From Escherichia coli (lineage in GTDB: Bacteria > Pseudomonadota > Gammaproteobacteria > Enterobacterales > Enterobacteriaceae): 64,000 nt of DNA. The translations under genes and the position numbers were made by a program. Numbering within the stretch: position 1 is the first letter of the stretch; each line of letters opens with the position of its first letter. The notes under the pieces are model-generated. The model saw nothing but the letters and a program-made list of their open reading frames with translations, ran no database searches and was not told the origin of the DNA. The stretch lies in assembly GCF_003790525.1 (NCBI RefSeq), contig NZ_CP033635.1; one strand, written 5' to 3'. This document shows positions 1 to 64,000 of the stretch, one piece after another.

Positions 1-175
<175 letters not shown>

Positions 176-550
176 TAGCTATGTGGGTGGCTCATCGCTG
201 ACGGCATGTATGCGTAACAGAGCATCTGTATCATCCGTTTGACGTTTTCGTCGGCGATCCTGCCAGCTATTCGGACATCTTGTGAAACCCAAAGGCAGCG
301 GCTGACGAAGCTTATCCGGTATCCTCTCGCAACAAAGGTACATGTACCATCTACTTTTTGGGCGGCCATTGTCGACAGATTCTTAAGTAGAACAGCTAAG
401 TTTAGATTTAGGAAAAAGTTGTTAAAATCAAGCAAATACTTATCATCATCACTTGATTTCGTAAACGCAAAACTACGATACTATTAACAAATTCTTCTAT
501 GCATTCTTACCGAATGTTGGCGGTAGCGTGCTTAATCACTCGGATTTAGT

Positions 551-3500
551 ATGAAAAAAAATTCTTTAAATGTGATTTTGGATACTGTTTTCTCGGCGAA
601 AAGCATCAATGGTGAGAAATCTCATTCTTTTATATCGTATAAATTAGTTAAAGCTGTAGAAAATTTAAGTGGATATGACTTGGATCTTTTCCTCAATCGT
701 GCGATAAACCATCCTAACTTCCCTAGCAATATGGATTTTTCCTTACGAACAGTTTTTACAATTGAACAATCTAACACTATTGAATTTAAAAATTTCATTT
801 CAGAATTGGTGTGGTACAAGCATATTTTCATACGATATAAAAAACACCTTAATGATATATTATCGGCAAAGGCAAGACTTGAGAAGTTAGTTCTTTTCGC
901 AACAGGTAGTGAATGTATAAAATATTTAGATGAAATAGAAAGCTCTTATGGAGTTAGTTTTTGGAGCATTGATGCTCGTCTCTTAATAAATAAAGTTTTG
1001 CTTAACGAAAGCAATGGGTTATATGTTAAATCAATTCTATCTAAAACCCACTATAAACTTACAGAGTTTATGTTACAGCAGCTATTATTTAAGCATCAAG
1101 TACATAACTTTGATGATTTTTCAAAGAACCTTATAAAAATACTAGATGATATGCGCACCACTCAAGATAATGGGTATGCTAGAAATTTAGCTGATGGTAT
1201 TTCATCCTTTTTAATACCTTTAGAGTTTGATAAAAATATAGATCTCAAAAATAGAACCTTAGCACCATTTACCAACCTTCCTTTAATAGATCAATTTATC
1301 ATATTCCAGAGAACTATAAGCGATTTACAACTTCATGGAAATGGTTTAAGAAATAGCGAGTTAAGCTTAATTGCAGAAATTAACAGCTTTATTAAAAATA
1401 ACTATCTCAACAATATTTTAGATGGAAGAGAGCGTAATATAGAGAATATTGATGAACACTATAAAAGTGTTATTCGACGTTATACTATAGGTGATTATAC
1501 TGGGTGTATTTCAGAAATAAATTCAGTTCGAACGCAGAAGACAATTTTGCCATTAATTGAAATATATGCAAAATCCCATGTGTATCTTGATAAGAAAATT
1601 TCAGACTCATGCATATTCAATAAATTAACAAACTGGCTTATAGCAATTATAAAATGCGACAGACGCGCTGGAAAATACATCGATGAATTTGAACTTTTAG
1701 CATCTAAGATATATTTCAATTCAAATTCATCCTCTCTATTCTTCACATTATATAATTTAATAAGTGATAACCATAATAAATTAAACATATCTCGTATAAA
1801 TCTAACCAAAAATGGTTCCTTTGTAACATCCCTTCATTTGAATATAACAATCAAGGAACTATGGACTGAACTTGGAATAAAAGAGAATGAGATACCAAAA
1901 TATCGATTATTTAAATTCAAAGACCTAGCAAATCTATCCTTTGATGAAATCAAAAAACACTACGAAGTATACAATGATAATGTAATAATTCGCTCTGAAT
2001 ATTTAAAAGATTATACTAACTTTTTATTAGAAAATGAAAAGTATGAATTATGCATCCAATTTATAGCTGAAAACTGCATCGGCAACCCCGCAAATTATTA
2101 CTACTTCCCAATCCGAAAAATAATTGATTTTGTAAAAGACAATATTTTTGACTATGCAAGCGTGGCCTTATCTATATTGATAGATATTTTTGTCAAAAGC
2201 ACATCAAACACTTCAAATGAGCTTCTTCTCGAAAGTTATGAGAGTTTAGTAGATATTTCAAATATTAATAGGCCATCTACCCATTATTGCTCTAAGCAAT
2301 TAACTCCATTAGAGCACTATTTCCTTAAGTTTATCTGTATACCTTCCGTGATGGATTCAGACCCTTCATTCACAGGCACGGACGACTTGAAGAAGGAAAG
2401 AATTGCTATTATAGATCTATTATTAAAAGAACACGATGATGCAGATTTATTGAAAGAGAAAGACGAAATTATAGATGAAATATCATTCGAAGAAATAAAA
2501 ACAAAATATGAGACAGGAAAAATATTTGTTGATATAGAAAATTTAAAACGGGCAAAGCTTGAAAGATACAGATATTATTTTGATGCACTTAAGGATTCGC
2601 TTATTCTCGGACTAGAACCACCTGAAGACTTTGCTTTAATTACAGACGATGGGAATATCACAGCCATTCCATCTGGCGATACAAACTCTATAATCCATGA
2701 ACTTCTAAAAGAACTAATCTCCGATTTTGTTAAAAATGAAAATTACGGTCTTGATAAATATTTGAGTGCAGATATACGGCATGGTGTTTTTGAAAATCAA
2801 CTCAGATCAAGTGCTGAAAAATCGCAATTAATAACTGATATGGATGGTACTGGACAGTATTCGAAAAGCAATTTAATTATTGAGACATATCCATTAATTA
2901 ACCCTATTATAAATAACGAAATAGGGACAGCAATAGCTGATTTCTCTTATCACTTTGACATTGAATTGGCTAAAGCCAATTCCTGGTTCAATGTCAAGAC
3001 AATGCTCATAAGTGAATCACAGCAAGGTATGATTGATTTCCTCATTTCTGTTGATATGTTTAATTCATTTAAAGCAGCAGTTTCAAATCAAGCATCTTTT
3101 GAGAAGTTTTTTGACGCTTGTATTAACTTCATGTGGGAAAGAACGTTCAGATGTTTGAATGATATTAAAGAGCGATTGCATTACGAATTTAAGAGGAATA
3201 TTTTAGATTTAATTGCCACTCTTAGGCATCAAATTGATATCTATAGAAGACGTAGTTCCATGAGAGAAATCCAGGAGAAAATTGACCTCTTGGCCGAAAG
3301 CATTAATAAAGAAATTGCAACAGTCTGCGATTGGTTAAATGTACTTGAGTATAACGAGGAGAAAATATATAAAATATCATCCGTGATGCAGGCATGTAGG
3401 AAAACTTTTTTTAATATACACCATTGTTCTGATGATGCTATCGTTTTTGATTCAATGTATCATGATGATGAACCAAAATTATCTTATAAAGAAGCCAAGC

Positions 3501-3826
3501 CTCTAATCACATCAATAATAACAGCGTTAAACAATGCTATGGCCTATGGTAATAAAAAAATCTTTATCAGTATTAAGCCTGAAGAAAAGTCATGGAAAAT
3601 AACCATCAGAAATTTGATAATTGAGACAAAGAACAGAACTACCAACCAAATTTTACAAGAGATTGATGATAAAATAAAACGAGGGGATAATAGTCTAAAT
3701 ATAAAAGAAGGCGGAGCTGGAATATATAAAATATATGATTTATTATGTTCATTACCGCAAAGATTTAATGTGAATCATTGCATCCAAAATAACGAATTCA
3801 TTTTAAATATTGAGATAAAGAAATGA
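551..3826 (+). CDS. Large sensor protein with C-terminal histidine-kinase-like ATPase core (Detocs DtcA-like); N-terminal ~850 aa of unknown, probably helical-repeat, sensing function
   Basis: 1091-aa ORF, strongly AT-rich. C-terminus carries an N-box-like motif (ITALNNAMAYGN, compare EnvZ NAARYGNG) and a G2-like GGAGIY motif; a candidate H-box (ERLHYEFKRNILDL) lies ~100 aa upstream. Stop overlaps next start (ATGA at 3823-3826). Confidence 0.6.
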   Translation: MKKNSLNVILDTVFSAKSINGEKSHSFISYKLVKAVENLSGYDLDLFLNRAINHPNFPSNMDFSLRTVFTIEQSNTIEFKNFISELVWYKHIFIRYKKHLNDILSAKARLEKLVLFATGSECIKYLDEIESSYGVSFWSIDARLLINKVLLNESNGLYVKSILSKTHYKLTEFMLQQLLFKHQVHNFDDFSKNLIKILDDMRTTQDNGYARNLADGISSFLIPLEFDKNIDLKNRTLAPFTNLPLIDQFIIFQRTISDLQLHGNGLRNSELSLIAEINSFIKNNYLNNILDGRERNIENIDEHYKSVIRRYTIGDYTGCISEINSVRTQKTILPLIEIYAKSHVYLDKKISDSCIFNKLTNWLIAIIKCDRRAGKYIDEFELLASKIYFNSNSSSLFFTLYNLISDNHNKLNISRINLTKNGSFVTSLHLNITIKELWTELGIKENEIPKYRLFKFKDLANLSFDEIKKHYEVYNDNVIIRSEYLKDYTNFLLENEKYELCIQFIAENCIGNPANYYYFPIRKIIDFVKDNIFDYASVALSILIDIFVKSTSNTSNELLLESYESLVDISNINRPSTHYCSKQLTPLEHYFLKFICIPSVMDSDPSFTGTDDLKKERIAIIDLLLKEHDDADLLKEKDEIIDEISFEEIKTKYETGKIFVDIENLKRAKLERYRYYFDALKDSLILGLEPPEDFALITDDGNITAIPSGDTNSIIHELLKELISDFVKNENYGLDKYLSADIRHGVFENQLRSSAEKSQLITDMDGTGQYSKSNLIIETYPLINPIINNEIGTAIADFSYHFDIELAKANSWFNVKTMLISESQQGMIDFLISVDMFNSFKAAVSNQASFEKFFDACINFMWERTFRCLNDIKERLHYEFKRNILDLIATLRHQIDIYRRRSSMREIQEKIDLLAESINKEIATVCDWLNVLEYNEEKIYKISSVMQACRKTFFNIHHCSDDAIVFDSMYHDDEPKLSYKEAKPLITSIITALNNAMAYGNKKIFISIKPEEKSWKITIRNLIIETKNRTTNQILQEIDDKIKRGDNSLNIKEGGAGIYKIYDLLCSLPQRFNVNHCIQNNEFILNIEIKK

Positions 3827-4272
3827 AAATTCTTCTTGTTGAGGATATTGAATATAAGCGTGATAAGGTGATCGGTTTACTAGAGTCTATTTCTGCCGAT
3901 GTATCAGTCGATGTAGCTAAATCTTATGTTTCGGCAGTAAATTCCGCAACCAGTAAAACTTATGATCTTATAATATTAGATATGAGCCTTCCCACTTACG
4001 ATAAGGGGCCTAATGAAAATGGAGGTCGCTTCAGAGTGTACGGAGGGAAAGATATTATTCGCAAGTTAATGAGAGGAAAAGAGCATCCAGTAGTTGTGGT
4101 TTTAACACAACATACAACTTTTGGTGAAATTGGTGAGCAAAAAAATACTGACACTCTATCACAAGAGTTGAATGCTTTAATGGGATCAAAATTTATAGGT
4201 ATTGTAAAATATGACTCAACTAAACCTCAATGGAAAGATGAAATAAAAAAAGTCGTACAGGATTTGTTATGA
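3823..4272 (+). CDS. Stand-alone receiver (REC) domain protein (Detocs DtcB-like)
   Basis: 149 aa; KILLVEDIE N-terminal acidic pocket, YDLIILDMSLP with candidate phospho-acceptor Asp53, downstream VVVLT. Start and stop are coupled by ATGA overlaps to both neighbours. Confidence 0.6.
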   Translation: MKILLVEDIEYKRDKVIGLLESISADVSVDVAKSYVSAVNSATSKTYDLIILDMSLPTYDKGPNENGGRFRVYGGKDIIRKLMRGKEHPVVVVLTQHTTFGEIGEQKNTDTLSQELNALMGSKFIGIVKYDSTKPQWKDEIKKVVQDLL

Positions 4273-5432
4273 TTAAAATATTAATAGTTGATGACAATAA
4301 ATCTAGAATTGAAAAGCTAAAATCTAGCTTAACTGAACTCATCACAAAAAACATGATAAGGATTGATGAGAAATATACAAGTGACGCCGCAAAAATCGCG
4401 CTCAAGTTAAATCAATATGATTATTTAATTCTTGATGTCTTTTTACCTAAAAAAGATAACTATAGCCCAGATGAAAGAAATGGATTAGGTCTTTTAAAAC
4501 AAATAAATTCAGATTCTAAATTTTACTCTCCAAAAAAAATAGTTGGCATAACTGCATATCTGAATGATATATCCAGATATGAATCCGAATTCAGAGAATA
4601 TGCTTCAATTATATTCGAGGCTCGACGTAATGATACTGGATGGCTTGAATCACTCAAAAAAATCATTGAAAAGGATGTTGAATCTCAAGTAAGTTATAAT
4701 CTCAATGAAAAAGATAGTGTTTTAATAACAGTACACGGTATAAGAACCTACGCACCTTGGCAAAATACCATAGAAGAAAAAATAACCAATATATCAAATA
4801 AATTTAACTATATAAAATTCAATTATGGTTTTCTAAATATTCTTTGTTTTTTATTCCCTCCGACTAGACATCTATTTGCAAGAAAAATAATCCAAGACAT
4901 ACGAATTACAGTGGAATCAAATAAGAATAAAAGAATTTATATTATTTGTCATAGTTTTGGTACCTACCTTGTATATTGTGCCTTAAGTAAACTGACACAT
5001 ACGGATGCAAAAATTGAATGTTTAATTTTTTCTGGTAGCGTATTAAAACGTACTACCTCATTGAAAACATTAAAGCAACATTGTAATGCAATAATAAATG
5101 ACTGTGCTGTAAGTGATTATATTTTATTACTATGTAAAATGTTAGTCATTGGCTTGGGCGATGCAGGCAGAAAAGGGTTTATTGAGCCAAATGATGGTGT
5201 TTTCATTAACCGCTATTTTAAAGGAGGACATTCAACTTACTTCGAAGATAAAGATTTCATAGAAGTGAACTGGCTTCCTTTAATTTTTGACAATAAAAAT
5301 ATCGCGTCACGAGATGAAAGAAAAAATCATATTTTTTCCGATGTCACCAATGCTTTGCAAAATATAATTGAATATTTAAAAATACCAATATGGTTATTTT
5401 TTTCTTTTTTATTGATAGCACTGGTATTATAA
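4269..5432 (+). CDS. Receiver (REC) domain fused to predicted alpha/beta serine hydrolase (lipase/esterase-like) with C-terminal transmembrane anchor (Detocs DtcC-like effector, non-PNP)
   Basis: 387 aa; N-terminal REC (KILIVDDN, YDYLILDVFLP Asp56). C-terminal part has VLITVHGIRT (oxyanion-hole-like HG), nucleophile elbow ICHSFG (Ser229, nt 4953-4955), later GGHSTYF (candidate catalytic His) and a hydrophobic tail IPIWLFFSFLLIALVL. Confidence 0.6.
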   Translation: MIKILIVDDNKSRIEKLKSSLTELITKNMIRIDEKYTSDAAKIALKLNQYDYLILDVFLPKKDNYSPDERNGLGLLKQINSDSKFYSPKKIVGITAYLNDISRYESEFREYASIIFEARRNDTGWLESLKKIIEKDVESQVSYNLNEKDSVLITVHGIRTYAPWQNTIEEKITNISNKFNYIKFNYGFLNILCFLFPPTRHLFARKIIQDIRITVESNKNKRIYIICHSFGTYLVYCALSKLTHTDAKIECLIFSGSVLKRTTSLKTLKQHCNAIINDCAVSDYILLLCKMLVIGLGDAGRKGFIEPNDGVFINRYFKGGHSTYFEDKDFIEVNWLPLIFDNKNIASRDERKNHIFSDVTNALQNIIEYLKIPIWLFFSFLLIALVL

Positions 5433-5458
5433 TATCACTGCACATTAAAAATCATATT

Positions 5459-5484
5459 GGAGCTTCCCTCATAAAGCTCCAATA
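5459..5484 (+). terminator. Candidate stem-loop downstream of the three-gene operon
   Basis: GGAGCTT-ccctcat-AAGCTCC inverted repeat 27 nt after the stop at 5432; no clear T-run. Confidence 0.3.
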
Positions 5485-5911
5485 TAAAACACCATCATTT
5501 CAATAGTACCTGCAGCTAATTAAAACTAGTCAACCGAAAAAATTAATCACTTTAAACTTTAGTATGCACTTATACTTTCTTAATAATAGAAAAACACTTA
5601 CAAATAAATTAATCATGTCAATCTCCGTAACTACAACCTCGGAAAGTATGTAAACAGGAATCATTACTGAAAAAAACACGATTTCAGCAGAATTCTAGAA
5701 ATATCCTGTGCTGCTGCCGATACCAACTTTCGTATATACTACCCTTCACGTTCCTTCTCGTTTTTATAAAACTATTCATTTATAACTATCAATAGGCATC
5801 ATAACCAATGTAAGTGTAAGTACTGGTGAACGAGTGTCAATGGAGTTAAAAGTATCACTTCATCCTGCTAAATATAAGTTATCCTACGTTTTAATATACT
5901 AGAACTCAAAA

Positions 5912-6877
5912 TTAGAATGGTTTGTTAATATTAATAGATTTACCATTGATATCTTTTGACACCTTAAAAAAATCTATACCTTTTATCCACTGACATAACT
6001 GTTGTAGTGTTTCCATTGCCTGTTCTAACTCATTTTTTTCAATTCTAACGCCCCCATGATGGCTACAGGAATTTAATAATTCCTGAGCTAGAGTGATGTC
6101 ATTCTTCAGCTTATTAGGCAGACCGAGAAAATTAATCACCCTCGACAAACTCCCAAGCATTAACTTTTGATAGTCTTCTTCAAATTCCTTTTCAGCCCTA
6201 ATATTTACTAACATCAAAACATACTCAAGATAACGCCGTGCTGTATTTCCCTTTTCTTGTAACGCATCTCTATCATACTCTTTAATATCACTCAATTCCT
6301 GTAGTAGAAAATCAAACTTAGCTATTGCCAAGTTAAGATTGATGTTATGCATTAGCAATTCGGATGCATGATTGCTAACAGGTACACGATTTGGTGGACG
6401 TATCATTATAGCCGTCGTGTAACAATTTATATTTGGTATCTGTATAAATTCCTCACCGGAACGCGTAACACGTTGAACTTCTACCATATAGTGGCCAAAT
6501 TTATCAATCTCATATGACCGACAACGAGCAGAATATAATTTATTTAGCTTTTTCCTGTCTTGATAATATGATTTTATTAATACAAAAAATGCTCTTTCGT
6601 GCTCAATAATTAAAATAGTCTCTATTGAAGCATGGTACAACCATCCGTTATTCCATGTTAATTCAAGCTGTCTATTTCCATCTTTAAAATCAATTTTAGT
6701 TATACGATCCCAACTTCCTCTATCAATAAAATCGACAATATTGCGCCCAAATCCTTGATAGTTATTTTTAACAATGTGCAATAGTACTGCCTTTATTTTA
6801 TCCCAATCATGAATTTCTTTTTCATATTCACCATTTAATATATTCGTTAAATCACTGTGAAAATTTTCATATGTCAT
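5912..6877 (-). CDS. Hypothetical protein (island cargo, no recognisable motifs)
   Basis: 321-aa ORF with ATG at 6877, AT-rich like the neighbouring operon, directly downstream of the integrase on the same strand. Confidence 0.55.
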   Translation of the reverse strand: MTYENFHSDLTNILNGEYEKEIHDWDKIKAVLLHIVKNNYQGFGRNIVDFIDRGSWDRITKIDFKDGNRQLELTWNNGWLYHASIETILIIEHERAFFVLIKSYYQDRKKLNKLYSARCRSYEIDKFGHYMVEVQRVTRSGEEFIQIPNINCYTTAIMIRPPNRVPVSNHASELLMHNINLNLAIAKFDFLLQELSDIKEYDRDALQEKGNTARRYLEYVLMLVNIRAEKEFEEDYQKLMLGSLSRVINFLGLPNKLKNDITLAQELLNSCSHHGGVRIEKNELEQAMETLQQLCQWIKGIDFFKVSKDINGKSININKPF

Positions 6878-6978
6878 AAGTATCTCTTTTTAGATAAAAT
6901 TGGATTTCGACAAGTAGACGTTGATAACAACAAGACTGGTTAGATAATTTAATCATTGATGCAACGTTTAGCGTTGAA

Positions 6979-8163
6979 TCAATTGACATCATTACCAATT
7001 CTTCCAATGCAATCAGCATACCACTGCATCATCTCCCTCCGCCCTTCCAGATACAAAGCATGGTTGTACGTCCCACGAATCGCATTCTTATCGACATGCG
7101 CAAGCTGGGTTTCAATCCATGCCGTATTGAACCCTTCCTCGTGCAAAATCGTACTCATCGTGTGACGGAAACCATGCCCCGTTACCTTCCCCGTATACCC
7201 AATCCGTTTGAATACCTGATTCATACTCGCTTCACTCATCGTCTTGCGGGGATCATTTCGCCCTGGGAATACCAGTGGATATTGCCCAGATATCACCTTG
7301 AGTTGTTGTACGATTTCCAGCGCTTGGGTAGATAGGGGGACAAGGTGAGGCCGTTTCATCTTCATACGCTCTGCAGGTATTTCCCACACTGCTTTTTCAA
7401 GATCAAACTCACTCCAGAAAGCACCTCGTAGCTCGCCAGTACGAACTCCTGTAAGGATCAGCAGACGAGCGGCAAGAACAACTAACGGGCTTCCTGTGTA
7501 GCCTGCGAGAGCTTTAAAGAAGTCTGGTAACTCCTCAACAGTAAGGAAGGGATAATGCTTCGATTCATGCCCTGACATTGCGCTGGTTAGATCCGCTGCA
7601 GGATTGTATTCCGCACGACCGGTAACGATGGCGTAACGAAAGACTTCACTGCAACGCTGGCGAACCTTCTTGGCCTTCTCTGTCGCGCCACGGCTTTCCA
7701 TTCGACGTAGCACATTCAGCAGAACCAAAGGCTTGATGTCATTCACCGGCAGTTGGCCAATATAAGGGAAAATATCTTTATTGAAGGCTTCGATAATGTC
7801 GGAGGCATAACCTTCTGACCACCGGCTCACCTTCGTTCCGTGCCATTCAAGTGCCACAGCCTGAAACGTATTATTGAGCTGCACATCGCGAACCAACTTT
7901 TCTTCTTTCTTGGCAAACGATGGGTCGATACCTTCGGCCAGCTTTTTCTTGGCTTCATCACGCAGTGCCCTCGCTTGTGCAAGGGACACTGCCGGATAGA
8001 CACCAAAAGCCATACGTTTCTCTTTTCCATTGAAGCGATATTTCATCCGCCAGTATCGAGAACCAGAAGGAACAACTTCAAGATACAAGCCTGCACCATC
8101 TGCTAGCTTGTAGGCTTTCTCTCTGGGTTTAGCAGCATCTACCTGTCGAGCATTAAGCTTCAT
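6979..8163 (-). CDS. Site-specific tyrosine integrase, P4-like family
   Basis: N-terminus MKLNARQVDAAKPREKAYKLADGAGLYLEVVPSGSRYWRMKYRFNGKEKRMAFGVYP is typical of P4-type integrases; C-terminus has GHGFRHT and LAHVDKN...RGTYNH catalytic-region motifs. Start placed at ATG 8163 (AGGGAG 9 nt upstream); lies 164 bp from the tRNA 3' end. Confidence 0.9.
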   Translation of the reverse strand: MKLNARQVDAAKPREKAYKLADGAGLYLEVVPSGSRYWRMKYRFNGKEKRMAFGVYPAVSLAQARALRDEAKKKLAEGIDPSFAKKEEKLVRDVQLNNTFQAVALEWHGTKVSRWSEGYASDIIEAFNKDIFPYIGQLPVNDIKPLVLLNVLRRMESRGATEKAKKVRQRCSEVFRYAIVTGRAEYNPAADLTSAMSGHESKHYPFLTVEELPDFFKALAGYTGSPLVVLAARLLILTGVRTGELRGAFWSEFDLEKAVWEIPAERMKMKRPHLVPLSTQALEIVQQLKVISGQYPLVFPGRNDPRKTMSEASMNQVFKRIGYTGKVTGHGFRHTMSTILHEEGFNTAWIETQLAHVDKNAIRGTYNHALYLEGRREMMQWYADCIGRIGNDVN

Positions 8164-8326
8164 TGGGGGCATCTCCCTGGACCGAACACAGAATGCCCCC
8201 ACTTATGCCCCCAACTGCGACTTGATTTCGGTTGAGTCCAGTTGATAACAGGAGATAAGATACGGGCCAGAAACCGCAGTATACGGGCTTTTAGTTGATT
8301 TCGGTAGACTTGGGAAGAGTTTGAAA

Positions 8327-8402
8327 TGGTGCCGATAATAGGAGTCGAACCTACGACCTTCGCATTACGAATGCGCTGCTCTACCAACTGAGCTATATCG
8401 GC
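8327..8402 (-). tRNA. thrW: tRNA-Thr (anticodon CGU)
   Basis: 76-nt minus-strand sequence GCCGATATAGCTCAGTTGGTAGAGCAGCGCATTCGTAATGCGAAGGTCGTAGGTTCGACTCCTATTATCGGCACCA folds as a cloverleaf with anticodon loop TTCGTAA and CCA end. Confidence 0.9.
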
Positions 8403-8517
8403 CCTGAAAGGACATGATTCACGAACGTGAATCACGGTGGACAAGGTTAAAACTAACCGGGCGATGCGTCAATGGCCTTGTGAATCAAATGGCTACTTTT
8501 GCATCACCCGGTTTTAT

Positions 8518-9771
8518 TTACGCACGAATGGTGTAATCACCAATGCCGATCCACTTGTAAGTGGTCAGTGCTTCCAGGCCCATCGGGCCACGCGCGTGGA
8601 GTTTTTGTGTGCTTACCGCCACTTCCGCTCCCAGACCAAACTGGCCGCCATCGGTAAAACGCGTAGAGGCGTTAACGTAAACAGCGGATGAATCTACTTC
8701 ATTAACAAAACGCTGGGCGTTGCGCATATCGCGGGTCAGGATCGCATCGGAGTGTTGCGTGCCGTGTTCACGAATATGGGCGATAGCATCGTCAAGATCG
8801 CTGACGATTTTGACGTTCAAGTCTAATGACAGGAACTCATCGTCATACTCTTCGGCTTTAACAGCCACCACCTTCGCGGGGCCTGCCTGCAATTGCGCCA
8901 GCGCAGCAGCATCTGCGTGTAACGTCACGCCACTTTCCGCCATTTGCTTGCTTAATGCGGGCAGGAAGCTATCTGCGATGTTTTTATTTACCAGCAACGT
9001 TTCTACCGTATTACACGTGCTCGGGCGCTGAGTTTTCGCGTTGACAATCACTTTCAATGCTTCAGCGATCTCTGCACTTTCATCAACGTAAATATGGCAT
9101 ACGCCTATACCACCTGTGATTACCGGAATCGTCGACTGCTCGCGGCACAGTTTATGCAACCCAGCCCCGCCGCGTGGAATCAGCATGTCGATGTATTTAT
9201 CCATACGCAGCATTTCACTGACCAGCGCGCGGTCAGGATTATCAATCGCCTGTACTGCGCCTGCCGGTAAATCGCAGGATTTCAGGGCGTCCTGAATCAC
9301 CGCCACCGTTGCAGCGTTAGTGCGACAGGTTTCTTTGCCACCACGCAGGATCACTGCGTTACCGGTTTTCAGGCACAGCGAAGCGACATCTACTGTCACG
9401 TTCGGGCGAGCTTCATAAATCACGCCAATCACCCCCAGCGGTACGCGACGACGCTCCAGACGCAGACCGCTGTCCAGCACACCACCATCAATCACCTGCC
9501 CCACCGGATCGGCGAGGTTGCACACCTGGCGCACATCATCGGCAATGCCTTTCAGCCGTGCGGGCGTCAGTGCCAGACGGTCAAGCATCGCTTCGCTAAG
9601 GCCATTGGCACGCGCGTCAGCAACATCCTGGGCGTTAGCGTTGAGGATGATTTCGCTTTGTGCTTCCAGTTCATCGGCGATTTTTTCCAGCACGCGATTT
9701 TTTTCGCGGCTGGAGAGTTGCGCTAATTTATAAGAGGCTTGCTTCGCGGCAATGCCCATTTGTTCCAGCAT
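8518..9771 (-). CDS. proA: Gamma-glutamyl phosphate reductase
   Basis: 417-aa ORF; translation matches ProA from start ([25 protein letters not shown]...) to end. Confidence 0.95.
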
Positions 9772-9782
9772 CAGCCTGCTCC

Positions 9783-10886
9783 TTAACGGGTAATCATGTC
9801 ATCACGGTGAACGGCAACCGGGCCGTATTCATATCCCAGTATTGCATCAATTTCTTGCGAGTGGTGTCCGGCAATACGGCGTAATGCATCGCTGTTGTAA
9901 CGACTGACACCGTGGGCGATATCGCGACCTTCGAGGTTGCAAATGCGGATGACTTCACCACGCGAGAAATTGCCAGTCACGCTTTTAATCCCTTTCGGCA
10001 ACAGGGAGCTGCCGCGTTCAAGAATGGCGGCAGTTGCCCCTTCATCTACCGTGATTTCACCCGCCGGCGGCGCACCGAAAATCCAGCGTTTACGGTTTTC
10101 AAGCGGAGTCGCCTGGGCATGGAACAGCGTACCCACGGAAATGCCTTCCATCACATCACCAATAACGCCCGGCTTGCTGCCCGCGGCAATAATGGTGTCG
10201 ATACCCGCACGGCAAGCCACGTCCGCGGCCTGCAATTTGGTACTCATGCCGCCAGTTCCGAGGCCTGAAACGCTGTCACCGGCAATCGCGCGCAGTGCGT
10301 CATCAATGCCGTAAACATCTTTAATCAGTTCTGCCTGCGGATTGCTGCGCGGGTCAGCGGTGTACAAACCTTTTTGATCGGTCAGCAGCAACAGTTTATC
10401 GGCACCCGCCAGAATCGCCGCCAGCGCAGAAAGGTTATCGTTATCACCGACCTTAATCTCTGCAGTAGCGACAGCATCGTTCTCATTGATTACCGGAACG
10501 ATATTGTTATCGAGCAACGCACGCAAGGTGTCGCGGGCGTTCAGGAAGCGTTCACGGTCTTCCATATCAGCACGGGTCAGCAGCATTTGCCCGACGTGAA
10601 TGCCATAAATAGAAAACAGCTGTTCCCATAGTTGAATCAGTCGACTCTGCCCTACCGCCGCCAGCAGTTGTTTCGAGGCGATAGTCGCTGGCAGTTCCGG
10701 GTAACCCAGGTGCTCACGTCCGGCGGCGATCGCGCCCGACGTCACAATAACAATCCGATGCCCGGCGGCATGTAACTGCGCGCACTGGCGAACAAGTTCA
10801 ACGATATGGGCACGGTTCAGACGGCGCGATCCGCCTGTTAGCACACTGGTGCCGAGTTTTACCACCAGCGTCTGGCTGTCACTCAT
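9783..10886 (-). CDS. proB: Glutamate 5-kinase
   Basis: Translation from internal ATG ([19 protein letters not shown]...) gives 367 aa matching ProB; the ORF track start at 10973 is an upstream extension. Confidence 0.95.
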
Positions 10887-11074
10887 GATTCTCTGCCATT
10901 CAATTTTAGGGAAAATGATATCAAACGAACGTTTTAGCAGGACTGTCGCCGGTTGCCAACCATCTGCAAGCAAAGCATGGCGTTTTGTTGCGCGGGATCA
11001 GCAAGCGTAGCGGCAGTTGTTTACGCTTTTATTACAGATTTAATAAATTACCACATTTTAAGAATATCATTAAT

Positions 11075-11100
11075 CTGTAATATATCTTTAACAATCTCAG
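11075..11100 (+). promoter_or_regulatory. Candidate Pho box upstream of phoE
   Basis: CTGTAATATATCTTTAACAATCTCAG about 75 nt upstream of the phoE start resembles PhoB-binding direct repeats (CTGTCATA-like); recalled from phoE promoter knowledge. Confidence 0.4.
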
Positions 11101-11173
11101 GTTAAAAACTTTCCTGTTTTCAACGGGGCTCTCCCGCTGAATATTCGCGCGTTAATTAAAATCAGGAATGAAA

Positions 11174-12229
11174 ATGAAAAAGAGCACTCTGGCATTAGTG
11201 GTGATGGGCATTGTGGCATCGGCATCCGTACAGGCCGCAGAAATATATAACAAAGACGGTAATAAACTGGATATCTATGGCAAAGTTAAAGCCATGCATT
11301 ATATGAGCGATAATGACAGTAAAGATGGCGACCAAAGTTATATCCGTTTTGGTTTTAAAGGCGAAACACAAATTAACGATCAACTGACGGGTTATGGTCG
11401 GTGGGAAGCAGAGTTTGCCGGTAATAAAGCGGAGAGTGATACTGCACAGCAAAAAACGCGTCTCGCTTTTGCCGGGTTGAAATATAAAGATTTGGGTTCT
11501 TTCGATTATGGTCGTAACCTGGGCGCGCTGTATGACGTGGAAGCCTGGACCGATATGTTCCCGGAATTTGGTGGCGACTCCTCCGCACAGACCGACAACT
11601 TTATGACCAAACGTGCCAGCGGTCTGGCGACGTATAGGAACACCGACTTCTTCGGCGTTATCGATGGTCTGAACTTAACCCTGCAATATCAAGGGAAAAA
11701 CGAAAACCGCGATGTTAAAAAGCAAAACGGCGATGGCTTCGGCACATCATTGACATATGACTTTGGTGGCAGCGATTTCGCCATCAGTGGAGCCTATACC
11801 AACTCTGATCGCACCAACGAGCAGAACCTGCAAAGCCGTGGCACAGGCAAGCGTGCAGAAGCATGGGCAACAGGTCTGAAATACGATGCCAATAATATTT
11901 ATCTGGCAACTTTCTATTCTGAAACACGCAAAATGACGCCAATAACTGGCGGCTTTGCCAATAAGACACAGAACTTTGAAGCGGTCGCCCAATACCAGTT
12001 TGACTTTGGTCTGCGTCCGTCGCTGGGTTATGTCTTATCGAAAGGGAAAGATATTGAAGGCATCGGTGATGAAGATCTGGTCAATTATATCGATGTTGGT
12101 GCTACGTATTATTTCAACAAAAATATGTCGGCATTTGTTGATTATAAAATAAACCAACTGGATAGCGATAATAAGCTGAACATCAATAATGATGATATTG
12201 TCGCGGTTGGCATGACCTATCAGTTTTAA
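11174..12229 (+). CDS. phoE: Phosphate-starvation outer membrane porin E
   Basis: [21 protein letters not shown] signal peptide followed by porin sequence ending ...VAVGMTYQF; 351 aa from the second ATG. Confidence 0.95.
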
Positions 12230-12239
12230 TGGATATTGC

Positions 12240-12262
12240 CGGATGTGATGCATCCGGCACAT
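12240..12262. terminator. Stem-loop between convergent phoE and crl
   Basis: GCCGGATG-tgat-GCATCCGGC inverted repeat immediately after the phoE stop. Confidence 0.4.
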
Positions 12263-12267
12263 TTCAC

Positions 12268-12726
<459 letters not shown>

Positions 12727-13971
12727 TTAACACAATCGTTTTTCGATCCAGTCGGTGATTTCCTGAAGACCTTTGTCAAAATTCCGATACACCGGGTTAA
12801 ATGGGATCTCTAACAATTTACCGTCAGCAGATGATGAGGTGATTAAGCGTGAGTCCTCTTCCGGGCTGAACGGATCGTTCTTCCAGTAGCCTGATAACAT
12901 TGGCGTTGGGCAGCGACGTCCCAGCAATCCTTGCACTTTTAATGAATAGCGATTCAGCTCCACGCGCAACGCTTCGTCGGAAGCATCATGCATCCCCAAA
13001 CGGCTCGCCAGAACGTCAAGATACATTTCCGGCACCTGTTGCTGGCACTTAAAATCACTCAACAGGGTATGAACTACCGGACCAAGACAGGCAACCGCTT
13101 TCAGACGCGGCGATTCAAGGTATGCCAGACGCACGGCAACGTTAGCGCCGAAACGGAAACCAAAGGCCGCGACGCGAGTGTGATCTACCCACGGTACGTT
13201 AGGCAGCGCCTTTAAGACGTGCTGATGCAACAGGCTGGAGTCCTGGGTGAGCTTCCATTTTGAAGAAAAGCCCACCGACGGCATATCAATAGTCAGCATC
13301 GCAATGCCGCGCGGCGCAAAATAACGTTCATACAGGCTGTAATAGTCCGTCTGCATCGCATCCAGACCACCACACATTAATACTGTCGGGAACGGGCCAT
13401 CACCTTTCGGCATATGCAAAAAGCCGGTGATGGGCGCACCGCCGGGTACGGTAAACTCCATCTGCCGCATCGTGCCCGGCAGACGCTGAGCGGCCTCTTC
13501 ATAGGCGCGGTTTGACAAAGCCTGCGCTTGCTCGGCCAGGTCATCTCCTTTCAGATGAGGATAGGCAGCAATGTTGTACAACGTAGCCGCATGCAGCCAG
13601 TGTCGACCGCTGAGTTGCGGATCTTCTTCCGCACAGGCTTTTTGTTGCCACACCATCGCCTGGGTAGCCCACTCATAAATCCAGTTGCCGCCGCGGTAGC
13701 CAATCACCGTATCGTATAAATCATCGTCGGTACGTTCGGCATCGCTCATCACAATACGCGCCTGGACGTCGAGGATTTCACGTGGGTCAATGCCGCGCCA
13801 GATCCACATCAGACGGTTAATCATGCGATACCAGTGAGGGATGGTTTTACCATCAAGGGCCGACTGCACAGGCGGTTGTGCGCCGTGATTAAAGCGGCGG
13901 ACTAGCGTCGAGGTTTCAGGATGTTTAAAGCGGGGTTTGAACAGGGTTTCGCTCAGGTTTGCCTGTGTCAT
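12727..13971 (-). CDS. frsA: Esterase FrsA (fermentation/respiration switch protein)
   Basis: 414-aa translation [30 protein letters not shown]... matches FrsA. Confidence 0.95.
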
Positions 13972-14012
13972 GGATGCAGCCTCCAGAATACTTACTGGAA
14001 ACTATTGTAACC

Positions 14013-14047
14013 CGCCTGAAGTTAAAAAGAACAACGCCCGGCAGTGC
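14013..14047 (-). terminator. Rho-independent terminator downstream of gpt
   Basis: Minus strand reads CAACGCC-loop-GGCGTTG followed by TTCTTTTT just after the gpt stop. Confidence 0.4.
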
Positions 14048-14062
14048 CAGGCGTTGAAAAGA

Positions 14063-14521
14063 TTAGCGACCGGAGATTGGCGGGACGAATACGACGCCCA
14101 TATCCCACGGCTGTTCAATCCAGGTATCTTGCGGGATATCAACAACATAGTCATCAACCAGCGGACGACCAGCCGGTTTTGCGAAGATGGTGACAAAGTG
14201 CGCTTTTGGATACATTTCACGAATCGCAACCGCAGTACCACCGGTATCCACCAGGTCATCAATAACGATGAAGCCTTCGCCATCGCCTTCTGCGCGTTTC
14301 AGCACTTTAAGCTCGCGCTGGTTGTCGTGATCGTAGCTGGAAATACAAACGGTATCGACATGACGAATACCCAGTTCACGCGCCAGTAACGCACCCGGTA
14401 CCAGACCGCCACGGCTTACGGCAATAATGCCTTTCCATTGTTCAGAAGGCATCAGTCGGCTTGCGAGTTTACGTGCATGGATCTGCAACATGTCCCAGGT
14501 GACGATGTATTTTTCGCTCAT
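14063..14521 (-). CDS. gpt: Xanthine-guanine phosphoribosyltransferase
   Basis: 152-aa translation [50 protein letters not shown]... matches Gpt. Confidence 0.95.
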
Positions 14522-14781
14522 GTGAAGTGTCCCAGCCTGTTTATCTACGGCTTAAAAAGTGTTCGAGGGGAAAATAGGTTGCGCGAGATTATAGAGATCT
14601 GGCGCACTAAAAACCAGTATTTCACATGAGTCCGCGTCTTTTTACGCACTGCCTCTCCCTGACGCGGGATAAAGTGGTATTCTCAAACATATCTCGCAAG
14701 CCTGTCTTGTGTTGACAACATTTTCTGCTAACCCTGTGACCTGCAATACTGTTTTGCGGGTGATCGACAAGGAGACTTAAC

Positions 14782-16239
14782 GTGTCTGAACTGTCTCAAT
14801 TATCTCCACAGCCGCTGTGGGATATTTTTGCCAAAATCTGTTCTATTCCTCACCCGTCCTATCATGAAGAGCAACTCGCTGAATACATTGTTGGTTGGGC
14901 AAAAGAGAAAGGTTTCCATGTCGAACGCGATCAGGTGGGTAATATCCTGATTCGTAAACCTGCCACCGCAGGTATGGAAAATCGTAAACCGGTCGTCTTG
15001 CAGGCCCACCTCGATATGGTGCCGCAGAAAAATAACGACACCGTGCATGACTTCACGAAAGATCCTATCCAGCCTTATATTGATGGCGAATGGGTTAAAG
15101 CGCGCGGCACCACGCTGGGTGCGGATAACGGCATTGGTATGGCCTCTGCACTGGCGGTTCTGGCTGACGAAAACGTGGTTCACGGCCCGCTGGAAGTGCT
15201 GCTGACCATGACCGAAGAAGCCGGTATGGACGGTGCTTTTGGCTTACAGAGCAACTGGTTGCAGGCTGATATTCTGATTAACACCGACTCCGAAGAAGAA
15301 GGTGAAATCTACATGGGTTGTGCGGGGGGTATCGACTTCACCTCCAACCTGCATTTAGATCGTGAAGCGGTTCCAGCTGGTTTTGAAACCTTCAAGTTAA
15401 CCTTAAAAGGTCTGAAAGGCGGTCACTCCGGCGGTGAAATCCACGTTGGCCTGGGTAATGCCAACAAACTGCTGGTGCGCTTCCTGGCGGGTCATGCGGA
15501 GGAGCTGGACCTGCGCCTTATCGATTTCAACGGTGGCACACTGCGTAACGCCATCCCGCGTGAAGCCTTTGCGACGATTGCTGTCGCAGCTGATAAAGTC
15601 GACGCCCTGAAATCTCTGGTGAATACCTATCAGGAGATCCTGAAAAACGAACTGGCAGAAAAAGAGAAGAATCTGGCATTGCTGCTGGACTCTGTTGCGA
15701 ACGATAAAGCTGCCCTGATTGCGAAATCTCGCGATACCTTTATTCGTCTGCTGAACGCCACCCCGAACGGTGTGATCCGCAACTCCGACGTGGCAAAAGG
15801 TGTGGTCGAAACCTCCCTGAACGTCGGTGTGGTGACCATGACTGACAATAACGTAGAAATTCACTGCCTGATCCGTTCTCTGATCGACAGCGGTAAAGAC
15901 TACGTGGTGAGCATGCTGGATTCGCTGGGTAAACTGGCTGGCGCGAAAACCGAAGCGAAAGGCGCATATCCTGGCTGGCAGCCGGACGCTAATTCTCCGG
16001 TGATGCATCTGGTACGTGAAACCTATCAGCGTCTGTTCAACAAGACGCCGAACATCCAGATTATCCACGCGGGCCTGGAATGTGGTCTGTTCAAAAAACC
16101 GTATCCGGAAATGGACATGGTTTCTATCGGGCCAACAATCACCGGTCCACACTCTCCGGATGAGCAAGTTCACATCGAAAGCGTAGGCCATTACTGGACA
16201 CTGCTGACTGAACTGCTGAAAGAAATTCCGGCGAAGTAA
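14782..16239 (+). CDS. pepD: Cytosol nonspecific dipeptidase (aminoacyl-histidine dipeptidase)
   Basis: 485-aa ORF with GTG start and AGGAGA RBS; translation MSELSQLSPQPLWDIFAKICSIPHPSYHEEQ... matches PepD. Confidence 0.95.
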   Translation: MSELSQLSPQPLWDIFAKICSIPHPSYHEEQLAEYIVGWAKEKGFHVERDQVGNILIRKPATAGMENRKPVVLQAHLDMVPQKNNDTVHDFTKDPIQPYIDGEWVKARGTTLGADNGIGMASALAVLADENVVHGPLEVLLTMTEEAGMDGAFGLQSNWLQADILINTDSEEEGEIYMGCAGGIDFTSNLHLDREAVPAGFETFKLTLKGLKGGHSGGEIHVGLGNANKLLVRFLAGHAEELDLRLIDFNGGTLRNAIPREAFATIAVAADKVDALKSLVNTYQEILKNELAEKEKNLALLLDSVANDKAALIAKSRDTFIRLLNATPNGVIRNSDVAKGVVETSLNVGVVTMTDNNVEIHCLIRSLIDSGKDYVVSMLDSLGKLAGAKTEAKGAYPGWQPDANSPVMHLVRETYQRLFNKTPNIQIIHAGLECGLFKKPYPEMDMVSIGPTITGPHSPDEQVHIESVGHYWTLLTELLKEIPAK

Positions 16240-16249
16240 TTATTTGATT

Positions 16250-16287
16250 TGCTGCCGGATGGCGTTTAATCGCCTTCCGGCAGTTTC
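16250..16287. terminator. Stem-loop between convergent pepD and prfH
   Basis: CTGCCGGATGGCG-ttta-ATCGCCTTCCGGCAG inverted repeat followed by TTTCATCC. Confidence 0.4.
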
Positions 16288-16295
16288 ATCCTTCA

Positions 16296-16910
16296 TTATC
16301 CTTCGATAAAAGCCATCCCTGTGAACGTTCGTCGCGGGTTGCCACGTTCAATCTGGTGATGGAACATTCGCCGCTGCGATTTCAGCGCCGCGCTATTTTC
16401 CTGTTGCTGTTGTTCCAGCTTCCAGGCAATCAGTAATCGCGCCAGCCGTTTGTTAGCATGCTGACTGCGCTCTGACTGAACCTTCACGCTAATACCGGAT
16501 GCCAGATGCGTGGCGCGTACCGCCGAGTCGGTTTTATTGACATGTTGACCGCCCGGCCCCGACGAACGCAGCGTCTCATAACGGATCGCGTCGGATTGTT
16601 CCTGCTCATCAGCGGTAAAACGCCCAATGCCCAGAAACCAGTTTTTGCGCCCATGATGAGGCCGATACGGACTCGGACAAATCCACTGGATAGTGCCACA
16701 CCAGCTTTCGCTTAGAGCCCATGCGTTATCGCCATCCAGAGAAATCAGCGCCGAACGCATTGTGTCAGGATAGCGCCCCGCTTCTGTTTCCAGCACCGTT
16801 ATCGCGACGTCTTGTCGGGTAGCTTCTTTAATCAACCTGTCCAGCGCCTTTTTCACTGCCAGGCAACATTCTTCCGGCCCCTGAGCTGAGGAGAGTTGTA
16901 GCAAGATCAT
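16296..16910 (-). CDS. prfH: Peptide chain release factor homolog PrfH (full length)
   Basis: Translation from [21 protein letters not shown]... contains the release-factor GGQ motif ([16 protein letters not shown]); ATG overlaps the upstream rtcB-like stop (ATGA). Confidence 0.85.
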
Positions 16911-18058
16911 CCTTTTTTCCCTCCACTGTTTTTGAGCGTTAGCACCGGACGCAGTCGCGCGACAGGAATAATTAACCCAGCCTGCACCAGACATTGCACC
17001 ACGCTTTCAGCCGATTTATAAGCTTGTGGCGCTTCTTCAAAGATGAGTTGTTTATCGCGACAAATTACCCGGCTGCCAAGTTCAGTACGTGAGAGCTGCG
17101 TCGCTGTGTATTTCGCTGCCAGACGCCCTTTACACTCGGTGCGCCCCCATTTACGCCCAGCCCCATGCGCCAGCGAATGCAATGTTTCCTCACTCCTGAC
17201 GGGCTGAACCAGCCAGGAGTAATCACCGCGTGAACCGGGAATAATCACCAGACCGTTGTCATCCGGTGTGGCACCTTTACGATGCAACCAGCCCTGTTGA
17301 TCACCGATTCGACACGCGCTAACAAAGTTATGCGCCACATCCAGAACCGAATTACCGTTGGCCTTAATCTGTTGCATTATGCGCAAAGCGATCAGCTGGC
17401 GATTAATACGCGCAAACGCCAGCGCATCATCATGTTCCACAATATAACTTAGCGCGTCGTCACTGCCTTCAGGCAAACCATGATGCGAAAACGAGGCAAT
17501 ATGCCGCTGTAAAATAGACTGGCCCAAACCCCGCGAGCCGCTATGAACCAGCAGTTGCAGATGCTGCGCATCCAGACCTGTCAGTGCAAACAGTTCAGCG
17601 TCGATAATTTCATCAACTTGTTGCAGTTCTGCGAAGTGGTTTCCGCCACCGATGGAACCCAGCGAGCTGCGCCACGGATGCTGTGCTAACGCTGACGGCA
17701 GGTTTTCCTCCAGCCAGCTTTCTTCAGCAACGTCATCCAGCGCAGATAATCGCTTTTCAAACTTATCGGCGTTGTATTTGCGCGCGAAAATATCTGTTTG
17801 CCATAGCGCCATACCGCAGCCGATATCATTGCCGACCAGTGCCGGGTAAAAACGGCCTACGGAGAAGAACGCTGCGCCAATCGGATAGCCGCGTCCGGGG
17901 TGTAAATCTGGCATCCCTACTACGCGTTGCATGTCGGGTAAATTTGCCGTGGTGTGTAATTGTTGGATCGCTGAACTCTCGATCCACAGGTCATCAGATG
18001 CGATGGTAAGTACCGCATCAGATAAGGGACGAATATATTTGCCCATGTACCATTCCAT
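16907..18058 (-). CDS. RtcB-family RNA ligase homolog (ykfJ/rtcB2-type), full length
   Basis: 383-aa ORF translationally coupled to prfH; conserved RtcB-like His/Cys/Gly-rich segments (e.g. [19 protein letters not shown]). Start may be at the first or second ATG. Confidence 0.8.
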
Positions 18059-18236
18059 TTATGAATAAAAATCAGGAAATGGCAGACGAATCCAGGGCAA
18101 GAAAAAAAGAATTAATCCTGGAAAGGTCTGCAAAGAGTCATTGATAAAGGATTTGTCATGATTTACCTCCTTGCAGTTTGTGGAATAAGAAAACGCGCAC
18201 ATACTAGGCGGGCGTTATTTTCTTTGCAAGCTGGAT

Positions 18237-18689
18237 TTAATGTTGCGGTTTATATCGCATATAAAAATTAGTAAACCACGCTCCCCGGCATTCAACGCGC
18301 TGCTGCTTAACTGTCTGAAAACCATAACGTTCAAAAAAGGGTTTTGCGGTTATGCTGGCGTCCACCGTAAGTTCGGATTCAGACTTAATCAAAGGTTTTA
18401 ACAAAGCGCTGGCAACCCCGCGTCGGGTGTATTCAGGTTCAACAAATAACATATCGATATAATGTCCAATGCGGGTAATAAAACCAACCGGTTGTGCATT
18501 AATAACTGCAACCCGCACTTGTGATTTCGCGAGTTTCTCCTTCCAGCGAGATTCGTCAATCTGCGCCCAGGCGGCAATTTGTTGTGGTGAATAATGCTGA
18601 CTGGCGGTCATCGTAACCGCTCTAAGGAAAATAGCGCATAGTTGCTGAAAATCGCCAGGCTGATAGTTTCTTATTTGTATGTTATTCAT
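18237..18689 (-). CDS. yafP: GNAT-family N-acetyltransferase YafP
   Basis: 150-aa translation MNNIQIRNYQPGDFQQLCAIFLRAV... matches YafP of the dinB operon. Confidence 0.85.
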   Translation of the reverse strand: MNNIQIRNYQPGDFQQLCAIFLRAVTMTASQHYSPQQIAAWAQIDESRWKEKLAKSQVRVAVINAQPVGFITRIGHYIDMLFVEPEYTRRGVASALLKPLIKSESELTVDASITAKPFFERYGFQTVKQQRVECRGAWFTNFYMRYKPQH

Positions 18690-18698
18690 AATATAAAT

Positions 18699-19098
18699 TC
18701 AAAAACGCATGCGAAACGCTTCTGCCATTTTCCCAATTTTATGCATTTGGTTGTTATCTCGAGCCAGTTTATGAGGTTCAGGTTTCAGAATGGCAATGAG
18801 CAACCATGCTTGCTCATCAAACGCACCCTGACAATATACCAAATGCGCTTCGTCATTCGTTCTGCTGAATTGGCGCAACTGTGGCGGAAATGGATTATTC
18901 ACATTTGCCAGATGAATATGAGCAACTCGCTCAAATTTGATTAATGGCCAGGTAAACGAGTCGTCGTAGGAGTGCATCGCGACCAAATATATCTGGCAAA
19001 ACACCGTCACGCTTATAGGAAATAAAATCCGCCGTTAACGCATCAAGTTCCTCTGCTGTAAGTTGCAGGCGAATAAGTTTTGTTTTGAATACCCGCAT
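18699..19098 (-). pseudogene. yafO: yafO toxin gene interrupted by a single-base frameshift
   Basis: ATG at 19098, coupled to the yafN stop, encodes MRVFKTKLIRLQLTAEELDALTADFISYKRDGVLPDIFGRDAL, then stops after 13 more codons. The rest of YafO (YDDSFTWPLIKFERVAH...FRMRF) continues in the +1 frame; the frames meet at a CTCC run near 18969-18972. Confidence 0.6.
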
Positions 19099-19100
19099 CC

Positions 19101-19394
19101 TTATTCCTTAAAGTCATTGAAATCATCATCCGTCATATCATTAAGATATTGTTCAGCGCGGCGTGTAATTTCCTCTAATCTTGCGGCACTCGGACGGAAG
19201 CGCGCCTTAACCAGTTTTTTCTCCTCTTGTTCAGCAAGCATGTCCATTAACGCTTCAAATGCGCTGGCACTTAAGAGATATCCTGCGGGGCGATTATTAG
19301 AAAGAACCGCAACCGGTTGATCAATAAAGTATTTAGCTGGGTTTTTACGTAACTCAGTGATATTGACCGATTTTTCAGCGAGAATTCGATGCAT
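19101..19394 (-). CDS. yafN: Antitoxin YafN
   Basis: 97-aa translation MHRILAEKSVNITELRKNPAKYFIDQPVAVLSNNRPAGYLLSASAFEAL... matches YafN. Confidence 0.85.
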   Translation of the reverse strand: MHRILAEKSVNITELRKNPAKYFIDQPVAVLSNNRPAGYLLSASAFEALMDMLAEQEEKKLVKARFRPSAARLEEITRRAEQYLNDMTDDDFNDFKE

Positions 19395-19445
19395 ACAGTG
19401 ATCCCCTCATAATAATGCACATCAGAATATACATAATAGTATACA

Positions 19446-20501
19446 TCATAATCCCAGCACCAGTTGTCTTTCCATTTGAGGGTCAAGTAACGTCACATGC
19501 AGCCCCACCAGACGCACACCGCGCCCGCCGCGACGTTCATCCCAGGTTTTACGCGCGGTGGCGATTAGATCAGCTTTATTCAGCCGCGGCCAGACGTGCT
19601 CCTGAGTGGTTTGCTGAAAATCATCAAACTTTAATTTCACCCCCTGGCGAGCAATCAGTAAATCAGGTTTTACCTTTGCCAGACGGCGTTCAAGTTCAGG
19701 ATACAGCCGCTCGATAATCGCTTCACATTCAGACCAGTGATGAATATCTTCCGCCATCGTGCGTTCCACGCCGACGGATTTTCGCAACCGTTCACTGTTA
19801 ACGTCGCGCTCGTCAATCCCCTGACTACGCTCCCACAAAATGCGGCCAAATTTGCCAAAACGTTTGAGCAGAGTCACCAGATCACACTTTTGCACATCAC
19901 CGCAGGTCCGCAGCCCCATCGCTTCCAGTTTTGCCGCCGAGACTTTGCCGACGCCGGGAATTTTTGCCAGCGGTAAGGTTTGCAGAAATGCCGGAACTTC
20001 TGCCGGAGTAATCACAAACTGACCGTTGGGTTTATTCATGTCGGAAGCAATTTTGGCGAGAAACTTTACCGGCGCAACGCCCGCAGATGCCGTCAGTTGC
20101 AGCTCGTTAAAGATCGTCTGACGGATTTCCTTGGCGATGAGGGTCGCAGAACCGTGGCAATGCACACTATCGGTGACGTCGAGATAGGCTTCATCCAGTG
20201 ATAACGGTTCAATGCGCGAGGTATAGCGCGAGAAAATTTCGCGGATATGATTTGAGGCTTCTTTGTAGGCGTCAAAGCGCCCCGGAAGCAAGGTGAGATG
20301 TGGGCATAATTTGAGTGCCATCCCTGTCGGCATAGCGCTGCGTACGCCAAATTTACGCGCGGGATAATTGGCGGTGCTGATCACCCCCCGACGTTCGCGG
20401 CTGCCGCCAATAGCAATAGGGATATCGCGCAGGGCGGGATTGTCGCGCATCTCCACCGCTGCGAAAAAGCAGTCCATATCCACATGAATGATTTTACGCA
20501 T
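19446..20501 (-). CDS. dinB: DNA polymerase IV
   Basis: 351-aa translation [34 protein letters not shown]... matches DinB. Confidence 0.95.
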
Positions 20502-20517
20502 TGCTCACCTCTCAACA

Positions 20518-20533
20518 CTGGTAAAGTATACAG
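20518..20533. promoter_or_regulatory. LexA (SOS) box upstream of dinB
   Basis: CTGGTAAAGTATACAG fits CTG-N10-CAG about 20 nt upstream of the dinB start. Confidence 0.7.
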
Positions 20534-20571
20534 TGATTTCAGGGTTTGAGAAATGCGTAAAGATTCAGCAT

Positions 20572-21495
20572 TTAACGCGTTCGCTGTGAAAGCACCTGCT
20601 GCTTATCCAGCTTTTGCACCAGCGGCTGCACCACTTTATCCCCATGCTGACCAAAGTATTGATACAGCGTATCGGACGCGCTTTTAGTCAGCACCATAAT
20701 CTCAATGCGCCGGTTGCCCGCGCTTTGCGGATTTTTCGCGTCCAGCAGCATCTGGTCCGCCATTGCGCTCACCTGCATCACTTTATCTTCCGGCATTCCT
20801 GCCTCTTCCAGCACCCGACGAGCCGAAAGCGCGCGGTCACCCGAAAGGTTCCAGTTGTTGTAGATATTGTTTTTGTAGGCCATCGCATCGGTATGCCCGG
20901 TAATAATAATTTTGTTATCGAGCGAGTCGAACACTGGCGCGAGCTCCACCAGCAGCGTTTTAAAGAACGGCATAATCTGCGCGCTGCCACGTTCGAACAT
21001 ATTGCGATTCTGGTCGTCTTTAATCAGCACGCGTAATCCCTGCGGGACAATCTCCATCTCCAGATTCGCTTCCATATGCGCATCACGGGCAATGGTGTTG
21101 ATACTGGTTGCCAGCTCACCAAGCTCGGTGGCGGATTTCTTCTTCAGCAGCGCCGTTTTCTCGTTGACGTCGCGCGCTTTTTTCTCCGTCTCTTCCGGCA
21201 CTGCCACGGTGGCAGGTTTTGACGGATGAGACGGGCTGATTTTATTTAACGGCGACAGCCCGCCACCGTTAAAAATCGACTGCCCGTGTAGCGCGGCGAT
21301 AATGCTTTCACGCTCGGATTTACTGACGCTGTTGACAATCCACAGCGTCATAAACAGCGCCATCATTGCCAAAGTAAAATCGGCGAACGCCACCTTCCAC
21401 GCCCCGCCGTGGTGCCCGGCATGATTCTTTTTGATCTGCCGCCGGACGATGGTGGTTTTTGCCCCACGCTCGCGGCGGTTGCCCGTCTTTCTCAT
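20572..21495 (-). CDS. lafU: Lateral flagellar motor stator protein (MotB homolog), full length
   Basis: Translation from MRKTGNRRERGAKTTIVRRQ... has a single transmembrane segment and an OmpA-like C-terminal domain; ATG overlaps the lafT stop. Confidence 0.9.
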   Translation of the reverse strand: MRKTGNRRERGAKTTIVRRQIKKNHAGHHGGAWKVAFADFTLAMMALFMTLWIVNSVSKSERESIIAALHGQSIFNGGGLSPLNKISPSHPSKPATVAVPEETEKKARDVNEKTALLKKKSATELGELATSINTIARDAHMEANLEMEIVPQGLRVLIKDDQNRNMFERGSAQIMPFFKTLLVELAPVFDSLDNKIIITGHTDAMAYKNNIYNNWNLSGDRALSARRVLEEAGMPEDKVMQVSAMADQMLLDAKNPQSAGNRRIEIMVLTKSASDTLYQYFGQHGDKVVQPLVQKLDKQQVLSQRTR

Positions 21496-21497
21496 GC

Positions 21498-22361
21498 TTA
21501 TTCTTGCTCCAGCATCGCATTCACCCACGCGTCGAGGTTGGCGAACGTCGGTTTGGACGCCAGATGCAGCAACTTACGCCCGGCGTCCACCGCCAACAGC
21601 GTCGGTTTGCCGCCCGCCTGGGCCACCAGCACGGTACGCACACACTCCAGCAGCGAATGTTCCGCCCGCGCCTGCTGTTCCATGGCGTTGGCGAGCGGGT
21701 CCATCAGGCAGTAGCAAATAAACACGCCTAAAAATGTCCCCACCAGCGCTGCCGCCACTTTCAGGCCAATCAGGGCGATAGAACCGTCAATTGACTGCAT
21801 GGTGATGATGATGCCCAGCACCGCCGCGCAAATACCAAATCCCGGCATCGCTTCGGCGGTCCGTTGCAGCGAGCGTGACGGCGTTAACAGCGACTCTTCA
21901 GCGGTGTCCAGCTCCTGATCGAGAATGCCTTCCAGTTCATGGGCGTCGATTTTACCCATCGCCATCAGGCGAAAGTTATCGGCAATAAAAGTCACCAGCC
22001 GCTTCTGGGTTAACACCAGCGGGTATTTCTGGAAAACGGTACTCTCTTCCGGCTGCTCAATATGCTGATCCAACATCCGCAGACCGCCGTTTTGTACCAT
22101 TTCAAGCAACTCATACAGGCACATTAATAGCTGGCGCTGAAACTCCGGCCCGAGCTGTTTTTTACTGATCACGCCTTTAATTTGATGGGCAATCTCTTTC
22201 AGCACATGTTTCGGGTTCCCAATAATCATCGCCCCGAAACCCGCACCCAAAATAATGATCATTTCCGCCGGTTGCCAGATAGCCACTAATTGCCCGCCCG
22301 CTTCAAAATAACCGCCAAATACGCAGCCGAGCACCACCAGTAAACCTAATATTTTTTGCAT
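21498..22361 (-). CDS. lafT: Lateral flagellar motor stator protein (MotA homolog)
   Basis: 287-aa multi-pass membrane protein with MotA-like sequence, directly upstream of the MotB homolog. Confidence 0.9.
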   Translation of the reverse strand: MQKILGLLVVLGCVFGGYFEAGGQLVAIWQPAEMIIILGAGFGAMIIGNPKHVLKEIAHQIKGVISKKQLGPEFQRQLLMCLYELLEMVQNGGLRMLDQHIEQPEESTVFQKYPLVLTQKRLVTFIADNFRLMAMGKIDAHELEGILDQELDTAEESLLTPSRSLQRTAEAMPGFGICAAVLGIIITMQSIDGSIALIGLKVAAALVGTFLGVFICYCLMDPLANAMEQQARAEHSLLECVRTVLVAQAGGKPTLLAVDAGRKLLHLASKPTFANLDAWVNAMLEQE

Positions 22362-22373
22362 GATTTCTTCACT

Positions 22374-23093
22374 TTAATTCGGATAGACAAAATCACGAAT
22401 TTTCTGCGCGATCTGTTTATTCAGTTGACAAATTCGGGCCTCGGTTAGCCCTAATACCAGCGCAATCTCTTTGAGATTCATCTCATGCTGGTAATACATG
22501 GAGAGGATCAGTTGCTCTTTTTCGCTTAATTGTGAAAGCGCGTGTTGCAACATTTGCTGGGTGACAAACTGATCTTCCAGTTCCCGGCCAGCAAGCGGAA
22601 TGCCTGGCCCTTCGCCGTTCAGCAGTTCGTCAAGGCTGGCGAGCGTTTCCGCCCCTTCCAGTTGCTGATATTCGAGATAATCTTCATGCGAGATCCCTTC
22701 CACGGCCAGTTCTGACCACTCAGGCTCGTGCCCCAGTTTTTTACGCGTTTCGCGAATCAGGTCTTTCATCTGATGATATTTCTGTCGCAGCTGGCGCGGT
22801 CGCCAGTCGAGAGCGCGCAGCTCATCCAGGATCGCACCGCGAATACGGTGCACGGCATAGCCCGCAAAACCTTCGTCCGGCAGCCCGTAGCGGCGAATGG
22901 CATTAAGCAGCCCCATTAACGCCGTTTGTTCCATATCCTGACGATCAATAATGCAATTACACTGCGGGGCAAGTTGCCGCACCACTTTACGCACCAGTGG
23001 TAAATAGGCCTGCAAGTAGTGGCTCTCCTGCTGCGGGGTTAATACCGGCGCGGCAGCAAATTCTTCTGACTCGAATAATACGTCCTGTAGCAT
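22374..23093 (-). CDS. lafS: Lateral flagellar sigma factor (FliA/sigma-28 homolog)
   Basis: 239 aa with sigma-70 family regions 2 and 4 (e.g. ...LKEIALVLGLTEARICQLNKQ...). Confidence 0.9.
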   Translation of the reverse strand: MLQDVLFESEEFAAAPVLTPQQESHYLQAYLPLVRKVVRQLAPQCNCIIDRQDMEQTALMGLLNAIRRYGLPDEGFAGYAVHRIRGAILDELRALDWRPRQLRQKYHQMKDLIRETRKKLGHEPEWSELAVEGISHEDYLEYQQLEGAETLASLDELLNGEGPGIPLAGRELEDQFVTQQMLQHALSQLSEKEQLILSMYYQHEMNLKEIALVLGLTEARICQLNKQIAQKIRDFVYPN

Positions 23094-23112
23094 GTTTATA
23101 TCCGCCTGGTGA

Positions 23113-23580
23113 TTACTGGAAGACCACTTTTTTCACCAGCAAATCCTTATACGGTGCGCTCATTTTGCGACGCTGAAGATCTTTCTTTAGCGCATCAGAA
23201 ATCAGTTTGCGGATGGCAGATATTTTCATGCCCCGCAAATCTTCAAATTTCATTTCCGTCAGGCATTCAACCGCAATACTTTGATACAATGGCTCCTGAT
23301 GTTTTATTTTTTCCGCTTCTTTGTCACTGGCAACCACCATCACTAATTCCGCCGACAAATAATGGTCCGCGCCGTTGTTGTCATGCAGCGTGACAATGGT
23401 TTCCGGCAGCGTCACAAACACGCTTTTGCTTTCATCCAGGGTTTCCACCGCTTCCGTCCGCGCAACGGCAGTCGGTTTTCCTTTTCCGGCATAATGATGC
23501 CAGACACCCCATCCAGCTCCAGCGCCGACCACCAACGCCAGAACGGCGCTGACCACGCCCGCCACCACGATTTTCTTCAT
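23113..23580 (-). CDS. lafF: Flagellar basal-body-associated protein (FliL homolog)
   Basis: 155 aa with N-terminal transmembrane segment and FliL-like sequence. Confidence 0.8.
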   Translation of the reverse strand: MKKIVVAGVVSAVLALVVGAGAGWGVWHHYAGKGKPTAVARTEAVETLDESKSVFVTLPETIVTLHDNNGADHYLSAELVMVVASDKEAEKIKHQEPLYQSIAVECLTEMKFEDLRGMKISAIRKLISDALKKDLQRRKMSAPYKDLLVKKVVFQ

Positions 23581-23587
23581 ATTGCCT

Positions 23588-24649
23588 TTACACTTTGATC
23601 AAAACGGATTCGTTCTGTTGAAATTGAGGCGCATCATCAAGCTGTAAGGCGGCACTCACCTCTTCCTGCTGATGGCCCGACTGTTGTTGCTGTTGCGACT
23701 GCCCTTCGGAGGAGACCTGTACGTTCACCTCCATAAAATTTTGCGCCGTCAGATGCTGGCGGAGATCGTCGCTAAACTGCTGTAACGCGCGGCAAACTTC
23801 ACTTTGGTTCGCGCCGATGTGCACCATCAGTTTGCCGTTGTCGAGTTGTACGGCGATCTCGAGCTTGCCAAGCGACGGTGGATCGAGACGGATGGTGGAG
23901 ATCTGCTGTTGTTTGTTGAGCTGAAAGTGGATCTGATCTTTCAACAGCGTCGTCAGTTTTTCGCCCAGTTCGTCCATCGAAAGCGTGGCTGGTTTGGCGA
24001 CAATCTCCTGATGTTCGCTGACCAGATCCGGCGTCTTAACCTGCAACACCGCACGCGCAATAACCGGTTCGCTGTCCGGCACTTTTTCCGTTTTACGCTC
24101 GACCTGCGGGCGCGCGTTCACACGGGTTAGTTCAGGTTTCGGGCGAGCTGGCTGTGTTGAGACGCGCGGCTGCGTCGGTGCAATGGCATGTAAATCTTCA
24201 CTGGCGTAAGTCGCCAGTCTGGCCTGCTGTTCGGGTTTCGCCTGCGGCAACTGACTGATCAGCTCCTGCAACTGCGGCGGCAACGGCGTGAGTTCCTGCT
24301 GCTGCGTCGGGCGTTGCGCCGCGTTTTGCACCACCGCTTTCGTCAATTGCTGGATAACCGGCGATGTTGCGACGTTTCGCGGCTGCGGCGTGTCCTGATG
24401 CGGCGCGGCAGGTTGCGGAAGTAACAGCGCCATTAGCGCCTGCATCGCCACCGGATCGTTCTCCTGCGGGCGCGTCGCCTGTTGCTGACTGGTTTTTGCG
24501 CTATGAACGCGCTCCGCCACCGCCGCGACCGCCATTTTCGGCAGGGTAAACGCGGGCGCGTTTTCACTACTCACCGGCGGTAAAATATCCGCTTTCAGCG
24601 ACGCCGTTTCCGCAAGTGTTCCGAGCGTGGCAAGCAATGCCGGATTCAT
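23588..24649 (-). CDS. lafE: Hook-length control protein (FliK homolog)
   Basis: 353 aa, Pro/Gln-rich central region with a conserved C-terminal domain; position after the fliT/fliS homologs. Confidence 0.75.
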   Translation of the reverse strand: MNPALLATLGTLAETASLKADILPPVSSENAPAFTLPKMAVAAVAERVHSAKTSQQQATRPQENDPVAMQALMALLLPQPAAPHQDTPQPRNVATSPVIQQLTKAVVQNAAQRPTQQQELTPLPPQLQELISQLPQAKPEQQARLATYASEDLHAIAPTQPRVSTQPARPKPELTRVNARPQVERKTEKVPDSEPVIARAVLQVKTPDLVSEHQEIVAKPATLSMDELGEKLTTLLKDQIHFQLNKQQQISTIRLDPPSLGKLEIAVQLDNGKLMVHIGANQSEVCRALQQFSDDLRQHLTAQNFMEVNVQVSSEGQSQQQQQSGHQQEEVSAALQLDDAPQFQQNESVLIKV

Positions 24650-24957
24650 GACTTCTCCGAAAGTAAATTAACAATTGAGTAGGCCAGTACGCCTTCCTGA
24701 TGCCGCTGATGCTGTTCCATACGCGCCTTCAACACTTCTGCACGCTGCTCGCGCCGTTTAATCAGGGCATTAAACGCGCCGTACAGCTGCGCCTTCACCG
24801 CACACAACTGCGCCGCGTCGGTTTCCGCCGCCACGTAATCGTGAAACTGGCGCATCAACTGCTGATGCAGTGCCGGAAGGCGTCGCCAGCGTTGCTTGTC
24901 GAGGGCTTCGTTCATCGCTTCAACCAGCGCGAAAAGTTGCCTGCGTTGTTTTTCCAT
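24646..24957 (-). CDS. lafD: Flagellar chaperone (FliT-like)
   Basis: Small helical protein between the FliS and FliK homologs. Start placed at ATG 24957; the track start at 24999 is a GTG that would overlap lafC. Confidence 0.55.
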   Translation of the reverse strand: MEKQRRQLFALVEAMNEALDKQRWRRLPALHQQLMRQFHDYVAAETDAAQLCAVKAQLYGAFNALIKRREQRAEVLKARMEQHQRHQEGVLAYSIVNLLSEKS

Positions 24958-24961
24958 CGTC

Positions 24962-25354
24962 TTAACCCAGCTTGCCCGAAAGCCCTTCCCAGCCTTCACG
25001 CAGGTTGCTTAAGATCAGCATCACTTCATCGATTTTCTCTGCCGACAGTTCGCCACTGGCTTCATACAAGCGATACACGCAGTGGTCATAGAGGCGAGAA
25101 AGATTCACCACCAGCTCGCCACCGGTTTCAAACTCCAGCGAACTGGTGAGCGCATTGAGAATGTCGATGCATTTATTGATGCTCTGGGCTTTCTTCTCGA
25201 AACGCCGCCCTTCAATGTGGCTTCTGGCGCGTTCCAGCTCGTCCATCAGGCCAGAAAACAGCACCAGCACCAGTTCAAGAGGCGATGCCGCAGCGGTACG
25301 CGCCGCGAGATCGACCTCTTTGTATTGCGAATAGCCATCCTGTACTTGGTACAT
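24962..25354 (-). CDS. lafC: Flagellin-specific chaperone (FliS homolog)
   Basis: 130-aa translation MYQVQDGYSQYKEVDLAARTAAASPLELVLVLFSGLMDELERA... is FliS-like. Confidence 0.85.
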   Translation of the reverse strand: MYQVQDGYSQYKEVDLAARTAAASPLELVLVLFSGLMDELERARSHIEGRRFEKKAQSINKCIDILNALTSSLEFETGGELVVNLSRLYDHCVYRLYEASGELSAEKIDEVMLILSNLREGWEGLSGKLG

Positions 25355-25376
25355 CTTTAGGGATATTCCTTCTGAG

Positions 25377-26693
25377 TTACGCGAATGCCGCCATGCTGGC
25401 TTTCATGGTGTACACCTCAACCAGCGTGTTGGTGTACTCCTCCAGATAACGGTCGTAGTTGGCGTTATAGGTATCGGTAAGCTGATCGCCTTCGTCCTGA
25501 ATTTTGCTCATCTGATCGTCAATGTTCTGCTGGCGCAGGGTGATGATGCCGTTGCTGGAGTCGGTATAGGTGTCAATAAGGCTGTCCATCTGCGCCACCA
25601 TGCTGTTATCGCCGACGAAAATAGAGGTCAGGCCGTCGGGATCGCTCTTCATCGCGTCGTTGAACTGGTCTGAATCAATCTGTAAATGGCCGTGAGAATC
25701 GAGCGTAATGCCATAGTCGACAATCGACACGCCGTTGTAGCTGGCATGGGCGATGTCATCGAGCTGGTTTGCCAGTGAGCTGAGTCCGGCGTCGCCTGCA
25801 AATACCCCGGCGCTGGTACTGTCATCACCGTGGGTGGTCAGCGAATCAACCGTATCAATCAAGGTGTTATATGCATCGACAAAGGTCTGTACTTTCTCCT
25901 GGCTGGCGCTGGAATCTTCGCTGATGTTAAAGGTAGTGAGATCGCTGTCAGAATCGCTGACTTCGGTGAAAGTCATGGTGACGCCGGGGATCACATCATC
26001 AAAGGTATTGCTGCTATTAGTGATCTCTGGCCCCGTGGCGCTGCCGAGATGAATAATCGCGTCCTGGGCGGAGGAAACATCCGTAGCAACAGGCGCGCTG
26101 GCGCTGTCGTTGCTGGCGTCATGCCCCGTTACGCTCACCGAAAATGCGCTCTGCGCCCCGGTGCTATCGGAGGTGAGCATAATCGTGGTGGTGCCGTCGG
26201 TTTTTACCAGTGCCGCCGACACGCCCGGATTGTCATCAGAGTCGTTAATCGCATTCACCAGTTCACTGGCGTCGATAAAACCGTCGCCGTCACCGTTTTG
26301 ATCCGCCGCCGACAGATCGATATCCATGGTGCTGCCGCCCATCGTCAGTTCGAAGGTGCCGGTAGCGGAAAAGGCGTCGTCGCCCATACTGAACGTGGTT
26401 TGCTGCCCCTGTGCCAGTTGCTCAACGAAAAATGAGTAGCTTCCCGCCTGCGCCTGGGAATTGGCGGAAACGGTCGCCGAGTCATTATTGCTGGTGGCGG
26501 CAAACGTCACCGGGCCGTCAGTATCGCTGTTCAGCGCGTCAACGGCGCTCTGAAAATCGCTCAACGCTGAGCTGAGCGAGTCCAGGCCGCTGCTTTCCGC
26601 ATCCAGCTCGCTCTGCTTCTCCTGCAAGTTTGCCGCCTGAGTGGCAACATCCGCATAGGCGATTTCTTGCGCAATGGTTCTTGGGTTGATCAT
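25377..26693 (-). CDS. lafB: Flagellar filament cap protein (FliD homolog)
   Basis: 438 aa with FliD-like N- and C-terminal heptad regions. Confidence 0.85.
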   Translation of the reverse strand: MINPRTIAQEIAYADVATQAANLQEKQSELDAESSGLDSLSSALSDFQSAVDALNSDTDGPVTFAATSNNDSATVSANSQAQAGSYSFFVEQLAQGQQTTFSMGDDAFSATGTFELTMGGSTMDIDLSAADQNGDGDGFIDASELVNAINDSDDNPGVSAALVKTDGTTTIMLTSDSTGAQSAFSVSVTGHDASNDSASAPVATDVSSAQDAIIHLGSATGPEITNSSNTFDDVIPGVTMTFTEVSDSDSDLTTFNISEDSSASQEKVQTFVDAYNTLIDTVDSLTTHGDDSTSAGVFAGDAGLSSLANQLDDIAHASYNGVSIVDYGITLDSHGHLQIDSDQFNDAMKSDPDGLTSIFVGDNSMVAQMDSLIDTYTDSSNGIITLRQQNIDDQMSKIQDEGDQLTDTYNANYDRYLEEYTNTLVEVYTMKASMAAFA

Positions 26694-26725
26694 TGATGAC
26701 TCCGGATAACGATGTCAGGTTATTG

Positions 26726-26740
26726 GCAAAAGGCGTGCCA
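26726..26740 (-). promoter_or_regulatory. Sigma-54 (-24/-12) promoter upstream of lafB
   Basis: Minus strand reads TTGGCACgccttTTGCC, i.e. GG-N10-GC matching TGGCAC-N5-TTGC; predicted start ~20 nt upstream of the lafB ATG, with GGAG RBS in between. Confidence 0.5.
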
Positions 26741-26828
26741 ATAATTTTTATGTGAATAATCAATAAATTGAAAAAGGGGCGGAAATGGTGTTTCCGGTCT
26801 GGCGGAAAAAAGCCTGCCGCTGAAAGCA

Positions 26829-26854
26829 CAACACCGCCCGCAGGCGGTGTTGTT
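26829..26854 (-). terminator. Stem-loop downstream of lafA
   Basis: ACAACACCGCC-cgc-AGGCGGTGTTGT inverted repeat about 45 nt after the lafA stop, next to a REP element. Confidence 0.4.
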
Positions 26855-26856
26855 CG

Positions 26857-26890
26857 TAGCCGGATAAGGCGTTTACGCCGCATCCGGCAA
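26857..26890. repeat. REP (repetitive extragenic palindrome) element
   Basis: GTAGCCGGATAAGGCGTTTACGCCGCATCCGGCAAG matches the REP palindromic unit. Confidence 0.6.
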
Positions 26891-26898
26891 GTCCGCCA

Positions 26899-27813
26899 TT
26901 ACTGCAGCAGGCTGGAAACCATGCTGGACATGCTGTTGGACTGTTTCAGCATGGTGATGCCGGTCTGCATCAGCACCTGCTGTTTAGTCATGTTGGACGC
27001 TTCCGTCGCGTAGTCGGTATCCATAATGTTACCGATAGCGACTTCGGTGTTGTCCTGCATACTGGTCAGGTTATTAGCGGTGTCGTTCAGACGGTTGATA
27101 GACGCCCCCAGCTTGGACTGGATCTGCGAAACATCATCCATCGCGGTAGAAATGCTGGTGATCATCTGGTTAGCCGAGCCAGACGCAGTCAGCTCAGTAC
27201 CGCCAGAAACGCCTGCGGTGCCAGTGGTGTCAGCCTGATCCGCACTGAAGGAGTTGCTGATAGCAGAAAGATCCGTCACCAGGGTATTCAGCTGGCTTGA
27301 AATATTCACGGTCATGGTGTCGGAAGATTCCGCGCCCACCTGGAAAGTTACTGCGCTCTGGAACAGACCGTCAGTACCGGTGTTGCTGGTACCGGAAACA
27401 CCGAACAGGTTGGTGCCGCCGTAAGTGGTGTTTTGCAGCATGTCAGACATCTGCTGACCCAGTTCATCGTATTCGTCCTGCATCGCCTGCAGATCGTCGT
27501 CGCTGTAGGTGCCGTTCGCTGCCTGAGTTGACAGGTCTTTCATACGACCCAGCACATCAGACATTTCGTCGAACATGCTGTCAGCGGTTTGCAGCATCGC
27601 GGTGGCATCATTGATGTTGCTCAGCGCCACACCCATACCGCTGGACTGTGCTGTCAGACGGTTAGCAATTTGTTTGCCTGCGGCGTCATCGGCAGAAGAG
27701 TTAATCCGGTTACCCGTTGCCAGGCGTTCCATAGATGTAGACAGAGAAGAGCTGCTTTTACTGATTGCATTAACGGCGGCCATTGAGGCGTTATTGGTGT
27801 TAATAGATAACAT
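26899..27813 (-). CDS. lafA: Lateral flagellin
   Basis: Translation from MLSINTNNASMAAVNAISKSS... has conserved flagellin N- and C-terminal domains (ends ...MSSMVSSLLQ); AGGAG RBS upstream of ATG 27813. Confidence 0.9.
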   Translation of the reverse strand: MLSINTNNASMAAVNAISKSSSSLSTSMERLATGNRINSSADDAAGKQIANRLTAQSSGMGVALSNINDATAMLQTADSMFDEMSDVLGRMKDLSTQAANGTYSDDDLQAMQDEYDELGQQMSDMLQNTTYGGTNLFGVSGTSNTGTDGLFQSAVTFQVGAESSDTMTVNISSQLNTLVTDLSAISNSFSADQADTTGTAGVSGGTELTASGSANQMITSISTAMDDVSQIQSKLGASINRLNDTANNLTSMQDNTEVAIGNIMDTDYATEASNMTKQQVLMQTGITMLKQSNSMSSMVSSLLQ

Positions 27814-27858
27814 GATACTGCTCCTTGGGATTAATCGTTTTCGTTTCGATACCCTGTA

Positions 27859-27885
27859 AAAACGACACCTCAGGAGCAAACTTAA
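27859..27885 (-). promoter_or_regulatory. Candidate sigma-28-type (LafS-dependent) promoter upstream of lafA
   Basis: Minus strand reads TTAAGTTT-N11-GTCGTTTT about 45 nt upstream of the lafA ATG; shares a motif with sites upstream of lfgK and lfgM. Confidence 0.3.
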
Positions 27886-28299
27886 AATCGCCGTTAAAAT
27901 TTTTTCGCCACGTATTATCCGATGCCACTTTTAGCTAAAAAAAAGCAGAGTTTAAATTCAGATAAAAAGATTATTAGCAATATCTGCCACATGGCCAGGT
28001 ATCAAAATATGTCTTTATCAAATGCTTGATATAGTTAAGATTGTCATCAATTATCGCGTTTTGTTCTCAATGTACTGATGCCAAAATTTACATTGCGTTG
28101 CAAATAGTACACATTTGGCTATTGTACCTGTCCTGTCATTTCGTTACATTTCCACGCCATATAGTGATTAAGAATAATCCTATTACCATAAAATATTAAT
28201 TATCACGCAGAAAAATCATCTTCTCAGGGACGTATAAGACTGTGCTTTATGCAAAGCACTATCAGGAAACATTTATCCCTTGCTAAGGTAAACTCAACT

Positions 28300-29142
28300 A
28301 TGAGTATTATTATCAACAACTGGCGGATGGACCCGTCGCTTAATGCCTTAATACATTGCGAAACGGGTGAAACACGTCGTCTCGGCGAATACCATTTTAT
28401 TTTGCTGGAAACATTAGCAAAAAATGCCGATGTGGTTTTATCGCGATCTTATTTATGTGCCGAAGTATGGAAGAACCGCATAGTCGGCGGTAACAGCCTG
28501 CCGACGGCGATCCATGCGTTGCGCGTTGCTATCGACGATGATGGCAAACAACAGAACATTATTAAAACAATTCCGAAGAAAGGTTACTTGTGCAATAAAG
28601 AGTATGTGTCTTTGCCGGAGTCATCGCCTGCAGAAGCGCTGATTATTACCGACCAGATACAAGATACAGCCCCAGAAGAGATATCTTCGACAACACCGCC
28701 TGTACCTGTTAGAAAAAAACATAAAGGACTGATGGGGTTAGCGTTGACCGCGGCTGTTATATTTATTGGCTCGACCGTGGGGTATTCACACTTGAAAAGT
28801 ACACCTGACGCCCCGCAACTGGTAAAAGAGTCAATTAACAGTCCAAGAATAAAAATATTTCATCTTAGTTCTGGAAAGGAAAATAATTCCGTACCGTTAC
28901 TGTCACAAACCCTCGAACCAGGAAAAGACAAACTCGATAATTTATTGTCAGCGCATAATATGACAATGACAACCTATTATAAATATGTTCGTAACCGACT
29001 GGAAAGCGATATTGTTCTGCGTAACCAGTGCAACGGCAGCTGGCAATTAACCTTTAATGTGGAAGGTTGGCAGAACAGCGATATTAATAGCGCGATGTAT
29101 CAGAATTTGGAGAAGTTGTTAAATACTGTGCAGAAATGCTGA
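28300..29142 (+). CDS. lafZ: ToxR/CadC-like transmembrane transcriptional regulator
   Basis: N-terminal winged-helix DNA-binding domain (…LGEYHFILLETLAKNADVVLSRSYLCAEVW…IKTIPKKGY), one transmembrane segment (GLMGLALTAAVIFIGSTVGY), periplasmic C-terminus. Start could also be the ATG at 28249. Confidence 0.7.
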   Translation: MSIIINNWRMDPSLNALIHCETGETRRLGEYHFILLETLAKNADVVLSRSYLCAEVWKNRIVGGNSLPTAIHALRVAIDDDGKQQNIIKTIPKKGYLCNKEYVSLPESSPAEALIITDQIQDTAPEEISSTTPPVPVRKKHKGLMGLALTAAVIFIGSTVGYSHLKSTPDAPQLVKESINSPRIKIFHLSSGKENNSVPLLSQTLEPGKDKLDNLLSAHNMTMTTYYKYVRNRLESDIVLRNQCNGSWQLTFNVEGWQNSDINSAMYQNLEKLLNTVQKC

Positions 29143-29157
29143 TGAGTGCCAATATAT

Positions 29158-29194
29158 GCCGGATGCGACGCTAAACGCGTCTTATCCGGCCTAC
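29158..29194. repeat. REP element
   Basis: GCCGGATGCGACGCTAAACGCGTCTTATCCGGCCTAC. Confidence 0.5.
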
Positions 29195-29200
29195 CGATAA

Positions 29201-30178
29201 TTACCCCAATAAATTCCTCACCGTCTGGCTGGAAATTCGCGCCTGACCGTTCACAGCCTGCAATAAAACCTGATAGTTATGATTGGCGCTATCAAGCACG
29301 CCGCCGAGGTTTTCCGACGCCTGCACCGCGTTTTCCGTTTGCGGGAAGCGGGACATGCCGTCGATCAATTGGCGGGCTTTTTCCTGCTGCACCGCCATCT
29401 GCGCGCGCTGCTGATTAATGTTTTCCAGCATTTGAGAAATCCCCGCCCCGCCCTGTTGCAGGCTTTGCGCTAAGCGGTCCGCCTGTGACGGCTCGGCAAA
29501 GGTTTTCAGCGGCATAAATGCTGATTTATCGCCATCGGTGCGCACGCTTAAGCTGCGCTCGATGTCAGGCCACTGTTTTTCAGTGGTGGAGAAACTGATG
29601 CCATCCGCTTGCTGATGTACCTGCACGCCCACGCGGCGCAGAGCGTTGGTCAGCCGCGTCTGGTACTGCGCGGCGTTGTCATCCTCAGACAGCATCACCG
29701 CCGAAAGCTGAGTCTGCCGCCCGTCAGAGACGCTGAACATGCGCGTTCCCGGCGTGGGATTGTGTACCAGATTCGTCAGATCCGGCGAGTGAAAAGTCAC
29801 CCGCGCTTCCCCCTGCAACACTGGCTGCAACTGGCGGTCCACCGCGCCGCCGGAAAGCGCGGTGCGTTTGTCCAGCATCTGCATCAGCGCTGAACTCTGC
29901 GCCTGCCCGCCCTTACGCTGGCTGTGACGGTAATCGAGCAACTGCTGTTCCAGTTGCCCGAGATAGTGATCCGCCTGCTGCAACGTGGTGAGCTGATCGT
30001 TAAGCTGCACACTGTAACGCTGCGGGCGAGTGGTAATCAGCGGCGAGGCCGGATATTCACTCGCCGTCGCCGGGAGTTTTTGCCGCACCGCCTGAGTGGG
30101 CGCAACGGTTGACGACGATACCGCAGCGCTATGCGCGCCGCCGGTGGCGAGTGATGAAGATGTAAGTCCGACCTGCAT
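29201..30178 (-). CDS. lafW: Flag-2 protein LafW (putative hook-associated/flagellar protein)
   Basis: 325-aa Gln-rich ORF immediately downstream of lfgL in the same operon; assignment follows Flag-2 gene order rather than a recognised motif. Confidence 0.65.
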   Translation of the reverse strand: MQVGLTSSSLATGGAHSAAVSSSTVAPTQAVRQKLPATASEYPASPLITTRPQRYSVQLNDQLTTLQQADHYLGQLEQQLLDYRHSQRKGGQAQSSALMQMLDKRTALSGGAVDRQLQPVLQGEARVTFHSPDLTNLVHNPTPGTRMFSVSDGRQTQLSAVMLSEDDNAAQYQTRLTNALRRVGVQVHQQADGISFSTTEKQWPDIERSLSVRTDGDKSAFMPLKTFAEPSQADRLAQSLQQGGAGISQMLENINQQRAQMAVQQEKARQLIDGMSRFPQTENAVQASENLGGVLDSANHNYQVLLQAVNGQARISSQTVRNLLG

Positions 30179-30194
30179 ACGGTTCCTGAAAGAG

Positions 30195-31124
30195 TTAGAG
30201 AACGCTGAATAAATTCAACTCACTCACTTTCGAGTAAGTCTTGAGGGTAGCTTCCATTGCCACTTCCAGTCCGGTAAAGGTGATCGACGCCGGGCCGTAA
30301 TCGAGATCCTGTAAAGAACCAATCAACTCATCATTAGAGGTAGAAATATCGGTCTGCGCATCGCTCAGCATCGACATGGTGTTCTGCGTCTCGCCAAGCG
30401 ACGCAATCGAGGCGTTGAGATCGTCCGAAGCGGTATCCACCACATCAACGGCGTTCTGAAGATCGCTCTGCACCTGCGGATCTGCCGGATCGACGTCCGG
30501 GTTTTGCAGCTCCTGCGACAGGGAATTAAGGGTGTTGAGCACGTCTAAATTACTGCCGAAGAAATCGCTCGCCGCCACGTTGGTGTCCACTTCCACGCCG
30601 TTCGACACGGTGGTCTGGCGGTGATCGCTGTTGCCCTGGTAGCTGTAGCTGTCGGTCACGCCGTCGCCGTCATCGTCCACCGCCACAATCGGCGGCTGAT
30701 CGTTGATGGTACCGCCAAACACGTAATGCCCGTCTTCGTCCTGATAATTGAGCGCCGCCACCATCGATTCGGTGAGCGACTGAATATCCTGCCCGAGGCT
30801 TGCGAGCGAATCAGCGGTATTGGTGCCGTTCGCCGCTTCCAGCAGGTCGTCGCGCACCGCCAGCAGGCTGTTGTTGACGCCATCGAGAATCGACTCCTGC
30901 TGGCTTAACCCCGCCGACGCAGAGTCAATATTGCTTTGATACTGCTCAATCGCCGACTGCTGGCGGTTCAACTGGGTGATACGCGTGGCGGCGATCGGGT
31001 CATCCGACGGCTGCAAAATTTCCTTGCCGGTTGCCATCTGCTCGACCACATGCGCCAGAGAGCCGGAGAGATTATTAAAACTTTGCGTCATCGAGACGTA
31101 GGTTTGTTGGGTGGTTACTCGCAT
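30195..31124 (-). CDS. lfgL: Hook-filament junction protein (FlgL homolog)
   Basis: Flagellin-like N- and C-terminal helices; start at ATG 31124 (GGGAG RBS) rather than the overlapping ORF-track start. Confidence 0.85.
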   Translation of the reverse strand: MRVTTQQTYVSMTQSFNNLSGSLAHVVEQMATGKEILQPSDDPIAATRITQLNRQQSAIEQYQSNIDSASAGLSQQESILDGVNNSLLAVRDDLLEAANGTNTADSLASLGQDIQSLTESMVAALNYQDEDGHYVFGGTINDQPPIVAVDDDGDGVTDSYSYQGNSDHRQTTVSNGVEVDTNVAASDFFGSNLDVLNTLNSLSQELQNPDVDPADPQVQSDLQNAVDVVDTASDDLNASIASLGETQNTMSMLSDAQTDISTSNDELIGSLQDLDYGPASITFTGLEVAMEATLKTYSKVSELNLFSVL

Positions 31125-31138
31125 TTTCGCGCTCCCGC

Positions 31139-32515
31139 TTAGCTGCACATTTCCAGCACCGAATCGAAAATCTCGGCCCCGGCGGAAATGACTTTCAGAT
31201 TAGCTTCATAAATTTGTTGATAGGTGATCAGGTTCACCGCTTCTTCGTCCATGCTGACGCCGCTGACGCTGCTCTGCTGGTTTTGCGCCTCAGAATAAAC
31301 ATTGGACGCGGCATCGACTTCCGTCTGGTTTTGCTGGCTGTAAATGCCGATGTTGCTGATGATCGACGAGCACGCCTGCCCGACCGTCACGCTGCCAAGG
31401 TTGGCTATCTCCAGCGGTTCGGTGGAGATGTTGATCAGCGCCTGAAGGTTGTCGCTGTTACCGCTTTCATCCGGCGAACTGGAGAACGCCAGCTCATCGG
31501 CGGTGATATCCGGGTTAACGGTCAGCGGGCCATCGGCGTTGCTGGCGTCATAAATAAACAGCGGCTCGCCGGGGTTACCGTTGAGATCGTAGCCCTGCGC
31601 CAGCTGGTTGTTGACCGCATCGGCAAACTGCAACGCCATGCTGTTGATGGTGTCGGTCAGCGGCGTCAGCACGTCGTTTTGATAATCAAACAGTGCGCCT
31701 AATGAACCGCCGGTGTCGGTAGTCATCGTCGAGGTGGTGCCAGCGAAAGTCAGCGACATGGTCGGCGTGCCATCGGCGTTGGTTTCCAGCGCGATGGTCG
31801 AGCTTTGCTGCCCGCTCACCAGCGGTTGACCGTTTTTCAGGGTGACGTTGTAGTTGCCCTGGTCGTCGATATTGACCTGCACATCCATCATCCCGCTCAG
31901 TTCTTCCACCATCTGATCGCGGGCGTCGTACAGCGCGGAGGCGTTATCGCCGTTGGCTTCGGCCTGGGCGATTTGCTGGTTATAGCTGGCGATGCCGCTG
32001 GTAAGCGTGTTGATTTGCGACACCATTGCCTGCTGCTGGCTGATGATTTCCGTGCTTTGCGAGTCGATGTAATCCAGCGTGTTGTCGATACGCAACGACA
32101 GCGCCCCGGCTTCGCTGATCACCTGTTCGCGCAGGGCGGAATCATCGGGGCTGGTGGTCGCTTCGTTGAGGGCGGCGAAGAAGTTATCGAAGCCGACGCT
32201 CAGGCTGCTGTTATCGTCGCTCAGTACCGCTTCCAGTTGCGTGAGATACCCCTGCTGGGTGCTGTAATAGCCGTAATCGCTGGCGGCATACCACACCTGA
32301 TTCACCTGATACTGGTTAGAGACGCGGCGAATGCTGTCGACCTGCACGCCGTTACCGGCGCTGTTCGGCGAACCACCGCTGGCGCCGATGGTGCTGATCT
32401 CCGCCACCTGACGGGTGTAGCCCGTGGTCATGGCGTTGGCGGTGTTTTGCGCCGTGACGTTCAGCTCTACCTGCGCGGTTGATGCGCCGCTGTAGCCGAT
32501 GTTAATCATGTCCAT
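31139..32515 (-). CDS. lfgK: Hook-associated protein 1 (FlgK homolog)
   Basis: 458 aa; N-terminus ...INIGYSGASTAQVELNVTAQNTANAMTTGY and C-terminus ...LITYQQIYEANLKVISAGAEIFDSVLE are FlgK-like. Confidence 0.9.
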   Translation of the reverse strand: MDMINIGYSGASTAQVELNVTAQNTANAMTTGYTRQVAEISTIGASGGSPNSAGNGVQVDSIRRVSNQYQVNQVWYAASDYGYYSTQQGYLTQLEAVLSDDNSSLSVGFDNFFAALNEATTSPDDSALREQVISEAGALSLRIDNTLDYIDSQSTEIISQQQAMVSQINTLTSGIASYNQQIAQAEANGDNASALYDARDQMVEELSGMMDVQVNIDDQGNYNVTLKNGQPLVSGQQSSTIALETNADGTPTMSLTFAGTTSTMTTDTGGSLGALFDYQNDVLTPLTDTINSMALQFADAVNNQLAQGYDLNGNPGEPLFIYDASNADGPLTVNPDITADELAFSSSPDESGNSDNLQALINISTEPLEIANLGSVTVGQACSSIISNIGIYSQQNQTEVDAASNVYSEAQNQQSSVSGVSMDEEAVNLITYQQIYEANLKVISAGAEIFDSVLEMCS

Positions 32516-32547
32516 GTTGGATCCTTACCGGTAAATCGTGCCGGTTA

Positions 32548-32575
32548 AAAGCGGCGTGAAGATGGGGAATCTTAA
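32548..32575 (-). promoter_or_regulatory. Candidate sigma-28-type (LafS-dependent) promoter upstream of lfgK
   Basis: Minus strand reads TTAAGATT-N12-GCCGCTTT about 30 nt upstream of the lfgK ATG. Confidence 0.3.
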
Positions 32576-32595
32576 GTTCCGTAAACCGGGTGCCA

Positions 32596-32920
<325 letters not shown>

Positions 32921-32935
32921 CCGAACGTCGGAGCC

Positions 32936-33235
32936 TCATTTATGCTTCGGCGACAACTGCTTCACAATCATCGCCGCAATCCCAATCCCGTGCTGCTGCG
33001 CCAGGGTGTTACACAACTCATCGTCATAAAACCCCTGCATCATGCGCACCGAATCGCTGTTAAACGGGTTATCTTTCGAATCAAACAACTCGTTGGTTTT
33101 ACGCATCTCTTTCAGCATGTTGCGTAAAAAAATCGCCTCAAACTGCTCCGCGGCCTGCTTAATATCATTGGCCTGAACCTTCGGCCCCATTAACGCATCG
33201 CTGCCATCAATCCCGCCGCTGGCGTTCACTTTCAT
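32936..33235 (-). CDS. lfgJ: Rod-binding protein (FlgJ N-terminal domain homolog)
   Basis: 99 aa with FlgJ rod-binding-like sequence; ATG overlaps the lfgI stop. Confidence 0.75.
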   Translation of the reverse strand: MKVNASGGIDGSDALMGPKVQANDIKQAAEQFEAIFLRNMLKEMRKTNELFDSKDNPFNSDSVRMMQGFYDDELCNTLAQQHGIGIAAMIVKQLSPKHK

Positions 33236-34335
33236 CAGATCACCTCCAGGTCGGCATCCAGCGCGCCCGCCTCATGCAGCGCCTGTAAAATCGACATAAT
33301 GTCGTCCGGCGTCGCGCCCAAACTGTTCAACGCATTGACCAGCGTTTTCAGGCTGCTCGACTCCGGCAAACTCACCACGCCCGGGCGCGCATGATTCACC
33401 GCGATATTGCTCTGCGGCGTTACCGCCGTGCGCCCGCCTGCAAAGGCATTCGGCTGGCTGACGTTGCTGGTTTCGTTAATCGAGACGGTCAAACTGCCGT
33501 GCGACACCGCCGCCGCATGCAGCGCAACGCCATCGCCCATCACCACCGTGCCGGTACGCGAGTTAAACACCACGCGGGCGCGGATTTTCTCTGCCTGCAC
33601 CTGTACATCATCCAGTTGCGACATAAATGCCACCCGCGCGCCGGGGCTGGTGGGCGCGCGCACGCTGACGTTGGTGGAGCTCTGCGCAGTAGCAATGCCG
33701 CCAAACGAGGCATTAATCGCCGCCGCAATATTGTTGGCATCTTTAAACGACGGACGTTTCAGGTTGAGGGTGATAGTGTCGCCCATCTGAAAATCGCTGG
33801 GGATCTCGCGCTCTACCGTTGCGCCGTTAGGAATTAACCCGGCGGTTGGCGTATTAACCGTTACGCTCGAACCGCTGGCCCCGGTGGCATTCATCCCGCC
33901 CACCACCACGCTGCCCTGCGCCAGGGCATACACTTCGCCATCCGCGCCGTGCAACTGGGTCAGCAACAAAGTGCCGCCACGAATACTTTTGGCATCGCCA
34001 ATCGACGAAACGGTGACATCAATGGTCTGCCCGCGCGAGTACATCGGCGGCAGCGTGGCGCTCACCGCCACCGCGGCGACGTTTTTCACCTTCGGGTCGA
34101 TTTTATTCGGCAGTTGCACGCCAAACTGGCGCAGCATATTGGTGATGGTCTGGTTGGTGAATTTGACCTGGTTTTTATCGCCCGTGCCGTCGAGGCCGAC
34201 CACCAGGCTGTAGCCGACCAGTTGGTTTTCACGCACGCCCTGTACGTTGACCAGCGATTCCAGCGATTGCGCCAGCGCCACGCCAGGTAGCGCCAGGCTC
34301 ACGGTGATTACTGCGGCCTTTATCCAGTTTTGCAT
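33235..34335 (-). CDS. lfgI: Flagellar P-ring protein (FlgI homolog)
   Basis: Signal peptide [22 protein letters not shown] then FlgI-like sequence; start at ATG 34335 with GGAGAG RBS. Confidence 0.9.
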
Positions 34336-34349
34336 TGCACTCTCCGGCA

Positions 34350-35014
34350 TTAAATCGGGAACAGAGGATGGTTAAACAGCCGCGTCAACCAGCCTGCGGC
34401 GTTGGCGTCGCTTAACGCGCCGCGTCCGGCATAGGAGATGCGGGCATCGGCGATCCGCTGGGAGGAAACCGAGTTGTCGTTCTGGATGTCGTCGGCGCGC
34501 ACCAGGCCGCTTAAGCGGATGTACTCATCGCCCTGGTTGAGGGTCAGCCATTTTTCGCCGCGAATTTCCAGGATGCCGTTAGGCTGCACCGCATGGACGG
34601 AAACGGTGATCTCCCCGCGCAGGCTGTTCTGCTGCTGGGAAGTGGCACTGCCGTCAAAGTCGCGGTTGGCGTCGATAGAGCCGGAAAGCTTATCTTTGGT
34701 GTGTCCAAAAATCGTTGGCGCGCCGATATCGACGGTGTTGCTTTTGCCGAAGTTGGTTTTCGCCTGTTTGCTCGACTGGGTGGATTCTTCGAGGATCACC
34801 GTCAGGATATCGCCCACGCGGTAAGCCCGCCGGTCGGCAGTTAGCGACCAGTTGTAGCCGGTTTCAAACACGCCCCCGGCACGCCCGTCTGCCGGAGGCG
34901 GCGCTTCGGTGGTTGGTGGCGCAAAGTATGCGTCGTCTTTTTTGACCAGAATGGCCTGCGATTCACACCCGCTAAGCAGGGGAAGCAGCGCCACCAGCCA
35001 GAGATAATTTTTCA
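34350..35014 (-). CDS. lfgH: Flagellar L-ring lipoprotein (FlgH homolog)
   Basis: Lipoprotein signal (LLPLLSGC) and FlgH-like body. Start placed at GTG 35014; the longer ORF-track start translates the upstream REP element. Confidence 0.8.
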
Positions 35015-35052
35015 CGTTCTGCCTGTTTAAATACAGTGAGTTATGTGCTCTT

Positions 35053-35090
35053 GTAGGTCGGATAAGACGTGTCAGCGTCGCATCCGACAT
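35053..35090. repeat. REP element
   Basis: GTAGGTCGGATAAGACGTGTCAGCGTCGCATCCGACAT. Confidence 0.5.
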
Positions 35091-35097
35091 TTCGGCC

Positions 35098-35883
35098 TTA
35101 CAGCGTCTGACTGATGTACTGCAACATATCGTCCGCAGCCGACACCATTTTGGCGTTCATCTCGTACGCCCGTTGCACCGTAATCATCGCCACCATCTCG
35201 TTGACGATATCCACGTTCGAGCCTTCGAGCGCGTTGTCCTGCAAGGTGCCAAGCCCATCTTCGCCCGGTACGCCTTCGGTCGGCTGACCGCTGGCAGCGG
35301 TTTCCAGATACAGGTTGTCGCCCTCGGCGGAAAGCCCCGCCGGGTTAGCGAAGTTCACCAGTGTCAGTTGCCCTAACTCGGTCACATCGCTGTCGCCGGG
35401 TAAGATCGCCGTCACCGTGCCGTCCTCACCAAACGCAACGTTAGTCGCCCCCGCCGGAACGTCGATTTCCGGTTGTAACGGCAAACCCTGCGAGTTAGTC
35501 AACACGCCGTCGGCGTTCACCTGCAAGTTGCCATCGCGGGTATAGGCGATATCGCCGTTAGCCTTTTGCACCTGCAAAAATCCCTGTCCCATAATGGCGA
35601 CATTCATGGCGTTGTCGGTGGTCTCAACGTTGCCTTCGGTGAAGGTTTTCTGGGTACCGACAATGCGTACGCCGCTCCCGAATTGCAGCCCGGTCGGCAT
35701 GATGTTGTTCTGGTCGAGCATCGCGCCCGGCGCTTCCTGGGTCTGGTAGAACAGATCCTGAAACATCACCCGATCGCGCTTGAAGCCGGTGGTGTTAACG
35801 TTGGCGATGTTGTTGGCAATCGCGCTCATTTCAGCATCCTGCGCCGAGAGGCCGGTTTTGCTGATCCATAGTGCTGCGTTCAT
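35098..35883 (-). CDS. lfgG: Flagellar distal rod protein (FlgG homolog)
   Basis: 261 aa; N-terminus MNAALWISKTGLSAQDAEMSAIANNIANVNTTGFKRDR and C-terminus ...ITVQRAYEMNAKMVSAADDMLQ are FlgG-like. Confidence 0.9.
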   Translation of the reverse strand: MNAALWISKTGLSAQDAEMSAIANNIANVNTTGFKRDRVMFQDLFYQTQEAPGAMLDQNNIMPTGLQFGSGVRIVGTQKTFTEGNVETTDNAMNVAIMGQGFLQVQKANGDIAYTRDGNLQVNADGVLTNSQGLPLQPEIDVPAGATNVAFGEDGTVTAILPGDSDVTELGQLTLVNFANPAGLSAEGDNLYLETAASGQPTEGVPGEDGLGTLQDNALEGSNVDIVNEMVAMITVQRAYEMNAKMVSAADDMLQYISQTL

Positions 35884-35915
35884 GGTGGTAAATTCCGTGT
35901 TATTTTTGGGCCGCA

Positions 35916-35952
35916 GTTGCCGGATGCGGCGTGAACGCCTTATCCGGCCTAC
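35916..35952. repeat. REP element
   Basis: GTTGCCGGATGCGGCGTGAACGCCTTATCCGGCCTAC. Confidence 0.6.
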
Positions 35953-35961
35953 GATGTGCGG

Positions 35962-36699
35962 TTACGAGCCGCGCAATAAGCGGTTGCCCGCGTCGCTGAT
36001 ATCTTCGGCTGTTTTCATCATCTTGATCTGCGCTTCAAACTGGCGGTTCATGGCGATGGACGACATCATTTCGCTCACCGCCGAGACGTTGCTGCCTTCG
36101 AGAAAACCGCCGCTGACTTTGATGTTTTCATCGCGCTGGGCCGGAATGCCGTCGCTAGTCACCAGCATCCCTTCAGGATTTTTCGCCAGGTTAGCGACCG
36201 GGATATCCACCAGCTTCAGGCGGTCGATATCCATCGTGGCGGTCACGTCGCCGTCATCAGGCGTCACCGACAGCGTGCCGTCGCTGCCAAACGAGGCAAT
36301 GGCGTTCGGCGGCAGAATGATCGGGCCGTTATCCCCCAGCACCAGATTGCCGTCGATGGTCAGTTGCCCCTGATCGTCCTGCTGAATGTTGCCGTTGCGG
36401 GTATAGACTTCGTTGCCGTTTTTATCCTGCACCGCAATGTAACCCGCGCCCTGAATCGCCACGTCCAGCGGGCGTTCGGTTTTCTCCGCCACACCCGTGC
36501 TGTCGTTCACGCCGCTGGCCCCTTCCTGCGCCATATAGCGAGTGTCGAAGCCGCCGCCTTTCACCTTGTCATTGGTCGCCATTGCCATATCGGCGCGAAA
36601 ACCGTTGGTGTTGACGTTCGCCAGGTTGTTGGCGCTAATCTGCTGCTCATACAACGTCTGAGAAGCCCCGCTCAGGGCGGTATAAATCAAGCGATCCAT
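35962..36699 (-). CDS. lfgF: Flagellar proximal rod protein (FlgF homolog)
   Basis: 245 aa with rod-family N-terminus (…ANNLANVNTNGFRAD) and C-terminus. Confidence 0.9.
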   Translation of the reverse strand: MDRLIYTALSGASQTLYEQQISANNLANVNTNGFRADMAMATNDKVKGGGFDTRYMAQEGASGVNDSTGVAEKTERPLDVAIQGAGYIAVQDKNGNEVYTRNGNIQQDDQGQLTIDGNLVLGDNGPIILPPNAIASFGSDGTLSVTPDDGDVTATMDIDRLKLVDIPVANLAKNPEGMLVTSDGIPAQRDENIKVSGGFLEGSNVSAVSEMMSSIAMNRQFEAQIKMMKTAEDISDAGNRLLRGS

Positions 36700-37901
36700 T
36701 ACATTGCCCGGAACAGCGCGTCATCGAGCTGCGTGCTGGTGGCGATCACTTTGGTGTTGGCCTGATAGTTACGCTGGGCGGTCATCAGGTTGACTAACTC
36801 GCTGGTGATATCGACGTTAGAGCTTTCGAGCACGCCCGACGACAGCGTGCCGCAGGAACCGGAGCCGGGAACGCCAATCAGCGGCGTGCCGGATTCCCCA
36901 GTTTGTACCCACGCGGTGCCGCTCACCGCTTCGAGTCCGTTTTCATTCGGGAAAGTCGCCAGCACCACCTGGCCCTGCAACATGCGCTCGCCGTTGCTGT
37001 AGGTAGCGTAAACTTTGCCATCGTCATCGACCTGCACACCGTTTTGCGTAGCGGAGGCGTAGCCGTTGGCGGCGTTGGTGGTGACCGAAAATTCAGAGCC
37101 GTATTGCGTACAGGTGGAGTAATCGACGGTTAAGTCGATGGGTGCGGCGGCGTCGGTCTGAAACTCAATGGTCTGCGGCGTGGTTGGCGAAGTCAGCTTC
37201 CCGGTGTTCGGGTCGAAGGTTAACGTCGTCGCCGGAACGCCGGTCTGCTGCTGACCGTCGAAGGTGTACTGCACTTCCCAGGTGTTGTCGCTGGTTTTGG
37301 TGAAGTACTGGCATACCGAGTGTTCGTTACCTAATGAGTCGTACACCGTGGTGGTGTAGCTGTCGGTATACGAGCTGCTGTTGGTCGCGTCGAACGGTAC
37401 GGTAGTGCGGTCGATAGCGTCGTCGCTGGCATCGAAGTTGGCGGTAAAGGTCAGGCTGCTGCTGGCCTGCGCCGGAATATTGCCAGTTTTGATCTGGATA
37501 TCGGTGACTGTACCGGTTTGCAGAGTGCCCGTGTCATCGACCGGATAGCCCTGCAAATAAGCGCCTGAGGCGTTGACGATATAGCCGTTTTTGTCGGTTT
37601 CAAACGATCCGGCGCGGGTATAAGAAATGTTGCCCGCGCTGTCGCAGGTAACAAAAAAACCGTCGTCGTTAATCGCCAGATCCAGCGCGTTACCGGTGGA
37701 TACCAGCGAACCGCCGCGCGAAATACTTTGCGCGGTGCCTGCCACGCTGACGCCCATCGCCTGACTTCCGGCATACATGGCTGAAAACTGGGTGGTCATC
37801 GACTTATAGCCTACCGTTCCGGCGTTGGCGATGTTGTTACTGATCCCGTCCAGCTGTTCGTTAACGGCATTCAGCCCCGTTGCGGCAATTTCATAACTCA
37901 T
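36699..37901 (-). CDS. lfgE: Flagellar hook protein (FlgE homolog)
   Basis: 400 aa with FlgE-like termini (N ...ISNNIANAGTVGYK; C ...LVNLMTAQRNYQANTKVI). Confidence 0.9.
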   Translation of the reverse strand: MSYEIAATGLNAVNEQLDGISNNIANAGTVGYKSMTTQFSAMYAGSQAMGVSVAGTAQSISRGGSLVSTGNALDLAINDDGFFVTCDSAGNISYTRAGSFETDKNGYIVNASGAYLQGYPVDDTGTLQTGTVTDIQIKTGNIPAQASSSLTFTANFDASDDAIDRTTVPFDATNSSSYTDSYTTTVYDSLGNEHSVCQYFTKTSDNTWEVQYTFDGQQQTGVPATTLTFDPNTGKLTSPTTPQTIEFQTDAAAPIDLTVDYSTCTQYGSEFSVTTNAANGYASATQNGVQVDDDGKVYATYSNGERMLQGQVVLATFPNENGLEAVSGTAWVQTGESGTPLIGVPGSGSCGTLSSGVLESSNVDITSELVNLMTAQRNYQANTKVIATSTQLDDALFRAM

Positions 37902-37923
37902 TGTTTCTTCCTGTTAATTGTTC

Positions 37924-38637
37924 TTACGCCACATCACTGTCGGCATCGGGTACGCCAAACTGGCTAATCATGGTGAACGGCACTTCACCTACACCGGCAA
38001 CGTTAAGTACCGGGGAGCTGCCGTCGAGCGGGATGCGCACATCTTCCACTTCGCCGGAGACTTCAATCGGCACCTCTTCTTCCCCGGTGTTGGTCACCAC
38101 CGAGACGTCGTAATCGCCCGGCGGGATACCGTAATCCGCGGGATTCACCGAGAAATCCACCTGGCCTGGCCCGACGGACGAACTCCCTTCCGGGATCAGC
38201 GACACCGTATAGTCATCGCCTGCGGCATCGGTAAAGTGGAGATCGGCGGTGGTACAGGCGTCGTCAAGCGTGGCGCGACCGTTAATGGTCTGGTCACTCA
38301 CCTGCAAGGCGGTGGTCTGCACCATAATGTCGTCGCCCACCAGGTTGCCGAGCGCCATCACCTGAATGTTGCTCATCAACACCGCGTTGGTATTCGCCTG
38401 CACGCTCATCTCTTCCATCATCGCCACCTGCGCCATTGACGAAAGCTGGTCGATATATTCGGTGGCGTCAGTCGGGTCGGTCGGGTCCTGGTTTTGGATC
38501 TCAGCGACAAACAGCGTCAGGAAGGTATCGACGGGCGAGCTATCGCTGCTGCTTGTCGTGTCGCTGGCCGCCACATTATTGCTTTCCGGCGTGGCGGTCG
38601 GCTGCGGTGATTGCGCATTCAGCGCCAGGGTATTCAT
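37924..38637 (-). CDS. lfgD: Hook-capping/assembly protein (FlgD homolog)
   Basis: 237 aa with FlgD-like N-terminal region (…DTFLTLFVAEIQNQDP…); position between flgC and flgE homologs. Confidence 0.85.
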   Translation of the reverse strand: MNTLALNAQSPQPTATPESNNVAASDTTSSSDSSPVDTFLTLFVAEIQNQDPTDPTDATEYIDQLSSMAQVAMMEEMSVQANTNAVLMSNIQVMALGNLVGDDIMVQTTALQVSDQTINGRATLDDACTTADLHFTDAAGDDYTVSLIPEGSSSVGPGQVDFSVNPADYGIPPGDYDVSVVTNTGEEEVPIEVSGEVEDVRIPLDGSSPVLNVAGVGEVPFTMISQFGVPDADSDVA

Positions 38638-39068
38638 CAGGCTTCTCCCAGTTTCAGCAGGCTTTGCTGCATACTTTTCACGTTGTTGAGCACATCGACG
38701 TTAGTTTCAAAATCGCGCGAGGCCGACATCATGTCCGCCATCTGTTCCACCACGTTGACGTCGGGATACCAGACATCCCCGTTAGCATCGGCGAGCGGCG
38801 AATGTGGTTCATAGCGTTTCACCGCCCCGCCGGTTTGCAGCACGTCCTGCACCTGCACACTGGCACCGTCAATGGCATGACGATGTGTACCCGCCAGCAA
38901 ACTGTGGTGATACACCGCCGCAAACACCGGGCTGCGCGCTTTATATGCCTGCGCCTCGCTGCTGGCGGGCGCATTAGCATTCGCCAGGTTACTGGCGACG
39001 GTATTCAGACGTAGCGTTTGCGCCGTCATCGCCGAGCCGGAAATCTGATAGATATCAGTAAATGACAT
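38637..39068 (-). CDS. lfgC: Flagellar proximal rod protein (FlgC homolog)
   Basis: 143-aa translation MSFTDIYQISGSAMTAQTLRLNTVASNLANANA... is FlgC-like. Confidence 0.9.
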   Translation of the reverse strand: MSFTDIYQISGSAMTAQTLRLNTVASNLANANAPASSEAQAYKARSPVFAAVYHHSLLAGTHRHAIDGASVQVQDVLQTGGAVKRYEPHSPLADANGDVWYPDVNVVEQMADMMSASRDFETNVDVLNNVKSMQQSLLKLGEA

Positions 39069-39070
39069 GC

Positions 39071-39406
39071 TTATTTCCCTTCAATGGCCTCTCTGATGCC
39101 GCTGATTTGCAGATTCAGAAAGGTCAGACTGCTTTGATAATCCATACTATTTTGTGAAAACCGCGCCTGCTCGCTGTTCAGCTCCACGGTGTTGCCATCT
39201 TCCGACGGCTGCATCGGCACGCGGTACTGGACATCCACCGCCGCGTTATTTGCCCGTTGCATCTCCCTGGCAAAATCAATATCTTTAGCCTTGAAATTTG
39301 GCGTATCGACGTTCGCCAGATTCGCAGTCAGTAGCTCGGTCCTCTCAAGACGTAACTTCACTGCCTGCGGATGCACTCCCAATGCCTGTTGAAAACTGAT
39401 CCCCAT
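39071..39406 (-). CDS. lfgB: Flagellar proximal rod protein (FlgB homolog)
   Basis: Start placed at ATG 39406 (MGISFQQALGVHPQAVKLRLERTELLTANLANVDTPNFKAKDIDF...), which aligns with the FlgB N-terminus and lies downstream of the predicted sigma-54 start site. Confidence 0.8.
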   Translation of the reverse strand: MGISFQQALGVHPQAVKLRLERTELLTANLANVDTPNFKAKDIDFAREMQRANNAAVDVQYRVPMQPSEDGNTVELNSEQARFSQNSMDYQSSLTFLNLQISGIREAIEGK

Positions 39407-39442
39407 TTCTTGCGTCACTCCCGCTTCAATCCGCATACGCTA

Positions 39443-39458
39443 AGCAATCGCTGTGCCA
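39443..39458 (-). promoter_or_regulatory. Sigma-54 (-24/-12) promoter of the lfgB operon
   Basis: Minus strand reads TTGGCACagcgaTTGCT, an exact fit to TGGCAC-N5-TTGC; predicted start ~26 nt upstream of the lfgB ATG. Confidence 0.55.
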
Positions 39459-39487
39459 ATTTTTAAGTGACTGATGAGAAAGGGTTT

Positions 39488-40225
39488 ATGAGTTTTCAAT
39501 TTTGCAGGCGGAAGTTTTATTTCCTCCTGGCGCTGGCCTTACCGGGCTACGCCGCCGTCCATCCCGTGCAACATAGCGCGCGGGAACAAATCAACGCCCA
39601 GGTACTGAATACCGCGAGCCAAAAAATTGAATCGCTGGCGCAGCAGCGGCAATGGCATGACTATCGCTACACCTTTAAGGTCTATATTCCGTCGCAGATT
39701 GCGACCGCCGCGCCCTGTACAACGTCACCCGGCGTCACGCTGACGTCGCCTGCGGAAATCGCCCTTAACCGGATGAACTTCACCGTCAGTTGCCCGCAAA
39801 GCTGGCAGATGAACGTCGCGGTGCGCCCGGATGTTCTGGTACCGGTGGTGATGGCAAAGTCACTGGTTGCCCGCGATACGCCGCTCACGGCAAATGATGT
39901 GGAGCTGAAGCCCTACAACGTCAGCGCCCAGCGTCGCGATGTGTTGATGGAGCTCGATGACGCAATTGGTTTAAGCAGTAAGCACGCGTTGCAACCGGGC
40001 AGACCAATCACCAAAGAAGAGCTGGTTTCGCCAGTGCTGGTCGAACGCGATCAGCCGGTGATGATTGTTTACCAGAGCGCGGGGATCACCGCCTCGATGC
40101 CCGGCGTGGCGCTGAAAAATGGTCGCAAAGGGGAAATGGTGAAAGTACGTAACGTCAGCAGCCAGCGGGTCATTAGCGCGAGGGTGGCGGAAAGCGGCGT
40201 GGTGACAACGGTAAGCGCGGAGTAA
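39488..40225 (+). CDS. lfgA: Flagellar P-ring assembly chaperone (FlgA homolog)
   Basis: Translation from MSFQFCRRKFYFLLALALPGYAAVHP... has a signal peptide and a FlgA-like C-terminal domain; divergent from lfgB. Confidence 0.8.
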   Translation: MSFQFCRRKFYFLLALALPGYAAVHPVQHSAREQINAQVLNTASQKIESLAQQRQWHDYRYTFKVYIPSQIATAAPCTTSPGVTLTSPAEIALNRMNFTVSCPQSWQMNVAVRPDVLVPVVMAKSLVARDTPLTANDVELKPYNVSAQRRDVLMELDDAIGLSSKHALQPGRPITKEELVSPVLVERDQPVMIVYQSAGITASMPGVALKNGRKGEMVKVRNVSSQRVISARVAESGVVTTVSAE

Positions 40226-40239
40226 TTTGCGCAGGCGAT

Positions 40240-40267
40240 TAAAGTTTTGCCGCCTGTTAACCGCTTT
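40240..40267 (+). promoter_or_regulatory. Candidate sigma-28-type promoter upstream of lfgM
   Basis: TAAAGTTT (exact sigma-28 -35 consensus) then N12 then ACCGCTTT, about 40 nt upstream of lfgM; the -10 half matches the lfgK candidate, not the classical GCCGATAA. Confidence 0.3.
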
Positions 40268-40304
40268 ACCGGAGTAACCCACCCAATACCGAGACGAGGT
40301 TACG

Positions 40305-40583
40305 ATGAAAATCACCCCGACGATGCCAGGCAATCGCCCGACAGCCACAATGGCAGGCTCCAGTCAGCCGCGCAAAAGCACGGCGACCACCGCCACGACG
40401 CTGAGCGCCGACGACATTACCCAGGCGGGATTGCAGTCTGCCCAGCAAACGCTGAACGACCAGCAAGAGAGCGATATCGACAGCGACAAAGTGGCGCAAA
40501 TGCAAGCGATGCTGGCGTCCGGCAGCCTGCAAGTGGACACCGAACAGTTAGCCAGCGACATGCTGAGTTTTTTCCAGAACTAA
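40305..40583 (+). CDS. lfgM: Anti-sigma-28 factor (FlgM homolog)
   Basis: 92-aa acidic, Gln/Ser-rich protein with a FlgM-like C-terminal helical region. Confidence 0.8.
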   Translation: MKITPTMPGNRPTATMAGSSQPRKSTATTATTLSADDITQAGLQSAQQTLNDQQESDIDSDKVAQMQAMLASGSLQVDTEQLASDMLSFFQN

Positions 40584-40595
40584 GAGGCCGATGAA

Positions 40596-41024
40596 GTGAG
40601 TATCCGGTTACAACAGGTGAAGGCGTTGTTGCAGGGCATTCGTGACGACGACGCACTGTACGATTCCCTGCGCGAACTTCTCCAGCGTCAGCGGATGTGC
40701 ATGATTCGCCGCGCCAGCGAAGATCTGCTGGCGGTAAACGACGAGATAACGCAGCACTATGAGCAGTTGCATGGGCATAGCCATCAGCGGCACAGCCTGC
40801 TGAAAATGCTTAATGTCAGTGTAAATCGTGACGGTCTGGCGCAGGTTTTTGCCTGGCTTCCGGCTGTGCAAAAAGCAGCAGCACAACAGTTGTGGCAACG
40901 CCTTGAGCAAAAAGCGGAACGCTGCAAAGCCTACAACGACAAAAACGGCGAGCTGTTGATTCGCCAGTATGAATTTATTCAGTCTTTTTTAGGCGGCGAA
41001 ACAGATTTTCTGTACCAGGAATAA
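40596..41024 (+). CDS. lfgN: Flagellar export chaperone (FlgN-like)
   Basis: 142-aa helical protein after lfgM, GTG start with AGAGG RBS. Confidence 0.7.
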   Translation: MSIRLQQVKALLQGIRDDDALYDSLRELLQRQRMCMIRRASEDLLAVNDEITQHYEQLHGHSHQRHSLLKMLNVSVNRDGLAQVFAWLPAVQKAAAQQLWQRLEQKAERCKAYNDKNGELLIRQYEFIQSFLGGETDFLYQE

Positions 41025-41151
41025 CGACAATTCCTTCCCCCATCGCGGAAACGGATTTTCCGCCTGATTCTCAATCCCTTGTTTTTGATTACAAAAATTC
41101 CCGGCACGCTTATTGCACATTCCGCAAAGTAATAAAGACTGGAAGCCACCT

Positions 41152-42081
41152 ATGAGTTTTATTGAACGTTACGAACCGGAATACGTGCGCAATTTTATGA
41201 CGCAATATCCCGATTCGCCTTTGTACGTCCGCAAGGTCTGGAAGAATGAGATTCGCCAGAGCCTGGCATTGACCGATATTGAAAGTTGCAAAGCGGTGCT
41301 CAACGATGCCAGGGCCTTTGATTTACAGCTCACCTACCGCCCTGTGGAAGACAATGCCGCCGAGCTATCCGCGCGCGATGCGATAGTAAACCAGGCCATT
41401 TTGAGCACCCTTACGCTCCCCGATTTAACCCCGGAGCTTTCCCTGTATGCCGTCGGGATTTTGCTCTCCCGCGCCAGTAAAATGCCGGGCAGAGACGGAG
41501 ATATTCTTGCCCGCTTGACGACGCTGCCACAGGCGCTGGGGGATCATGCACAAAAAGGCACGCTACAGGCACAGTTCGCCCAACTCCCACCCGTGCCACA
41601 ACTGGCGCGCCAACTGGTGACGCTGCTCGGGAGTTTTGCGTTTGACTGGTCGATTTTGCCGGAAAGCCCGCGCAAAGCCTCGCTACCGTTGCAGGTGACT
41701 TTGCTGACGTTGCATGACGCCAACAGCGAAGCTTTGTTGCAACAGCAGCTTAAGGTGCAGTGGCAAACCACCTGGCAACAGCATTTTGCCGCCGCGCCGT
41801 GGATGATGCGCAACTGGCTGATTTACCGCGTTTATCACGACGTGATTGGGCAGGCAGACGGAGCAGATTATTGCCCGCTGGTGTGTGATTTTTATCTCAT
41901 CCGCACGTTAATCAGTTTATGGACGCTGGATGGTTCACCGCTGCGGAAGGAGGATATTTTCGCCCTTTTTGCGGTGTTTGAACGCTGGCGAGAGAGTGAA
42001 AATGCTGCGGCGATTCGCCAGCAGCTCCAGTCGTTATGTGCGGCAGAGCCGCTGCTGTCAGCATTTTCGCTGCTGACGTGA
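41152..42081 (+). CDS. Hypothetical protein within the Flag-2 cluster
   Basis: Open frame from MSFIERYEPEYVRNFMTQYPDSPLYVRK... with core-like composition; no recognisable motif. Confidence 0.55.
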   Translation: MSFIERYEPEYVRNFMTQYPDSPLYVRKVWKNEIRQSLALTDIESCKAVLNDARAFDLQLTYRPVEDNAAELSARDAIVNQAILSTLTLPDLTPELSLYAVGILLSRASKMPGRDGDILARLTTLPQALGDHAQKGTLQAQFAQLPPVPQLARQLVTLLGSFAFDWSILPESPRKASLPLQVTLLTLHDANSEALLQQQLKVQWQTTWQQHFAAAPWMMRNWLIYRVYHDVIGQADGADYCPLVCDFYLIRTLISLWTLDGSPLRKEDIFALFAVFERWRESENAAAIRQQLQSLCAAEPLLSAFSLLT

Positions 42082-42101
42082 GTCGCTCTGTGCGCGCTTT
42101 T

Positions 42102-42210
42102 CCCCTCCCCCTAACCCTCTCCCCAAAGGGGCGAGGGAACCGATCGAGCACGGTGTTAAAATCGGCGCTGGTTTTCTCCCTCTCCCTGTGGGAGAGGGTC
42201 GGGGTGAGGG
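42102..42210. repeat. GC-rich palindromic intergenic repeat, two inverted copies (boxC-like; family name uncertain)
   Basis: CCCCTCCCCCTAACCCTCTCCCCAAAGGGGCGAGGG and its inverted partner CTCCCTCTCCCTGTGGGAGAGGGTCGGGGTGAGGG; same motif recurs at 53408 and 63851. Confidence 0.5.
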
Positions 42211-42256
42211 CATCAGCACGCATATTCATCACATTCACCCATTAACTCACCCAAAC

Positions 42257-44704
42257 ACCATGCCAACACCAACCATTATCAAAACACTCGCCACCCAGCG
42301 CGAAAAACCGTCCGTCAGCGTCATCACGCCAACCTGGAACCGCAGCGCATTCCTGCCGTACCTGCTTTATATGTACCGCTATCAGGACTACCCGGCAGAC
42401 CGCCGCGAACTCATCATCCTCGACGATTCCCCTCAAAGCCATCAACACATCATCGACCGCCTGACCAATGGCACACCGGAAGCCTTCAACATCCGCTACA
42501 TCCATCACCCGGAAAAACTGCCGCTGGGCAAAAAACGCAATATGCTCAACGAACTGGCGCGCGGCGAATACATCCTCTGCATGGACGATGACGACTACTA
42601 CCCGGCAGATAAAATCTCTTACACCATCGCTATGATGCAAAAAAACCGGGCGCTCATCTCCGGTTCCGACCAGATCCCCATCTGGTACAGCCACATCAAT
42701 CGCATCTTTCAAAGCCGCAGCTTCGGCCCGCATAACATCCTCAACGGCACCTTTTGCTATCACCGTAACTACCTGAAAAAGCACCGCTACGATGACGATT
42801 GCAATTTAGGCGAAGAGAAAAGTTTCACCGACAATTTCAGCGTTAACCCGCTACAACTGCCCGGCGAGCGCACGATTTTGTGTATCTCGCACAGCCACAA
42901 CACCTTTGATAAAGACTTTATTCTCGGGGCCAGCACGCCAGTAAACGCGACGCTTACGGATATCGTCCGCGATCCGCTGCTCCGCAATGCTTATCTGAGT
43001 CTGCATAACGCCACTCATCATCAGGCGATCCAGTATCAGGCGATCGATCAGATCGTTCTGCTGAATCTGGATAAACGCCCGGATCGCTTACAGCAGATCC
43101 GTGAAGAACTCACATTGCTGCATATTCCTCCTGAGAAGATCACCCGCCTTGCCGCCAGTGAAAATGAAAACGGTCAACGGGGCCGCCAGCAATCACACTT
43201 GCAGGCACTGCGTCTGGCGCAACAACGCGGCTGGCAAAACTACCTGCTGCTGGAAGATGACGCGGTTATTCTCAAACAGGAGAAACATATTCAGGTGCTG
43301 AACGCGCTGCTGGCGAGCCTGGCGAAAATTCCCTGGCAGGTGATGATCCTCGGCGGCGAAATTTCGCAGGGAACGATGCTAAAAAGTTTGCCTGGGCTGG
43401 TGCACGCGCGGGACTGCCGCAAAGTGTGCGCTTATCTGGTGAACCGCCGCTACTACCCGCAGCTGGCGCAGCAGATGAACAACGATGAGCATTCGCTGGA
43501 AGACGGCTGGCAGCCGCTGCTGCGCACCGACAAATGGCTGGCCTGTTACCCGAGCCTTTGTTATCAGCGACCGGGCTTTAGTGATATCGAGAAAAAAGCG
43601 ACTGATAACATTAACCACTACTTCAATAAGTTACCCGTAGCCACCAAGCCATCTACATTACCTATCGCCGATACCATCGGCTTTTTTATGGAAACCTCAT
43701 TCCACTACGCGCTCTACCGCCCAATCATCACCGCCCTGCAGGCGCAGGGGCAGAGCTGTACGCTGGTGATCAATGACCGCGTATTTAAACCATTTCTGGA
43801 TGAAATGCTGGCGACGCTAAAAAGCATCGACGATCCGCAGCTCAAAGGAATGCGCTTATCTGAAATGCAGGCACACGGTCAGCGAGTAAAATGCCTGGTC
43901 AGCCCCTATCACACGCCTGTGCTCAGTGGCCTTTCCCCCCTGAACATTCGCGCCATGTACGGCTTAGCCAAAGAAACGTGGAACCACGCCGACTGGAACC
44001 GTTTTTATCAGCGCATTTTGTGTTACAGCCACTACAGCCAGCGGGCGCTGGCACATTTCGGCAGCGCAATAGTGGTCGGCAACCCGCGCTTCGACGCCTG
44101 GCATAACGCCACGTTCGACCGCGCGTTGCCGGAAAATATCAAACTGGACGAGCGTAAACCCACCGTACTCTACGCCCCAACGTTTGGCGCATTAAGCTCC
44201 CTGCCCCACTGGGCAGAAAAATTGGGGCGCTTAAGCGATGATGTGAACCTGATTTGCAAACTGCACCACGGCACCTGCTCGCGCCCGGAAGAAGCTGCAT
44301 CGCTGGCCCTGGCTCGCAGGCATTTAAAACAGCGCACCGACTCCGCCCGTCACACGCTGGCGCTGCTGGCAAAGGCCGATTACGTGCTGACCGATAACAG
44401 CGGCTTTATTTTCGATGCTATTCACGTTGATAAGCGGGTGATCCTGCTCGACTTTCCGGGCATGGCAACGTTGCTCGACGGTGAGAAAAGTTACTCCACG
44501 CCCGAAAGCGCCGACCAGCGAATCCGCGAAATATTGCCGGTGGCTCATGATGTTGCGGAACTGCGTTATTTGTTGTCAGAGGCGTTTGACTGGGGTGCGG
44601 TGCAGGCGCGGCTTACGAAGATTCGTCATCACTATTGCGATGCGTTTATGGATGGCAAGGCGGGAGAACGGGCAGCGATGGTGATTGTGGAGGCACTAGG
44701 GTAA
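42257..44704 (+). CDS. Multidomain glycosyltransferase: N-terminal GT-A family 2 domain, second GT-like domain, C-terminal TagF/TagB-type CDP-glycerol glycerophosphotransferase-like domain
   Basis: VSVITPTWNR...ILDDSP...CMDDDDYY (GT2 fold with DxD), ILLEDDAVIL in the middle, and C-terminal KPTVLYAPTFGALSS resembling the TagF-family LYAPTxR motif. Start at ATG 42257; the track start lies in the upstream repeat. Confidence 0.7.
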   Translation, partial: TMPTPTIIKTLATQREKPSVSVITPTWNRSAFLPYLLYMYRYQDYPADRRELIILDDSPQSHQHIIDRLTNGTPEAFNIRYIHHPEKLPLGKKRNMLNELARGEYILCMDDDDYYPADKISYTIAMMQKNRALISGSDQIPIWYSHINRIFQSRSFGPHNILNGTFCYHRNYLKKHRYDDDCNLGEEKSFTDNFSVNPLQLPGERTILCISHSHNTFDKDFILGASTPVNATLTDIVRDPLLRNAYLSLHNATHHQAIQYQAIDQIVLLNLDKRPDRLQQIREELTLLHIPPEKITRLAASENENGQRGRQQSHLQALRLAQQRGWQNYLLLEDDAVILKQEKHIQVLNALLASLAKIPWQVMILGGEISQGTMLKSLPGLVHARDCRKVCAYLVNRRYYPQLAQQMNNDEHSLEDGWQPLLRTDKWLACYPSLCYQRPGFSDIEKKATDNINHYFNKLPVATKPSTLPIADTIGFFMETSFHYALYRPIITALQAQGQSCTLVINDRVFKPFLDEMLATLKSIDDPQLKGMRLSEMQAHGQRVKCLVSPYHTPVLSGLSPLNIRAMYGLAKETWNHADWNRFYQRILCYSHYSQRALAHFGSAIVVGNPRFDAWHNATFDRALPENIKLDERKPTVLYAPTFGALSSLPHWAEKLGRLSDDVNLICKLHHGTCSRPEEAASLALARRHLKQRTDSARHTLALLAKADYVLTDNSGFIFDAIHVDKRVILLDFPGMATLLDGEKSYSTPESADQRIREILPVAHDVAELRYLLSEAFDWGAVQARLTKIRHHYCDAFMDGKAGERAAMVIVEALG

Positions 44705-44715
44705 AACGCGCAAGT

Positions 44716-44813
44716 GCCTGATGCGCTTCGCTTATCAGGCCTACGCGACCTTGCAATGTATTGAATTTGTAAGGATTTGTAGGCCGGTTAAGGCGTTTAC
44801 GCCGCATCCGGAA
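44716..44813. repeat. BIME (two REP palindromes in opposite orientation)
   Basis: GCCTGATGCGCTTCGCTTATCAGGCCTAC ... GTAGGCCGGTTAAGGCGTTTACGCCGCATCCGGAA. Confidence 0.6.
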
Positions 44814-45029
44814 CGAACAACGCACTTAACTACCCTCTGATTTCAAACTCATCGCTTTATGACTGGTGAATCGGTAAAAGTCGTAGATTGTGGGGGAGCG
44901 ATCTTTATGAATTCTGAAAAAACCTGAATCTTGCTAAACATATTGCTTATCATAAATATAGGTTACACACTATAACAATTATTGCGTAATTTAACATTTT
45001 GTTAAAATTGATAGGGCATAAACGATAAC

Positions 45030-45851
45030 ATGACTTATGATAAAAAAGTAACTTCCGGTACAACAAGCCAGAAACAAAACAACATTGTCACTCAAAAAAT
45101 ATCTCGCCCAAAGGAATTGTTTCTATTATTTTGGGTTGATGAGTCCGGTGATAGCCGACGTTCTATTTTTGAAGAAGCATGTCTGACGCGTTATTTCAAC
45201 ATCCTTTACTCCCCCGAGTATAAAAAAGAAACACAGATAGTTTACCATTTATCAATTAACACATTTAATCAAATCAAAGAAATATTAGAAATCTTTATAA
45301 ACAAGAATGGAGGTATAACCAAAGCAAAAGTTAAAGAAGTCAGTTTATTCTCACATGGGGGGCCAATTCATGGTCCTACAACCTCAGACTCTGTAAATAC
45401 ACCTTCCGTGCCTAAATACCCACAACAAATGGACATAATCGGAGGATGGGATTCAATTGATTTTAACTGGTCAAATAACGCTATGTTTGTTATGTATGGT
45501 TGTCGCACTAGTTATGCAAGTGATGATTCAGGACAAGGTTTTGCCAGTAAATTATCCCTATTAGATAATTTTAAGGACGTTAATGTCTGGGGACAAACAG
45601 AAAGTACTTATCCATCTTATTTCCCAGATATTAGGACAACTTCGATTATGAGGTCAATAAATATAGGTTGGTCTTTTTCACCAACATACATGGTTGCCAG
45701 TTCTGAAGGTCAAGGATGGGATGCCTTATTTCCGGATGATAAAAATCCACTAAAGTCTCTCCCTATGCAGTGTTATAATAATGGGAAATTGATTTTAACC
45801 TGCGATCAAAGCAGTTTTAATGATCACCGGAAGAATAAATCAAATGATTAG
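45030..45851 (+). CDS. Hypothetical protein, AT-rich insert inside Flag-2
   Basis: 273-aa ORF, markedly more AT-rich than neighbours; candidate His (SLFSHGGPIHG) and Cys (VMYGCRTSY) motifs noted but not assignable. Confidence 0.5.
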   Translation: MTYDKKVTSGTTSQKQNNIVTQKISRPKELFLLFWVDESGDSRRSIFEEACLTRYFNILYSPEYKKETQIVYHLSINTFNQIKEILEIFINKNGGITKAKVKEVSLFSHGGPIHGPTTSDSVNTPSVPKYPQQMDIIGGWDSIDFNWSNNAMFVMYGCRTSYASDDSGQGFASKLSLLDNFKDVNVWGQTESTYPSYFPDIRTTSIMRSINIGWSFSPTYMVASSEGQGWDALFPDDKNPLKSLPMQCYNNGKLILTCDQSSFNDHRKNKSND

Positions 45852-46383
45852 TATTATATTGAGAAGCTTGATTCTATTATTCATGATAATAGTGTATCCA
45901 GATTATAATAAAAACCTACCTGCCTTTGAAGTATATGGGGAAAATGACATACTTAAGGATATGGTTATTAATATGAAAACTTATAGTAACCATAGTAAGA
46001 AAAACTCTTCCCCAACAACTATAGTGCAAACCATCCTTTTTAAAGGGAATATACAGCAAGTTTTTGAAAGCAACGATATGGGTGCAGAGAGCTTCTTTTT
46101 TTCTTATAATAACAAGGTTGAAACGCTGGTAACAGACGCTTTCTTTTTGAATAGAAAATTAGACAAACTGCATGATGCAAATATTTTTGAAGTTATAAAG
46201 CATGGGGAAAATATCGTTATTAGATATTACAAATGCAAAATTGAATATATGAAAAAAGAAAAATCTATCGAAATAGAGATATCAACAAACAAAAACAGTT
46301 ATTTTAGCAAAAATGGAATAAAACAAAAAGACACAAATAAATATAACACATATTTCTTCAATTACTTTGAGGCTCAAAAATAA
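45820..46383 (+). CDS. Hypothetical protein with N-terminal hydrophobic segment, AT-rich insert inside Flag-2
   Basis: 187-aa ORF overlapping the end of the previous gene; N-terminus MISIILRSLILLFMIIVYP looks like a signal or membrane anchor. Start uncertain. Confidence 0.45.
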   Translation: MITGRINQMISIILRSLILLFMIIVYPDYNKNLPAFEVYGENDILKDMVINMKTYSNHSKKNSSPTTIVQTILFKGNIQQVFESNDMGAESFFFSYNNKVETLVTDAFFLNRKLDKLHDANIFEVIKHGENIVIRYYKCKIEYMKKEKSIEIEISTNKNSYFSKNGIKQKDTNKYNTYFFNYFEAQK

Positions 46384-46394
46384 ATTTTATTTTG

Positions 46395-46790
46395 TCATGC
46401 TTTCCCCCTAATCACCTCAATAATCCCCGTCGTCGACACCGACGGCGTGCGGGGGAAATACACTACCTCACAAATATACGCGAAGCTGTCAAACTTTCCT
46501 GCCCAGTCATCGCCCATCACTAAAATATCCGCACTGTACCCCCGCAGATACTCCGCTTTCTGCTCCAGCGACTCTTCCAGAAATACGCCATCCACGCACG
46601 CCAGCCCGGCGATGATCGCCATGCGGTCATCCTGAGGGTAAACCGGTGCCCTGCCCTTTTTGGCGATGTTCAGGGCATCGGACGATACGCCGACCAGCAG
46701 CCGTTCGCCCAGCGTGCGGGCGCGTTGTAAAAGGCGCAGATGACCGACATGAAACACATCGAAGGTGCCGAAGGTGATGACCGTTTTCAT
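46395..46790 (-). CDS. Cytidylyltransferase (glycerol-3-phosphate cytidylyltransferase TagD-like)
   Basis: 131 aa; MKTVITFGTFDVFHVGHLRLLQRAR carries the HxGH nucleotidyltransferase motif; start is 3 nt after the lfiJ stop. Confidence 0.8.
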   Translation of the reverse strand: MKTVITFGTFDVFHVGHLRLLQRARTLGERLLVGVSSDALNIAKKGRAPVYPQDDRMAIIAGLACVDGVFLEESLEQKAEYLRGYSADILVMGDDWAGKFDSFAYICEVVYFPRTPSVSTTGIIEVIRGKA

Positions 46791-46792
46791 GG

Positions 46793-47227
46793 CTACTCCG
46801 CTAACTTATGCCGCAGCCAGCACTGGACGGCGATGTCATCCACCGCTTTTTGCGCTTTCGCCGTGGCACTTTCTTGCTGCTCGCGGCGTTTGTCGTCCAA
46901 CGTCAGGGCCACCACTTTCTCTTCGCACGCCGCCGCCGTCAGGTTTTTCTGCATTCGCGTGGCTTTGATGTTAGCCAGCGTTTTTTCCTGCTCCTGCCAG
47001 GCGATCACCTTGCGCAAGGTGCCTTTGTAGTCGCTGACGTTTTTCAGCGATTCCACCGACGCTGCCGCGCCCGCAGATGTTTTCTCCACCAGGTAGCCTA
47101 ATGCTTTGATATTGTTGTCATAACCCGCACAAATCTGTTTTTGCTTTGCCAGCTCGACGGTTTTGTCTTTGACCGATTTATCCCGCAGGCGCTGCAACTG
47201 CGCCAGGGTGTCGATGATTTGTCGCAT
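46793..47227 (-). CDS. lfiJ: Flagellar export protein (FliJ homolog)
   Basis: 144-aa coiled-coil protein directly after the FliI homolog. Confidence 0.75.
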   Translation of the reverse strand: MRQIIDTLAQLQRLRDKSVKDKTVELAKQKQICAGYDNNIKALGYLVEKTSAGAAASVESLKNVSDYKGTLRKVIAWQEQEKTLANIKATRMQKNLTAAACEEKVVALTLDDKRREQQESATAKAQKAVDDIAVQCWLRHKLAE

Positions 47228-47229
47228 GG

Positions 47230-48567
47230 TTACTGTTCTGCCTTTTTGACGCCAGGAAAGAGAATTTGCAGGCGGCTTTGCACCAGTTCGAGGGAGGCGG
47301 GTTCGCGCATCTCCTGGCGCAAAAAACGCTCGATAGCCGGGAACATTTTCACCGCTTTGTCGACGCTGGCGTCCGCGCCTGCCACATAACCGCCGAGTGG
47401 GATCAGCGGTTTGATCTCCATGTAGGCGGCGTAGTTTTGCTTTAACGCGCGGGCGGATTGCTGATGTTCCAGGCTGGTGACCTGGTTCATGCAGCGGCTG
47501 ATCGACTGGCCGATATCAATGGCCGGATAATGCCCCGCTTCCGCCAGTTTGCGGGTTAATACGATATGCCCGTCCAGCACCGCACGGGCGCAGTCGACAA
47601 TCGGATCTTGCTGGTCGTCGCCTTCCGCCAGCACGGTGTAGATGGCAGTCATCGATCCCGCGCTTTCGCTGTTGCCTGCGCTTTCGACCAGTTTGGGGAT
47701 CATGCCGAATGCCGACGGCGGATAGCCTTTGGTGGCGGGTGGTTCGCCAAGCGAGAGCGCAATTTCACGCTGCGCCATCGCATAGCGGGTCAGGGAATCC
47801 ACCAGCAGTAAAACGTGATGCCCGCGGTCGCGAAACCAGGCGGCGACGGAGTGGCACAGTTCGGTGGCTTTCAGGCGCATCAGCGGCGATTCATCGGCGG
47901 GCGCGACGACGACGATAGACTTCGCCAGCCCGTCCGCGCCCAGTGAGTGGTCGATAAACTCTTTCACTTCGCGCCCGCGTTCGCCAATCAGCCCGACCAC
48001 CACGATGTCGGCTTTGGTCTGGCGGGTGATCATCCCCAGCAGCACGCTTTTCCCGACGCCGCTGCCCGCCATCAGCCCGACACGCTGGCCTTTGCCGATG
48101 GTCAGCAGGCCGTTGATCGCTTTCACGCCCACGTCCAGCGGTTCGTCCACCGAACGGCGGGTTAAGGGATTAACCGACGGCGGCAGCGGCGGCAGAAGGT
48201 CGTTGCCGTTCAGGCGGCCTTTGCCATCCAGCGGTTCGCCGAGGCCGTTAACCACGCGGCCTAACCAGCTTTCGCCAATCAGGATGTCGTGGGCTTTTTC
48301 TTCCGGGAAGACGCGCGCCCCCGCCATCAGGCCGACCGGCTGTTTAAACGGCATTAAGTAAGTGATATCGCGATTAAAGCCTACGGCCTGCGCGTCGATA
48401 AGCGTGTGGTTGGCGCTTTCGATGCGACACAGCTGCCCGGTCATTAGCGGGCAGCCGACGCTCTCCAGCAGGATGCCATTAAGGCGCACCAGCCGCCCGG
48501 CGACGCGGGCCAGCGGGATCGACTCCAGCGAGCGCAGGGCGTTATCGAAAGCGGAAAAATCACTCAC
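47230..48567 (-). CDS. lfiI: Flagellum-specific ATPase (FliI homolog)
   Basis: 445 aa with Walker A (GLMAGSGVGKS) and F1/T3SS-ATPase-like sequence. Confidence 0.95.
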   Translation of the reverse strand: MSDFSAFDNALRSLESIPLARVAGRLVRLNGILLESVGCPLMTGQLCRIESANHTLIDAQAVGFNRDITYLMPFKQPVGLMAGARVFPEEKAHDILIGESWLGRVVNGLGEPLDGKGRLNGNDLLPPLPPSVNPLTRRSVDEPLDVGVKAINGLLTIGKGQRVGLMAGSGVGKSVLLGMITRQTKADIVVVGLIGERGREVKEFIDHSLGADGLAKSIVVVAPADESPLMRLKATELCHSVAAWFRDRGHHVLLLVDSLTRYAMAQREIALSLGEPPATKGYPPSAFGMIPKLVESAGNSESAGSMTAIYTVLAEGDDQQDPIVDCARAVLDGHIVLTRKLAEAGHYPAIDIGQSISRCMNQVTSLEHQQSARALKQNYAAYMEIKPLIPLGGYVAGADASVDKAVKMFPAIERFLRQEMREPASLELVQSRLQILFPGVKKAEQ

Positions 48568-49270
48568 CCTGTGACTCCGGCGTTAGCGTCTCTTGTAGCG
48601 CGGTCATGCATTGTTCCAGGCGGTGCTCGCAGCCGATATCCAGTTCGGATTTATCGGTGATCACCCGGCATTCACCCGGCGGCAGATCCGGCGAAGGCGT
48701 CAGCCCCCATTCGCTGACCTTTTCCGGCACCGCGTCGCGCAAGCGGTTAAATTCTTCCGTACTTAGCATCACTTGGAGGGTCTCCGGCATTGCCGGGAAG
48801 GCCGCCAGTGCCTCTTCCACCAGCGCCAGCAACTGCGTCGGTTGCAGCGCCAGTTCGCAGCGGATCACCTGGCGGGTGACTTTTTCCACCAGTTGCAGCA
48901 AATCTTCCCGCTGTTTGCGTTCGATATGGGCGAGAAAGTCGTTCACTTTTCCGCTGATGGCTTCCAGCGGCTGTGCCGCGTCAACAAACTGTTTGCGCCC
49001 TTCCTGCTGCCCGGCGAGGCTGCCTTCGGTGTAGCCCTGGCGTCGCCCCTCGGCAAAACCTTGTTGATGACCTTCGCTAAAGCCCTGCTCCTGGCCTTCG
49101 GTCATTCCCTGAGCAAACCCTTTTTGCAGCCCTTCCTGAAAACCGTCCATCAACTGGCGCTGGTAATCGGCGGCGCTAATGCTGGCGGTGAGCGGTTCTC
49201 CGGTCACCGCACGCTGGCGCGGCGGAAAACGGTGCAGGCGATAGCGCCCGCGCAGTGTTTCAATGGTCAT
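48560..49270 (-). CDS. lfiH: Flagellar assembly protein (FliH homolog)
   Basis: 236 aa with Gly/Glu/Gln-rich repeats and a FliH-like C-terminal domain; sits between fliG and fliI homologs. Confidence 0.8.
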   Translation of the reverse strand: MTIETLRGRYRLHRFPPRQRAVTGEPLTASISAADYQRQLMDGFQEGLQKGFAQGMTEGQEQGFSEGHQQGFAEGRRQGYTEGSLAGQQEGRKQFVDAAQPLEAISGKVNDFLAHIERKQREDLLQLVEKVTRQVIRCELALQPTQLLALVEEALAAFPAMPETLQVMLSTEEFNRLRDAVPEKVSEWGLTPSPDLPPGECRVITDKSELDIGCEHRLEQCMTALQETLTPESQGE

Positions 49271-49272
49271 GG

Positions 49273-50283
49273 TTACTCCGCCGTCTGTTCCGCAAAGAGC
49301 TGTAGCTGAATTTCGCCCGCCTCTTCCAGTTCACGGGCAATGCCCATGATTTCGCGGCGGATCTGTTCGATACGGCTGACCGGCACCGGCCCCAGACGCG
49401 CGGTGATCGCTTCCAGTTGCTGCGCCTGACGTTTTGGCATCACCGCGTAAATGGAACGGCGCAACAGGGCTTCGGTGCCTTTCAGCGCTACCGCCCAGTC
49501 TTCCATCGGTACTTCGTCGAGCAGACGTCGACGCACCTCTTCGTTCTGGCGGCTGAGGATAAAGAAGTCGTACATCTCATCCTGAAGCTGCTCCAGCACG
49601 TCTTCGTCGCGCTCGCGCATCTGGTCGAGGATCACCTGCTGGTTGCCCTGGAAGCGGTTGACGATATCCGCCGCCTGTTTGATGCCTTTCACCTTCGAGC
49701 CGTGCTCCGAAAGCACCGACAGGCCGCGTTCAATCAGCCTGTCCAGTTCATCCACCACGTCGCGGTTGACGTCGTTGAGTTTCGCCACCCGATAGAGAAT
49801 TTCGTTTTGCACCGATTCATTGAGATACGAGAGCACCGCCGCCGAGATTTCCGGCGTCAGAAACGCGAGGAATACTGCCTGCAATTGCAGATGCTCTTCG
49901 GAGATCAGCATCGCCAGCTGGCGCGGTTCCACCCATTGCAGTCGCGCCATCCGCGAGCGGATCTCATCGCCGTAGATGCCGTTGATCACGCTGCTGGCGA
50001 TCTCGGTGCCTAGCGCTTTGTTGAGAATGCCCTGCAACATAGATCGCGACGCGCCATTGATCCCGCTCTGTTCGCGGAACTCATCAAAGAAGTTGTTGAT
50101 CACTTTGCGCGCCATGCTGGTTTTGACACCGGAAAGCCGCGCCATGTTTTCGCTCAGGCGCACCACTTCTTCGCGGCTGAGTTTTTGCATCACCGTCGCC
50201 GCCGCTTCTTCGCCAAGGCACAGTAGCAGGATCGCCGCCTGTTCCAGGTAGCTGTTGCTCTTATTTGTTGTCAATTCGCTCAT
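49273..50283 (-). CDS. lfiG: Flagellar rotor protein (FliG homolog)
   Basis: 336 aa; MSELTTNKSNSYLEQAAILLLCLGEEAAATVMQKLSREEV... is FliG-like. Confidence 0.9.
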   Translation of the reverse strand: MSELTTNKSNSYLEQAAILLLCLGEEAAATVMQKLSREEVVRLSENMARLSGVKTSMARKVINNFFDEFREQSGINGASRSMLQGILNKALGTEIASSVINGIYGDEIRSRMARLQWVEPRQLAMLISEEHLQLQAVFLAFLTPEISAAVLSYLNESVQNEILYRVAKLNDVNRDVVDELDRLIERGLSVLSEHGSKVKGIKQAADIVNRFQGNQQVILDQMRERDEDVLEQLQDEMYDFFILSRQNEEVRRRLLDEVPMEDWAVALKGTEALLRRSIYAVMPKRQAQQLEAITARLGPVPVSRIEQIRREIMGIARELEEAGEIQLQLFAEQTAE

Positions 50284-51907
50284 TGCTGGTGATCCATTGT
50301 CTGAGAACTTCGGCTACGCGATCGGTGTCGCTCATGGCCAGTTTTTGCAGGAACTCGAGTTTTACTTCGAGGCCGGAACTCTGGGACGGCAGGCTGTCAT
50401 CGCCGGGCAGCGACGGCAGATCGACGTTTTTGCGTTCCTCTTCCGGCATGGCAATCCACGGTTCGCTGACAGCTTCCGGTTCTGGTGTGATAACCGGCGC
50501 ACGTACCGCCGTCAGCCGTTTCATTACCGGGCGCACCACAAAGAACAGCAACAACAGCGCCAGCAGGCCGCAGCCAATCAGCCGCACCCAGGCCAGCACG
50601 CTGTCGTCTTTCCACAGCGGAATAATTGGTTCGACCGGCACCGCCTGCGGCACAAAGTTAAGCAGCGATAAGGTGAGATTGTCACCGCGCTGGACGTCGA
50701 TCCCGGCGGCATTGTTCAGCAACGCGGTCAGTTGCGTGGTCTGCTCCGGCTTCCAGTTTTTCAGCGCCGGAGCGTTTTGATTGAGCACCACCGCCACGTT
50801 AAGGCGTTTCACCGCAAAGCCGGGATGCTGAATATGCTGGACGCTGCGGTCGTAAGAGTAATCGCGCTTGCTTTCGCTGTGTTTCGAAAGGGCTTCCGGC
50901 GAGCGGTTTTCTTCCGTACCGTTGGTCATCTGATTCGCTGCAATCGGCGGACGGTTACTGAGCGAACCGGGCACACCCATCGCCACCTGATTGGTATCGC
51001 TGTCCAGCACGTTTTCTTCGCGGTTGATTTTCGGCGCGTCGCCGTAGTGTTCCTGAGTTTCATCGATATTACTGAGGTCGAGATCCGGCATGACGCTGAC
51101 GCGGTAATTCCCGCTGCCGACCAGCGAATCCAGCACGTTCGCCACGCTGGCGCGGGTTTTGTCCTGAATATCTTTGAGGATCTGATCGCGTTTACGGGTA
51201 GCGGCTGAAACCGCTTCGCCCGCGCCAATGCCGTCGGTCAGCAGATTTCCCGCCTGATCGACGACGCTAACTTTGCTGGCGTGCAGCCCCGGAATGCTGC
51301 CGGAAACCAGATGCACAATGGCGTTCACCTGGTCCATATTCAGCTTCGCGCCGTAATGCAGACGCACCACCACCGAGGCGCTGTTTTGCGGCTCATCGCT
51401 GACCACAAACGAGCTCTCTTCGTTGAGCGCCAGATGCACCCGCGCGCTCTCCACCGCGTCCAGCGACATAATGCTCTGCGCCAGCTCCCCTTCGAGGCTG
51501 CGTTTGTAGCGCACGTTCTGCACGAACTGGCTGCTGCCGAGCACTTCGTCTTTGTCCATCAGCTCGTAGCCGCTGGGCAAGATCGCCTGCACGCCTTTCG
51601 CGGCAAGGGTCATACGCGTTTTCGACAGTTCATCTTCCGGCACCAGAATCTGCCCGCTTTGCGGGTCGATGCGGTAGCTGAGCTTTTCGCCGTCCAGCAC
51701 GGTGACAATCTGCGACACGGGCAGATTTTCCTGGCGTCCGTAGAGCGAGACGTAGCCGCGATTACCGGTCCACAGTACGCTGACGATAATTGCCGTCGCC
51801 GCAACGGCAAGCCCCACTCCCGCCATCAATGCCCAGCGTTTGTTATCTGCAAGACGCAGTCGAAACGCCGGAAACGCCTGGGTTAACTTCTTTATTTGTG
51901 CATTCAT
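50261..51907 (-). CDS. lfiF: Flagellar MS-ring protein (FliF homolog)
   Basis: 548 aa with N-terminal and C-terminal transmembrane segments and FliF-like periplasmic domain. Confidence 0.9.
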   Translation of the reverse strand: MNAQIKKLTQAFPAFRLRLADNKRWALMAGVGLAVAATAIIVSVLWTGNRGYVSLYGRQENLPVSQIVTVLDGEKLSYRIDPQSGQILVPEDELSKTRMTLAAKGVQAILPSGYELMDKDEVLGSSQFVQNVRYKRSLEGELAQSIMSLDAVESARVHLALNEESSFVVSDEPQNSASVVVRLHYGAKLNMDQVNAIVHLVSGSIPGLHASKVSVVDQAGNLLTDGIGAGEAVSAATRKRDQILKDIQDKTRASVANVLDSLVGSGNYRVSVMPDLDLSNIDETQEHYGDAPKINREENVLDSDTNQVAMGVPGSLSNRPPIAANQMTNGTEENRSPEALSKHSESKRDYSYDRSVQHIQHPGFAVKRLNVAVVLNQNAPALKNWKPEQTTQLTALLNNAAGIDVQRGDNLTLSLLNFVPQAVPVEPIIPLWKDDSVLAWVRLIGCGLLALLLLFFVVRPVMKRLTAVRAPVITPEPEAVSEPWIAMPEEERKNVDLPSLPGDDSLPSQSSGLEVKLEFLQKLAMSDTDRVAEVLRQWITSNERIDNK

Positions 51908-51911
51908 AGGG

Positions 51912-52253
51912 TTAGATCGACATACTCATCAGATCGTTAAATCCGGTGGCGATTTTGTTGCGCACCTGCACCAGCGCGGAGAAAGAGAGCGACGCCTGCT
52001 GGCTGGCGATCATCGCCCCGGCGAGGTCATCACTTTTGCCCGTGTCGACAGCCGTTTGCTGCTGCTCCGCCACCTGCTGGAACTGGTCAACGTGACCGAG
52101 CGCGCCGGACATAATACGGTTAAACGACACGTCCGGGTCGGTGGAACTGAAGGTCATGGCGGGTAGCACTGGCGCCTGGGCGTTGGCCTGCATCCGCTGC
52201 ACGTCCTGCATAATTTGCGCCTGCATGGTGCTGTTGATTGTGGTAATGCTCAT
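51912..52253 (-). CDS. lfiE: Flagellar hook-basal body protein (FliE homolog)
   Basis: 113 aa with FliE-like C-terminus (…ASLSFSALVQVRNKIATGFNDLMSMSI). Confidence 0.85.
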   Translation of the reverse strand: MSITTINSTMQAQIMQDVQRMQANAQAPVLPAMTFSSTDPDVSFNRIMSGALGHVDQFQQVAEQQQTAVDTGKSDDLAGAMIASQQASLSFSALVQVRNKIATGFNDLMSMSI

Positions 52254-52267
52254 TTTTAACTTCCGGG

Positions 52268-53254
52268 TCAGGAGAAAACTTCGATACCGTGCTTGCGCAT
52301 GGAGGCCAGTCGATAGCGCAGTGCGCGCGGGGTAATGCCTAACAGGTCAGCGATTTTGCTGCGGTTGCCCTGATATTTACGCATCAGGTCGGCGATATAT
52401 TGATACTGCGCGCTTCGTCCGTGCTGGCCTAAATCGCCGGTTTCGGCAATGTGGACGGCGGGCTGAACAGGCCATTGCAGTTCACTGTGGTCAGCAATAT
52501 CGGTGTCCGGCAGGCCTAATGCATCCGGGTAAATTACGCCGTCGCGATTTAAAATCATTCCCCGCTGAATGGCGTTTTCCAGTTGGCGAACGTTACCGGG
52601 CCAACGGTAATTGAGCAGCGCACGGCGGGTGGATTCGGACAGGGTGATATTTTTCACCAGCACCGTGGAGTATTTTTTAATAAATGACTCTGCCAGCGGA
52701 ATAATATCGTTCAGACGTTCACGCAGCGGCGGCATGGTAATAGGAATCACCGCCAGACGATAATAGAGATCTTCACGAAAACGTCCGGCGGCAACTTCCT
52801 GCTCCAGGTTTTTATTGGTGCAGGCAATCAGGCGAAAATTGAGTTTGATTTGTCGGTTGCTGCCTAATCGCTCAACCTGTTGTTCCTGCAACACGCGTAA
52901 TATTTTGGCCTGTAGCGCCAGCGGCATTTCACCAATTTCATCGAGCAATAAGGAGCCGTTATTTGCCAGTTCCATTTTTCCTGGCACGCTGGCAATTGCG
53001 CCGGTAAATGCGCCTTTGTCGTAGCCAAATAACGTCGATTCCAGCATATTTTCCGGGATCGCCGCGCAGTTCACGCCGATATAGGGCGCATTATCATTTT
53101 CACCAAAGGCTACGGTGTGAATATATTTCGCCACGCACTCTTTCCCCGCGCCGGTTTCGCCCTGAATGAGCACCGGCACGTTAAAGGCGGCGACACGCTT
53201 TGCCAGAGTAAAAGCGTTAATGCTGGAAGCGGCAGTTGCAATAAGTTCAGACAT
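52268..53254 (-). CDS. lafK: Sigma-54-dependent transcriptional activator of lateral flagella (AAA+ domain plus C-terminal HTH, no N-terminal receiver domain)
   Basis: 328 aa; Walker A GETGAGKE at residues ~30-40, GAFTGA sigma-54 contact motif, C-terminal Fis-type HTH (SKIADLLGITPRALRYRLAS). No coding potential upstream for a receiver domain. Confidence 0.9.
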   Translation of the reverse strand: MSELIATAASSINAFTLAKRVAAFNVPVLIQGETGAGKECVAKYIHTVAFGENDNAPYIGVNCAAIPENMLESTLFGYDKGAFTGAIASVPGKMELANNGSLLLDEIGEMPLALQAKILRVLQEQQVERLGSNRQIKLNFRLIACTNKNLEQEVAAGRFREDLYYRLAVIPITMPPLRERLNDIIPLAESFIKKYSTVLVKNITLSESTRRALLNYRWPGNVRQLENAIQRGMILNRDGVIYPDALGLPDTDIADHSELQWPVQPAVHIAETGDLGQHGRSAQYQYIADLMRKYQGNRSKIADLLGITPRALRYRLASMRKHGIEVFS

Positions 53255-53407
53255 AGGGTGAACAATATAAGTAGCGACAATAATCAGGATGTTCTGAAGC
53301 GTATCACCGGCGGGATTAACAAGTTCGAATTAAACGATAATAAAAACATTATTTGATGGTAAACAATTAGTTAGATATTAATACTGTTAATTTGGACATC
53401 TGTGATG

Positions 53408-53446
53408 CCCCCTCACCCTAACCCTCTCCCCGGATGGGGCGAGGGG
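53408..53446. repeat. GC-rich palindromic intergenic repeat (boxC-like), single copy
   Basis: CCCCCTCACCCTAACCCTCTCCCCGGATGGGGCGAGGGG between divergent lafK and lfiM. Confidence 0.4.
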
Positions 53447-53626
53447 ACAGACCGCAGACTGATTGGCGAAAATCACTCCCATTAAGCAATTAATCGATTA
53501 ATTATTTTTTCACCCTATTAATAATTTGCCCCTTTCACTCCCCCTCTATTTAATACCTCACCTTGTGTCACAGCCGGATTTGCGTGCACAGAAACACCCA
53601 TACCATTACAGCAGAGAAAGTAAGCC

Positions 53627-54478
53627 ATGCTGAAGTACAGTAAAACGCCAGGCATCTTTAAATTAGAAGGTAATCGGCTCGGACGCCCCTACCATCGCCT
53701 GCCGACCCTGTTTACGGGGAATTTTGACGTGATTGATTCGCATCTTGGCAGCTACTTTCTCAAAAAGCATCGCAGCAATATCACCTTAAAAAAGATTGGC
53801 TGCGAAATGGATATTATTAATAAAAACGCCGAACTGATGGTTTCCCAGGTCGGGCATCTGGCGTTTGATATTGATCGCTCCTTATTGTTAATGCTGCTGG
53901 GCAATTTTTATGGTCTGGAGTCCTCTCTTGAAGAGGCGAAAGCGCATAACGGGCTGCCGACCAAAACCGAAACTCGTTTAAAAAACCGACTCGCGCTGGA
54001 TATCTGCACGCTGATATTTAATCTGCAAACCTCCGGTATTGCGCTGAAATTAAAACTGGACAGCAGCACGGTGATTACCCACTGGGCGTATCAATTAACC
54101 TTTACCCTTGCGGGCGATGAAGAGAGCAGTTTCCGTATTTTGCTCGACGACGCCCACACCGATTTTATTTTGAATCTGATCCGCCACAGCGAGCACAGTA
54201 AACCGCAGCAGGTGGCGAAATCCGTTAATAAACCGGCCCTGATTAAAGAAATCATCCGCTCCCTGCCGCTGACCCTGAACGTCAAAATCGCCGAGCTATC
54301 GATGAATGTCGCCGATCTGGCGCAGATAAAAGCCGGGGATATTTTACCCATCTCGCTGGGAGAAACGTTCCCGGTGGCGATTGGGCAATCTGAATTATTT
54401 AGCGCCCTGATTGTGGAAGACAAAGACAAACTGTTTTTGTCGGAGCTGGCGGGCAAGAATGAGAATAGCCATGAGTAA
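53627..54478 (+). CDS. lfiM: Flagellar switch protein (FliM homolog)
   Basis: 283 aa with C-terminal SpoA-like segment (LAQIKAGDILPISLGE). Confidence 0.85.
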   Translation: MLKYSKTPGIFKLEGNRLGRPYHRLPTLFTGNFDVIDSHLGSYFLKKHRSNITLKKIGCEMDIINKNAELMVSQVGHLAFDIDRSLLLMLLGNFYGLESSLEEAKAHNGLPTKTETRLKNRLALDICTLIFNLQTSGIALKLKLDSSTVITHWAYQLTFTLAGDEESSFRILLDDAHTDFILNLIRHSEHSKPQQVAKSVNKPALIKEIIRSLPLTLNVKIAELSMNVADLAQIKAGDILPISLGETFPVAIGQSELFSALIVEDKDKLFLSELAGKNENSHE

Positions 54479-54842
54479 ACAAGACGATATTTTAGCCGGG
54501 GATTTTGGCCTCGCCGATGAAGTTGCGCCTGTCACGAAATCCGCCGACGCCGAAACGCTGGTCACCCGCCTGGAAGACCGCTTTTCCGACTCGATGACGC
54601 TGCTGAAACGCATTCCGGTGACCTTAACGCTGGAAGTGTCGTCGGTGGAAATTATGTTAGCCGACCTGCTTAACATCGACGACGACACGGTGATTGAGCT
54701 GGATAAGCTCGCCGGGGAGCCGCTGGATATCAAAGTGAACAATATCCTGCTGGGCAAAGCGGAAGTGGTGGTGGTCAACGAGAAGTACGGCCTGCGCGTG
54801 CTGGAGTTTAACACCCGCGATATCAACGACCTGGCACCATGA
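54471..54842 (+). CDS. lfiN: Flagellar switch protein (FliN homolog)
   Basis: Translation from MSKQDDILAGDFG... with SpoA domain (…LGKAEVVVVNEKYGLRVLE); ATG overlaps the lfiM stop. Confidence 0.85.
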   Translation: MSKQDDILAGDFGLADEVAPVTKSADAETLVTRLEDRFSDSMTLLKRIPVTLTLEVSSVEIMLADLLNIDDDTVIELDKLAGEPLDIKVNNILLGKAEVVVVNEKYGLRVLEFNTRDINDLAP

Positions 54843-55591
54843 AACGCCGCACTCAACTGGCGCTGGGCCTTGGGCTGCTGGCGCTTGCGCCGCTGGCGTT
54901 GGCCCAGGGTGGCGATATTGCGCTACTTAACGTGGTGACCCACGGCAACACTCAGGAGTACAGCGTCAAAATTCAGGTACTGATTCTGATGACCCTCGTC
55001 GGTTTGCTGCCGACGATGGTGCTGATGATGACCTGCTTTACGCGCTTTATTATCGTGCTGTCGCTGCTGCGCCAGGCGCTGGGGCTGCAACAAACGCCGC
55101 CAAACCGCATTCTGATTGGTATTGCGCTCTCACTCACTATGCTGGTGATGCGCCCTGTCTGGCTCAATATTTACGACCACGCGGTAGTGCCGTTTGAAAA
55201 CGATCAGATTACCCTGACCGATGCGTTAAGCACCGCCGCGACGCCGCTAAAACGCTTTATGCTGGCGCAGACCGACAAAAAAGCGATGGCGCAAATCATG
55301 ACCATCGGCGGCGCGAAGGGCAATGCCGCCGACCAGGATCTCACGATTGTGGTGCCCGCCTATGTGTTGAGCGAGCTGAAAACCGCTTTCCAGATTGGCT
55401 TTATGATTTACATCCCGTTTCTGGTTATCGACCTGATTGTCGCAAGCGTACTGATGGCGATGGGGATGATGATGCTGTCGCCGCTGATTGTTTCGCTGCC
55501 CTTTAAACTGATGCTGTTTGTGCTGATCGACGGCTGGTCGCTGACCATCGGCACGCTCACCACCAGCATTCGCGGGCTGGGGCTGGGCTGA
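54839..55591 (+). CDS. lfiP: Flagellar export apparatus protein (FliP homolog)
   Basis: 250 aa with signal peptide and FliP-like membrane core; ATGA overlap with lfiN. Confidence 0.9.
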   Translation: MKRRTQLALGLGLLALAPLALAQGGDIALLNVVTHGNTQEYSVKIQVLILMTLVGLLPTMVLMMTCFTRFIIVLSLLRQALGLQQTPPNRILIGIALSLTMLVMRPVWLNIYDHAVVPFENDQITLTDALSTAATPLKRFMLAQTDKKAMAQIMTIGGAKGNAADQDLTIVVPAYVLSELKTAFQIGFMIYIPFLVIDLIVASVLMAMGMMMLSPLIVSLPFKLMLFVLIDGWSLTIGTLTTSIRGLGLG

Positions 55592-55593
55592 TT

Positions 55594-55866
55594 ATGTTGA
55601 CCGTAGACGTAGCCGCCGACATTGTCGCCAGTGGCATAAAAGTGGTGATTTTGCTGGTTTCGGTGCTGGTGGTGCCAAGCCTGCTGGTCGGCCTGCTGGT
55701 GAGCGTGTTCCAGGCGGTGACGCAGATTAACGAACAGACCCTGAGCTTTTTGCCGAGGCTGATTGTCACGCTGGTGGTGCTGGGGGTGTGCGGCAAATGG
55801 ATGATTATCCAGTTGCATGATCTCTGCATTCATCTGTTTAGTCAGGCCGCCCTGCTGGTGCATTAA
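55594..55866 (+). CDS. lfiQ: Flagellar export apparatus protein (FliQ homolog)
   Basis: 90-aa two-helix membrane protein, FliQ-like. Confidence 0.9.
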   Translation: MLTVDVAADIVASGIKVVILLVSVLVVPSLLVGLLVSVFQAVTQINEQTLSFLPRLIVTLVVLGVCGKWMIIQLHDLCIHLFSQAALLVH

Positions 55867-55867
55867 G

Positions 55868-56650
55868 ATGCGCACAAGCGACGTTACGCAACTGACGGAT
55901 TTGGCGCTGGGGCTGTGGTTTCCCTTCGTGCGCATTATGGCGTTTCTGCGCTATGTGCCGGTGCTGGATAACAGCGCCCTGACCGTGCGTGTGCGGATTA
56001 TTTTGTCGCTGGCGCTGGCAATCATCATCACGCCGTTAATTCCGCATCCCATTCCCCACGATCTGCTATCGCTCAACAGTCTGATCCTGACGGTGGAGCA
56101 AATTTTATGGGGCATGTTATTCGGATTGATGTTTCAGTTTCTGTTTCTGGCGCTGCAACTCGCCGGGCAAATTCTCTCGTTCAATATGGGGATGAGCATG
56201 GCGGTGATGAACGACCCAAGCAGCGGCGCATCGACCACCGTGCTGGCGGAGTTAATTAACGTCTATGCGATCCTGCTGTTTTTTGCCATGGACGGGCATC
56301 TGCTGCTGGTAAGCGTGCTGTATAAGGGTTTCACCTACTGGCCGATTGGCAACGCGCTGCATCCGCAAACCCTGCGCACCATCGCGCTGGCCTTTAGCTG
56401 GGTGCTGGCGTCCGCATCACTGCTGGCGCTGCCGACCACTTTTATCATGCTGATTGTGCAGGGCTGCTTTGGCCTGCTTAACCGCATTGCGCCGCCGCTG
56501 AACCTTTTTTCGCTCGGCTTTCCCATCAACATGCTGGCGGGGCTGGTTTGCTTCGCCACCCTGCTCTACAACCTGCCGGATCACTATCTGCATCTGGCGA
56601 ATTTTGTGTTGCAGCAACTCGACGCGCTGAAAGGTCACTATGGCGGATAG
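55868..56650 (+). CDS. lfiR: Flagellar export apparatus protein (FliR homolog)
   Basis: Multi-pass membrane protein; start at ATG 55868 just after the lfiQ stop. Confidence 0.85.
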   Translation: MRTSDVTQLTDLALGLWFPFVRIMAFLRYVPVLDNSALTVRVRIILSLALAIIITPLIPHPIPHDLLSLNSLILTVEQILWGMLFGLMFQFLFLALQLAGQILSFNMGMSMAVMNDPSSGASTTVLAELINVYAILLFFAMDGHLLLVSVLYKGFTYWPIGNALHPQTLRTIALAFSWVLASASLLALPTTFIMLIVQGCFGLLNRIAPPLNLFSLGFPINMLAGLVCFATLLYNLPDHYLHLANFVLQQLDALKGHYGG

Positions 56651-57779
56651 CAGCAGCGAAGAAAAAACAGAGAAACCCTCGGCGCAAAAGCTGCGTAAAG
56701 CGCGTGAAGAGGGGCAACTGCCGCGCTCGAAGGATATGGGGCTGGCGGCGAGCCTGTTTGCGGCGTTTGTGGTGATCTCCAGCAGCTTCCCGTGGTATGC
56801 CGATTTTGTGCGTGAGAGTTTTATCAGCGTGCATCAGTACGCGCAGGAGATTAATAACCCGGATGTGATCGGCCAGTTTCTGCGCCATCACCTGTTAATT
56901 CTCGGCAAGTTTATTCTTACCTTGCTGCCGATGCCCGCCGCCGCACTGCTCTCCTCGCTGGTGCCTGGCGGCTGGCTGTTTCTGCCGAAAAAAATCCTCC
57001 CTGATTTCAGCAAAATTAGCCCGTTAAAAGGGATTGGGCGACTGTTTTCCAGTGAGCATCTGGCGGAAACGGGAAAGATGACAGTGAAGTCGGTGGTGGT
57101 GCTGGTGATGCTGTGGGTAAGCCTGCGCAATAACTTTGCCGCCTTTCTCGGCCTGCAGGCGCTGCCGTTCAAACTGGCAATTAACGATGGTTTATCGCTC
57201 TACGCCAGCGTGATGCGCAACTTTGTCATCCTGTTTATCTTCTTTGCGCTTATCGACGTGCCGCTGGCGAAAGCCCTGTTTACCAAAGGGCTGAAGATGA
57301 CCAAGCAGGAGCTGAAAGAAGAGTACAAAAATCAGGAAGGCAAGCCGGAAGTGAAGGCGCGCGTGCGACGGCTGCAACGGCAGCTGGCGATGGGGCAAAT
57401 CCGCAAAGTGGTGCCGAAAGCCAACGTGGTGATCACCAACCCGACCCACTACGCCGTGGCGTTGCAGTATGACCAGTCTCGCGCCGCCGCGCCGTTTGTG
57501 GTGGCAAAAGGCACCGATGAAATCGCCCTCTATATTCGCCAGGTCGCCGCTGAGAATCAGGTGGAAGTGGTCGAGTTCCCGCGGCTGGCGCGCTCGGTTT
57601 ACTACACCACGCAGGTGAACCAACAAATTCCGTTTCAGCTTTACCGGGCCATCGCCCACGTTCTGACCTACGTCCTACAAATGAAACACTGGCGCGAGGG
57701 CGCACAGCCGCGCCCGGCCCTGAACAGACATATTTCCATTCCCAAAGAGGTGCTTAAACTGGATGGCGAAAACAACTAA
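56640..57779 (+). CDS. lfhB: Flagellar export apparatus protein (FlhB homolog)
   Basis: 379 aa with the NPTH autocleavage motif (VITNPTHYAVAL). Confidence 0.9.
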   Translation: MADSSSEEKTEKPSAQKLRKAREEGQLPRSKDMGLAASLFAAFVVISSSFPWYADFVRESFISVHQYAQEINNPDVIGQFLRHHLLILGKFILTLLPMPAAALLSSLVPGGWLFLPKKILPDFSKISPLKGIGRLFSSEHLAETGKMTVKSVVVLVMLWVSLRNNFAAFLGLQALPFKLAINDGLSLYASVMRNFVILFIFFALIDVPLAKALFTKGLKMTKQELKEEYKNQEGKPEVKARVRRLQRQLAMGQIRKVVPKANVVITNPTHYAVALQYDQSRAAAPFVVAKGTDEIALYIRQVAAENQVEVVEFPRLARSVYYTTQVNQQIPFQLYRAIAHVLTYVLQMKHWREGAQPRPALNRHISIPKEVLKLDGENN

Positions 57780-59856
57780 ATCGTTCCTCGCGCTGCTGCG
57801 CGGCGGCAATCTCGGCGTGCCGCTGGTAATACTGTGTATTCTGGCGATGGTTATTCTGCCGCTGCCGCCTGCGCTGCTGGATATTCTGTTCACCTTCAAC
57901 ATTGTGCTGGCGGTGATGGTGCTGCTGGTGGCGGTGTCGGCGAAAAGGCCGCTGGAATTCAGCCTGTTCCCGACCATTTTGCTGATCACCACTTTAATGC
58001 GCCTGACGCTCAACGTCGCCTCCACGCGCGTGGTGCTGTTACACGGGCATCTCGGCGCGGGCGCGGCGGGTAAGGTAATTGAGTCGTTTGGTCAGGTGGT
58101 GATTGGCGGCAACTTTGTCGTCGGTTTCGTGGTGTTTATCATCCTGATGATCATCAACTTTATCGTCGTCACCAAAGGGGCCGAGCGTATTTCCGAGGTT
58201 TCTGCCCGCTTTACCCTGGACGCGATGCCCGGTAAACAGATGGCGATTGACGCCGATCTTAACGCCGGATTGATCAACCAGGCGCAGGCACAAACCCGGC
58301 GTAAAGATGTTGCCAGCGAGGCCGATTTCTACGGCGCAATGGACGGGGCATCGAAGTTTGTGCGCGGCGATGCCATCGCCGGGATGATGATTCTGGCGAT
58401 CAACCTGATCGGCGGCGTCTGTATCGGGATCTTCAAATACAACCTGAGCGCCGACGCCGCCTTCCAGCAATATGTGCTGATGACTATCGGCGACGGGCTG
58501 GTGGCGCAGATCCCGTCCCTGCTGCTCTCCACCGCGGCGGCAATTATCGTCACCCGCGTCAGCGACAACGGCGATATCGCCCATGACGTGCGCCACCAGC
58601 TGCTGGCAAGTCCGTCGGTGCTCTACACCGCCACCGGGATCATGTTTGTGCTGGCGGTGGTGCCGGGGATGCCGCATCTGCCATTTTTGCTGTTCAGCGC
58701 CCTGCTTGGCTTTACCGGCTGGCGGATGAGCAAACGCCCGCAGGCGGCGGAGGCGGAGGAGAAAAGCCTCGAAACGCTGACCCGAACCATCACCGAAACC
58801 AGCGAGCAACAGGTCAGTTGGGAAACCATTCCGCTGATCGAGCCCATCAGCTTAAGCCTCGGCTACAAGCTGGTGGCGCTGGTGGACAAAGCGCAGGGGA
58901 ACCCGCTCACCCAGCGGATTCGCGGCGTGCGGCAGGTGATATCCGACGGTAACGGCGTGCTGCTGCCGGAGATCCGTATTCGGGAAAACTTCCGTCTCAA
59001 GCCCAGCCAGTACGCCATTTTCATCAACGGCATTAAGGCTGATGAAGCGGATATTCCGGCGGATAAACTGATGGCCCTGCCCTCCAGCGAAACCTACGGC
59101 GAGATTGACGGCGTACTGGGGAATGACCCGGCATATGGGATGCCGGTCACCTGGATTCAGCCTGCGCAGAAAGCGAAGGCGCTGAATATGGGGTATCAGG
59201 TGATCGACAGCGCCAGCGTGATTGCTACCCATGTAAATAAGATTGTGCGCAGCTATATTCCTGATTTATTTAACTATGACGATATTACGCAGTTGCATAA
59301 TCGTTTGTCGTCGATGGCACCGCGACTGGCGGAAGACTTAAGCGCGGCGCTCAATTACAGCCAGTTGCTGAAAGTGTATCGCGCGCTGCTGACCGAAGGC
59401 GTTTCCCTGCGCGATATCGTCACCATCGCCACCGTGCTGGTCGCCAGTAGTGCGGTGACTAAAGATCATATCCTGCTGGCGGCCGATGTGCGCCTGGCGC
59501 TGCGGCGCAGTATCACCCATCCGTTCGTTCGCAAGCAGGAGCTGACGGTGTATACGCTGAATAATGAGCTGGAAAATCTGCTGACCAACGTGGTGAATCA
59601 GGCGCAACAGGCCGGCAAAGTGATGCTCGACAGCGTGCCGGTGGACCCGAATATGCTTAACCAGTTCCAGAACACGATGCCGCAAGTGAAGGAGCAGATG
59701 AAAGCGGCGGGGAAAGACCCTGTGCTGCTGGTGCCACCGCAGTTGCGCCCTTTGCTGGCGCGCTATGCGAGATTGTTTGCGCCGGGGCTGCATGTGCTGT
59801 CGTATAACGAAGTGCCGGACGAGCTGGAGTTGAAGATTATGGGGGCGTTGATGTAG
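57763..59856 (+). CDS. lfhA: Flagellar export apparatus protein (FlhA homolog), full length
   Basis: 697 aa with N-terminal membrane domain and FlhA cytoplasmic domain. Confidence 0.95.
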   Translation: MAKTTKSFLALLRGGNLGVPLVILCILAMVILPLPPALLDILFTFNIVLAVMVLLVAVSAKRPLEFSLFPTILLITTLMRLTLNVASTRVVLLHGHLGAGAAGKVIESFGQVVIGGNFVVGFVVFIILMIINFIVVTKGAERISEVSARFTLDAMPGKQMAIDADLNAGLINQAQAQTRRKDVASEADFYGAMDGASKFVRGDAIAGMMILAINLIGGVCIGIFKYNLSADAAFQQYVLMTIGDGLVAQIPSLLLSTAAAIIVTRVSDNGDIAHDVRHQLLASPSVLYTATGIMFVLAVVPGMPHLPFLLFSALLGFTGWRMSKRPQAAEAEEKSLETLTRTITETSEQQVSWETIPLIEPISLSLGYKLVALVDKAQGNPLTQRIRGVRQVISDGNGVLLPEIRIRENFRLKPSQYAIFINGIKADEADIPADKLMALPSSETYGEIDGVLGNDPAYGMPVTWIQPAQKAKALNMGYQVIDSASVIATHVNKIVRSYIPDLFNYDDITQLHNRLSSMAPRLAEDLSAALNYSQLLKVYRALLTEGVSLRDIVTIATVLVASSAVTKDHILLAADVRLALRRSITHPFVRKQELTVYTLNNELENLLTNVVNQAQQAGKVMLDSVPVDPNMLNQFQNTMPQVKEQMKAAGKDPVLLVPPQLRPLLARYARLFAPGLHVLSYNEVPDELELKIMGALM

Positions 59857-59967
59857 GTATCCGGCATCTGCGCACAACCGCCGGATGCGGCGTGAACGCC
59901 TTATCCGGCCTACCGTTCAGGCACGATTCGTAGGCTAAGCGTAAGCGCATCCGGCATCGGCGCGCAA
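59855..59967. repeat. BIME (three REP palindromes) between lfhA and rayT
   Basis: GTAGGTATCCGGCATCTGCGCACA, CCGGATGCGGCGTGAACGCCTTATCCGGCCTAC, CGTAGGCTAAGCGTAAGCGCATCCGGCATCGG. Confidence 0.6.
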
Positions 59968-60465
59968 TTATACAATGATACGCTCCCCGGCACTAAAATC
60001 CGTTACGTCCCCCGCCCAATCGATGGGATATAACCCCTTCGCGACATCGCGATGAAACGTTGAGAATGGCCAATCACTCACTTGCTTTACCCAGCCATGT
60101 TTTACTGGATTTATATAAATATAATCAACATGATGGCGATAGTCTTTGGTATTGCGGATGGCGTGCTCCCAAAAACGCGGTTGCCAGATATTTTGCAATC
60201 CACAAGCATGGGTGAACTGTTTTTTAATCTCCCGCCAGCGAGAGGAAAAATCATCATCGCTTTCGGGTAATGTCCAGATACAGTGCATATGCTCCGGCAA
60301 AACTACCCAGGCGTTAATTTCAAAAGGTCTGGCTCGCTTAACGTTAATAATGACTTTACGGAGCATCTGGAACTGAGCGGTCAGAAGATGGCTTCGACGA
60401 TTTCGTAGGTTAACCGTGAAAAACCAGGTTCCCCCTTTGATGTAATAACGACGATATTCAGACAT
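59968..60465 (-). CDS. rayT: REP-associated tyrosine transposase (RayT/TnpA-REP)
   Basis: 165-aa translation MSEYRRYYIKGGTWFFTVNLRNRR...VVLPEHMHCIWTLPE... with the HuH motif (PEHMHCIW); flanked by REP elements on both sides. Confidence 0.85.
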   Translation of the reverse strand: MSEYRRYYIKGGTWFFTVNLRNRRSHLLTAQFQMLRKVIINVKRARPFEINAWVVLPEHMHCIWTLPESDDDFSSRWREIKKQFTHACGLQNIWQPRFWEHAIRNTKDYRHHVDYIYINPVKHGWVKQVSDWPFSTFHRDVAKGLYPIDWAGDVTDFSAGERIIV

Positions 60466-60560
60466 GGCGACTCCTTTTTCTCAACGGTAAGAAGAAAAGG
60501 AAAGGTCGGCAATGAGGTGATGGAATAACGGGAAAGCGGCTCGCATAAACGCACAGATTT

Positions 60561-60643
60561 GTAGGCATGATAAGACGCGCCAGCGTCGCATCAGGCATCG
60601 GTGCACAATTGCCGAATCCGGCGTGAACGCCCTCTCCGTCCTA
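60561..60643. repeat. BIME (two REP palindromes) between rayT and yafL
   Basis: GTAGGCATGATAAGACGCGCCAGCGTCGCATCAGGC ... GCCGAATCCGGCGTGAACGCCCTCTCCGTCCTAC. Confidence 0.6.
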
Positions 60644-61390
60644 CAAAATCGTCTCTTCCGTCAAAATCCGCCGCGCGCCTAAAAAATGATCCTGCCAGAA
60701 AGGTTCAGCTAACCGGCTTATCCGAATGGTTTCGCCGGTACGTGGTGACTCGATAAACTGACCGTCTCCCAGATACACCCCCATATGATCGGCTATCTCG
60801 CGGCTGTGAATATGGAAAAACAGCAAATCTCCCCGGCGCAGGTCGTTGTTCGCCACAATCGTTGCCCGATGGTAGTGATACATCTCATTGGCTGTGCGCG
60901 GGAGCTTCGCCTCAAGGATCTTGTTGTAGGCATAAAAAACCAACCCGCTACAGTCGAAGCCTTTATCGGGCCGCGTGCCGCCCCAGACATAAGGCTTGCC
61001 AAGCTGCTGCTCCAGGCGGTGAATCGCCACTTCGGTGATGTTGTGTAGATGGTCGCTGCTTAAGAAATGGTTGTTCTCCGCCAGCGCCTGCCAGCGTCTG
61101 TCACTCGCCTTGAGCGGCGCAGGAAACCATTCTGGATGCTGTTTTATCTGTTCGCGGTTGTGCTGGCGCAGCGCCTTTCTGCTTTCGGCATTGCCTTCCA
61201 CAATATAGCCGGCCTGCTTTTTCAGATGAGTTTGGTACTGTTTTAATAAACGCGCACGGTTTTGCATCCGCTGGCGGGCGGCGTAGCTGAAAGAGATATG
61301 TGATGTGGTGGCGCTGGCAAATGAAGAAAACGGCAAGCAAAGCAACAATAATCCCGACAACACAAAAGAGGGAATCGACGGCAAGGACAT
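60641..61390 (-). CDS. yafL: NlpC/P60-family lipoprotein YafL
   Basis: Lipoprotein signal (…LLLCLPFSSFA) and NlpC/P60 catalytic region (DCSGLVFYAY); start at ATG 61390. Confidence 0.85.
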   Translation of the reverse strand: MSLPSIPSFVLSGLLLLCLPFSSFASATTSHISFSYAARQRMQNRARLLKQYQTHLKKQAGYIVEGNAESRKALRQHNREQIKQHPEWFPAPLKASDRRWQALAENNHFLSSDHLHNITEVAIHRLEQQLGKPYVWGGTRPDKGFDCSGLVFYAYNKILEAKLPRTANEMYHYHRATIVANNDLRRGDLLFFHIHSREIADHMGVYLGDGQFIESPRTGETIRISRLAEPFWQDHFLGARRILTEETIL

Positions 61391-61567
61391 ACTCAATAAT
61401 GGCTGGTCATGCATTGATGTTGCAGTGTATCCCGGCCCGTACCTGAACAAACTTAATAAACCATTATTATAAAATTAATAAATATATTTCAGTTAATTAT
61501 GTAAAAACATCCGTTTATTAAATTACTCATGGATTGTCGCTGTTGCTCATTTGAGCTACAATTCAAG

Positions 61568-61583
61568 CTGAATAAATATACAG
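61568..61583. promoter_or_regulatory. Candidate LexA box upstream of dinJ
   Basis: CTGAATAAATATACAG fits CTG-N10-CAG about 17 nt upstream of the dinJ ATG. Confidence 0.5.
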
Positions 61584-61599
61584 CACAGGAGATATCCCA

Positions 61600-61860
61600 A
61601 TGGCTGCTAACGCGTTTGTTCGCGCCCGAATCGATGAAGATCTGAAGAATCAGGCGGCGGACGTACTGGCCGGGATGGGGCTGACCATCTCTGACCTGGT
61701 TCGCATAACCCTCACAAAGGTCGCGCGTGAAAAGGCATTGCCGTTTGATTTACGCGAGCCTAATCAATTAACTATTCAATCAATCAAAAACAGCGAAGCT
61801 GGCGTTGGTATTCATAAGGCCAAAGACGCCGATGATTTATTTGATAAATTAGGAATTTAA
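61600..61860 (+). CDS. dinJ: Antitoxin DinJ
   Basis: 86-aa translation MAANAFVRARIDEDLKNQAADVLAGMGLTISDLVRITLTKVAREKALPFDL... matches DinJ. Confidence 0.9.
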   Translation: MAANAFVRARIDEDLKNQAADVLAGMGLTISDLVRITLTKVAREKALPFDLREPNQLTIQSIKNSEAGVGIHKAKDADDLFDKLGI

Positions 61861-61862
61861 AT

Positions 61863-62140
61863 ATGATTCAAAGGGATATTGAATACTCGGGACAATTTTC
61901 AAAGGATGTAAAACTTGCACAAAAGCGTCATAAGGATATGAATAAATTGAAATATCTTATGACGCTCTTATCAATAATACTTTACTGCTTCCAGCTGTTT
62001 ATAAAGACCACCCGCTGCAAGGTTCATGGAAAGGTTATCGCGATGCTCATGTCGAACCGGACTGGATCCTGATTTACAAACTTACCGATAAACTTTTACG
62101 ATTTGAGAGAACTGGAACTCACGCGGCGCTATTTGGGTAA
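61863..62140 (+). pseudogene. yafQ: yafQ toxin gene interrupted by a single-base frameshift
   Basis: N-terminus MIQRDIEYSGQFSKDVKLAQKRHKDMNKLKYLMTLL is YafQ. After CTCTTATCAATAAT the frame shifts; the remainder (INNTLLLPAVYKDHPLQGSWKGYRDAHVEPDWILIYKL...AALFG) continues in another frame to TAA at 62138-62140. Span is 278 nt, not a multiple of 3. Confidence 0.6.
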
Positions 62141-62295
62141 AGCCCGCTGCCGATGAAATTTGTAAACCCTGCGCCGACAGGCTTGCGTAAAACTCTTTTG
62201 GTGATAATGTGAGCCTTCCAAATCCAGACTATTCCGATTTGGGATCCATTTTGCCGTCCTGGCGTGTGTAACCGTTTTATCAAGGAATAAGCAGT

Positions 62296-63036
62296 ATGCG
62301 TAAAATCGCATTAATTCTTGCGATGTTGTTGATCCCGTGCGTTTCGTTTGCCGGTTTGCTGGGCAGCAGTAGCTCGACCACGCCAGTGAGCAAAGAGTAT
62401 AAGCAGCAGTTGATGGGATCCCCTGTCTACATCCAGATCTTCAAGGAAGAACGTACGCTCGATCTCTACGTCAAAATGGGCGAGCAATATCAACTGCTCG
62501 ACAGCTATAAAATCTGTAAATATTCCGGCGGCTTAGGGCCAAAACAGCGTCAGGGCGATTTCAAAAGCCCGGAAGGGTTTTATAGCGTCCAGCGTAATCA
62601 GTTAAAACCAGACAGCCGTTACTACAAAGCGATTAATATTGGATTCCCAAACGCCTATGACCGTGCGCATGGTTATGAAGGGAAATACCTGATGATTCAC
62701 GGCGATTGTGTTTCCATCGGCTGCTACGCGATGACCAATCAGGGTATTGATGAGATCTTCCAGTTCGTTACTGGTGCGCTGGTGTTTGGTCAGCCGAGCG
62801 TGCAAGTGAGTATTTACCCGTTCCGTATGACCGACGCCAATATGAAGCGCCATAAATATTCCAACTTTAAGGACTTCTGGGAGCAACTGAAGCCAGGCTA
62901 CGACTACTTTGAGCAAACCCGTAAGCCACCGACCGTTTCTGTGGTCAATGGCCGTTACGTGGTCAGCAAGCCGTTAAGCCACGAAGTTGTGCAGCCACAA
63001 CTGGCATCAAACTACACGCTCCCCGAGGCAAAATAA
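62296..63036 (+). CDS. yafK: L,D-transpeptidase-fold protein YafK
   Basis: Signal peptide [19 protein letters not shown] and YkuD-type catalytic motif ([14 protein letters not shown]). Confidence 0.9.
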
Positions 63037-63774
63037 GCGCCATTCACCTGGCATAATCTTTTGCCAGGTTTCATTGCCCGTCAGCGGCTGTGTCGCAATC
63101 ACCGTGACCACATCATTCGGTGTGGTCTGCGAGCTGAAGTCGATTTCCACATCCTGATCCAGCAACGTTGCCACGCCAAACGGCGCGCGGCGGGTGATCC
63201 AGTGTAAATTAGTCGAGCAATACGCCATTACATAGCGCCCGTCAGAAAGCAGCATGTTGAAAACGCCCTTCTGCCGCAGTTCATCCGCCAGTGAGGCGAT
63301 ATATTTAAACACTGCCGCCATGTTGCCCGGTGTGCGCGGGTAACGCTGCGTTAATTTATGCAGGAGCCAGCAAAAGGCTTTTTCGCTATCGGTTTCACCG
63401 ACCGGGCGGAAGTTGCCGGTTTCCAGTGATTTGTAGCCCGTCAGTTGTCCATTATGGGCATAAGTCCAGTTACGCCCCCATAACTCGCGGGTAAACGGGT
63501 GAGTATTTTCCAGCGCCACCTCGCCCCGATTAGCCTGGCGAATATGAGCCACCACCGAACAGGATTTTATCGGGTAGTCCTGGACAAGTTTGGCGATGGG
63601 GGAATTAAAGCTGGGTTGCGGATCTTTAAATGTGCGACAGCCTTTACCTTCGTAAAAGGTAATGCCCCAGCCATCTTTATGTGGCCCGGTTCCACCACCA
63701 CGCTGTACAAGTCCGGTGAAACTAAAGCAGATATCGGTAGGGACGTTGGCGCTCATCCCGAGCAATTCGCACAT
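63007..63774 (-). CDS. yafJ: Class II glutamine amidotransferase YafJ
   Basis: Translation from [19 protein letters not shown]... (N-terminal nucleophile Cys2), 255 aa. Confidence 0.9.
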
Positions 63775-63850
63775 GGGTAACCTCCACAACAGCGGGAGCG
63801 CATGGCCCCCGGCGAAGATTGATTAAAAAGTACAAAGGTTCAGGCTGTTA

Positions 63851-63886
63851 CCCTCACCCCGGCCCTCTCCCTGAAAGGGAGAAAAG
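63851..63886. repeat. GC-rich palindromic intergenic repeat (boxC-like), single copy
   Basis: CCCTCACCCCGGCCCTCTCCCTGAAAGGGAGAAAAG between yafJ and gmhA. Confidence 0.4.
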
Positions 63887-63889
63887 ACC

Positions 63890-64000
63890 TTACTTAACCA
63901 TCTCTTTTTCAATTAACTGGATCAGGATATGGATCACTTTAATGTGGATCTCCTGAATGCGGTCGGCATAACCAAAGTGCGGTACGCGAATTTCGATATC
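63890..64000 (-). CDS. gmhA: Phosphoheptose isomerase, C-terminal fragment (partial, truncated by window edge)
   Basis: Minus-strand translation ...[36 protein letters not shown] then stop matches the GmhA C-terminus. Confidence 0.8.

Follow-up and report, generated by a model that had tools for sequence, protein, structure and literature searches.

The closest described relatives of the locus analyzed here are the Detocs systems, in which DtcA (described as 'TPRs + histidine kinase'), a buffer receiver (DtcB) and a receiver-effector (DtcC) are encoded by three genes in this order; the published detection rule tolerates no more than a single foreign gene in between (Rousset et al. 2023, bioRxiv 10.1101/2023.01.24.525353). 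The canonical system of V. alginolyticus UCD-32C uses a PNP domain as effector, with ATP/dATP as its substrates. The mutation H645A in its DtcA leads to loss of defence, and mutation of the DtcB Asp is toxic in an effector-dependent manner (Rousset et al. 2023). A further subtype, 'Detocs-hydrolase', was validated from Enterobacter cloacae JD6301 and protects against phages (Table S1 and Fig. S8C in Rousset et al. 2023). Note that mutant-level proof comes from the V. alginolyticus system only, whereas the evidence for the E. cloacae system is protection (Rousset et al. 2023). 'Hydrolase + TM' Detocs systems have also been recorded in genomes of E. coli and Klebsiella, by IMG gene ids only (Table S5 in Rousset et al. 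2023).

Operon and genomic island

We analyzed a window of 64,000 nucleotides from E. coli (contig NZ_CP033635.1). Three plus-strand ORFs follow one another with ATGA stop-start overlaps at both gene junctions, read as AAATGAAAA and TTATGATTA (Table 1); ORF coordinates and junction sequences confirm the overlaps noted in the preliminary description. The GC content is 0.29-0.33 across positions 1-7000 and about 0.50-0.55 in the flank. Since stop codons are frequent in DNA of ~30% GC, ORFs of such length do not arise by chance. The hairpin behind gene 3 is likely the end of the operon. Upstream of gene 1, a promoter scan gave no significant signal.

Table 1. Features of the operon and its surroundings (positions in the window)
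Feature	Position	Strand	Evidence and remarks
Gene 1, dtcA-like sensor histidine kinase (predicted)	551..3826	+	ORF, 1091 aa; cytoplasmic, without TM segment
N-terminal all-helical repeat region of gene 1, aa 1-655	551..2515	+	AF2: ~35 short helices in pairs; possibly TPR-like
Codon of His744, predicted phospho-accepting His, motif YLSADIRHGVFEN	2780..2782	+	R743-H744 in 70/70 homologues
GHKL / histidine-kinase catalytic ATP-binding domain of gene 1, aa 939-1091	3365..3823	+	N995, N1021, E1053-G-G-x-G1057-x-x-K1060
Gene 2, dtcB-like stand-alone receiver	3823..4272	+	ORF, 149 aa
Codon of Asp53, phospho-acceptor of gene 2	3979-3981		Alignment with CheY
Gene 3, dtcC-like receiver-effector	4269..5432	+	ORF, 387 aa
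Hairpin, 15-bp stem	5452..5487	none	Terminator-like site and sequence reading; directly after gene 3 stop
Neighbouring 321-aa ORF	5912-6877	-	Candidate fourth component, rejected
Tyrosine integrase of the island, outside the defence system	6979..8202	-	ORF; PHROG integrase 2e-78; PGAP
tRNA-Thr(CGT), integration site	8321..8402	-	ARAGORN
att repeat, island-proximal	8321-8343		23-nt direct repeat

In E. coli SMS-3-5, the operon is part of an integrative island of 12 kb inserted at tRNA-Thr (thrW). The second copy of the att repeat lies 12,051 bp away, beyond the window. The att repeats, the integrase, the tRNA-Thr gene and the occurrence of the same island in Klebsiella bear out the earlier proposal of horizontal acquisition. 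The locus is carried by 16/5426 E. coli genomes, in which the operon is 99.9-100% identical, and the Klebsiella copies of the three proteins are 98-100% identical. Searches for the operon or DtcC in plasmid and phage collections gave no match.

A CbtA/YeeU toxin-antitoxin pair is present on the same island. An IS3 element is found directly upstream of gene 1, and there are pseudogenes among the other genes of the island. The 321-aa ORF accompanies the operon in Klebsiella and was considered as a fourth component. However, it is absent beside the relatives of 63%, 36% and 25% identity and is without a family match, and was therefore left out of the system.

Comparison with validated Detocs systems

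As proxies for the Detocs assignment, we used the PADLOC PDC-M60 models (PADLOC-DB v2.0.0) and direct comparison with published Detocs proteins. The validated Detocs proteins match the same PDC-M60 models as genes 1-3; thus, PDC-M60 corresponds to the Detocs family. All three components of this PADLOC candidate system were matched: PDC-M60A by gene 1 (E 4.5e-55), PDC-M60B by gene 2 (E 2e-35) and PDC-M60C by the receiver part of gene 3 only (aa 2-149), because PDC-M60C represents effectors of the PNP type. The genes are adjacent and co-oriented in the order dtcA, dtcB, dtcC, in agreement with the Detocs detection rule.

The E. cloacae JD6301 Detocs-hydrolase has the same gene order and encodes proteins of 1103/150/386 aa, compared to 1091/149/387 aa here. 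Its DtcC is likewise built from a receiver, an alpha/beta hydrolase and a C-terminal TM helix and retains the motifs HSFG, GGH and NxC..D. Its DtcA shares with gene 1 both the N-box and the His motif IRHG. Homology extends over the full length of gene 2 (32% identity to DtcB, E 1e-19) and gene 3 (E 9e-56 to DtcC), and the E. cloacae DtcA matched the profile of gene 1 homologues over its full length (2.7e-107). Pairwise identities reach only about 32% for each of DtcB and DtcC and about 20% for DtcA, low values that assign the operon to a different clade of the hydrolase subtype. Both operons adjoin an integrase, but the chromosomal sites differ, the one here being the thrW tRNA-Thr island. The V. 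alginolyticus UCD-32C system is likewise organized as kinase, buffer receiver and receiver-effector, with a kinase of the same PF27260 family. In contrast to its PNP effector, the effector here is a membrane-anchored hydrolase, and the V. alginolyticus DtcA, with 984 aa, is the shorter protein and only remotely related to gene 1 (E 7.8e-4 with the gene 1 family profile).

The PDC-M60A/B/C matches and the homology to two validated operons support the Detocs assignment and the three-part architecture put forward in the preliminary description. Further support comes from the resemblance of the gene 1 model to catalytic domains of histidine kinases and from the intact phospho-acceptor residues, both described below. 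We consider it very probable that the operon on the 12-kb tRNA-Thr island is a Detocs system of the hydrolase + TM subtype, with a mechanism like that of its validated homologues. Points that speak against it are the low identities to the E. cloacae proteins and, as described below, the lack of HisKA and HATPase_c matches on gene 1, the long spacing between His744 and the N-box, the hairpin without a conserved His and the gene 3 receiver without an obviously conserved beta5 Lys. The suggestion of a possibly uncharacterised variant did not hold, as receiver - alpha/beta hydrolase - TM is the layout of the published Detocs-hydrolase. Since 'Hydrolase + TM' Detocs systems are already listed by Rousset et al. 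(2023), the operon represents a known kind of system, and the defence principle behind it is known; judged by sequence, it is a new divergent member of the published subtype. Its contribution is a divergent hydrolase-type Detocs that occurs naturally in E. coli, on a small thrW island shared with Klebsiella. With E. coli as the host, the operon could be a convenient native model for sensing by the Detocs kinase and for cleavage by the membrane hydrolase.

Kinase, receivers and effector

Gene 1 appears from its modelled structure to be a histidine kinase missed by Pfam and PGAP. Pfam gave zero matches on gene 1, hence neither HisKA nor HATPase_c, NCBIfam also gave zero matches, and gene 1 on its own, searched against PDB sequences, returned noise only. 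PF27260 'Y4jQ' was found in precomputed Pfam annotation on the 99%-identical Klebsiella copy (L002) and on a 63%-identical relative, and is also carried by both validated DtcA proteins. A word-indexed search for gene 1 homologues yielded 2 proteins and an exhaustive representative search 1498 relatives; one phmmer relative (P0178) is a member of a PNP-type Detocs operon. Residue conservation was counted over 70 homologues. HATPase_c_5 was reached by 2/70 family members in Pfam, and TPR-type matches (ANAPC3 or TPR_2) occurred in 1-2/70. The family profile compared with PDB sequences gave histidine-kinase and TPR matches, all sub-threshold (E 0.05-1) and thus suggestive, whereas structural comparison of the AF2 model (pLDDT 88.1) matched histidine-kinase catalytic domains and thereby settled the question. 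The lack of a HATPase_c match in Pfam on gene 1, which the preliminary description had set as grounds for refutation, is overruled by the structure and the family profile.

The helical N-terminal region is presumed to be the phage-sensing domain. TPR matches in it were weak (E 0.05-0.5; 2kck E 0.05), at profile positions 298-354. In the C-terminal domain, the motifs pointed out previously as N-box-like (ITALNNAMAYGN) and G2-like (GGAGIY) proved well founded: N995 is kept in 70/70 homologues, G1054/G1055 are nearly invariant, and G1057 and K1060 are invariant. In contrast, the candidate H-box ERLHYEFKRN (H877) was rejected, because Asn occupies this column in 44/70 homologues and His in just 6/70. 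The His found to be invariant is H744, and its counterpart in V. alginolyticus DtcA is H645 (motif YLGRRIRHGTFEG), the residue whose mutation abolishes defence. The annotation is corrected to a Detocs-hydrolase operon in which gene 1 is a putative histidine kinase with H744, not H877, as the predicted phospho-His.

His744 is separated from the N-box Asn by 251 aa. The corresponding spacing in Detocs kinases is 228-251 residues (H744 here, H645 in V. alginolyticus), compared to ~105-120 residues in classical histidine kinases. Moreover, the helical hairpin adjoining the CA domain in gene 1 is without a conserved His, as judged by conservation and the AF2 model. A bolder reading of the long spacing and this hairpin, which we hold to be rather doubtful, is that Detocs kinases, gene 1 included, differ from canonical DHp-type histidine kinases: the His would reside on a helical module of its own, remotely reminiscent of CheA/HPt, and DtcA would form a structurally distinct kinase class. 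In the same reading, the ~30%-identity, E. coli-native clade could respond to a phage cue differing from those of the tested systems, and the gene 3 hydrolase could be a phosphorylation-gated membrane lipase.

In the stand-alone receiver, the acceptor Asp previously located in YDLIILDMSLP was verified by alignment, D53 corresponding to CheY D57. Gene 3, correctly recognized as a receiver fused to an effector, consists of a receiver (aa 1-~120, Asp56), an alpha/beta hydrolase (aa ~150-345) and a C-terminal TM helix (aa 369-387). D56 corresponds to the validated V. alginolyticus DtcC D58. The oxyanion residues H156-G157 and the intact catalytic triad, Ser229 in HSFG, Asp283 and His321, are invariant among homologues. 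As expected of a DtcC, gene 3 combines the acceptor Asp with a hydrolase in place of a DNA-binding domain; in Pfam and in the fold search, neither gene 2 nor gene 3 showed such a domain. NCBIfam regulator matches on genes 2 and 3 cover the receiver part only and are far below cut-offs. The alignment of gene 3 homologues showed no obviously conserved beta5 Lys in the receiver.

Proposed mechanism and alternative explanations

The present analysis establishes the architecture, the homology, the folds and the intactness of catalytic and phospho-acceptor residues. The further steps, from trigger and phosphotransfer to hydrolase substrate and phage phenotype, we infer from the homologues as follows. 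The cytoplasmic DtcA (gene 1) would sense an infection cue via its large helical-repeat N-terminal region and autophosphorylate on His744, using the C-terminal GHKL ATP-binding domain. The phosphate would be passed to Asp56 of DtcC (gene 3), and phosphorylation of the receiver would activate the membrane-anchored Ser229/Asp283/His321 alpha/beta hydrolase. The hydrolase may act on an ester or a lipid of the inner membrane and thereby halt the infected cell, as in abortive infection. DtcB (gene 2) would compete for phosphate through Asp53 and act as a sink, preventing self-killing from a leaky kinase. In chemotaxis-type phosphorelays, a spare receiver drains kinase phosphate in an analogous manner. 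Other abortive-infection systems use a lipase or phospholipase effector as the cell-killing output analogous to gene 3, for example CBASS CapV, although CapV has a patatin fold and is switched on by a cyclic nucleotide rather than by phosphorylation. The resemblance to CapV and chemotaxis sink receivers is one of logic, with no known homology beyond generic receiver and alpha/beta hydrolase folds.

The phage phenotype of this operon is a prediction from homologues, and fusions of a receiver to an enzyme are widespread in other contexts than defence. Both points would suit a two-component pathway of a conventional, non-defensive kind, in which the enzymatic output remodels membrane lipids or an envelope ester upon a physiological signal and the operon is a passenger of the island; the names given by NCBIfam/PGAP, 'response regulator' and 'alpha/beta hydrolase', would fit this as well. 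However, genes 2 and 3 have no DNA-binding output, the locus is found in 16/5426 E. coli genomes on an integrase-bearing island, and homology is full-length to an operon with proven phage protection. In addition, relatives carry the ATP-nucleosidase PNP effector instead, a swap typical of defence modules. We consider this explanation very unlikely.

The effector-dependent toxicity of the V. alginolyticus DtcB Asp mutation would also suit an operon that serves mainly to keep the island in place by addiction or stabilisation, with kinase and hydrolase as a latent toxin, DtcB as the antidote and defence secondary or absent; a toxin-antitoxin pair does occur on the island. Translational coupling of the three genes in one operon, however, offers no obvious differential stability, and the validated relatives confer defence, making such a module even less likely. 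Scarcely any weight is given to a decaying, non-functional Detocs remnant. The IS3 element directly upstream, the pseudogenes on the island and the lack of a significant promoter signal upstream of gene 1 would be in line with decay. They are countered by three intact ORFs with all invariant catalytic and acceptor residues present, and by the near identity of the operon among the 16 E. coli genomes and of its proteins in Klebsiella.

Operon layout and family assignment

Three plus-strand ORFs joined by ATGA overlaps had been proposed in the preliminary description, and both the ORF coordinates and the junction sequences agree with this. At the junctions the sequence is AAATGAAAA and TTATGATTA, each stop codon overlapping the following start in ATGA.

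Features of the operon, its island and the remaining window (window positions unless prefixed by an L-number, which denotes a retrieved locus)
Feature	Position	Strand	Remarks
Gene 1	551-3826	+	ORF, 1091 aa
Codon of H744 (gene 1)	2780-2782		compared for His-Asn spacing
Codon of N995 (gene 1)	3533-3535		compared for His-Asn spacing
Gene 2	3823-4272	+	ORF, 149 aa
Gene 3	4269-5432	+	ORF, 387 aa
Hairpin	5452-5487		15-bp stem, directly 3' of gene 3
Hypothetical ORF	5912-6877	minus	321 aa, between operon and integrase, ~33% GC
Island integrase	6979-8202	minus	
Island direct-repeat copies	8321-8343; L001:10871-10893		window copy overlaps 3' end of tRNA-Thr(CGT)
IS3 element	beyond window		island part, directly upstream of gene 1
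Other island genes	beyond window		antirestriction, JAB/RadC-like, DUF987, CbtA/YeeU toxin-antitoxin pair
Frameshifted yafO, yafQ regions	~18700-19100, ~61860-62140		L001 33300-33699; L010 1861-2138
Other kinases compared for His-Asn spacing	L006:2617-5571; L008:2239-5550		

In PADLOC-DB, gene 1 matched PDC-M60A (E 4.5e-55, residues 491-1061), gene 2 PDC-M60B (E 2e-35) and gene 3 PDC-M60C (E 1e-22, receiver part only). PDC-M60 was identified by scanning the published proteins of two experimentally studied Detocs systems, from V. alginolyticus and E. cloacae, against PADLOC-DB (Table S1, Rousset et al. 2023, bioRxiv 10.1101/2023.01.24.525353). V. alginolyticus DtcC matched PDC-M60C along its entire length (1.4e-64), PDC-M60B was matched by both DtcB proteins, and the N-terminal 399 residues of E. 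cloacae DtcA matched PDC-M60A. These matches indicate that PDC-M60 corresponds to the Detocs family. The Pfam entry PF27260 'Y4jQ' is a precomputed label on both validated kinases, on a 99% identical gene 1 copy from Klebsiella and on a relative at 63% identity. Gene 1 itself went unrecognised in direct Pfam and NCBIfam scans, the Pfam scan being empty because this recent accession is missing from the Pfam-A copy used.

DtcC (386 aa) of the validated hydrolase-type system of E. cloacae aligned end to end with gene 3 (32% identity, E 9e-56), as did DtcB of that system with gene 2 (32% identity, E 1e-19). Full-length validated kinases were recovered from the contigs encoding the published DtcC proteins. 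Against a profile of gene 1 homologues, E. cloacae DtcA (1103 aa) matched over its full length (E 2.7e-107), whereas V. alginolyticus DtcA matched weakly (7.8e-4). Behind gene 1 relatives at 63%, 36% and 25% identity come, in each case, a ~150-aa receiver and a receiver-effector gene, in that order. The 36% relative has a hydrolase as effector and the 25% relative a PNP domain, which ties gene 1 directly to the canonical Detocs operons of the PNP type; beside the 63% relative, the 388-aa product in the effector position is labelled Response_reg only. A metagenomic relative at 27% identity has its receiver-effector split into ORFs of 122 and 292 aa (L012:5739-6963), probably through a frameshift or assembly error. 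Folds, motifs and homology of the operon were observed directly, and the family matches and the likeness to validated systems bear out the initial identification as Detocs.

Rousset et al. 2023 put the share of Detocs operons with a PNP (ATP nucleosidase) effector at 80%. Their Table S5 includes 'Hydrolase + TM' Detocs from E. coli WCE035, O76 and G177, from Klebsiella quasipneumoniae FI_HV_2014 and from many Vibrio and Yersinia genomes. These taxa are also the source of the close homologues of gene 3, one of them a K. quasipneumoniae protein at 98% identity. With this type already in Table S5, the suggestion of an uncharacterised variant had to be dropped. By homology, the operon is best placed as a divergent member of a published subtype, and its interest is therefore modest.

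The kinase and its candidate phospho-histidine

An exhaustive HMMER search with gene 1 returned 1498 cluster representatives at E <= 1e-3; the best 150 of these are mostly ~1100 aa long. An alignment of 70 homologues has D247, Y311, R617, R743, H744, W928, N995, N1021, G1057 and K1060 invariant. The N-box (N995) and the G2-like motif (E1053-G-G-x-G1057-x-x-K1060) noticed at the outset are real, as the invariance of N995, G1057 and K1060 demonstrates. The H-box had been placed at position 877, which is Asn in 44 and His in only 6 of the 70 homologues; on this poor conservation, the H877 assignment was rejected. The invariant H744 lies within YLSADIRHGVFEN; by alignment, the counterpart in V. 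alginolyticus DtcA is YLGRRIRHGTFEG, with its His at residue 645, and defence was lost in an H645A mutant (Rousset et al. 2023).

The AlphaFold2 model of gene 1, built from the 70-sequence alignment, is of high confidence (mean pLDDT 88.1, pTM 0.76) and consists of an all-helical repeat region to residue ~655, a helical middle containing H744 and a C-terminal alpha/beta domain (939-1091). Evidence for TPRs in the N-terminal region is weak. A scan for hydrophobic segments found none at transmembrane level, so the kinase is predicted to be cytoplasmic.

In classical histidine kinases, ~105-120 residues separate the His from the N-box Asn. From the validated or invariant His, the distance is 251 residues in gene 1, 238 in E. 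cloacae and 228 in V. alginolyticus DtcA, a range common to all Detocs kinases examined and roughly twice the classical value. The long helical hairpin beside the catalytic domain (residues 850-928) has no conserved His in the alignment and model. Detocs kinases may carry an atypical His-bearing module.

Receivers, effector and proposed mechanism

Alignment with CheY placed E7-D8, D53 and T95 of gene 2, and D8-D9, D56 and T95 of gene 3, at CheY D12-D13, D57 and T87. The Asp singled out earlier as the gene 2 phospho-acceptor, D53, is thus the counterpart of CheY D57, and D56 of gene 3 also corresponds to V. alginolyticus DtcC D58, which has been validated. Among 35 DtcC-hydrolase homologues, invariant residues include D56, T95, H156-G157 (oxyanion-hole type), H228-S229-x-G231 (nucleophile elbow), D283 and H321 (within GGH). 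With S229, D283 and H321 all present and invariant, the Ser-Asp-His triad is intact. Note that, in some RefSeq genomes, PGAP labels the identical gene 3 a 'response regulator transcription factor' despite its lack of a DNA-binding domain, and that gene 1 is a 'hypothetical protein' in 16/16 genomes bearing the operon; such naming reflects errors or gaps in annotation.

The published Detocs model, applied to the operon, is the best-supported explanation, from which we infer trigger, phosphotransfer and phenotype. DtcA would sense infection and autophosphorylate on H744. Phosphate would pass to D56 of DtcC, turning on a membrane-anchored hydrolase, while D53 of DtcB would drain stray phosphate and so prevent self-killing. 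The TM anchor and lipase-like matches suggest a membrane lipid or ester as the hydrolase substrate. Beside the Detocs model, we find little support for a non-defensive enzymatic two-component system, for an addiction module serving the island or for a decaying remnant.

The island, its distribution and the remaining window

GC content is 29-33% across window positions 1-7000, compared to ~50-55% in the flanking proA/proB/phoE. Positions 400-7000 match E. coli SMS-3-5 (NC_010498.1) at 100% identity; among 5426 complete E. coli genomes, only 16 carry this stretch at >=99.9% identity, in every case chromosomally. A 23-nt imperfect direct repeat (21/23 match) bounds the ~12.05-kb island on which the operon is found; the first base of the window falls inside this island. 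From the tRNA, the order is integrase, 321-aa ORF, three-gene operon and then the genes beyond the window. For the 321-aa ORF, Pfam, NCBIfam and PADLOC yielded no match, and PHROG just a marginal one. It accompanies the operon in the Klebsiella island copy, is absent beside more distant Detocs relatives and could be independent island cargo.

No operon copies were found in plasmid and phage collections. The Klebsiella copy (L002:4283-9164, GCA_004311525.1) encodes proteins 99%, 100% and 98% identical to genes 1, 2 and 3, and adjoins the same type of integrase, fragmented there, and proA/proB. This near-identity in a matching context indicates recent transfer between genera, into the equivalent tRNA site.

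Most of the remaining window (~21400-59900; locus L010) is occupied by a complete Flag-2 lateral-flagellar cluster (flhA/flhB/fliR ... lafA ... motA/lafU). Flag-2 is reportedly known from E. coli 042, with only remnants retained in K-12. In the yafNO and dinJ-yafQ toxin-antitoxin pairs, the annotation of this strain marks the toxin genes, yafO and yafQ, as frameshifted, while the antitoxin genes are intact.

Follow-up and report, generated by a model that had tools for sequence, protein, structure and literature searches.

A Detocs operon with a predicted alpha/beta-hydrolase effector on a thrW genomic island of Escherichia coli

The operon and its genomic island

The window analysed (64,000 nucleotides of contig NZ_CP033635.1, E. 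coli assembly GCF_003790525.1) contains a three-gene operon on an island which is inserted at thrW in a chromosome of the SMS-3-5 type. The operon and the associated elements of the island are the following:

551-3826, plus strand: dtcA, 1091-aa cytoplasmic sensor histidine kinase (PADLOC, BLASTP, alignment)
3823-4272, plus strand: dtcB, 149-aa stand-alone receiver, proposed phosphate 'buffer' (PADLOC, BLASTP)
4269-5432, plus strand: dtcC, 387-aa protein consisting of a receiver, an alpha/beta hydrolase and a C-terminal hydrophobic helix (BLASTP to DtcC of E. cloacae JD6301, RefSeq)
5452-5487, no strand assigned: hairpin with a 15-bp stem, 20 nt past the dtcC stop codon, a weak candidate for the operon terminator
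6979-8163, minus strand: tyrosine integrase of the island, GC content 0.49 (RefSeq)
8327-8402, minus strand: tRNA-Thr(CGU) gene, the integration site of the island (ARAGORN, RefSeq)

All three ORFs are intact, lie on the plus strand with dtcC as the last gene and are translationally coupled: the start codon of dtcB overlaps the stop codon of dtcA and the start codon of dtcC overlaps the stop codon of dtcB, both within the sequence ATGA. The same dtcA-dtcB-dtcC order was found at the loci of homologues from E. coli, V. cholerae and Paraburkholderia (L002, L005 and L007, respectively). The hairpin downstream of dtcC has a T-run on the minus strand only, and the count of such sites was not above that in shuffled sequences. 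The neighbouring 321-aa ORF gave no significant Pfam match and was ruled out as a fourth Detocs gene, the genes downstream of dtcC being different at every other locus.

The GC content of the operon is 0.305, compared with 0.53 in the flanking chromosome. An IS3 element, an antirestriction gene, a CbtA/YeeU toxin-antitoxin pair and pseudogenes are annotated nearby (RefSeq). The island was found in 16 of the 5426 complete E. coli genomes (approximately 0.3%), and over a stretch of 6.6 kb the identity among these 16 genomes is practically 100%.

Assignment of the three genes

RefSeq describes the products of dtcA, dtcB and dtcC as 'hypothetical protein', 'response regulator' and 'alpha/beta hydrolase' (WP_000590615.1), respectively. 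The PADLOC profiles PDC-M60A and PDC-M60B matched residues 491-1061 of DtcA (E 4.5e-55) and DtcB (E 2e-35), and PDC-M60C matched the receiver part of DtcC only (residues 2-149, E 9.9e-23). These matches confirm the preliminary description, which had placed the third gene in a Detocs-type operon. They are also in agreement with its proposal that the effector module is not the usual PNP nucleosidase, since PDC-M60C stops at residue 149 and only residues 1-92 of DtcC align to the PNP-type DtcC of V. alginolyticus (E 2e-5). A PNP effector was rejected for the latter reason and because a PNP match was missing in Pfam; a patatin-like effector was rejected as well, with no match of any kind.

The predicted phosphorylated histidine of DtcA is H744 (nt 2780-2782) within the motif R743-H744, and the ATP-binding boxes are represented by N995 and E1053-G-G-x-G-x-Y-K1060. 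All these elements are invariant in the alignment of four DtcA sequences. BLASTP comparison with the 1102-aa DtcA encoded beside homologue P0095, a hydrolase-type DtcC of E. coli, gave an E value of 1e-46. DtcA has no TM-like segment (KD19 maximum 1.5). The Pfam library version used gave no match within DtcA, including the TPR part named by Rousset et al., and neither did NCBIfam or PHROGs. In DtcB, the acceptor Asp53 (nt 3979-3981) within LIILDMSLP is aligned with the Asp of JD6301 DtcB, to which the protein is 32% identical (BLASTP, E 1e-19).

Domains and predicted catalytic residues of DtcC

The following parts and residues of DtcC were mapped:

4269-4703, plus strand: receiver domain and linker helix, residues 1-145
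4707-5333, plus strand: minimal, lidless alpha/beta-hydrolase domain, residues approximately 147-355
4734-4739, plus strand: H156-G157, oxyanion-hole 'HG' motif
4953-4955, plus strand: Ser229 (AGT), predicted nucleophile
5115-5117, plus strand: Asp283, predicted catalytic acid
5229-5231, plus strand: His321, predicted catalytic base
5382-5429, plus strand: hydrophobic tail, residues 372-387, putative tail anchor following the conserved K371

The receiver has the phospho-acceptor Asp56 (nt 4434-4436), the acidic pair D8/D9 and T95. Asp56 is invariant in 45 of 45 homologues, together with D8, D9 and T95; strand beta5 does not end in a conserved Lys.

In the predicted structure of the hydrolase domain, the predicted catalytic residues follow the order Ser-acid-His at the canonical strand-loop positions of alpha/beta hydrolases. 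H156-G157 comes directly after strand 150-156, Ser229 is located between strand 222-228 and helix 230-240, Asp283 in the loop after strand 275-280 and His321 within G319-G320-H321 after strand 312-317. Each of them is invariant (45/45), and the nucleophile elbow conforms to [A/C/S/G]-H-S-[F/Y]-G throughout the family. Asp283, which lies in the motif N277-x-C279-x3-D283, is the putative acid, and residue 278, which is D or E in all sequences, is an alternative candidate. W164-Q165, N277-x-C279, A299-G-R-x-G-F304 and N314-R315 are further invariant motifs specific to the family. Since H156/G157, S229, D283 and H321 are retained at 30-40% overall identity, and do not vary in differently built relatives outside Detocs either, selection for catalysis is indicated. 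The DtcC hydrolase is probably catalytically competent.

Foldseek searches with the hydrolase domain alone found only alpha/beta hydrolases, mostly those acting on lipids or acyl groups (MGLL, PPT1/2, TesA, LipA and PlaB). The scores were modest (E about 1e-4, TM 0.4-0.55), and the neighbours comprised thioesterases, carboxylesterases, MenH and lipases. The full-length model reached a pTM of 0.69, and the arrangement of the domains in DtcC is therefore uncertain. All Pfam matches of DtcC itself were below the threshold (Lipase_3 0.022, DUF676 0.03, LIDHydrolase 0.022 and Tle3 0.76). Some homologues passed E 1e-3 with Lipase_3 (6/45), LIDHydrolase (9/45) or Abhydrolase_1 (10/45), and weak matches to Lipase_3, LIDHydrolase, DUF676, PGAP1 and Palm_thioest are scattered across the family. 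No family capturing the hydrolase domain was found in Pfam, NCBIfam or PADLOC, and PHROGs gave none. When the alignment profile was compared with PDB sequences, it detected receivers and two marginal hydrolases (7x2p, 0.025; 3qit, 0.036), with no close solved relative.

The tail is the end of a continuous predicted helix (residues 355-386) with a KD19 value of 2.2. A hydrophobic tail is present in 45 of 45 homologues; what is kept is its hydrophobicity, not its sequence. Only 16 residues extend beyond K371, which is short for spanning a bilayer. Longer relatives carry the corresponding helix at an internal position, with further domains after it, an OmpA/Pal-like domain in the case of P0160. 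Ser229, the candidate catalytic His, the oxyanion-hole-like HG within VLITVHGIRT and the C-terminal hydrophobic stretch, all pointed out from the sequence beforehand, have withstood the structural and family comparisons: the fold is that of an alpha/beta hydrolase, and Ser229 and the His are conserved in the homologues.

Identity of the system

We conclude with high confidence that the gene at 4269-5432 encodes the effector of a hydrolase-type Detocs. DefenseFinder appears to include a subtype named 'Detocs_hydrolase'. The replacement of the effector, for which the preliminary description had proposed a killing mode different from ATP depletion, is not new: Rousset et al. (2023) introduced the name 'Detocs-hydrolase' for this variant and showed that the system of E. 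cloacae JD6301 defends (bioRxiv 10.1101/2023.01.24.525353, Table S1, Fig. S8C), and approximately 35 'Hydrolase + TM' Detocs, including those of E. coli and Klebsiella strains, are given in Table S5 of the same study. Because the variant is published and was shown to be protective in E. coli, the locus is an ordinary member of it. For the JD6301 hydrolase system, Rousset et al. report defence only, and we found no catalytic-site mutant there. Searches for later literature on the mechanism of the hydrolase effector and for earlier bioinformatic predictions found nothing relevant.

The value of the locus lies mainly in annotation, since its three genes can now be given the name of a hydrolase-type Detocs system against phages. 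No other case shows as clearly as Detocs how a phosphorelay drives cell-killing modules that can be exchanged for one another, and the module combining a hydrolase with a TM helix is its second commonest effector. The mapped residues D56, H156/G157, S229, D283 and H321 and the tail 372-387 make up a ready list for mutants.

Proposed mechanism and alternatives

By analogy with the PNP-type system, the cytoplasmic DtcA would sense infection, autophosphorylate at His744 and pass the phosphate to Asp56 of DtcC, and DtcB would mop up stray phosphate at Asp53. In V. alginolyticus Detocs, phage resistance needs the His, the Asp and the active site of the effector (bioRxiv 10.1101/2023.01.24.525353). 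The hydrophobic C-terminal helix, provided that it inserts, would tether DtcC to the inner membrane on the cytoplasmic side. Phosphorylation of the receiver may switch on the lidless hydrolase with its predicted Ser229-Asp283-His321 triad and H156-G157 oxyanion hole, either through dimerisation or by uncovering of the active site as in CheB. As the substrate, a membrane-located acyl ester or thioester is most likely, with phospholipid as the favoured candidate. Its hydrolysis would harm the membrane, and the infection would be aborted, presumably through cell death. As a whole, this account of a hydrolase-type Detocs on an island, with a phosphorelay-activated and membrane-tethered lipid hydrolase, seems likely to us. 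Its lipid substrate, taken separately, is a tentative assignment.

DtcC might alternatively be an active serine hydrolase with a substrate other than bulk phospholipid, and would then attack one specific target at or near the membrane as a thioesterase, esterase or amidase. Acyl-ACP, acyl-CoA, a lipid-linked cell-wall precursor, a lipoprotein or a phage component would be candidates. Cells would then stop growing, or phage maturation would be blocked, instead of the membrane being lysed. We consider this possible but rather unlikely. The putative membrane tether is found family-wide and most simply fits a membrane substrate, and in both the [A/C/S/G]-H-S-x-G elbow and its small size the domain is like the minimal lipases, of which LipA of B. 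subtilis (1i6w) was among the structural matches. Nothing points to any particular alternative substrate either.

The hydrophobic tail can also be viewed as the toxic element itself, with phosphorylation-driven oligomers of DtcC perturbing or permeabilising the membrane and the hydrolase being accessory or regulatory. The conserved hydrophobicity of the tail in all homologues would fit this, as would a Detocs with a '1TM' effector and the 'transmembrane-spanning domains' counted as effectors by Rousset et al. (bioRxiv 10.1101/2023.01.24.525353). Nevertheless, such a role is very improbable, since a lone 16-residue helix of non-conserved sequence is a poor pore former and the strict retention of the catalytic residues, in other architectures too, speaks for the enzyme. 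The locus might also have lost its function, or be a normal two-component system for housekeeping whose output is enzymatic, and thus not work in defence. This would agree with the failure of Pfam and NCBIfam to recognise DtcA and with the IS3 element and pseudogenes nearby, but it is hardly credible in view of three intact coupled ORFs with all catalytic and phosphorelay residues retained, the near-complete identity of the 6.6 kb in 16 genomes, the low-GC integrase-borne island and the proven defence by a homologous system.

Relatives outside Detocs

Relatives with the hydrolase and the following helix are numerous: 2594 representatives pass E<=1e-3, and 1404 pass E<=1e-10. Hundreds of proteins of 430-1300 aa begin with this domain, which is 32-40% identical in them and keeps all the catalytic invariants. 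In these long relatives, the hydrolase is followed by the conserved helix, then by a coiled coil and by either WD40 beta-propellers or an OmpA/Pal-like domain, and at least one of them lies in an integrase/P4-like hotspot. The hydrolase with its helix could belong to a large, uncurated family of 'executioner' modules, serine hydrolases tethered to the membrane, and would then not be a peculiarity of Detocs, an idea which we regard as speculative and doubtful at present. If it were true, the long relatives might each serve as a one-gene system for defence or signalling, in which a sensor that is extracytoplasmic or made of repeats acts through the membrane on a hydrolase in the cytoplasm, and the substrate common to the family could be more specific than bulk phospholipid. 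As the cassette also occurs in proteins of the WD40 and OmpA types, its chemistry, once solved, may explain many uncharacterised proteins.

Comparison with known systems

DtcC shares the fold, the order of the catalytic elements and the small lidless core with solved minimal alpha/beta hydrolases. The structures compared were YdeN (1uxo) and LipA (1i6w) of B. subtilis, P. fluorescens carboxylesterase (1auo), the rumen lipase Lip_vut1 (6nkc), human monoglyceride lipase (3hju) and palmitoyl-protein thioesterases (1pja and 1eh5). In LipA-type lipases, the first Gly of the nucleophile elbow is replaced, as it is in DtcC. However, these enzymes are only 8-15% identical to DtcC, none of them has a receiver or a C-terminal membrane helix and, as far as the matches show, they lack the invariant motifs specific to the DtcC family.

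CheB is a response regulator in which a receiver is joined to a Ser-His-Asp methylesterase whose activity is released by phosphorylation of the Asp. By combining a receiver with a serine esterase, it provides the best precedent for the possible switching of DtcC, although its catalytic fold is different, its substrates are the glutamyl methyl esters of chemoreceptors, and it is soluble and has no role in defence. The NCBIfam CheB matches were limited to the receiver DtcB, and there is no homology to CheB past the receiver.

The canonical Detocs of V. alginolyticus UCD-32C follows the same logic of a sensor kinase, a buffer receiver and a receiver-effector. Its effector domain is a PNP/Cap17-like ATP nucleosidase unrelated to the DtcC hydrolase, and it cleaves the N-glycosidic bond of ATP/dATP, whereas the predicted chemistry of DtcC is the hydrolysis of acyl esters at the membrane.

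The JD6301 Detocs-hydrolase has the three genes in the same order and a DtcC composed of receiver, alpha/beta hydrolase and TM segment (386 vs 387 aa). The two DtcC proteins align end to end with 32% identity (E 9e-56), and the THG/HG, SHSFGTY and GGHS motifs are in register. The systems differ in that only about one third of the residues are common and in the host and the island. A second hydrolase-type Detocs of E. coli (that of P0095, loci L002-L004) also has the same architecture, with proteins of 1102, 152 and 390 aa. Identity to the proteins described here is 34% for its DtcC and 23%, over some 1060 residues, for its DtcA, but it is a divergent lineage located in another hotspot, the yjcB-ssb defence island (PMC11728103, ISME J 2024). 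Together with the system on the SMS-3-5-type chromosome, it shows that at least two lineages of hydrolase-type Detocs are present in E. coli.

The Detocs operon

Three open reading frames on the plus strand at 551-5432, dtcA (551-3826), dtcB (3823-4272) and dtcC (4269-5432), encode proteins of 1091, 149 and 387 amino acids, and at each junction the start codon overlaps the preceding stop codon in an ATGA motif. The Detocs operon is intact and translationally coupled; that the locus is inactive or has a housekeeping role is highly improbable. The PADLOC candidate-system models PDC-M60A and PDC-M60B matched dtcA (E 4.5e-55) and dtcB (E 2e-35), and PDC-M60C matched no more of dtcC than the receiver (residues 2-149, E 9.9e-23). 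Alignment with the PNP-type DtcC of Vibrio alginolyticus is confined to residues 1-92 of the window protein. The effector module has therefore been swapped.

DtcA matched nothing in NCBIfam or in the Pfam-A version used, and precomputed annotations assign its homologues to a newer family, PF27260 (Y4jQ). Its N-terminal ~700 residues, described as TPR by Rousset et al. (2023), gave no match to a repeat family. The protein aligns over ~1060 residues (E 1e-46) with a 1102-aa protein whose gene precedes that of another E. coli homologue, and R743-H744 (H box), N995 and E1053-G-G-x-G-x-Y-K1060 (ATP-binding box) are invariant in an alignment of four sequences. No segment resembling a transmembrane helix was found in the kinase DtcA or the small receiver DtcB.

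In the receivers of both DtcB (3823-4272) and DtcC (4269-4703) the acidic pair is retained, as are the acceptor Asp and the Thr; in DtcC, where the acidic pocket and the acceptor Asp56 are present, D51, D56 and T95 are invariant among the aligned homologues. A conserved Lys is lacking from the Detocs receivers at the end of β5 (the position of CheY K109), where most DtcC homologues carry E117-A118, followed by an invariant W125. This atypical signature may matter for the read-out of phosphorylation.

The order of a large kinase, a receiver of ~150 aa and a receiver-hydrolase of ~390 aa recurs in the E. coli yjcB hotspot, in V. cholerae and in Paraburkholderia. Since the flanking genes differ at each of these three settings, the Detocs unit consists of these three genes. 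In Paraburkholderia (L007) the Detocs-hydrolase is followed by a gene for a 748-aa AAA_13 ATPase (7905-10151), another defence-like neighbour. The window protein is very probably a hydrolase-type Detocs effector.

Genomic setting

Window 400-7000 is 100% identical to positions 308042-314642 of the E. coli SMS-3-5 chromosome (NC_010498.1) and was found in only 16 of 5426 complete E. coli genomes, in the chromosome every time. The GC content of the operon block is 30.5%, against 53% in the chromosome to its right. The following features lie between the operon and the end of the island:

Features to the right of the Detocs operon
5452-5487, hairpin with a 15-bp stem and a T-run on the minus strand, starting 20 nt past the dtcC stop codon
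5912-6877, minus strand, 321-aa ORF (WP_000220589.1, hypothetical in RefSeq), 32.6% GC, between the operon and the integrase
6979-8163, minus strand, tyrosine integrase, island boundary
8327-8402, minus strand, tRNA-Thr(CGU), island boundary

The island bounded by the integrase and tRNA-Thr is adjoined by proA, proB and phoE. From window 1-86 it extends leftwards beyond the window (locus L001, 2072-5687), where it carries genes for an IS3 transposase and an antirestriction protein, a JAB/RadC-like gene, DUF987, a DUF905 pseudogene and a CbtA/YeeU toxin-antitoxin pair. Such cargo is typical of thrW (CP4-6-like) islands. The hairpin may serve as a terminator both for the operon and for transcription from the opposite direction, and the number of such sites was not in excess of that in shuffled controls. 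The 321-aa ORF had no match in Pfam, PADLOC or NCBIfam and a marginal one in PHROG (phrog_622, E 0.002). It was rejected as a part of the Detocs unit and, not being conserved beside other Detocs loci, is possibly separate island cargo, perhaps another defence gene.

Elsewhere in the window, a complete second flagellar cluster of the lateral, Flag-2 type occupies ~20500-50000 (NC_010498.1 265100-294470), with lafA, lafU, fliD/S/K, flgB-L, fliG-J, motA, a gene for a FliA-like sigma factor and, inside the cluster, a large glycosyltransferase gene. It is separated from the proBA/thrW end of the island by dinB-yafNOP (yafO frameshifted) and an rtcB-prfH pair.

The hydrolase domain of DtcC

DtcC, named "alpha/beta hydrolase" in RefSeq, contains VLITVHGIRT (residues 151-160), ICHSFGTY (226-233, with Ser229 encoded by AGT at 4953-4955), GGHSTYF (319-325) and, at its C-terminal end, IPIWLFFSFLLIALVL (372-387); the ORF and all four motifs lie exactly where the preliminary description had placed them. 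A database search gave 159 relatives, nearly all of them 385-400 aa in length and matched over the full length, the closest being a K. quasipneumoniae protein (98% identity). An alignment was made of 45 relatives (30-98% identity to the query) and the published E. cloacae protein (DtcC of strain JD6301). At a mean column identity of only 42%, H156, G157, H228, S229, G231, N277, C279, D283, G319, G320 and H321 of the hydrolase part were invariant (45/45), so that both the proposed nucleophile and the candidate His are conserved; the nucleophile motif reads [A/C/S/G]-H-S-[F/Y]-G. In every aligned sequence a conserved Lys (K371) is followed by a C-terminal hydrophobic tail, 12-34 residues long and variable in sequence. 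Because the active-site residues are invariant and the tail is present throughout, the observation is confirmed and a chance pattern excluded. DtcC is probably catalytically competent; toxicity caused by its helix alone is quite unlikely.

In a confident AlphaFold2 model built from the 45-homologue alignment (pLDDT 88.9, pTM 0.69), a five-stranded receiver (2-7, 30-35, 52-56, 90-95, 114-117) is followed by a long linker helix (124-146), an alpha/beta domain and a continuous helix (355-386) that terminates in the hydrophobic tail. The model places HG156-157 directly after strand 150-156, Ser229 between strand 222-228 and helix 230-240, Asp283 on the loop past strand 275-280 and His321 on the loop past strand 312-317, which by strand and loop order are the predicted textbook positions of an alpha/beta hydrolase. 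A second model, of residues 146-387 alone and from an alignment including other architectures (pLDDT 91.5, pTM 0.90), retrieved only alpha/beta hydrolases with Foldseek, at a modest level of similarity (E ~1e-4, TM 0.4-0.55, 8-15% identity): type II and palmitoyl-protein thioesterases, human and mycobacterial monoglyceride lipases, A. fulgidus lipase, Legionella RavL and PlaB, M. tuberculosis TesA and B. subtilis LipA. Pfam matches to the hydrolase part of the window protein were all below threshold (DUF900 0.0025, Lipase_3 0.022, DUF676 0.03), and those over the 45 homologues were scattered within the alpha/beta-hydrolase clan (Abhydrolase_1 10, LIDHydrolase 9, Lipase_3 6, Abhydrolase_8 6). 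From this Foldseek and Pfam pattern, the alpha/beta-hydrolase fold is soundly predicted and the domain is a member of an uncurated family; the proteins closest to that family cleave acyl esters and thioesters.

A phmmer search with DtcC residues 147-387 (window 4707-5429) against 1.84 billion representatives gave 2594 relatives (1404 at E<=1e-10, 120 at E<=1e-30). Proteins of Detocs size (321-420 aa) make up about 40% of the best-scoring relatives, and a similar share have 430-1316 aa with the hydrolase N-terminal. In longer relatives (P0124, P0137, P0145, P0157, P0160, P0169, P0172, P0223; locus L011 1495-2802) the hydrolase-helix cassette is 32-40% identical and keeps the catalytic residues. 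The long proteins consist of the hydrolase, a conserved "AEPxK", a hydrophobic helix, a coiled coil and then WD40 β-propellers (P0145; TolB-like in P0157) or an OmpA/Pal-like domain (P0160, which has genes for a phage integrase, a YafO toxin and P4-type replication as neighbours). The module is not covered by any family in PADLOC, NCBIfam or Pfam. These data suggest a widely reused membrane-tethered cassette and, since the helix is retained internally in the long relatives, support the view that the DtcC helix is a true membrane element.

Proposed mechanism

By analogy with the published PNP system, infection would trigger autophosphorylation of DtcA and phosphotransfer to DtcC, with DtcB acting as a sink. 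The receiver and hydrolase of DtcC are presumably cytoplasmic, because the partner kinase is cytoplasmic and a signal peptide is absent, and the tail would tether the enzyme to the inner side of the membrane. Phosphorylation may then switch the hydrolase on, for which CheB, whose receiver gates a serine esterase, offers a precedent. The activated enzyme would cleave an acyl ester or thioester, most simply of membrane phospholipid, leading to membrane failure and abortive infection. A lipid is a plausible, if tentative, substrate. A target more specific than bulk lipid, the main alternative, is less likely; the thioesterase and carboxylesterase structural neighbours and the invariant, Arg-rich motifs of the family itself speak for it. 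The interpretation in the preliminary description is supported at every point that can be checked computationally.

Comparison with known Detocs systems

Detocs was defined by the TPR histidine kinase DtcA, the buffer receiver DtcB and DtcC with a receiver and an effector; in V. alginolyticus, defence requires the kinase His, the receiver Asp and the PNP active site (Rousset et al. 2023, 10.1101/2023.01.24.525353). The effector is PNP in 80% of Detocs, with others in the remainder, and Table S5 of that study contains about 35 "Hydrolase + TM" systems, including those of E. coli WCE035, O76 and G177 and Klebsiella quasipneumoniae FI_HV_2014 (10.1101/2023.01.24.525353). Among the papers found, none puts the hydrolase effector's catalysis, substrate or mode of killing to the test. 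A later E. coli population study places Detocs in the yjcB-ssb island (PMC11728103). That system belongs with homologue P0095 to a divergent lineage of hydrolase-type Detocs, the second in E. coli (L002-L004); its DtcC is 34% identical to the window protein, and three unannotated genes (519, 677 and 139 aa) precede the operon. The V. alginolyticus effector is PNP, whereas that of the window is a predicted hydrolase and the receiver alone is alignable. In contrast, the alignment of DtcC of E. cloacae JD6301 with the window protein spans the full length (32% identity, E 9e-56) and has HG, HSFGTY and GGHS in register, and the two DtcB proteins are also 32% identical. The effector swap has been published, named and validated by experiment in a homologue.

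Follow-up and report, generated by a model that had tools for sequence, protein, structure and literature searches.

The 64,000-nt stretch of Escherichia coli DNA analysed here (the window; contig NZ_CP033635.1) carries, between a phosphorelay operon and an integrase, a 321-aa gene of an unnamed family, whose product is predicted to combine an N-terminal sensor-like domain with a HEPN fold. By analogy with known single-gene systems, we consider the chances about evenly balanced that it is a stand-alone, horizontally mobile conflict or immunity module, directed against phages or plasmids and transported as cargo of integrative elements. A defence role is plausible from the fold and the neighbourhood of the gene.

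An earlier note on this DNA had described an intact, AT-rich 321-aa ORF, convergent with the phosphorelay operon and co-directional with the integrase. The ORF list, the translation and a GC content of 32.6% bear out the first part of this description, and the strands in the ORF list agree with the second. The ORF begins with an ATG and contains no internal stops. At its own base composition the stop probability is 0.087 per codon, which gives a chance of about 2e-13 for 321 codons without a stop and an expectation of about 3e-8 such ORFs in the whole window. The 321-codon gene is real. The features of the region are as follows.

551-5432, plus strand: three-gene phosphorelay operon (PDC-M60), convergent with the 321-aa ORF.
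5452-5487, no strand assigned: terminator-like hairpin (15-pair stem and T-run) in the 479-bp AT-rich spacer between ORF and operon.
5912-6877, minus strand: 321-aa CDS, a single-gene unit, delimited by the ORF list, translation, RefSeq annotation, homologues, dN/dS and the restriction of inter-locus DNA homology to the CDS.
6878-6978, minus strand: 101-bp spacer between integrase stop and ORF start, read directly from the sequence.
6979-8202, minus strand: thrW integrase, P4-type (NCBIfam NF007246), co-directional with the 321-aa ORF.
8327-8402 of the window: tRNA-Thr(CGU), thrW, the island site beside proA.

The GC content of the ORF compares with 49.4% for the integrase and 54.6% for proBA; the three-gene operon has 30.5% GC, and ORF and operon form an AT-rich cargo block of about 31% GC. 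Both flanks of the ORF, of 101 bp and 479 bp, are non-coding. Direct reading of the sequence revealed a weak Shine-Dalgarno-like AAAGAGA 6 nt 5' of the ATG. A simple scan found no sigma-70-like site on the minus strand of the 101-bp spacer, and a promoter scan of the region returned 9 sites against 8.9 expected from shuffled sequences, i.e. not above chance. Terminator-like sites numbered two, with 0.7 expected; the hairpin listed above lies 20 nt past the stop codon of the last operon gene and 425 nt past that of the ORF. An Rfam scan gave the tRNA as its sole match above threshold. The window is 99.9% identical to E. coli SMS-3-5, for which RefSeq annotates the identical CDS as a hypothetical protein (WP_000220589.1).

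A word-indexed search revealed 36 clusters of full-length homologues with 31-76% identity, all of them named hypothetical, with representatives in Salmonella, Buttiauxella, Aeromonas, Pectobacterium, Serratia, Klebsiella, Enterobacter, Proteus, Citrobacter, Providencia and Pantoea. Their alignment showed a start Met common to all and 45 invariant columns. Pairwise Nei-Gojobori estimates of dN/dS, taken from pairs with unsaturated dS only, ranged from 0.06 to 0.13, showing that the gene is under purifying selection. A profile search of 1.84 billion cluster representatives extended the family to at least 125 clusters at 50% identity (E <= 1e-3). Most of these proteins are about 320 aa long and matched across both domains described below, and some are extended at the N-terminus (to about 470-520 aa) or at the C-terminus (to about 570-610 aa).

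We examined 14 genomic contexts of family members:

Context 1, thrW island: P4-type integrase and the PADLOC candidate PDC-M60.
Context 2, E. coli O157:H7: WP_000205213.1, 45% identical, in a 13.3-kb P4-like satellite at the same tRNA-Thr.
Context 3, Providencia: one gene away from a P4-type integrase at mutS, on an island with a ResIII/RE_endonuc protein.
Context 4, Salmonella Rep3 plasmid: RelA_SpoT, ParDE, TacAT and AAA_13 genes.
Context 5, Citrobacter conjugative element: between an N6_N4 methyltransferase and ArdC, near a type I R-M system and AAA_15.
Context 6, Buttiauxella: between resolvases, a cI-like repressor and an HNH protein.
Context 7, metagenome contig: next to a Schlafen/AlbA_2 ATPase and an S24 peptidase.
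Context 8, contig with a resolvase.
Context 9, metagenome contig: Patatin, ParE-like, MNT/HepT and NACHT genes.
Context 10, E. coli (locus L016): next to a resolvase fragment and a 1522-aa unknown protein.
Contexts 11-13, Serratia, Enterobacter and Proteus: plain chromosomal islets.
Context 14, 571-aa Bacteroidales-type variant: inside a capsule locus.

None of the neighbouring genes recurs from one of these contexts to another. Comparison of the gene and its flanks with the fetched loci by blastn showed similarity confined to the CDS; in the two closest genera it continued downstream for no more than about 75 bp. The gene is thereby shown to be a single-gene unit independent of its neighbours. 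In nine of the 14 contexts the setting is a mobile element, a defence locus or a toxin-antitoxin locus, which shows that the gene recurs on mobile elements and beside defence and toxin-antitoxin genes; the remaining five (the three plain islets of contexts 11-13, the capsule locus of context 14 and one short contig) carry no defence or mobile-element hallmark. The GC content of the gene is 29-35% in every host, including a Serratia locus of 62% GC, and because this range holds whatever the host, the gene can be regarded as a horizontally circulating cassette. The O157:H7 homologue, WP_000205213.1, was found in 307 of 5426 complete E. coli genomes, most of them O157:H7. Its satellite is bounded by a 24-nt direct repeat (positions 11610 and 24924 of locus L031) and comprises, in this order, the integrase, ABC-three-component genes, ogr/delta, psu, sid, an icd-like gene, the primase and WP_000205213.1, the latter being the first gene inside the distal att repeat and thus att-proximal cargo.

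Family members are scarce in phage and plasmid collections. One of 50,697 phage genomes gave a match, weak and partial, to the C-terminal part of the protein (Psychrobacillus phage PVJ1, a remote similarity), and one of 72,556 plasmids carried a copy, which was fragmented. In IMG/VR we found six provirus-type contigs with family members. One of them is identical to the thrW island and the other five are about 45% identical; three of these match the locus of the O157:H7 P4-like satellite and two were not placed.

Searches of sequence libraries with the 321-aa protein returned next to nothing. Pfam yielded a chance match to Tudor_2 (E 0.2) and none to AbiTii, and NCBIfam gave no match; neither library revealed an HTH, Xis or other DNA-binding domain. 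Pfam DUF4145 (PF13643) gave zero matches for the query even at E <= 10 and matched 0 of 89 relatives, each scanned individually, at E <= 0.1. PADLOC models matched neither the protein nor nine relatives. A weak match to phrog_622 in PHROGs was not reproduced across relatives and was treated as noise. Searches of the PDB by sequence, with the profiles A1 and A2 and the HEPN-only profile A6, resulted in chance matches only. Profile searches directed toward canonical DUF4145 proteins retrieved mostly the close clade (alignment A4) or eight fragments only (C-terminal-domain alignment A6). A literature search on the RefSeq accessions and on Sll1401 found no paper naming the family and no experiment on any of its members; an earlier description elsewhere is possible, PADLOC v2 dating from 2023.

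The predicted structure was more informative. An AlphaFold2 model built from a 30-sequence alignment (pLDDT 87, pTM 0.82) displayed two domains:

6383-6877, minus strand: N-terminal alpha+beta domain, aa 1-165, with three helices and about ten strands; putative sensor or regulatory domain.
5930-6373, minus strand: C-terminal all-helical HEPN-fold domain, DUF4145-like, aa 169-316.

In the model the C-terminal domain adopts the four-helix up-and-down arrangement of the HEPN fold. A Foldseek search against AFDB50 detected about 20 full-length neighbours (TM 0.65-0.80, 14-23% identity, E 1e-14 to 1e-21) from Sporocytophaga, Paenibacillus, Synechocystis (Sll1401), Uabimicrobium, Clostridium, Blautia, Phocaeicola, Thiothrix and Bacillus, i.e. 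from Bacteroidota, Bacillota, Cyanobacteria, Planctomycetota and Proteobacteria. Several of them are called "DUF4145 domain-containing protein" or "HEPN domain-containing protein", these names being UniProt's own and not re-derived, so that the 321-aa protein is structurally equivalent over its full length to proteins annotated as DUF4145. The predicted structure, the neighbour names and the motif register described below together indicate that the C-terminal half is probably a HEPN fold of the DUF4145 type. Since Pfam DUF4145 recognises no family member, this assignment rests on structure and not on sequence significance. The statement of the earlier note that no family could be assigned accordingly holds at the level of sequence (Pfam, NCBIfam, PADLOC) and no longer at that of structure, where a HEPN fold emerges.

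Residue conservation was counted across 118 distinct family members. The conserved positions concentrate in three motifs, two of them on helices of the HEPN domain and the third, an acidic one, in the N-terminal domain:

6707-6736, minus strand: acidic motif V-D-F-I-D-x-G-x-W-D, aa 48-57 (column counts, checked against the translation).
6212-6238, minus strand: helix motif R214-R-Y-L-E218-x3-M222, with R214 and E218 invariant family-wide (alignment A6, checked against the translation).
6050-6073, minus strand: motif N269-S-C-S272-H273-H-G-G, with N, S and H invariant or nearly so (column counts).

In the 118-member family the acidic motif reads V-D-F-x-D-x2-N-W-D; column counts showed D49 in 40 of 40 and 45 of 50 sequences and D57 in 40 of 40 and 48 of 50. 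The form of the C-terminal motif in the wider family is N269-x2-S272-H273-D274-x-G276. A P-K pair at the domain boundary, Y236 and G242-x-L244 are also conserved across the family. The N269 motif is in the register of the "R-N-x3-H" of HEPN/DUF4145 proteins, with L268 at the place where the arginine is expected. A conserved arginine at positions 265-268, as the canonical Rx4-6H motif would demand, is absent in the 118 family members; these positions are Q/E/L/L in the 321-aa protein and mostly hydrophobic in its relatives. The invariant R214 is located on a helix different from that of H273. Residues 214, 218 and 222 (R214, E218 and K222 in the family form) are spaced i, i+4 and i+8 along one helix. 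Within the enterobacterial clade, to which this gene belongs, K222 is changed to M or I and D274 to H or Y in 28 of 30 sequences, compared with K-D or K-E at positions 222 and 274 in 83 of 88 sequences of the wider family. This change amounts to a single clade-level swap; it points to coupling between the two positions and to remodelling of the site in the enterobacterial clade. The conserved residues may group into one site.

By analogy with RAZR, Ishtar and BxaP, three DUF4145/HEPN immunity proteins of one gene each that have been established by experiment, the N-terminal domain could act as sensor or gate and the HEPN domain as effector. The N-terminal domain would keep the protein inactive until a cue from an invader, for instance a protein or a nucleic acid of a phage or plasmid, is recognised. 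The HEPN domains might then pair or oligomerise, and this pairing would build an active site from the N269-S272-H273 motif and R214/E218 on the neighbouring helix. Cleavage of RNA would lead to growth arrest or to a block of invader replication. RNA cleavage as the effector chemistry, again an argument from analogy, falls somewhat short of an even chance; we rate it below the conflict-module reading because the catalytic arginine is missing, and RNase activity is not assured since the canonical Rx4-6H arginine is absent family-wide. The reading in its complete form, an unnamed family of single-gene immune sensors in which the domain with the D...D motif controls a HEPN-like nuclease with a helix-borne Arg/Glu in place of the Rx4-6H arginine, is tentative and, taken in all its parts, rather unlikely.

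Several other explanations were weighed against this one. Its main rival, itself unlikely, is that the protein is non-catalytic, i.e. a HEPN-like regulator, an RNA- or nucleotide-binding adaptor or a factor for maintenance of, or addiction to, a mobile element. The loss of the canonical arginine throughout the family would fit such a protein, as would the replacement of both K222 and D274 in the very clade that holds this gene and the plain chromosomal islets among its contexts; the DUF4145-like group, moreover, includes R-less families and MtlR, the latter regulatory (PMC3710099). However, N269, S272, H273, R214 and E218 are invariant among sequences only 17-25% identical, a pattern commonly seen at catalytic or ligand sites. 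Pfam detects no DNA-binding domain, there is no conserved target operon alongside the gene, and its patchy, AT-rich, mobile-element-linked distribution fits conflict genes better than regulators. The earlier note had also considered anti-defence. A gene of this kind, or a phage-derived counter-defence gene carried by the element, would agree with the cargo position in integrative elements and satellites, the remote match in phage PVJ1 and the six IMG/VR contigs, but it is improbable because the family is nearly absent from phage genomes. The single phage match is weak and partial, the IMG/VR matches are integrated elements of isolate genomes (the thrW island and the P4-like satellite), and 321 aa and a HEPN fold are atypical for anti-defence proteins.

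Two further explanations tie the gene to its immediate neighbours. The earlier note had offered either a separate single-gene system or an accessory component of the three-gene operon, and the former is favoured because the gene stands alone in 13 other contexts and DNA similarity is limited to the CDS. That the protein serves the adjacent PDC-M60 (Detocs-like) phosphorelay system as an accessory or a fourth component is very improbable and already largely refuted. The ORF does adjoin the operon within one AT-rich cargo block, and both occur together in the same 16 of 5426 E. coli genomes, a perfect co-occurrence. These islands, however, are at least 99.9% identical and the 16 co-occurrences therefore count as one clonal event; co-occurrence with the A, B and C genes across independent loci, by which membership in PDC-M60 could be recognised, was not found, and a histidine-kinase or receiver operon is missing from all 13 other contexts. 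The ORF is furthermore convergent with the operon and 479 bp away from it, with the terminator-like hairpin in between, and the PADLOC models of PDC-M60 span three genes only. Least probable of all is a housekeeping role for the island, whether as excisionase, as recombination directionality factor or as a regulator of integrase transcription. The position of the ORF directly downstream of the integrase, co-directional and 101 bp apart, would suit it. Homology to an excisionase or regulator, which the earlier note had named as evidence against its proposal, was looked for in NCBIfam and Pfam and neither contained any; the length of 321 aa and the HEPN fold are unlike known excisionases. Many homologues are distant from any integrase, the homologue in the O157:H7 satellite lies at the end opposite the integrase, and the drop in GC from 49% to 33% at the gene boundary indicates an origin other than that of the integrase.

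If the gene is an immune module, it would represent a new architecture among the single-gene DUF4145/HEPN defences (RAZR, Ishtar, BxaP), with an unrecognised sensor domain and a HEPN site lacking the textbook arginine, and would help to explain the gating of HEPN nucleases and the extent to which their active sites can drift. Should the reading with a helix-borne Arg/Glu prove true, the family would offer both a catalytic arrangement that is new to the HEPN fold and a new domain for trigger recognition; if the protein is non-catalytic, it would be an ordinary hypothetical island gene. There is a practical gap as well: Pfam, NCBIfam and PADLOC v2 all miss the family, although one of its branches is present in 307 of 5426 E. 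coli genomes.

Among known systems with HEPN domains, several resemble the 321-aa protein in part. RAZR/PD-T7-4 combines a zinc ribbon with a HEPN domain, assembles on phage portal or ring proteins and cleaves ssRNA; its R146 precedes H154 by eight residues (PMC13017515). Its Cys4 zinc ribbon is N-terminal, whereas the 321-aa protein has the 165-aa alpha+beta domain instead, and R146 has no counterpart in it, position 265 being Q and hydrophobic in relatives. Membership in RAZR/PD-T7-4 was rejected, as neither a zinc ribbon nor a match to the PADLOC model of PD-T7-4 was found. BxaP, a BREX-associated protein of abortive phage defence with DUF4145 and HEAT parts (PMC10799925), is likewise a single protein with a DUF4145/HEPN-type domain. 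In BxaP, however, an N-terminal DUF4145, detectable by HHpred, is followed by a HEAT-like domain, and the 321-aa protein is not associated with BREX. HEPN toxins of the HepT (HEPN-MNT) type and Csm6/Csx1 differ in that the 321-aa protein has no adjacent MNT antitoxin, no CARF domain and no Rx4-6H arginine; its sequence identity to HEPN domains of the HepT/Csm6/Csx1 type is 3-14%. A HEPN-MNT type II/VII toxin-antitoxin system was rejected as well, since homology is restricted to the CDS and no conserved gene adjoins it.

Similar in composition is Ishtar (ist1/ist2), a monogenic anti-plasmid system of a HEPN and a beta-rich domain that clears RP4 and was reported in P4 satellites and beside defence genes, with a patchy distribution (bioRxiv 10.64898/2026.07.06.735840). 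The 321-aa protein shares with it the monogenic organisation, the HEPN domain, a beta-rich domain with three helices and the patchy distribution. In Ishtar, in contrast, the HEPN domain is N-terminal and the beta-rich domain C-terminal, which is the reverse order, and the proteins have 170-260 aa and keep the canonical R-N-x2-E-H motif, the arginine of which is missing in the 321-aa protein. Comparison with the Ishtar HEPN domains by hhalign gave non-significant probabilities of 3.9% and 0.6%. The alignment with 3.9% placed NelSHDSG onto the RNxlEH of Ishtar and NTxRRxxE onto its N-x-K-R helix, which is consistent with a common register and not proof of it. Neither WP_000220589 nor WP_000205213 is present in the table of Ishtar homologues (Table S3). 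Identity with Ishtar was rejected on the opposite domain order, the non-significant hhalign result and the absence of these accessions. The R-less c2405 and MtlR families were placed in the DUF4145-like group by a survey of HEPN proteins, c2405 keeping its His (PMC3710099). With them the 321-aa protein has in common a HEPN-like domain with a conserved His and no conserved Arg, fused to an N-terminal alpha+beta domain; the c2405 family, compared by description only, is defined by an N-terminal AbiTii, for which Pfam gave no match in the 321-aa protein. The 321-aa protein is built like the class formed by RAZR, Ishtar and BxaP and is a member of none of them; judged from sequence comparison and the structural model, it appears to stand for an unnamed, fairly widespread family in which a new N-terminal domain is fused to a DUF4145-like HEPN fold free of the canonical arginine.

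The GC content steps sharply at window positions 6877-6979, from about 31-33% in the ORF, the spacer and the operon to 49% in the integrase. This step points to different origins for the cargo and the integration module, and the island is therefore mosaic. The longest integrase ORF (window 6979-8202, - strand) encodes 407 aa from a GTG start, whereas the RefSeq product has 394 aa (1185 nt), which leaves the start codon ambiguous. An Rfam hit to 'Plastid-ycf2' at window 8329-8402 (+ strand), antisense to the tRNA-Thr gene, was rejected as a chance match (28.8 bits, below the gathering threshold of 65.7).

A 46.8 kb IMG/VR contig (IMGVR_UViG_2740892118_000012) is identical to the island and is classed there as viral (provirus). 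In the E. coli SMS-3-5 genome, the island continues past the left end of the window with IS3, antirestriction, DUF905, JAB/RadC-like and DUF987 genes, a set typical of CP4-type cryptic elements.

A paralogous branch of the family is represented by WP_000205213.1 (318 aa), which shows 45% identity to the ORF. Among 5426 complete E. coli genomes, 307 have a member of this branch, and its representative is carried as cargo by the following element in the O157:H7 strain PV15-279:

L031 11610-24947 (NZ_AP018488.1): P4-like satellite, 13.3 kb, cargo includes WP_000205213.1

Like the window island, this satellite is inserted at the thrW tRNA; it is flanked by a 24-nt direct repeat at both ends, and its integrase-proximal hotspot contains ABC-three-component-system genes.

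Two positions of the ORF stand out among the homologues:

6212-6214 (- strand): codon of aa 222
6056-6058 (- strand): codon of aa 274

Lysine (K) 222 and aspartate (D) 274 are nearly invariant across the wider family, with a K-D or K-E pair in 83 of 88 sequences. In enterobacterial members, K222 is replaced by M or I together with D274 by H or Y (28 of 30), and this paired replacement suggests a coupled change adjoining the putative active site. The lengths of the family proteins also vary. P0068, P0070, P0075, P0080 and others carry an extra N-terminal region (total about 470-520 aa), with weak matches to DUF3775 in 5 of 40 (best E 7e-7). The C-terminal extensions of about 250 aa in P0047, P0089, P0125 and P0166 (about 570-610 aa) displayed no recognisable domain. 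One 571-aa variant lies within a Bacteroidales-type capsule locus.

The ORF and the convergent operon are separated by an AT-rich spacer of 479 bp (window 5433-5911), in which the largest ORF is at most 49 aa:

551-5432 (+ strand): operon for three proteins, of 1091 aa, 149 aa (a stand-alone receiver) and 387 aa (a receiver fusion)
5452-5487: terminator-like hairpin with a 15-pair stem, within the spacer

The hairpin could serve as a shared terminator for both transcription units. PADLOC matched the three operon genes to the candidate system PDC-M60 A, B and C (E 4.5e-55, 2e-35 and 1e-22). In the 387-aa protein, the receiver is joined to a domain that RefSeq names alpha/beta hydrolase. In its putative layout the operon resembles Detocs, which comprises a sensor kinase, a buffer receiver and a receiver-effector.

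Follow-up and report, generated by a model that had tools for sequence, protein, structure and literature searches.

An intact rtcB2-prfH ribosome-repair operon in an Escherichia coli genome and the predicted RNA switch in its leader

The 64,000-nucleotide stretch of Escherichia coli DNA analysed here (NCBI RefSeq assembly GCF_003790525.1, contig NZ_CP033635.1; hereafter the window), which has shown 100% identity to E. coli SMS-3-5, carries two minus-strand genes, rtcB2 and prfH, at a site between yafP and pepD. Judged from their sequences, the two genes very probably represent an intact and functional copy of the E. coli RtcB2-PrfH ribosome rescue-and-repair operon. The gene pair itself is already known, so that the window holds another copy of a characterised anti-ribotoxin defence, the function of which has been established for near-identical proteins by in vitro, structural and in vivo experiments, in papers of 2022 and two more of 2026 (among them PMC9304027, PMC9223846 and PMC13166195). 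An earlier sequence-only reading of this DNA had assigned the pair to the rescue and repair of ribosomes hit by rRNA-cleaving toxins; the role has been borne out, whereas its description as merely proposed is superseded by these experiments. Possibly new at the locus is only the leader with its RNA switch. The chances are about even that the enterobacterial rtcB2-prfH leader, which would combine a promoter for the operon, a mini-ORF with strong initiation and a covarying switch between two states, is the counterpart of the PA5471.1 stalling sensor of Pseudomonas aeruginosa, through which ribosomes stuck at the leader start would turn on their own repair enzymes.

The rtcB2 and prfH genes

The gene rtcB2 (16907..18046, minus strand) has been assigned by NCBIfam, Pfam RtcB and RefSeq (WP_000521582.1) as a release-factor-H-coupled RtcB-subfamily RNA ligase of 379 aa. 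Its product is matched by the profiles NF007153 (639.1 bits, cut-off 407; profile positions 1-378 of 379) and TIGR03073 (623.1 bits, cut-off 271.8; positions 2-356 of 356) and also by Pfam RtcB (PF01139). The gene prfH (16296..16910, minus strand) encodes peptide chain release factor H of 204 aa, which the TIGR03072 equivalog covers end to end (328.6 bits, cut-off 166.65; profile positions 1-200 of 200). As the scores of both proteins lie far above the equivalog cut-offs, chance is not an issue.

The mechanical ORF of rtcB2 (16907..18058, minus strand) comprises 383 aa and had been taken at that length by the sequence-only reading, which was right on family and full length but placed the start four codons too early. 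Translation almost certainly begins at the next in-frame ATG, at window position 18046, which gives 379 aa. The start at 18058 has been rejected in its favour on the grounds that RefSeq annotates 18046, that the NCBIfam equivalog alignment begins at residue 5 of the 383-aa ORF, that nearly all orthologues measure 377-379 aa, and that rtcB2 of Citrobacter, Providencia and Pseudomonas is without an in-frame upstream ATG; in addition, the published catalytic residue H294 fits only the 379-aa numbering. For annotation use, the RtcB2 start is thus corrected to 18046. Over prfH, the mechanical ORF extends from 16296 to 16994 (minus strand), with an internal ATG at 16910. The plus-strand TCAT at 16907-16910 reads ATGA on the minus strand, where the rtcB stop TGA (16909-16907) overlaps the prfH ATG (16910-16908), confirming the translational coupling that had been proposed from the letters. 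The 4-nt overlap or a close juxtaposition of the two genes has been kept in all 14 other loci examined. These comparison loci have been chosen via RtcB2 homologues and exact contig look-ups; a PrfH-based contig scan was swamped by RF1/RF2 relatives sharing the GGQ-domain pattern, its true PrfH loci being only L007-L013.

The closest characterised system, EcRtcB2-EcPrfH of ATCC 25922, resembles the window in its site between yafP and pepD, its gene order, the ATGA overlap, the lengths of 379 and 204 aa, and the catalytic and rRNA-recognition residues. At the DNA level, the two loci are only ~95% identical, which is unusually divergent for a core-position locus of E. coli, and upstream of the operon SMS-3-5 carries yafN and a frameshifted yafO, whereas yafNO is absent from ATCC 25922. 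RtcB2 shares 356 of 379 residues with its ATCC 25922 counterpart (94%; 23 substitutions, 0 indels). The substitutions cluster at residues 281-287, adjoining the catalytic H294, and the active-site residues D74/C77, H137, H168, H239 and H294 (metal ligands and the guanylylated histidine, H294) are conserved. They lie in the motifs NDIGCG (73-78), GGNHF (134-138), VHSGS (167-171), AHNF (238-241) and AHGAGR (293-298), which align with RtcB of P. horikoshii and T. thermophilus, H294 being as in EcRtcB2.

PrfH aligns over its whole length (1-204 on 1-204) with chain 8 of PDB 7SA4, the cryo-EM structure of EcPrfH, at 97.5% identity, and the five substitutions all fall in the N-terminal third. The Pfam RF-1 domain spans residues 106-194 and the GGQ peptidyl-tRNA hydrolase motif residues 120-122, in agreement with the complete, GGQ-bearing PrfH that had been read from the sequence. 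To RF2 the alignment is limited to RF2 residues ~116-305, i.e., PrfH consists of RF2-like domains 2-4 without domain 1. All residues of the pocket that contacts the 3'-phosphate of cleaved A1493, h18/S12 and C1914 (A9, Q10, G11, P12, R52, S53, R83, H85, H86, R88, K89, N90, R181, H184 and R189) are identical to those of EcPrfH. The protein ends at residue 204 without a C-terminal tail and is of the EcPrfH type, subfamily 1 as defined in PMC12829566. A truncation relative to functional orthologues has been looked for by alignment, and none has been found; both proteins are collinear with those of ATCC 25922, and no frameshift, stop or indel occurs across the 1,752 bp of the pair. The codon differences from ATCC 25922 (44 synonymous and 23 non-synonymous in rtcB2, 17 and 5 in prfH) are mostly synonymous, which fits purifying selection.

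Downstream, between the convergent prfH and pepD, an inverted repeat (CTGCCGGAAGGCGATTAAACGCCATCCGGCAG; 16252..16283, minus strand) is predicted to form a hairpin and is identical in SMS-3-5, ATCC 25922 and K-12. A shared prfH/pepD terminator is a possible role for it; on the prfH side it has no U-run, and it has not been picked by the terminator scan.

The leader mini-ORF and the predicted switch

Upstream of rtcB2, a candidate sigma-70 promoter has been located at 18201..18229 (minus strand; -35 TTGCAA at 18229-18224, 17-nt spacer, -10 TAGTAT at 18206-18201) by cross-genus conservation. Of 13 genera whose upstream sequence could be used, 12 have the pattern TTGNNN-N17-TANNNT at a distance of 53-73 nt ahead of the leader, irrespective of which gene precedes it. 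The candidate agrees with the consensus at 8 of 12 positions and stays under the generic promoter-scan threshold. A hairpin with a U-run just after yafP (window ~18190-18215) has been considered as a yafP terminator and set aside, given that the -35 and -10 boxes and their fixed 17-nt spacer are conserved even where yafP is lacking; an operon promoter is preferred for this region, and a terminator role may coexist.

Between the putative promoter and rtcB2 lies a predicted leader mini-ORF of 15 codons (MTNPLSMTLCRPFQD, followed by a stop; 18112..18159, minus strand) with the Shine-Dalgarno (SD) sequence AAGGAGG at 18172-18166, unannotated in RefSeq and in curated K-12. It has been found, with 13-15 codons, in 14 of 15 genome loci; its presence in 24 further metagenomic leaders is not independent evidence, as these were chosen by a pattern demanding the SD, the ATG and a TTTGCRG core. 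The SD-ATG spacing is invariant in all 38 leaders. Among 24 distinct sequences, all 24 have the ATG frame open, the two alternative frames being open in 2 and 16, and where the common frame is kept, indels come in multiples of three. The N-terminal residues vary freely, and two lineages place the conserved motif CUUUGCAGG in a different frame (PFAG, not LCR), while predicted translation across the motif and the distance to the stop are kept. Every locus examined with an intact prfH, among Enterobacterales and one Pseudomonas, carries the leader. Intestinirhabdus is the sole locus with a decayed leader, and prfH is broken there too. Literature searches have returned nothing for the mini-ORF peptide string, and the searchable E. 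coli papers do not address RtcB2-PrfH regulation. An Rfam match to the Salmonella sRNA STnc350 (20.7 bits against a gathering threshold of 60, on the opposite strand) has been dismissed as chance, the Salmonella locus being without STnc350. What the Salmonella locus shows instead, upstream, is a sub-threshold match to an ERIC-like V_AS5 element.

Four minus-strand segments of the leader can pair in alternative ways (ViennaRNA). Segment 1 (18176-18167) overlaps the mini-ORF SD and can pair with segment 2 (CUCUUUGCAGAC; 18126..18137), which lies inside the mini-ORF and can pair with segment 3 as well. In segment 3 (UUCGUCUGCCAUUUC; 18076..18090), GUCUGC pairs with segment 2 (helix P1), and UGCCAUUUC pairs with segment 4 (helix P2); the anti-box of the leader reads CCAUUUCC. 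Segment 4 (GGAAUGGUACAUGGG; 18042..18056) comprises the box just 5' of the rtcB2 start together with the start codon, and in free RNA it is predicted to be sequestered by segment 3. The two helices P1 and P2 both use the GUCUGC segment and are hence mutually exclusive. RNAalifold recovers the segment 2:3 helix; in P1, 3 of 6 pairs have changed on both sides with 100% of pairing retained (reached by 0 of 500 shuffles), and P2 is 84% paired with 3 covarying pairs (1 of 500 shuffles). Proteus, for instance, has GCGGAC and GUCCGC as the two sides of P1 in place of GCAGAC and GUCUGC. When the ribosome-binding-site (RBS) box of each leader was compared with a swapped box, its own box was better in 16 cases, equal in 3 and worse in 0. 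The pairing of segments 1 and 2 (P0), which is complementary in 96% of cells, is invariant with zero covariation and is taken as putative. As MAFFT misplaced the K-12 deletion and the Proteus 3' arm, BLAST and anchor-based extraction have been used for these alignments.

To open the rtcB2 RBS is predicted to take 11.6 kcal/mol, the fifth rank among the 66 window genes (median 5.3) and a high but not exceptional occlusion that is on its own not decisive. With a ribosome modelled on mini-ORF codons 1-2 or 5, the cost falls to ~6 kcal/mol; the effect is weak at codons 3-4, and on the other codons or the stop the cost stays at ~9-13 kcal/mol. This on/off pattern has come out alike in most of 13 species; the leader of Pseudomonas sp. 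YH-1 does not show it. At rest, segment 3 would pair with segment 4 and bury the ribosome-binding site and start codon of rtcB2. A ribosome held at the mini-ORF start or on its first codons would free segment 2, and the 2:3 pairing would then make the rtcB2 start accessible; damage by a toxin or stalling by a drug could hold a ribosome there. Failing ribosomes would in this way raise repair-gene expression, with prfH following via the ATGA coupling.

Translational attenuators of the ermC/cat type follow the same logic: pairing of 1:2 and 3:4 is the off state, in which 3:4 hides the RBS, and a stalled ribosome frees segment 2, whereupon 2:3 pairing uncovers the RBS. The predicted rtcB2 switch and these systems are unrelated in sequence. 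Unlike in ermC/cat, segment 1 of the rtcB2 leader overlaps the leader's own SD and does not lie inside the leader ORF, so that the sensing position would be initiation or the first codons; nor is a drug-specific arrest peptide evident.

In layout the locus resembles one in P. aeruginosa, where ribosome stalling on a leader peptide has been shown experimentally to regulate the operon PA5471.1-armZ (PA5471)-PA5470 (prfH), and where an early stop codon or a deletion within the leader derepresses the downstream gene (Morita et al., 2009, as reviewed in PMC12057347 and PMC13041342). As predicted for the window, a short leader ORF is followed by an RtcB2-family gene and then prfH, behind a constitutive-type promoter; the RtcB-family proteins of the two systems are 60% identical without gaps. 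In P. aeruginosa, alternative RNA pairings are set by ribosome position, a response that for the E. coli leader is predicted by modelling. The likeness to PA5471.1 is one of layout and published description, the leader sequence compared being solely that of Pseudomonas sp. YH-1 (MQALITLCRSRLA), which aligns with the enterobacterial leaders. Among the differences, P. aeruginosa has the longer leader region (published constructs lack its positions 1-226), and its ArmZ has an extra anti-repressor role toward MexZ. Its published model is one of transcriptional control through a 3:4 terminator, whereas the predicted 3:4 helix of E. coli spans RBS and AUG of rtcB2, which points to control at translation. 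An intrinsic terminator as in the P. aeruginosa model has been rejected for the E. coli leader: neither the terminator scan (minus strand, 18047-18236) nor the predicted structures contain a terminator-like site, and the U-run sits in the loop of the 3:4 helix, whose end coincides with the rtcB2 start codon. In literature searches, no searchable paper mentions both RtcB2 and ArmZ, i.e., none links the two systems.

The mini-ORF and the helices may have been conserved for another reason, for example because they stabilise the mRNA, let ribosomes stand by or load, encode a small functional peptide, or bind a protein or an sRNA, an account that we regard as possible, if rather unlikely. P0 without covariation and the missing terminator would be in keeping with it, the modelled effect of the ribosome is modest and model-dependent, and the C-terminal LCR motif of the mini-ORF could point to a peptide function. 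However, the frame change of CUUUGCAGG with translation and stop distance kept argues for RNA and ribosome position over peptide sequence; freely varying N-terminal residues, the mutual exclusion of P1 and P2 through their common GUCUGC, and the derepression upon an early stop or a deletion in the leader of P. aeruginosa likewise speak against these other functions and for the stalling-sensor reading.

Function of the pair and its persistence in E. coli

For the ATCC 25922 proteins, a colicin E3-type or CdiA-CT toxin has been shown to cut 16S rRNA between A1493 and G1494 and thereby to stall the ribosome; the window pair would act on the same damage. PrfH, RF2-like and without domain 1, would enter the A site, recognise the cleaved, 3'-phosphorylated A1493 and hydrolyse the peptidyl-tRNA via its GGQ motif, upon which the 70S ribosome could be dismantled. 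RtcB2, a GTP- and metal-dependent 3'-phosphate/5'-OH RNA ligase, would then reseal the 16S rRNA in the free 30S subunit. EcPrfH has been found to release peptide only on damaged 70S ribosomes, and neither to bind nor to act on intact ones; a structure at 2.55 Å has been obtained, 30S re-ligation has been achieved by RtcB2, not by RtcB1, and in vivo rescue needs Q122 of PrfH and H294 of RtcB2 (Tian et al., 2022, PMC9304027). With ColE3/CdiA-cleaved 16S rRNA, EcRtcB2 acts as a ligase specific to the 30S subunit; cleaved tRNA is not joined (PMC9304027). Chromosomal knockouts in ATCC 25922 have led to colicin E3 sensitivity, and the operon has given no protection from tRNA-targeting colicins (Maviza et al., 2022, PMC9223846). 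In single prfH or rtcB2 knockouts the cleavage signal stayed low, and overexpressed RtcB2 alone complements (PMC9223846), from which PrfH appears to be an accelerator that is not strictly required (PMC13166195).

The rtcBA operon (RtcB1-RtcA) of E. coli shares with RtcB2 the superfamily PF01139 and the ligation chemistry. RtcB1 is nevertheless only ~28% identical, is sigma-54/RtcR regulated, has the cyclase RtcA as its partner, and repairs tRNAs but not ColE3-cut 30S; the window protein matches RtcB2-specific models, not RtcB1. CgPrfH of Capnocytophaga gingivalis (PDB 9MOR/9MQ4) resembles the window PrfH (E = 6e-40) in fold, GGQ domain and RtcB2 pairing, but carries a conserved tail at its C terminus and rescues, in addition, ribosomes that are intact but sit on truncated mRNA (PMC12829566).

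One may ask whether the main role of the pair is the relief of antibiotic- or stress-stalled ribosomes rather than toxin-cut ones, with RtcB2 being partly regulatory like ArmZ. P. aeruginosa PA5470 (PrfH) has been reported to counter azithromycin-induced stalling, the RtcB-like ArmZ binds the repressor MexZ and is induced by ribosome-targeting drugs via its leader, a leader of the same type precedes the E. coli operon, and the Flavobacteriia PrfH subfamily also rescues intact stalled ribosomes (PMC12829566). This role is nonetheless very improbable for the window pair, whose PrfH, five residues away from an EcPrfH that is inactive on intact 70S, lacks at 204 aa the tail that defines the dual-function subfamily; the 30S specificity of EcRtcB2 and the missing protection from tRNA-targeting colicins tell against it as well. 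E. coli is not known to have mexZ-mexXY. Repair of toxin-cut ribosomes hence remains the preferred role.

An intact rtcB2-prfH locus in E. coli is nothing unusual: as early as 2006, CFT073, 042 and UTI89 had been listed as carrying both genes intact (PMC1586002), and 2709 of 5426 complete E. coli genomes, about half, hold at least 80% of the locus. In the rest, large parts are gone through at least two different deletions (coverage classes 50% and 42%). The K-12 pseudogenes ykfJ/prfH (b0235, b0236), at the same locus with the same flanks, retain the leader, the mini-ORF at NC_000913.3:253239-253286 (plus strand), the first ~69 rtcB2 codons and the last ~170 prfH codons at ~96% identity. They differ by the lack of 1,027 bp (window ~17840-16821) comprising the rtcB2 3' end and the prfH start, a ~1-kb deletion reported in 2006 (PMC1586002), and by 129 bp inserted shortly before the rtcB2 start, between window positions 18065 and 18062. 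The deletion is flanked by two imperfect direct repeats of 9 bp, TACCCGGCA and TACCCGACA. The view of the K-12 genes as remnants therefore holds by alignment, and so does the remark that toxin genes near the window pair are disrupted, yafO (window 18699-19098) and yafQ (window 61863-62140) being frameshifted per RefSeq. That the locus is silent or decaying toward the K-12/O157:H7 state, its integrity being incidental, is the least probable account, for although its loss is evidently tolerated in roughly half of the genomes, both toxin genes are broken in the same strain and substitutions cluster in RtcB2 at residues 281-287, the reading frames are undamaged with all functional residues kept and mostly synonymous changes, promoter and leader are intact in the architecture of other genera, and real decay, as in Intestinirhabdus, visibly breaks prfH and leader.

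With an intact copy of the repair operon, SMS-3-5 probably tolerates colicin E3 and toxins of the CdiA-CT(ECL) type. If the leader reading is true, it would join two literatures, that on E. coli ribotoxin repair and that on Pseudomonas ArmZ/MexXY induction, and would explain how ribosome damage is sensed. The leader, homologous in layout to the Pseudomonas armZ leader, offers a concrete and mutable model for damage-responsive expression, and it suggests that the Pseudomonas MexXY induction circuit may have been built on an ancestral ribosome-repair operon.

An intact rtcB2-prfH pair of known function

The 14 kb around the minus-strand genes rtcB2 (16907-18046) and prfH (16296-16910) have been found to be base-for-base identical to E. 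coli SMS-3-5 (the window corresponds to NC_010498.1 251042-315041, reverse-complemented). The sequence-only reading had reported an intact 383-aa RtcB-family ORF translationally coupled to a complete PrfH. Both ORFs are present on the minus strand in the mechanical ORF list, the first at 16907-18058 and that of prfH ending at 16296, and the plus strand carries TCAT at 16907-16910; since the coding strand reads ATGA at this position, the stop codon (TGA) of rtcB2 shares bases with the prfH start codon (ATG), which confirms the coordinates and the coupling. The assignment to the RtcB family holds as well, the length of 383 aa does not: rtcB2 almost certainly starts at 18046, four codons after the start of the ORF, and encodes 379 aa. 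This is the start annotated by RefSeq, the NCBIfam equivalog alignment begins at residue 5 of the 383-aa ORF, and the great majority of the best 120 homologues comprise 377-379 aa. Furthermore, an in-frame ATG upstream of the start is absent in Citrobacter, Providencia and Pseudomonas, and the published catalytic H294 matches the right residue only in the 379-aa numbering.

RtcB2 aligns end-to-end with two NCBIfam models for release-factor-H-coupled RtcB (639 bits, cut-off 407; 623 bits, cut-off 272) and also matches Pfam RtcB. PrfH covers profile positions 1-200 of 200 of the PrfH equivalog (329 bits, cut-off 167), and its residues 1-204 align to 1-204 of the PrfH chain in the cryo-EM structure 7SA4 with five substitutions. 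The strain Seattle 1946, which we take to be ATCC 25922, has been used as the reference locus for allele comparison, and its PrfH differs from that of the window at exactly these five positions. Relative to Seattle 1946, 23 of 379 RtcB2 residues and 5 of 204 PrfH residues differ, with zero indels. A search for truncation against functional orthologues has therefore been negative for both proteins, and the PrfH is complete as had been claimed, including GGQ at 120-122. The metal-binding and nucleophile motifs of RtcB2 (D74/C77, H137, H168, H239, H294) are kept, as is every reported PrfH contact residue for the cleaved A1493 3'-phosphate, h18/S12 and C1914. Synonymous versus non-synonymous codon differences amount to 44 versus 23 in rtcB2 and 17 versus 5 in prfH, which suggests, roughly judged from codon counts rather than a formal dN/dS, purifying selection. 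Most E. coli share only ~95% identity with the locus, and 25 records reach 99% or more. Four of the seven residues at RtcB2 codons 281-287 (window 17185-17205), shortly upstream of the catalytic H294, differ from ATCC 25922 (QPVRSEE vs KPVANEK), in the 100-nt bin that has the most nucleotide differences (16 per 100 nt), and this cluster may mark a recombination patch or reflect diversifying selection on a surface loop.

The role in ribosome rescue and repair, which had been called proposed, stands and is in fact demonstrated (PMC9304027, PMC9223846). EcPrfH releases peptides only from 70S ribosomes cut in the 16S rRNA between A1493 and G1494, and its complex with the damaged ribosome has been solved at 2.55 Å; EcRtcB2 re-ligates damaged 30S and not cleaved tRNAs, the reverse of what is seen with RtcB1, and the pair reverses the toxicity of colicin E3-like toxins in vivo in a Q122- and H294-dependent manner (Tian et al., 2022, PMC9304027). 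Deletion of the chromosomal pair makes ATCC 25922 more sensitive to colicin E3 (Maviza et al., 2022, PMC9223846), and PrfH has been refined as a repair accelerator (PMC13166195, from 2026). A paper of 2006 (PMC1586002) had already described the operon with its translational coupling, as well as the deletion in K-12. The gene pair is thus an intact copy of a characterised system that is common in the species, ordinary and already known.

The K-12 remnant and the genomic neighbourhood

That both K-12 genes are truncated remnants has been borne out by alignment. Besides the flanks and the leader, ~69 codons from the 5' end of rtcB2 and ~170 from the 3' end of prfH survive in K-12, which lacks 1,027 bp (window ~17840-16821), with the junction in an imperfect 9-bp direct repeat (TACCCGGCA / TACCCGACA). 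At least 80% of a 2-kb query is present in 2,709 of 5,426 complete E. coli genomes, so the intact pair is common; in the remaining genomes, coverage clusters at about 50% (K-12 and O157:H7 type) or 42%. Within the Enterobacteriaceae, the site is conserved as dinB-(yafP)-rtcB2-prfH-pepD-gpt (seen in Salmonella, Klebsiella, Citrobacter, Phytobacter, Kosakonia, Cronobacter, Entomohabitans and Superficieibacter), and the operon occupies other contexts in Budviciaceae, Morganellaceae and Pseudomonas.

The K-12 loci (L002/L006) additionally carry a repeat-like insertion of 129 bp at 16-19 nt before the rtcB2 start (between window 18065 and 18062), which may be an ERIC element, to judge from its likeness to the ERIC consensus. 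A related insertion of ~60 nt with shared terminal sequences (AAATAATTCGAGTT...CTTGAAGTATGACG) lies at the same leader point, between segments 3 and 4, in Klebsiella spallanzanii (L088), and an ERIC-like element is found upstream of the promoter in Salmonella (Rfam V_AS5, 39.9 bits, sub-threshold). The leader region thus seems to be a recurrent target of such repeats.

The contrast drawn with disrupted toxin genes nearby also applies, as the type II toxin genes yafO (18699-19098) and yafQ (61863-62140) are frameshifted pseudogenes in RefSeq; the corresponding antitoxin genes, yafN and dinJ, are intact, and in ATCC 25922, as in several other genera, yafNO is missing altogether. A complete Flag-2 lateral flagellar cluster (flhA ... 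lafA ... motA, lafU; 20572-59856) adjoins dinB, at a position where K-12 holds a lafU pseudogene remnant only. At 1-8402, a tyrosine integrase (6979-8163) comes next to tRNA-Thr (8327-8402), and after it an island encoding a 1,091-aa hypothetical protein, a response regulator, an alpha/beta hydrolase and then an IS3 transposase. Rfam matches in the window include an isrC-family sRNA at 1-90, cut by the window end, and three minus-strand naRNA4 elements (REP-derived nucleoid-associated RNA; 32652-32846 and 60564-60641), one of which adjoins the REP-associated tyrosine transposase gene rayT (59968-60465).

A candidate leader with a mini-ORF and competing helices

The 190-nt gap between yafP and rtcB2 contains AAGGAGG, the six bases TAAATC and an ATG that opens a mini-ORF of 15 codons (MTNPLSMTLCRPFQD, minus strand, 18159-18112). 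Together with a candidate promoter and covarying helices over the rtcB2 start, this strong SD and mini-ORF define a putative minus-strand leader (18112-18229), which was not among the points of the sequence-only reading. The mini-ORF is annotated neither in RefSeq nor in the curated K-12 record, and its peptide string has not been found in the searchable literature. Upstream DNA has been collected from 14 other genera, chosen by RtcB2 identity (83-60%) and blind to the leader. Of the 15 loci, 14 have a 13-15-codon mini-ORF whose SD matches in sequence and distance, even with unrelated neighbour genes in Limnobaculum, Leminorella, Providencia, Proteus and Pseudomonas sp. YH-1. The exception is Intestinirhabdus alba (L090, 2290-4312), where the mini-ORF and leader segments 1-2 are decayed and prfH is split into ORFs of 144 and 61 aa, rtcB2 still encoding 379 aa; this pattern fits a co-dependence of leader and operon. 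In 12 of 13 genera, a candidate promoter, its -35 and -10 boxes always 17 nt apart, precedes the leader by 53-73 nt.

A metagenome pattern scan, which required the SD, the ATG and the segment-2 core and left the N-terminal codons and segment 3 unconstrained, has added 24 leaders. The AAGGRG-ATG spacing is 7 nt in all 38 leaders from the 15 genera and the scan, whose pattern required SD and ATG. The ATG frame is open through segment 2 in 24/24 distinct sequences (other frames 2/24 and 16/24), compared with 57% of shuffled mini-ORF bodies, and length differences among leaders sharing the common frame are multiples of three. Residues 2-8 vary freely, and in Pseudoalteromonas and the L104 leader group the motif CUUUGCAGG is read in another frame (PFAG, not LCR), the ORF still crossing it and stopping 15-17 nt later. 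Such a pattern would be expected if translation across the RNA element mattered and not the peptide sequence. In the betaproteobacterial loci of Massilia (L009, ~2700-2960) and Paucibacter (L010, ~2700-2960), a strong SD and a 19-codon ORF (MQKLNINALFLGLAGYILH and MQKNTTSLWAGSTVAGLFI, respectively), unlike the enterobacterial mini-ORF in sequence, precede rtcB2 in leaders devoid of the CUUUGCAG motif, which suggests that the principle of such a leader predates the enterobacterial sequence.

Four leader segments (1, 18176-18167; 2, 18126-18137; 3, 18076-18090; 4, 18042-18056) can form the helices P1 (2:3) and P2 (3:4). From an anchor-free MAFFT alignment of 13 leaders, RNAalifold has returned one consensus helix, GCAGAC in the mini-ORF with GUCUGC about 60 nt downstream, with two compensatory pairs. 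In 31 of 31 unique leaders, the stretch from the mini-ORF stop to the rtcB2 AUG has a single hexamer fully complementary to the segment-2 hexamer, located 38-50 nt before the AUG barring leaders with an intervening insertion. The pair types are GCAGAC/GUCUGC, GCGGAC/GUCCGC, GCAGGC/GCCUGC, GCAGAU/AUCUGC, GCAGGUC/GACCUGC and G-U intermediates. With anchored segments, three of six P1 pairs show both-side changes, a covariation reached by 0/500 shuffles; the 100% paired figure is partly circular because segment 3 was located by its pairing, and independent support for the predicted P1 is its positional uniqueness together with the RNAalifold helix. For P2, UGCCAUUUC, directly 3' of and overlapping GUCUGC, pairs with GGAAUGGUA right before the rtcB2 AUG, is 84% paired in a fixed register and contains three covarying pairs (reached by 1/500 shuffles). 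When the anti-box of each leader is paired with its own GGAAUGG/GGAUUGG variant and with the other one, its own variant pairs better in 16 cases, 3 are ties and none favours the other. A possible helix 1:2 (CUGCAA(A)G beside the SD with CUUUGCAG) is complementary and invariant, hence it carries no covariation evidence. No Rfam family matches the leader region; a weak STnc350 match has been taken as chance.

A predicted switch and its relation to known leaders

In the ViennaRNA fold of the free leader, segments 1:2 and 3:4 are paired and the rtcB2 start codon and upstream box are buried, a predicted off state. The predicted cost of opening the rtcB2 RBS is 8-13 kcal/mol across 13 species and 11.6 kcal/mol in E. 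coli (rank 5 of 66 window genes, median 5.3). A ribosome footprint modelled on mini-ORF codons 1-2 or 5 leaves segment 2 free to pair with segment 3 and lowers the cost to about 4-7 kcal/mol in most Enterobacterales, with values up to about 11 in Phytobacter and Cronobacter; with footprints at later codons or the stop codon, the RBS stays mostly closed. Segment 3 would thus sit on segment 4 in the resting leader, hiding the RBS and start codon, and a ribosome held at the mini-ORF start would promote 2:3 pairing and expose the rtcB2 start. Ribosomes cut by colicin E3 are mainly defective in decoding after initiation and would be expected to linger at the leader start, the predicted sensing position.

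The switch would follow the logic of translational attenuation of the ermC type and would sense ribosomes right where the mini-ORF begins. A homologous operon in P. aeruginosa has the order PA5471.1 leader, armZ (RtcB-like) and PA5470 (prfH), and its RtcB-family protein, which we infer to be ArmZ, is 60% identical to RtcB2 of the window, gap-free and with the catalytic motifs kept. There, armZ is derepressed by leader ribosome stalling, an early amber codon or a deletion within the leader (PMC12057347, PMC13041342), which by analogy supports the general idea of leader control. The likeness is one of layout, taken from the published description, the sequence having been compared only with Pseudomonas sp. 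YH-1; the published PA5471.1 model involves a transcription terminator, unlike the E. coli leader, in which a terminator scan has found none. One review regards leader control of armZ as apparently unique to MexXY. In the searchable literature, RtcB2 and ArmZ are never named in one paper, and neither a leader nor a uORF nor a native promoter is mentioned in the searchable work on E. coli RtcB2-PrfH. Judged from comparative sequence and folding, the element is probably a PA5471.1-like or ermC-like leader, and we see about even chances that it both acts as a functional sensor of ribosome stalling or damage and is previously unreported for the Enterobacterales.
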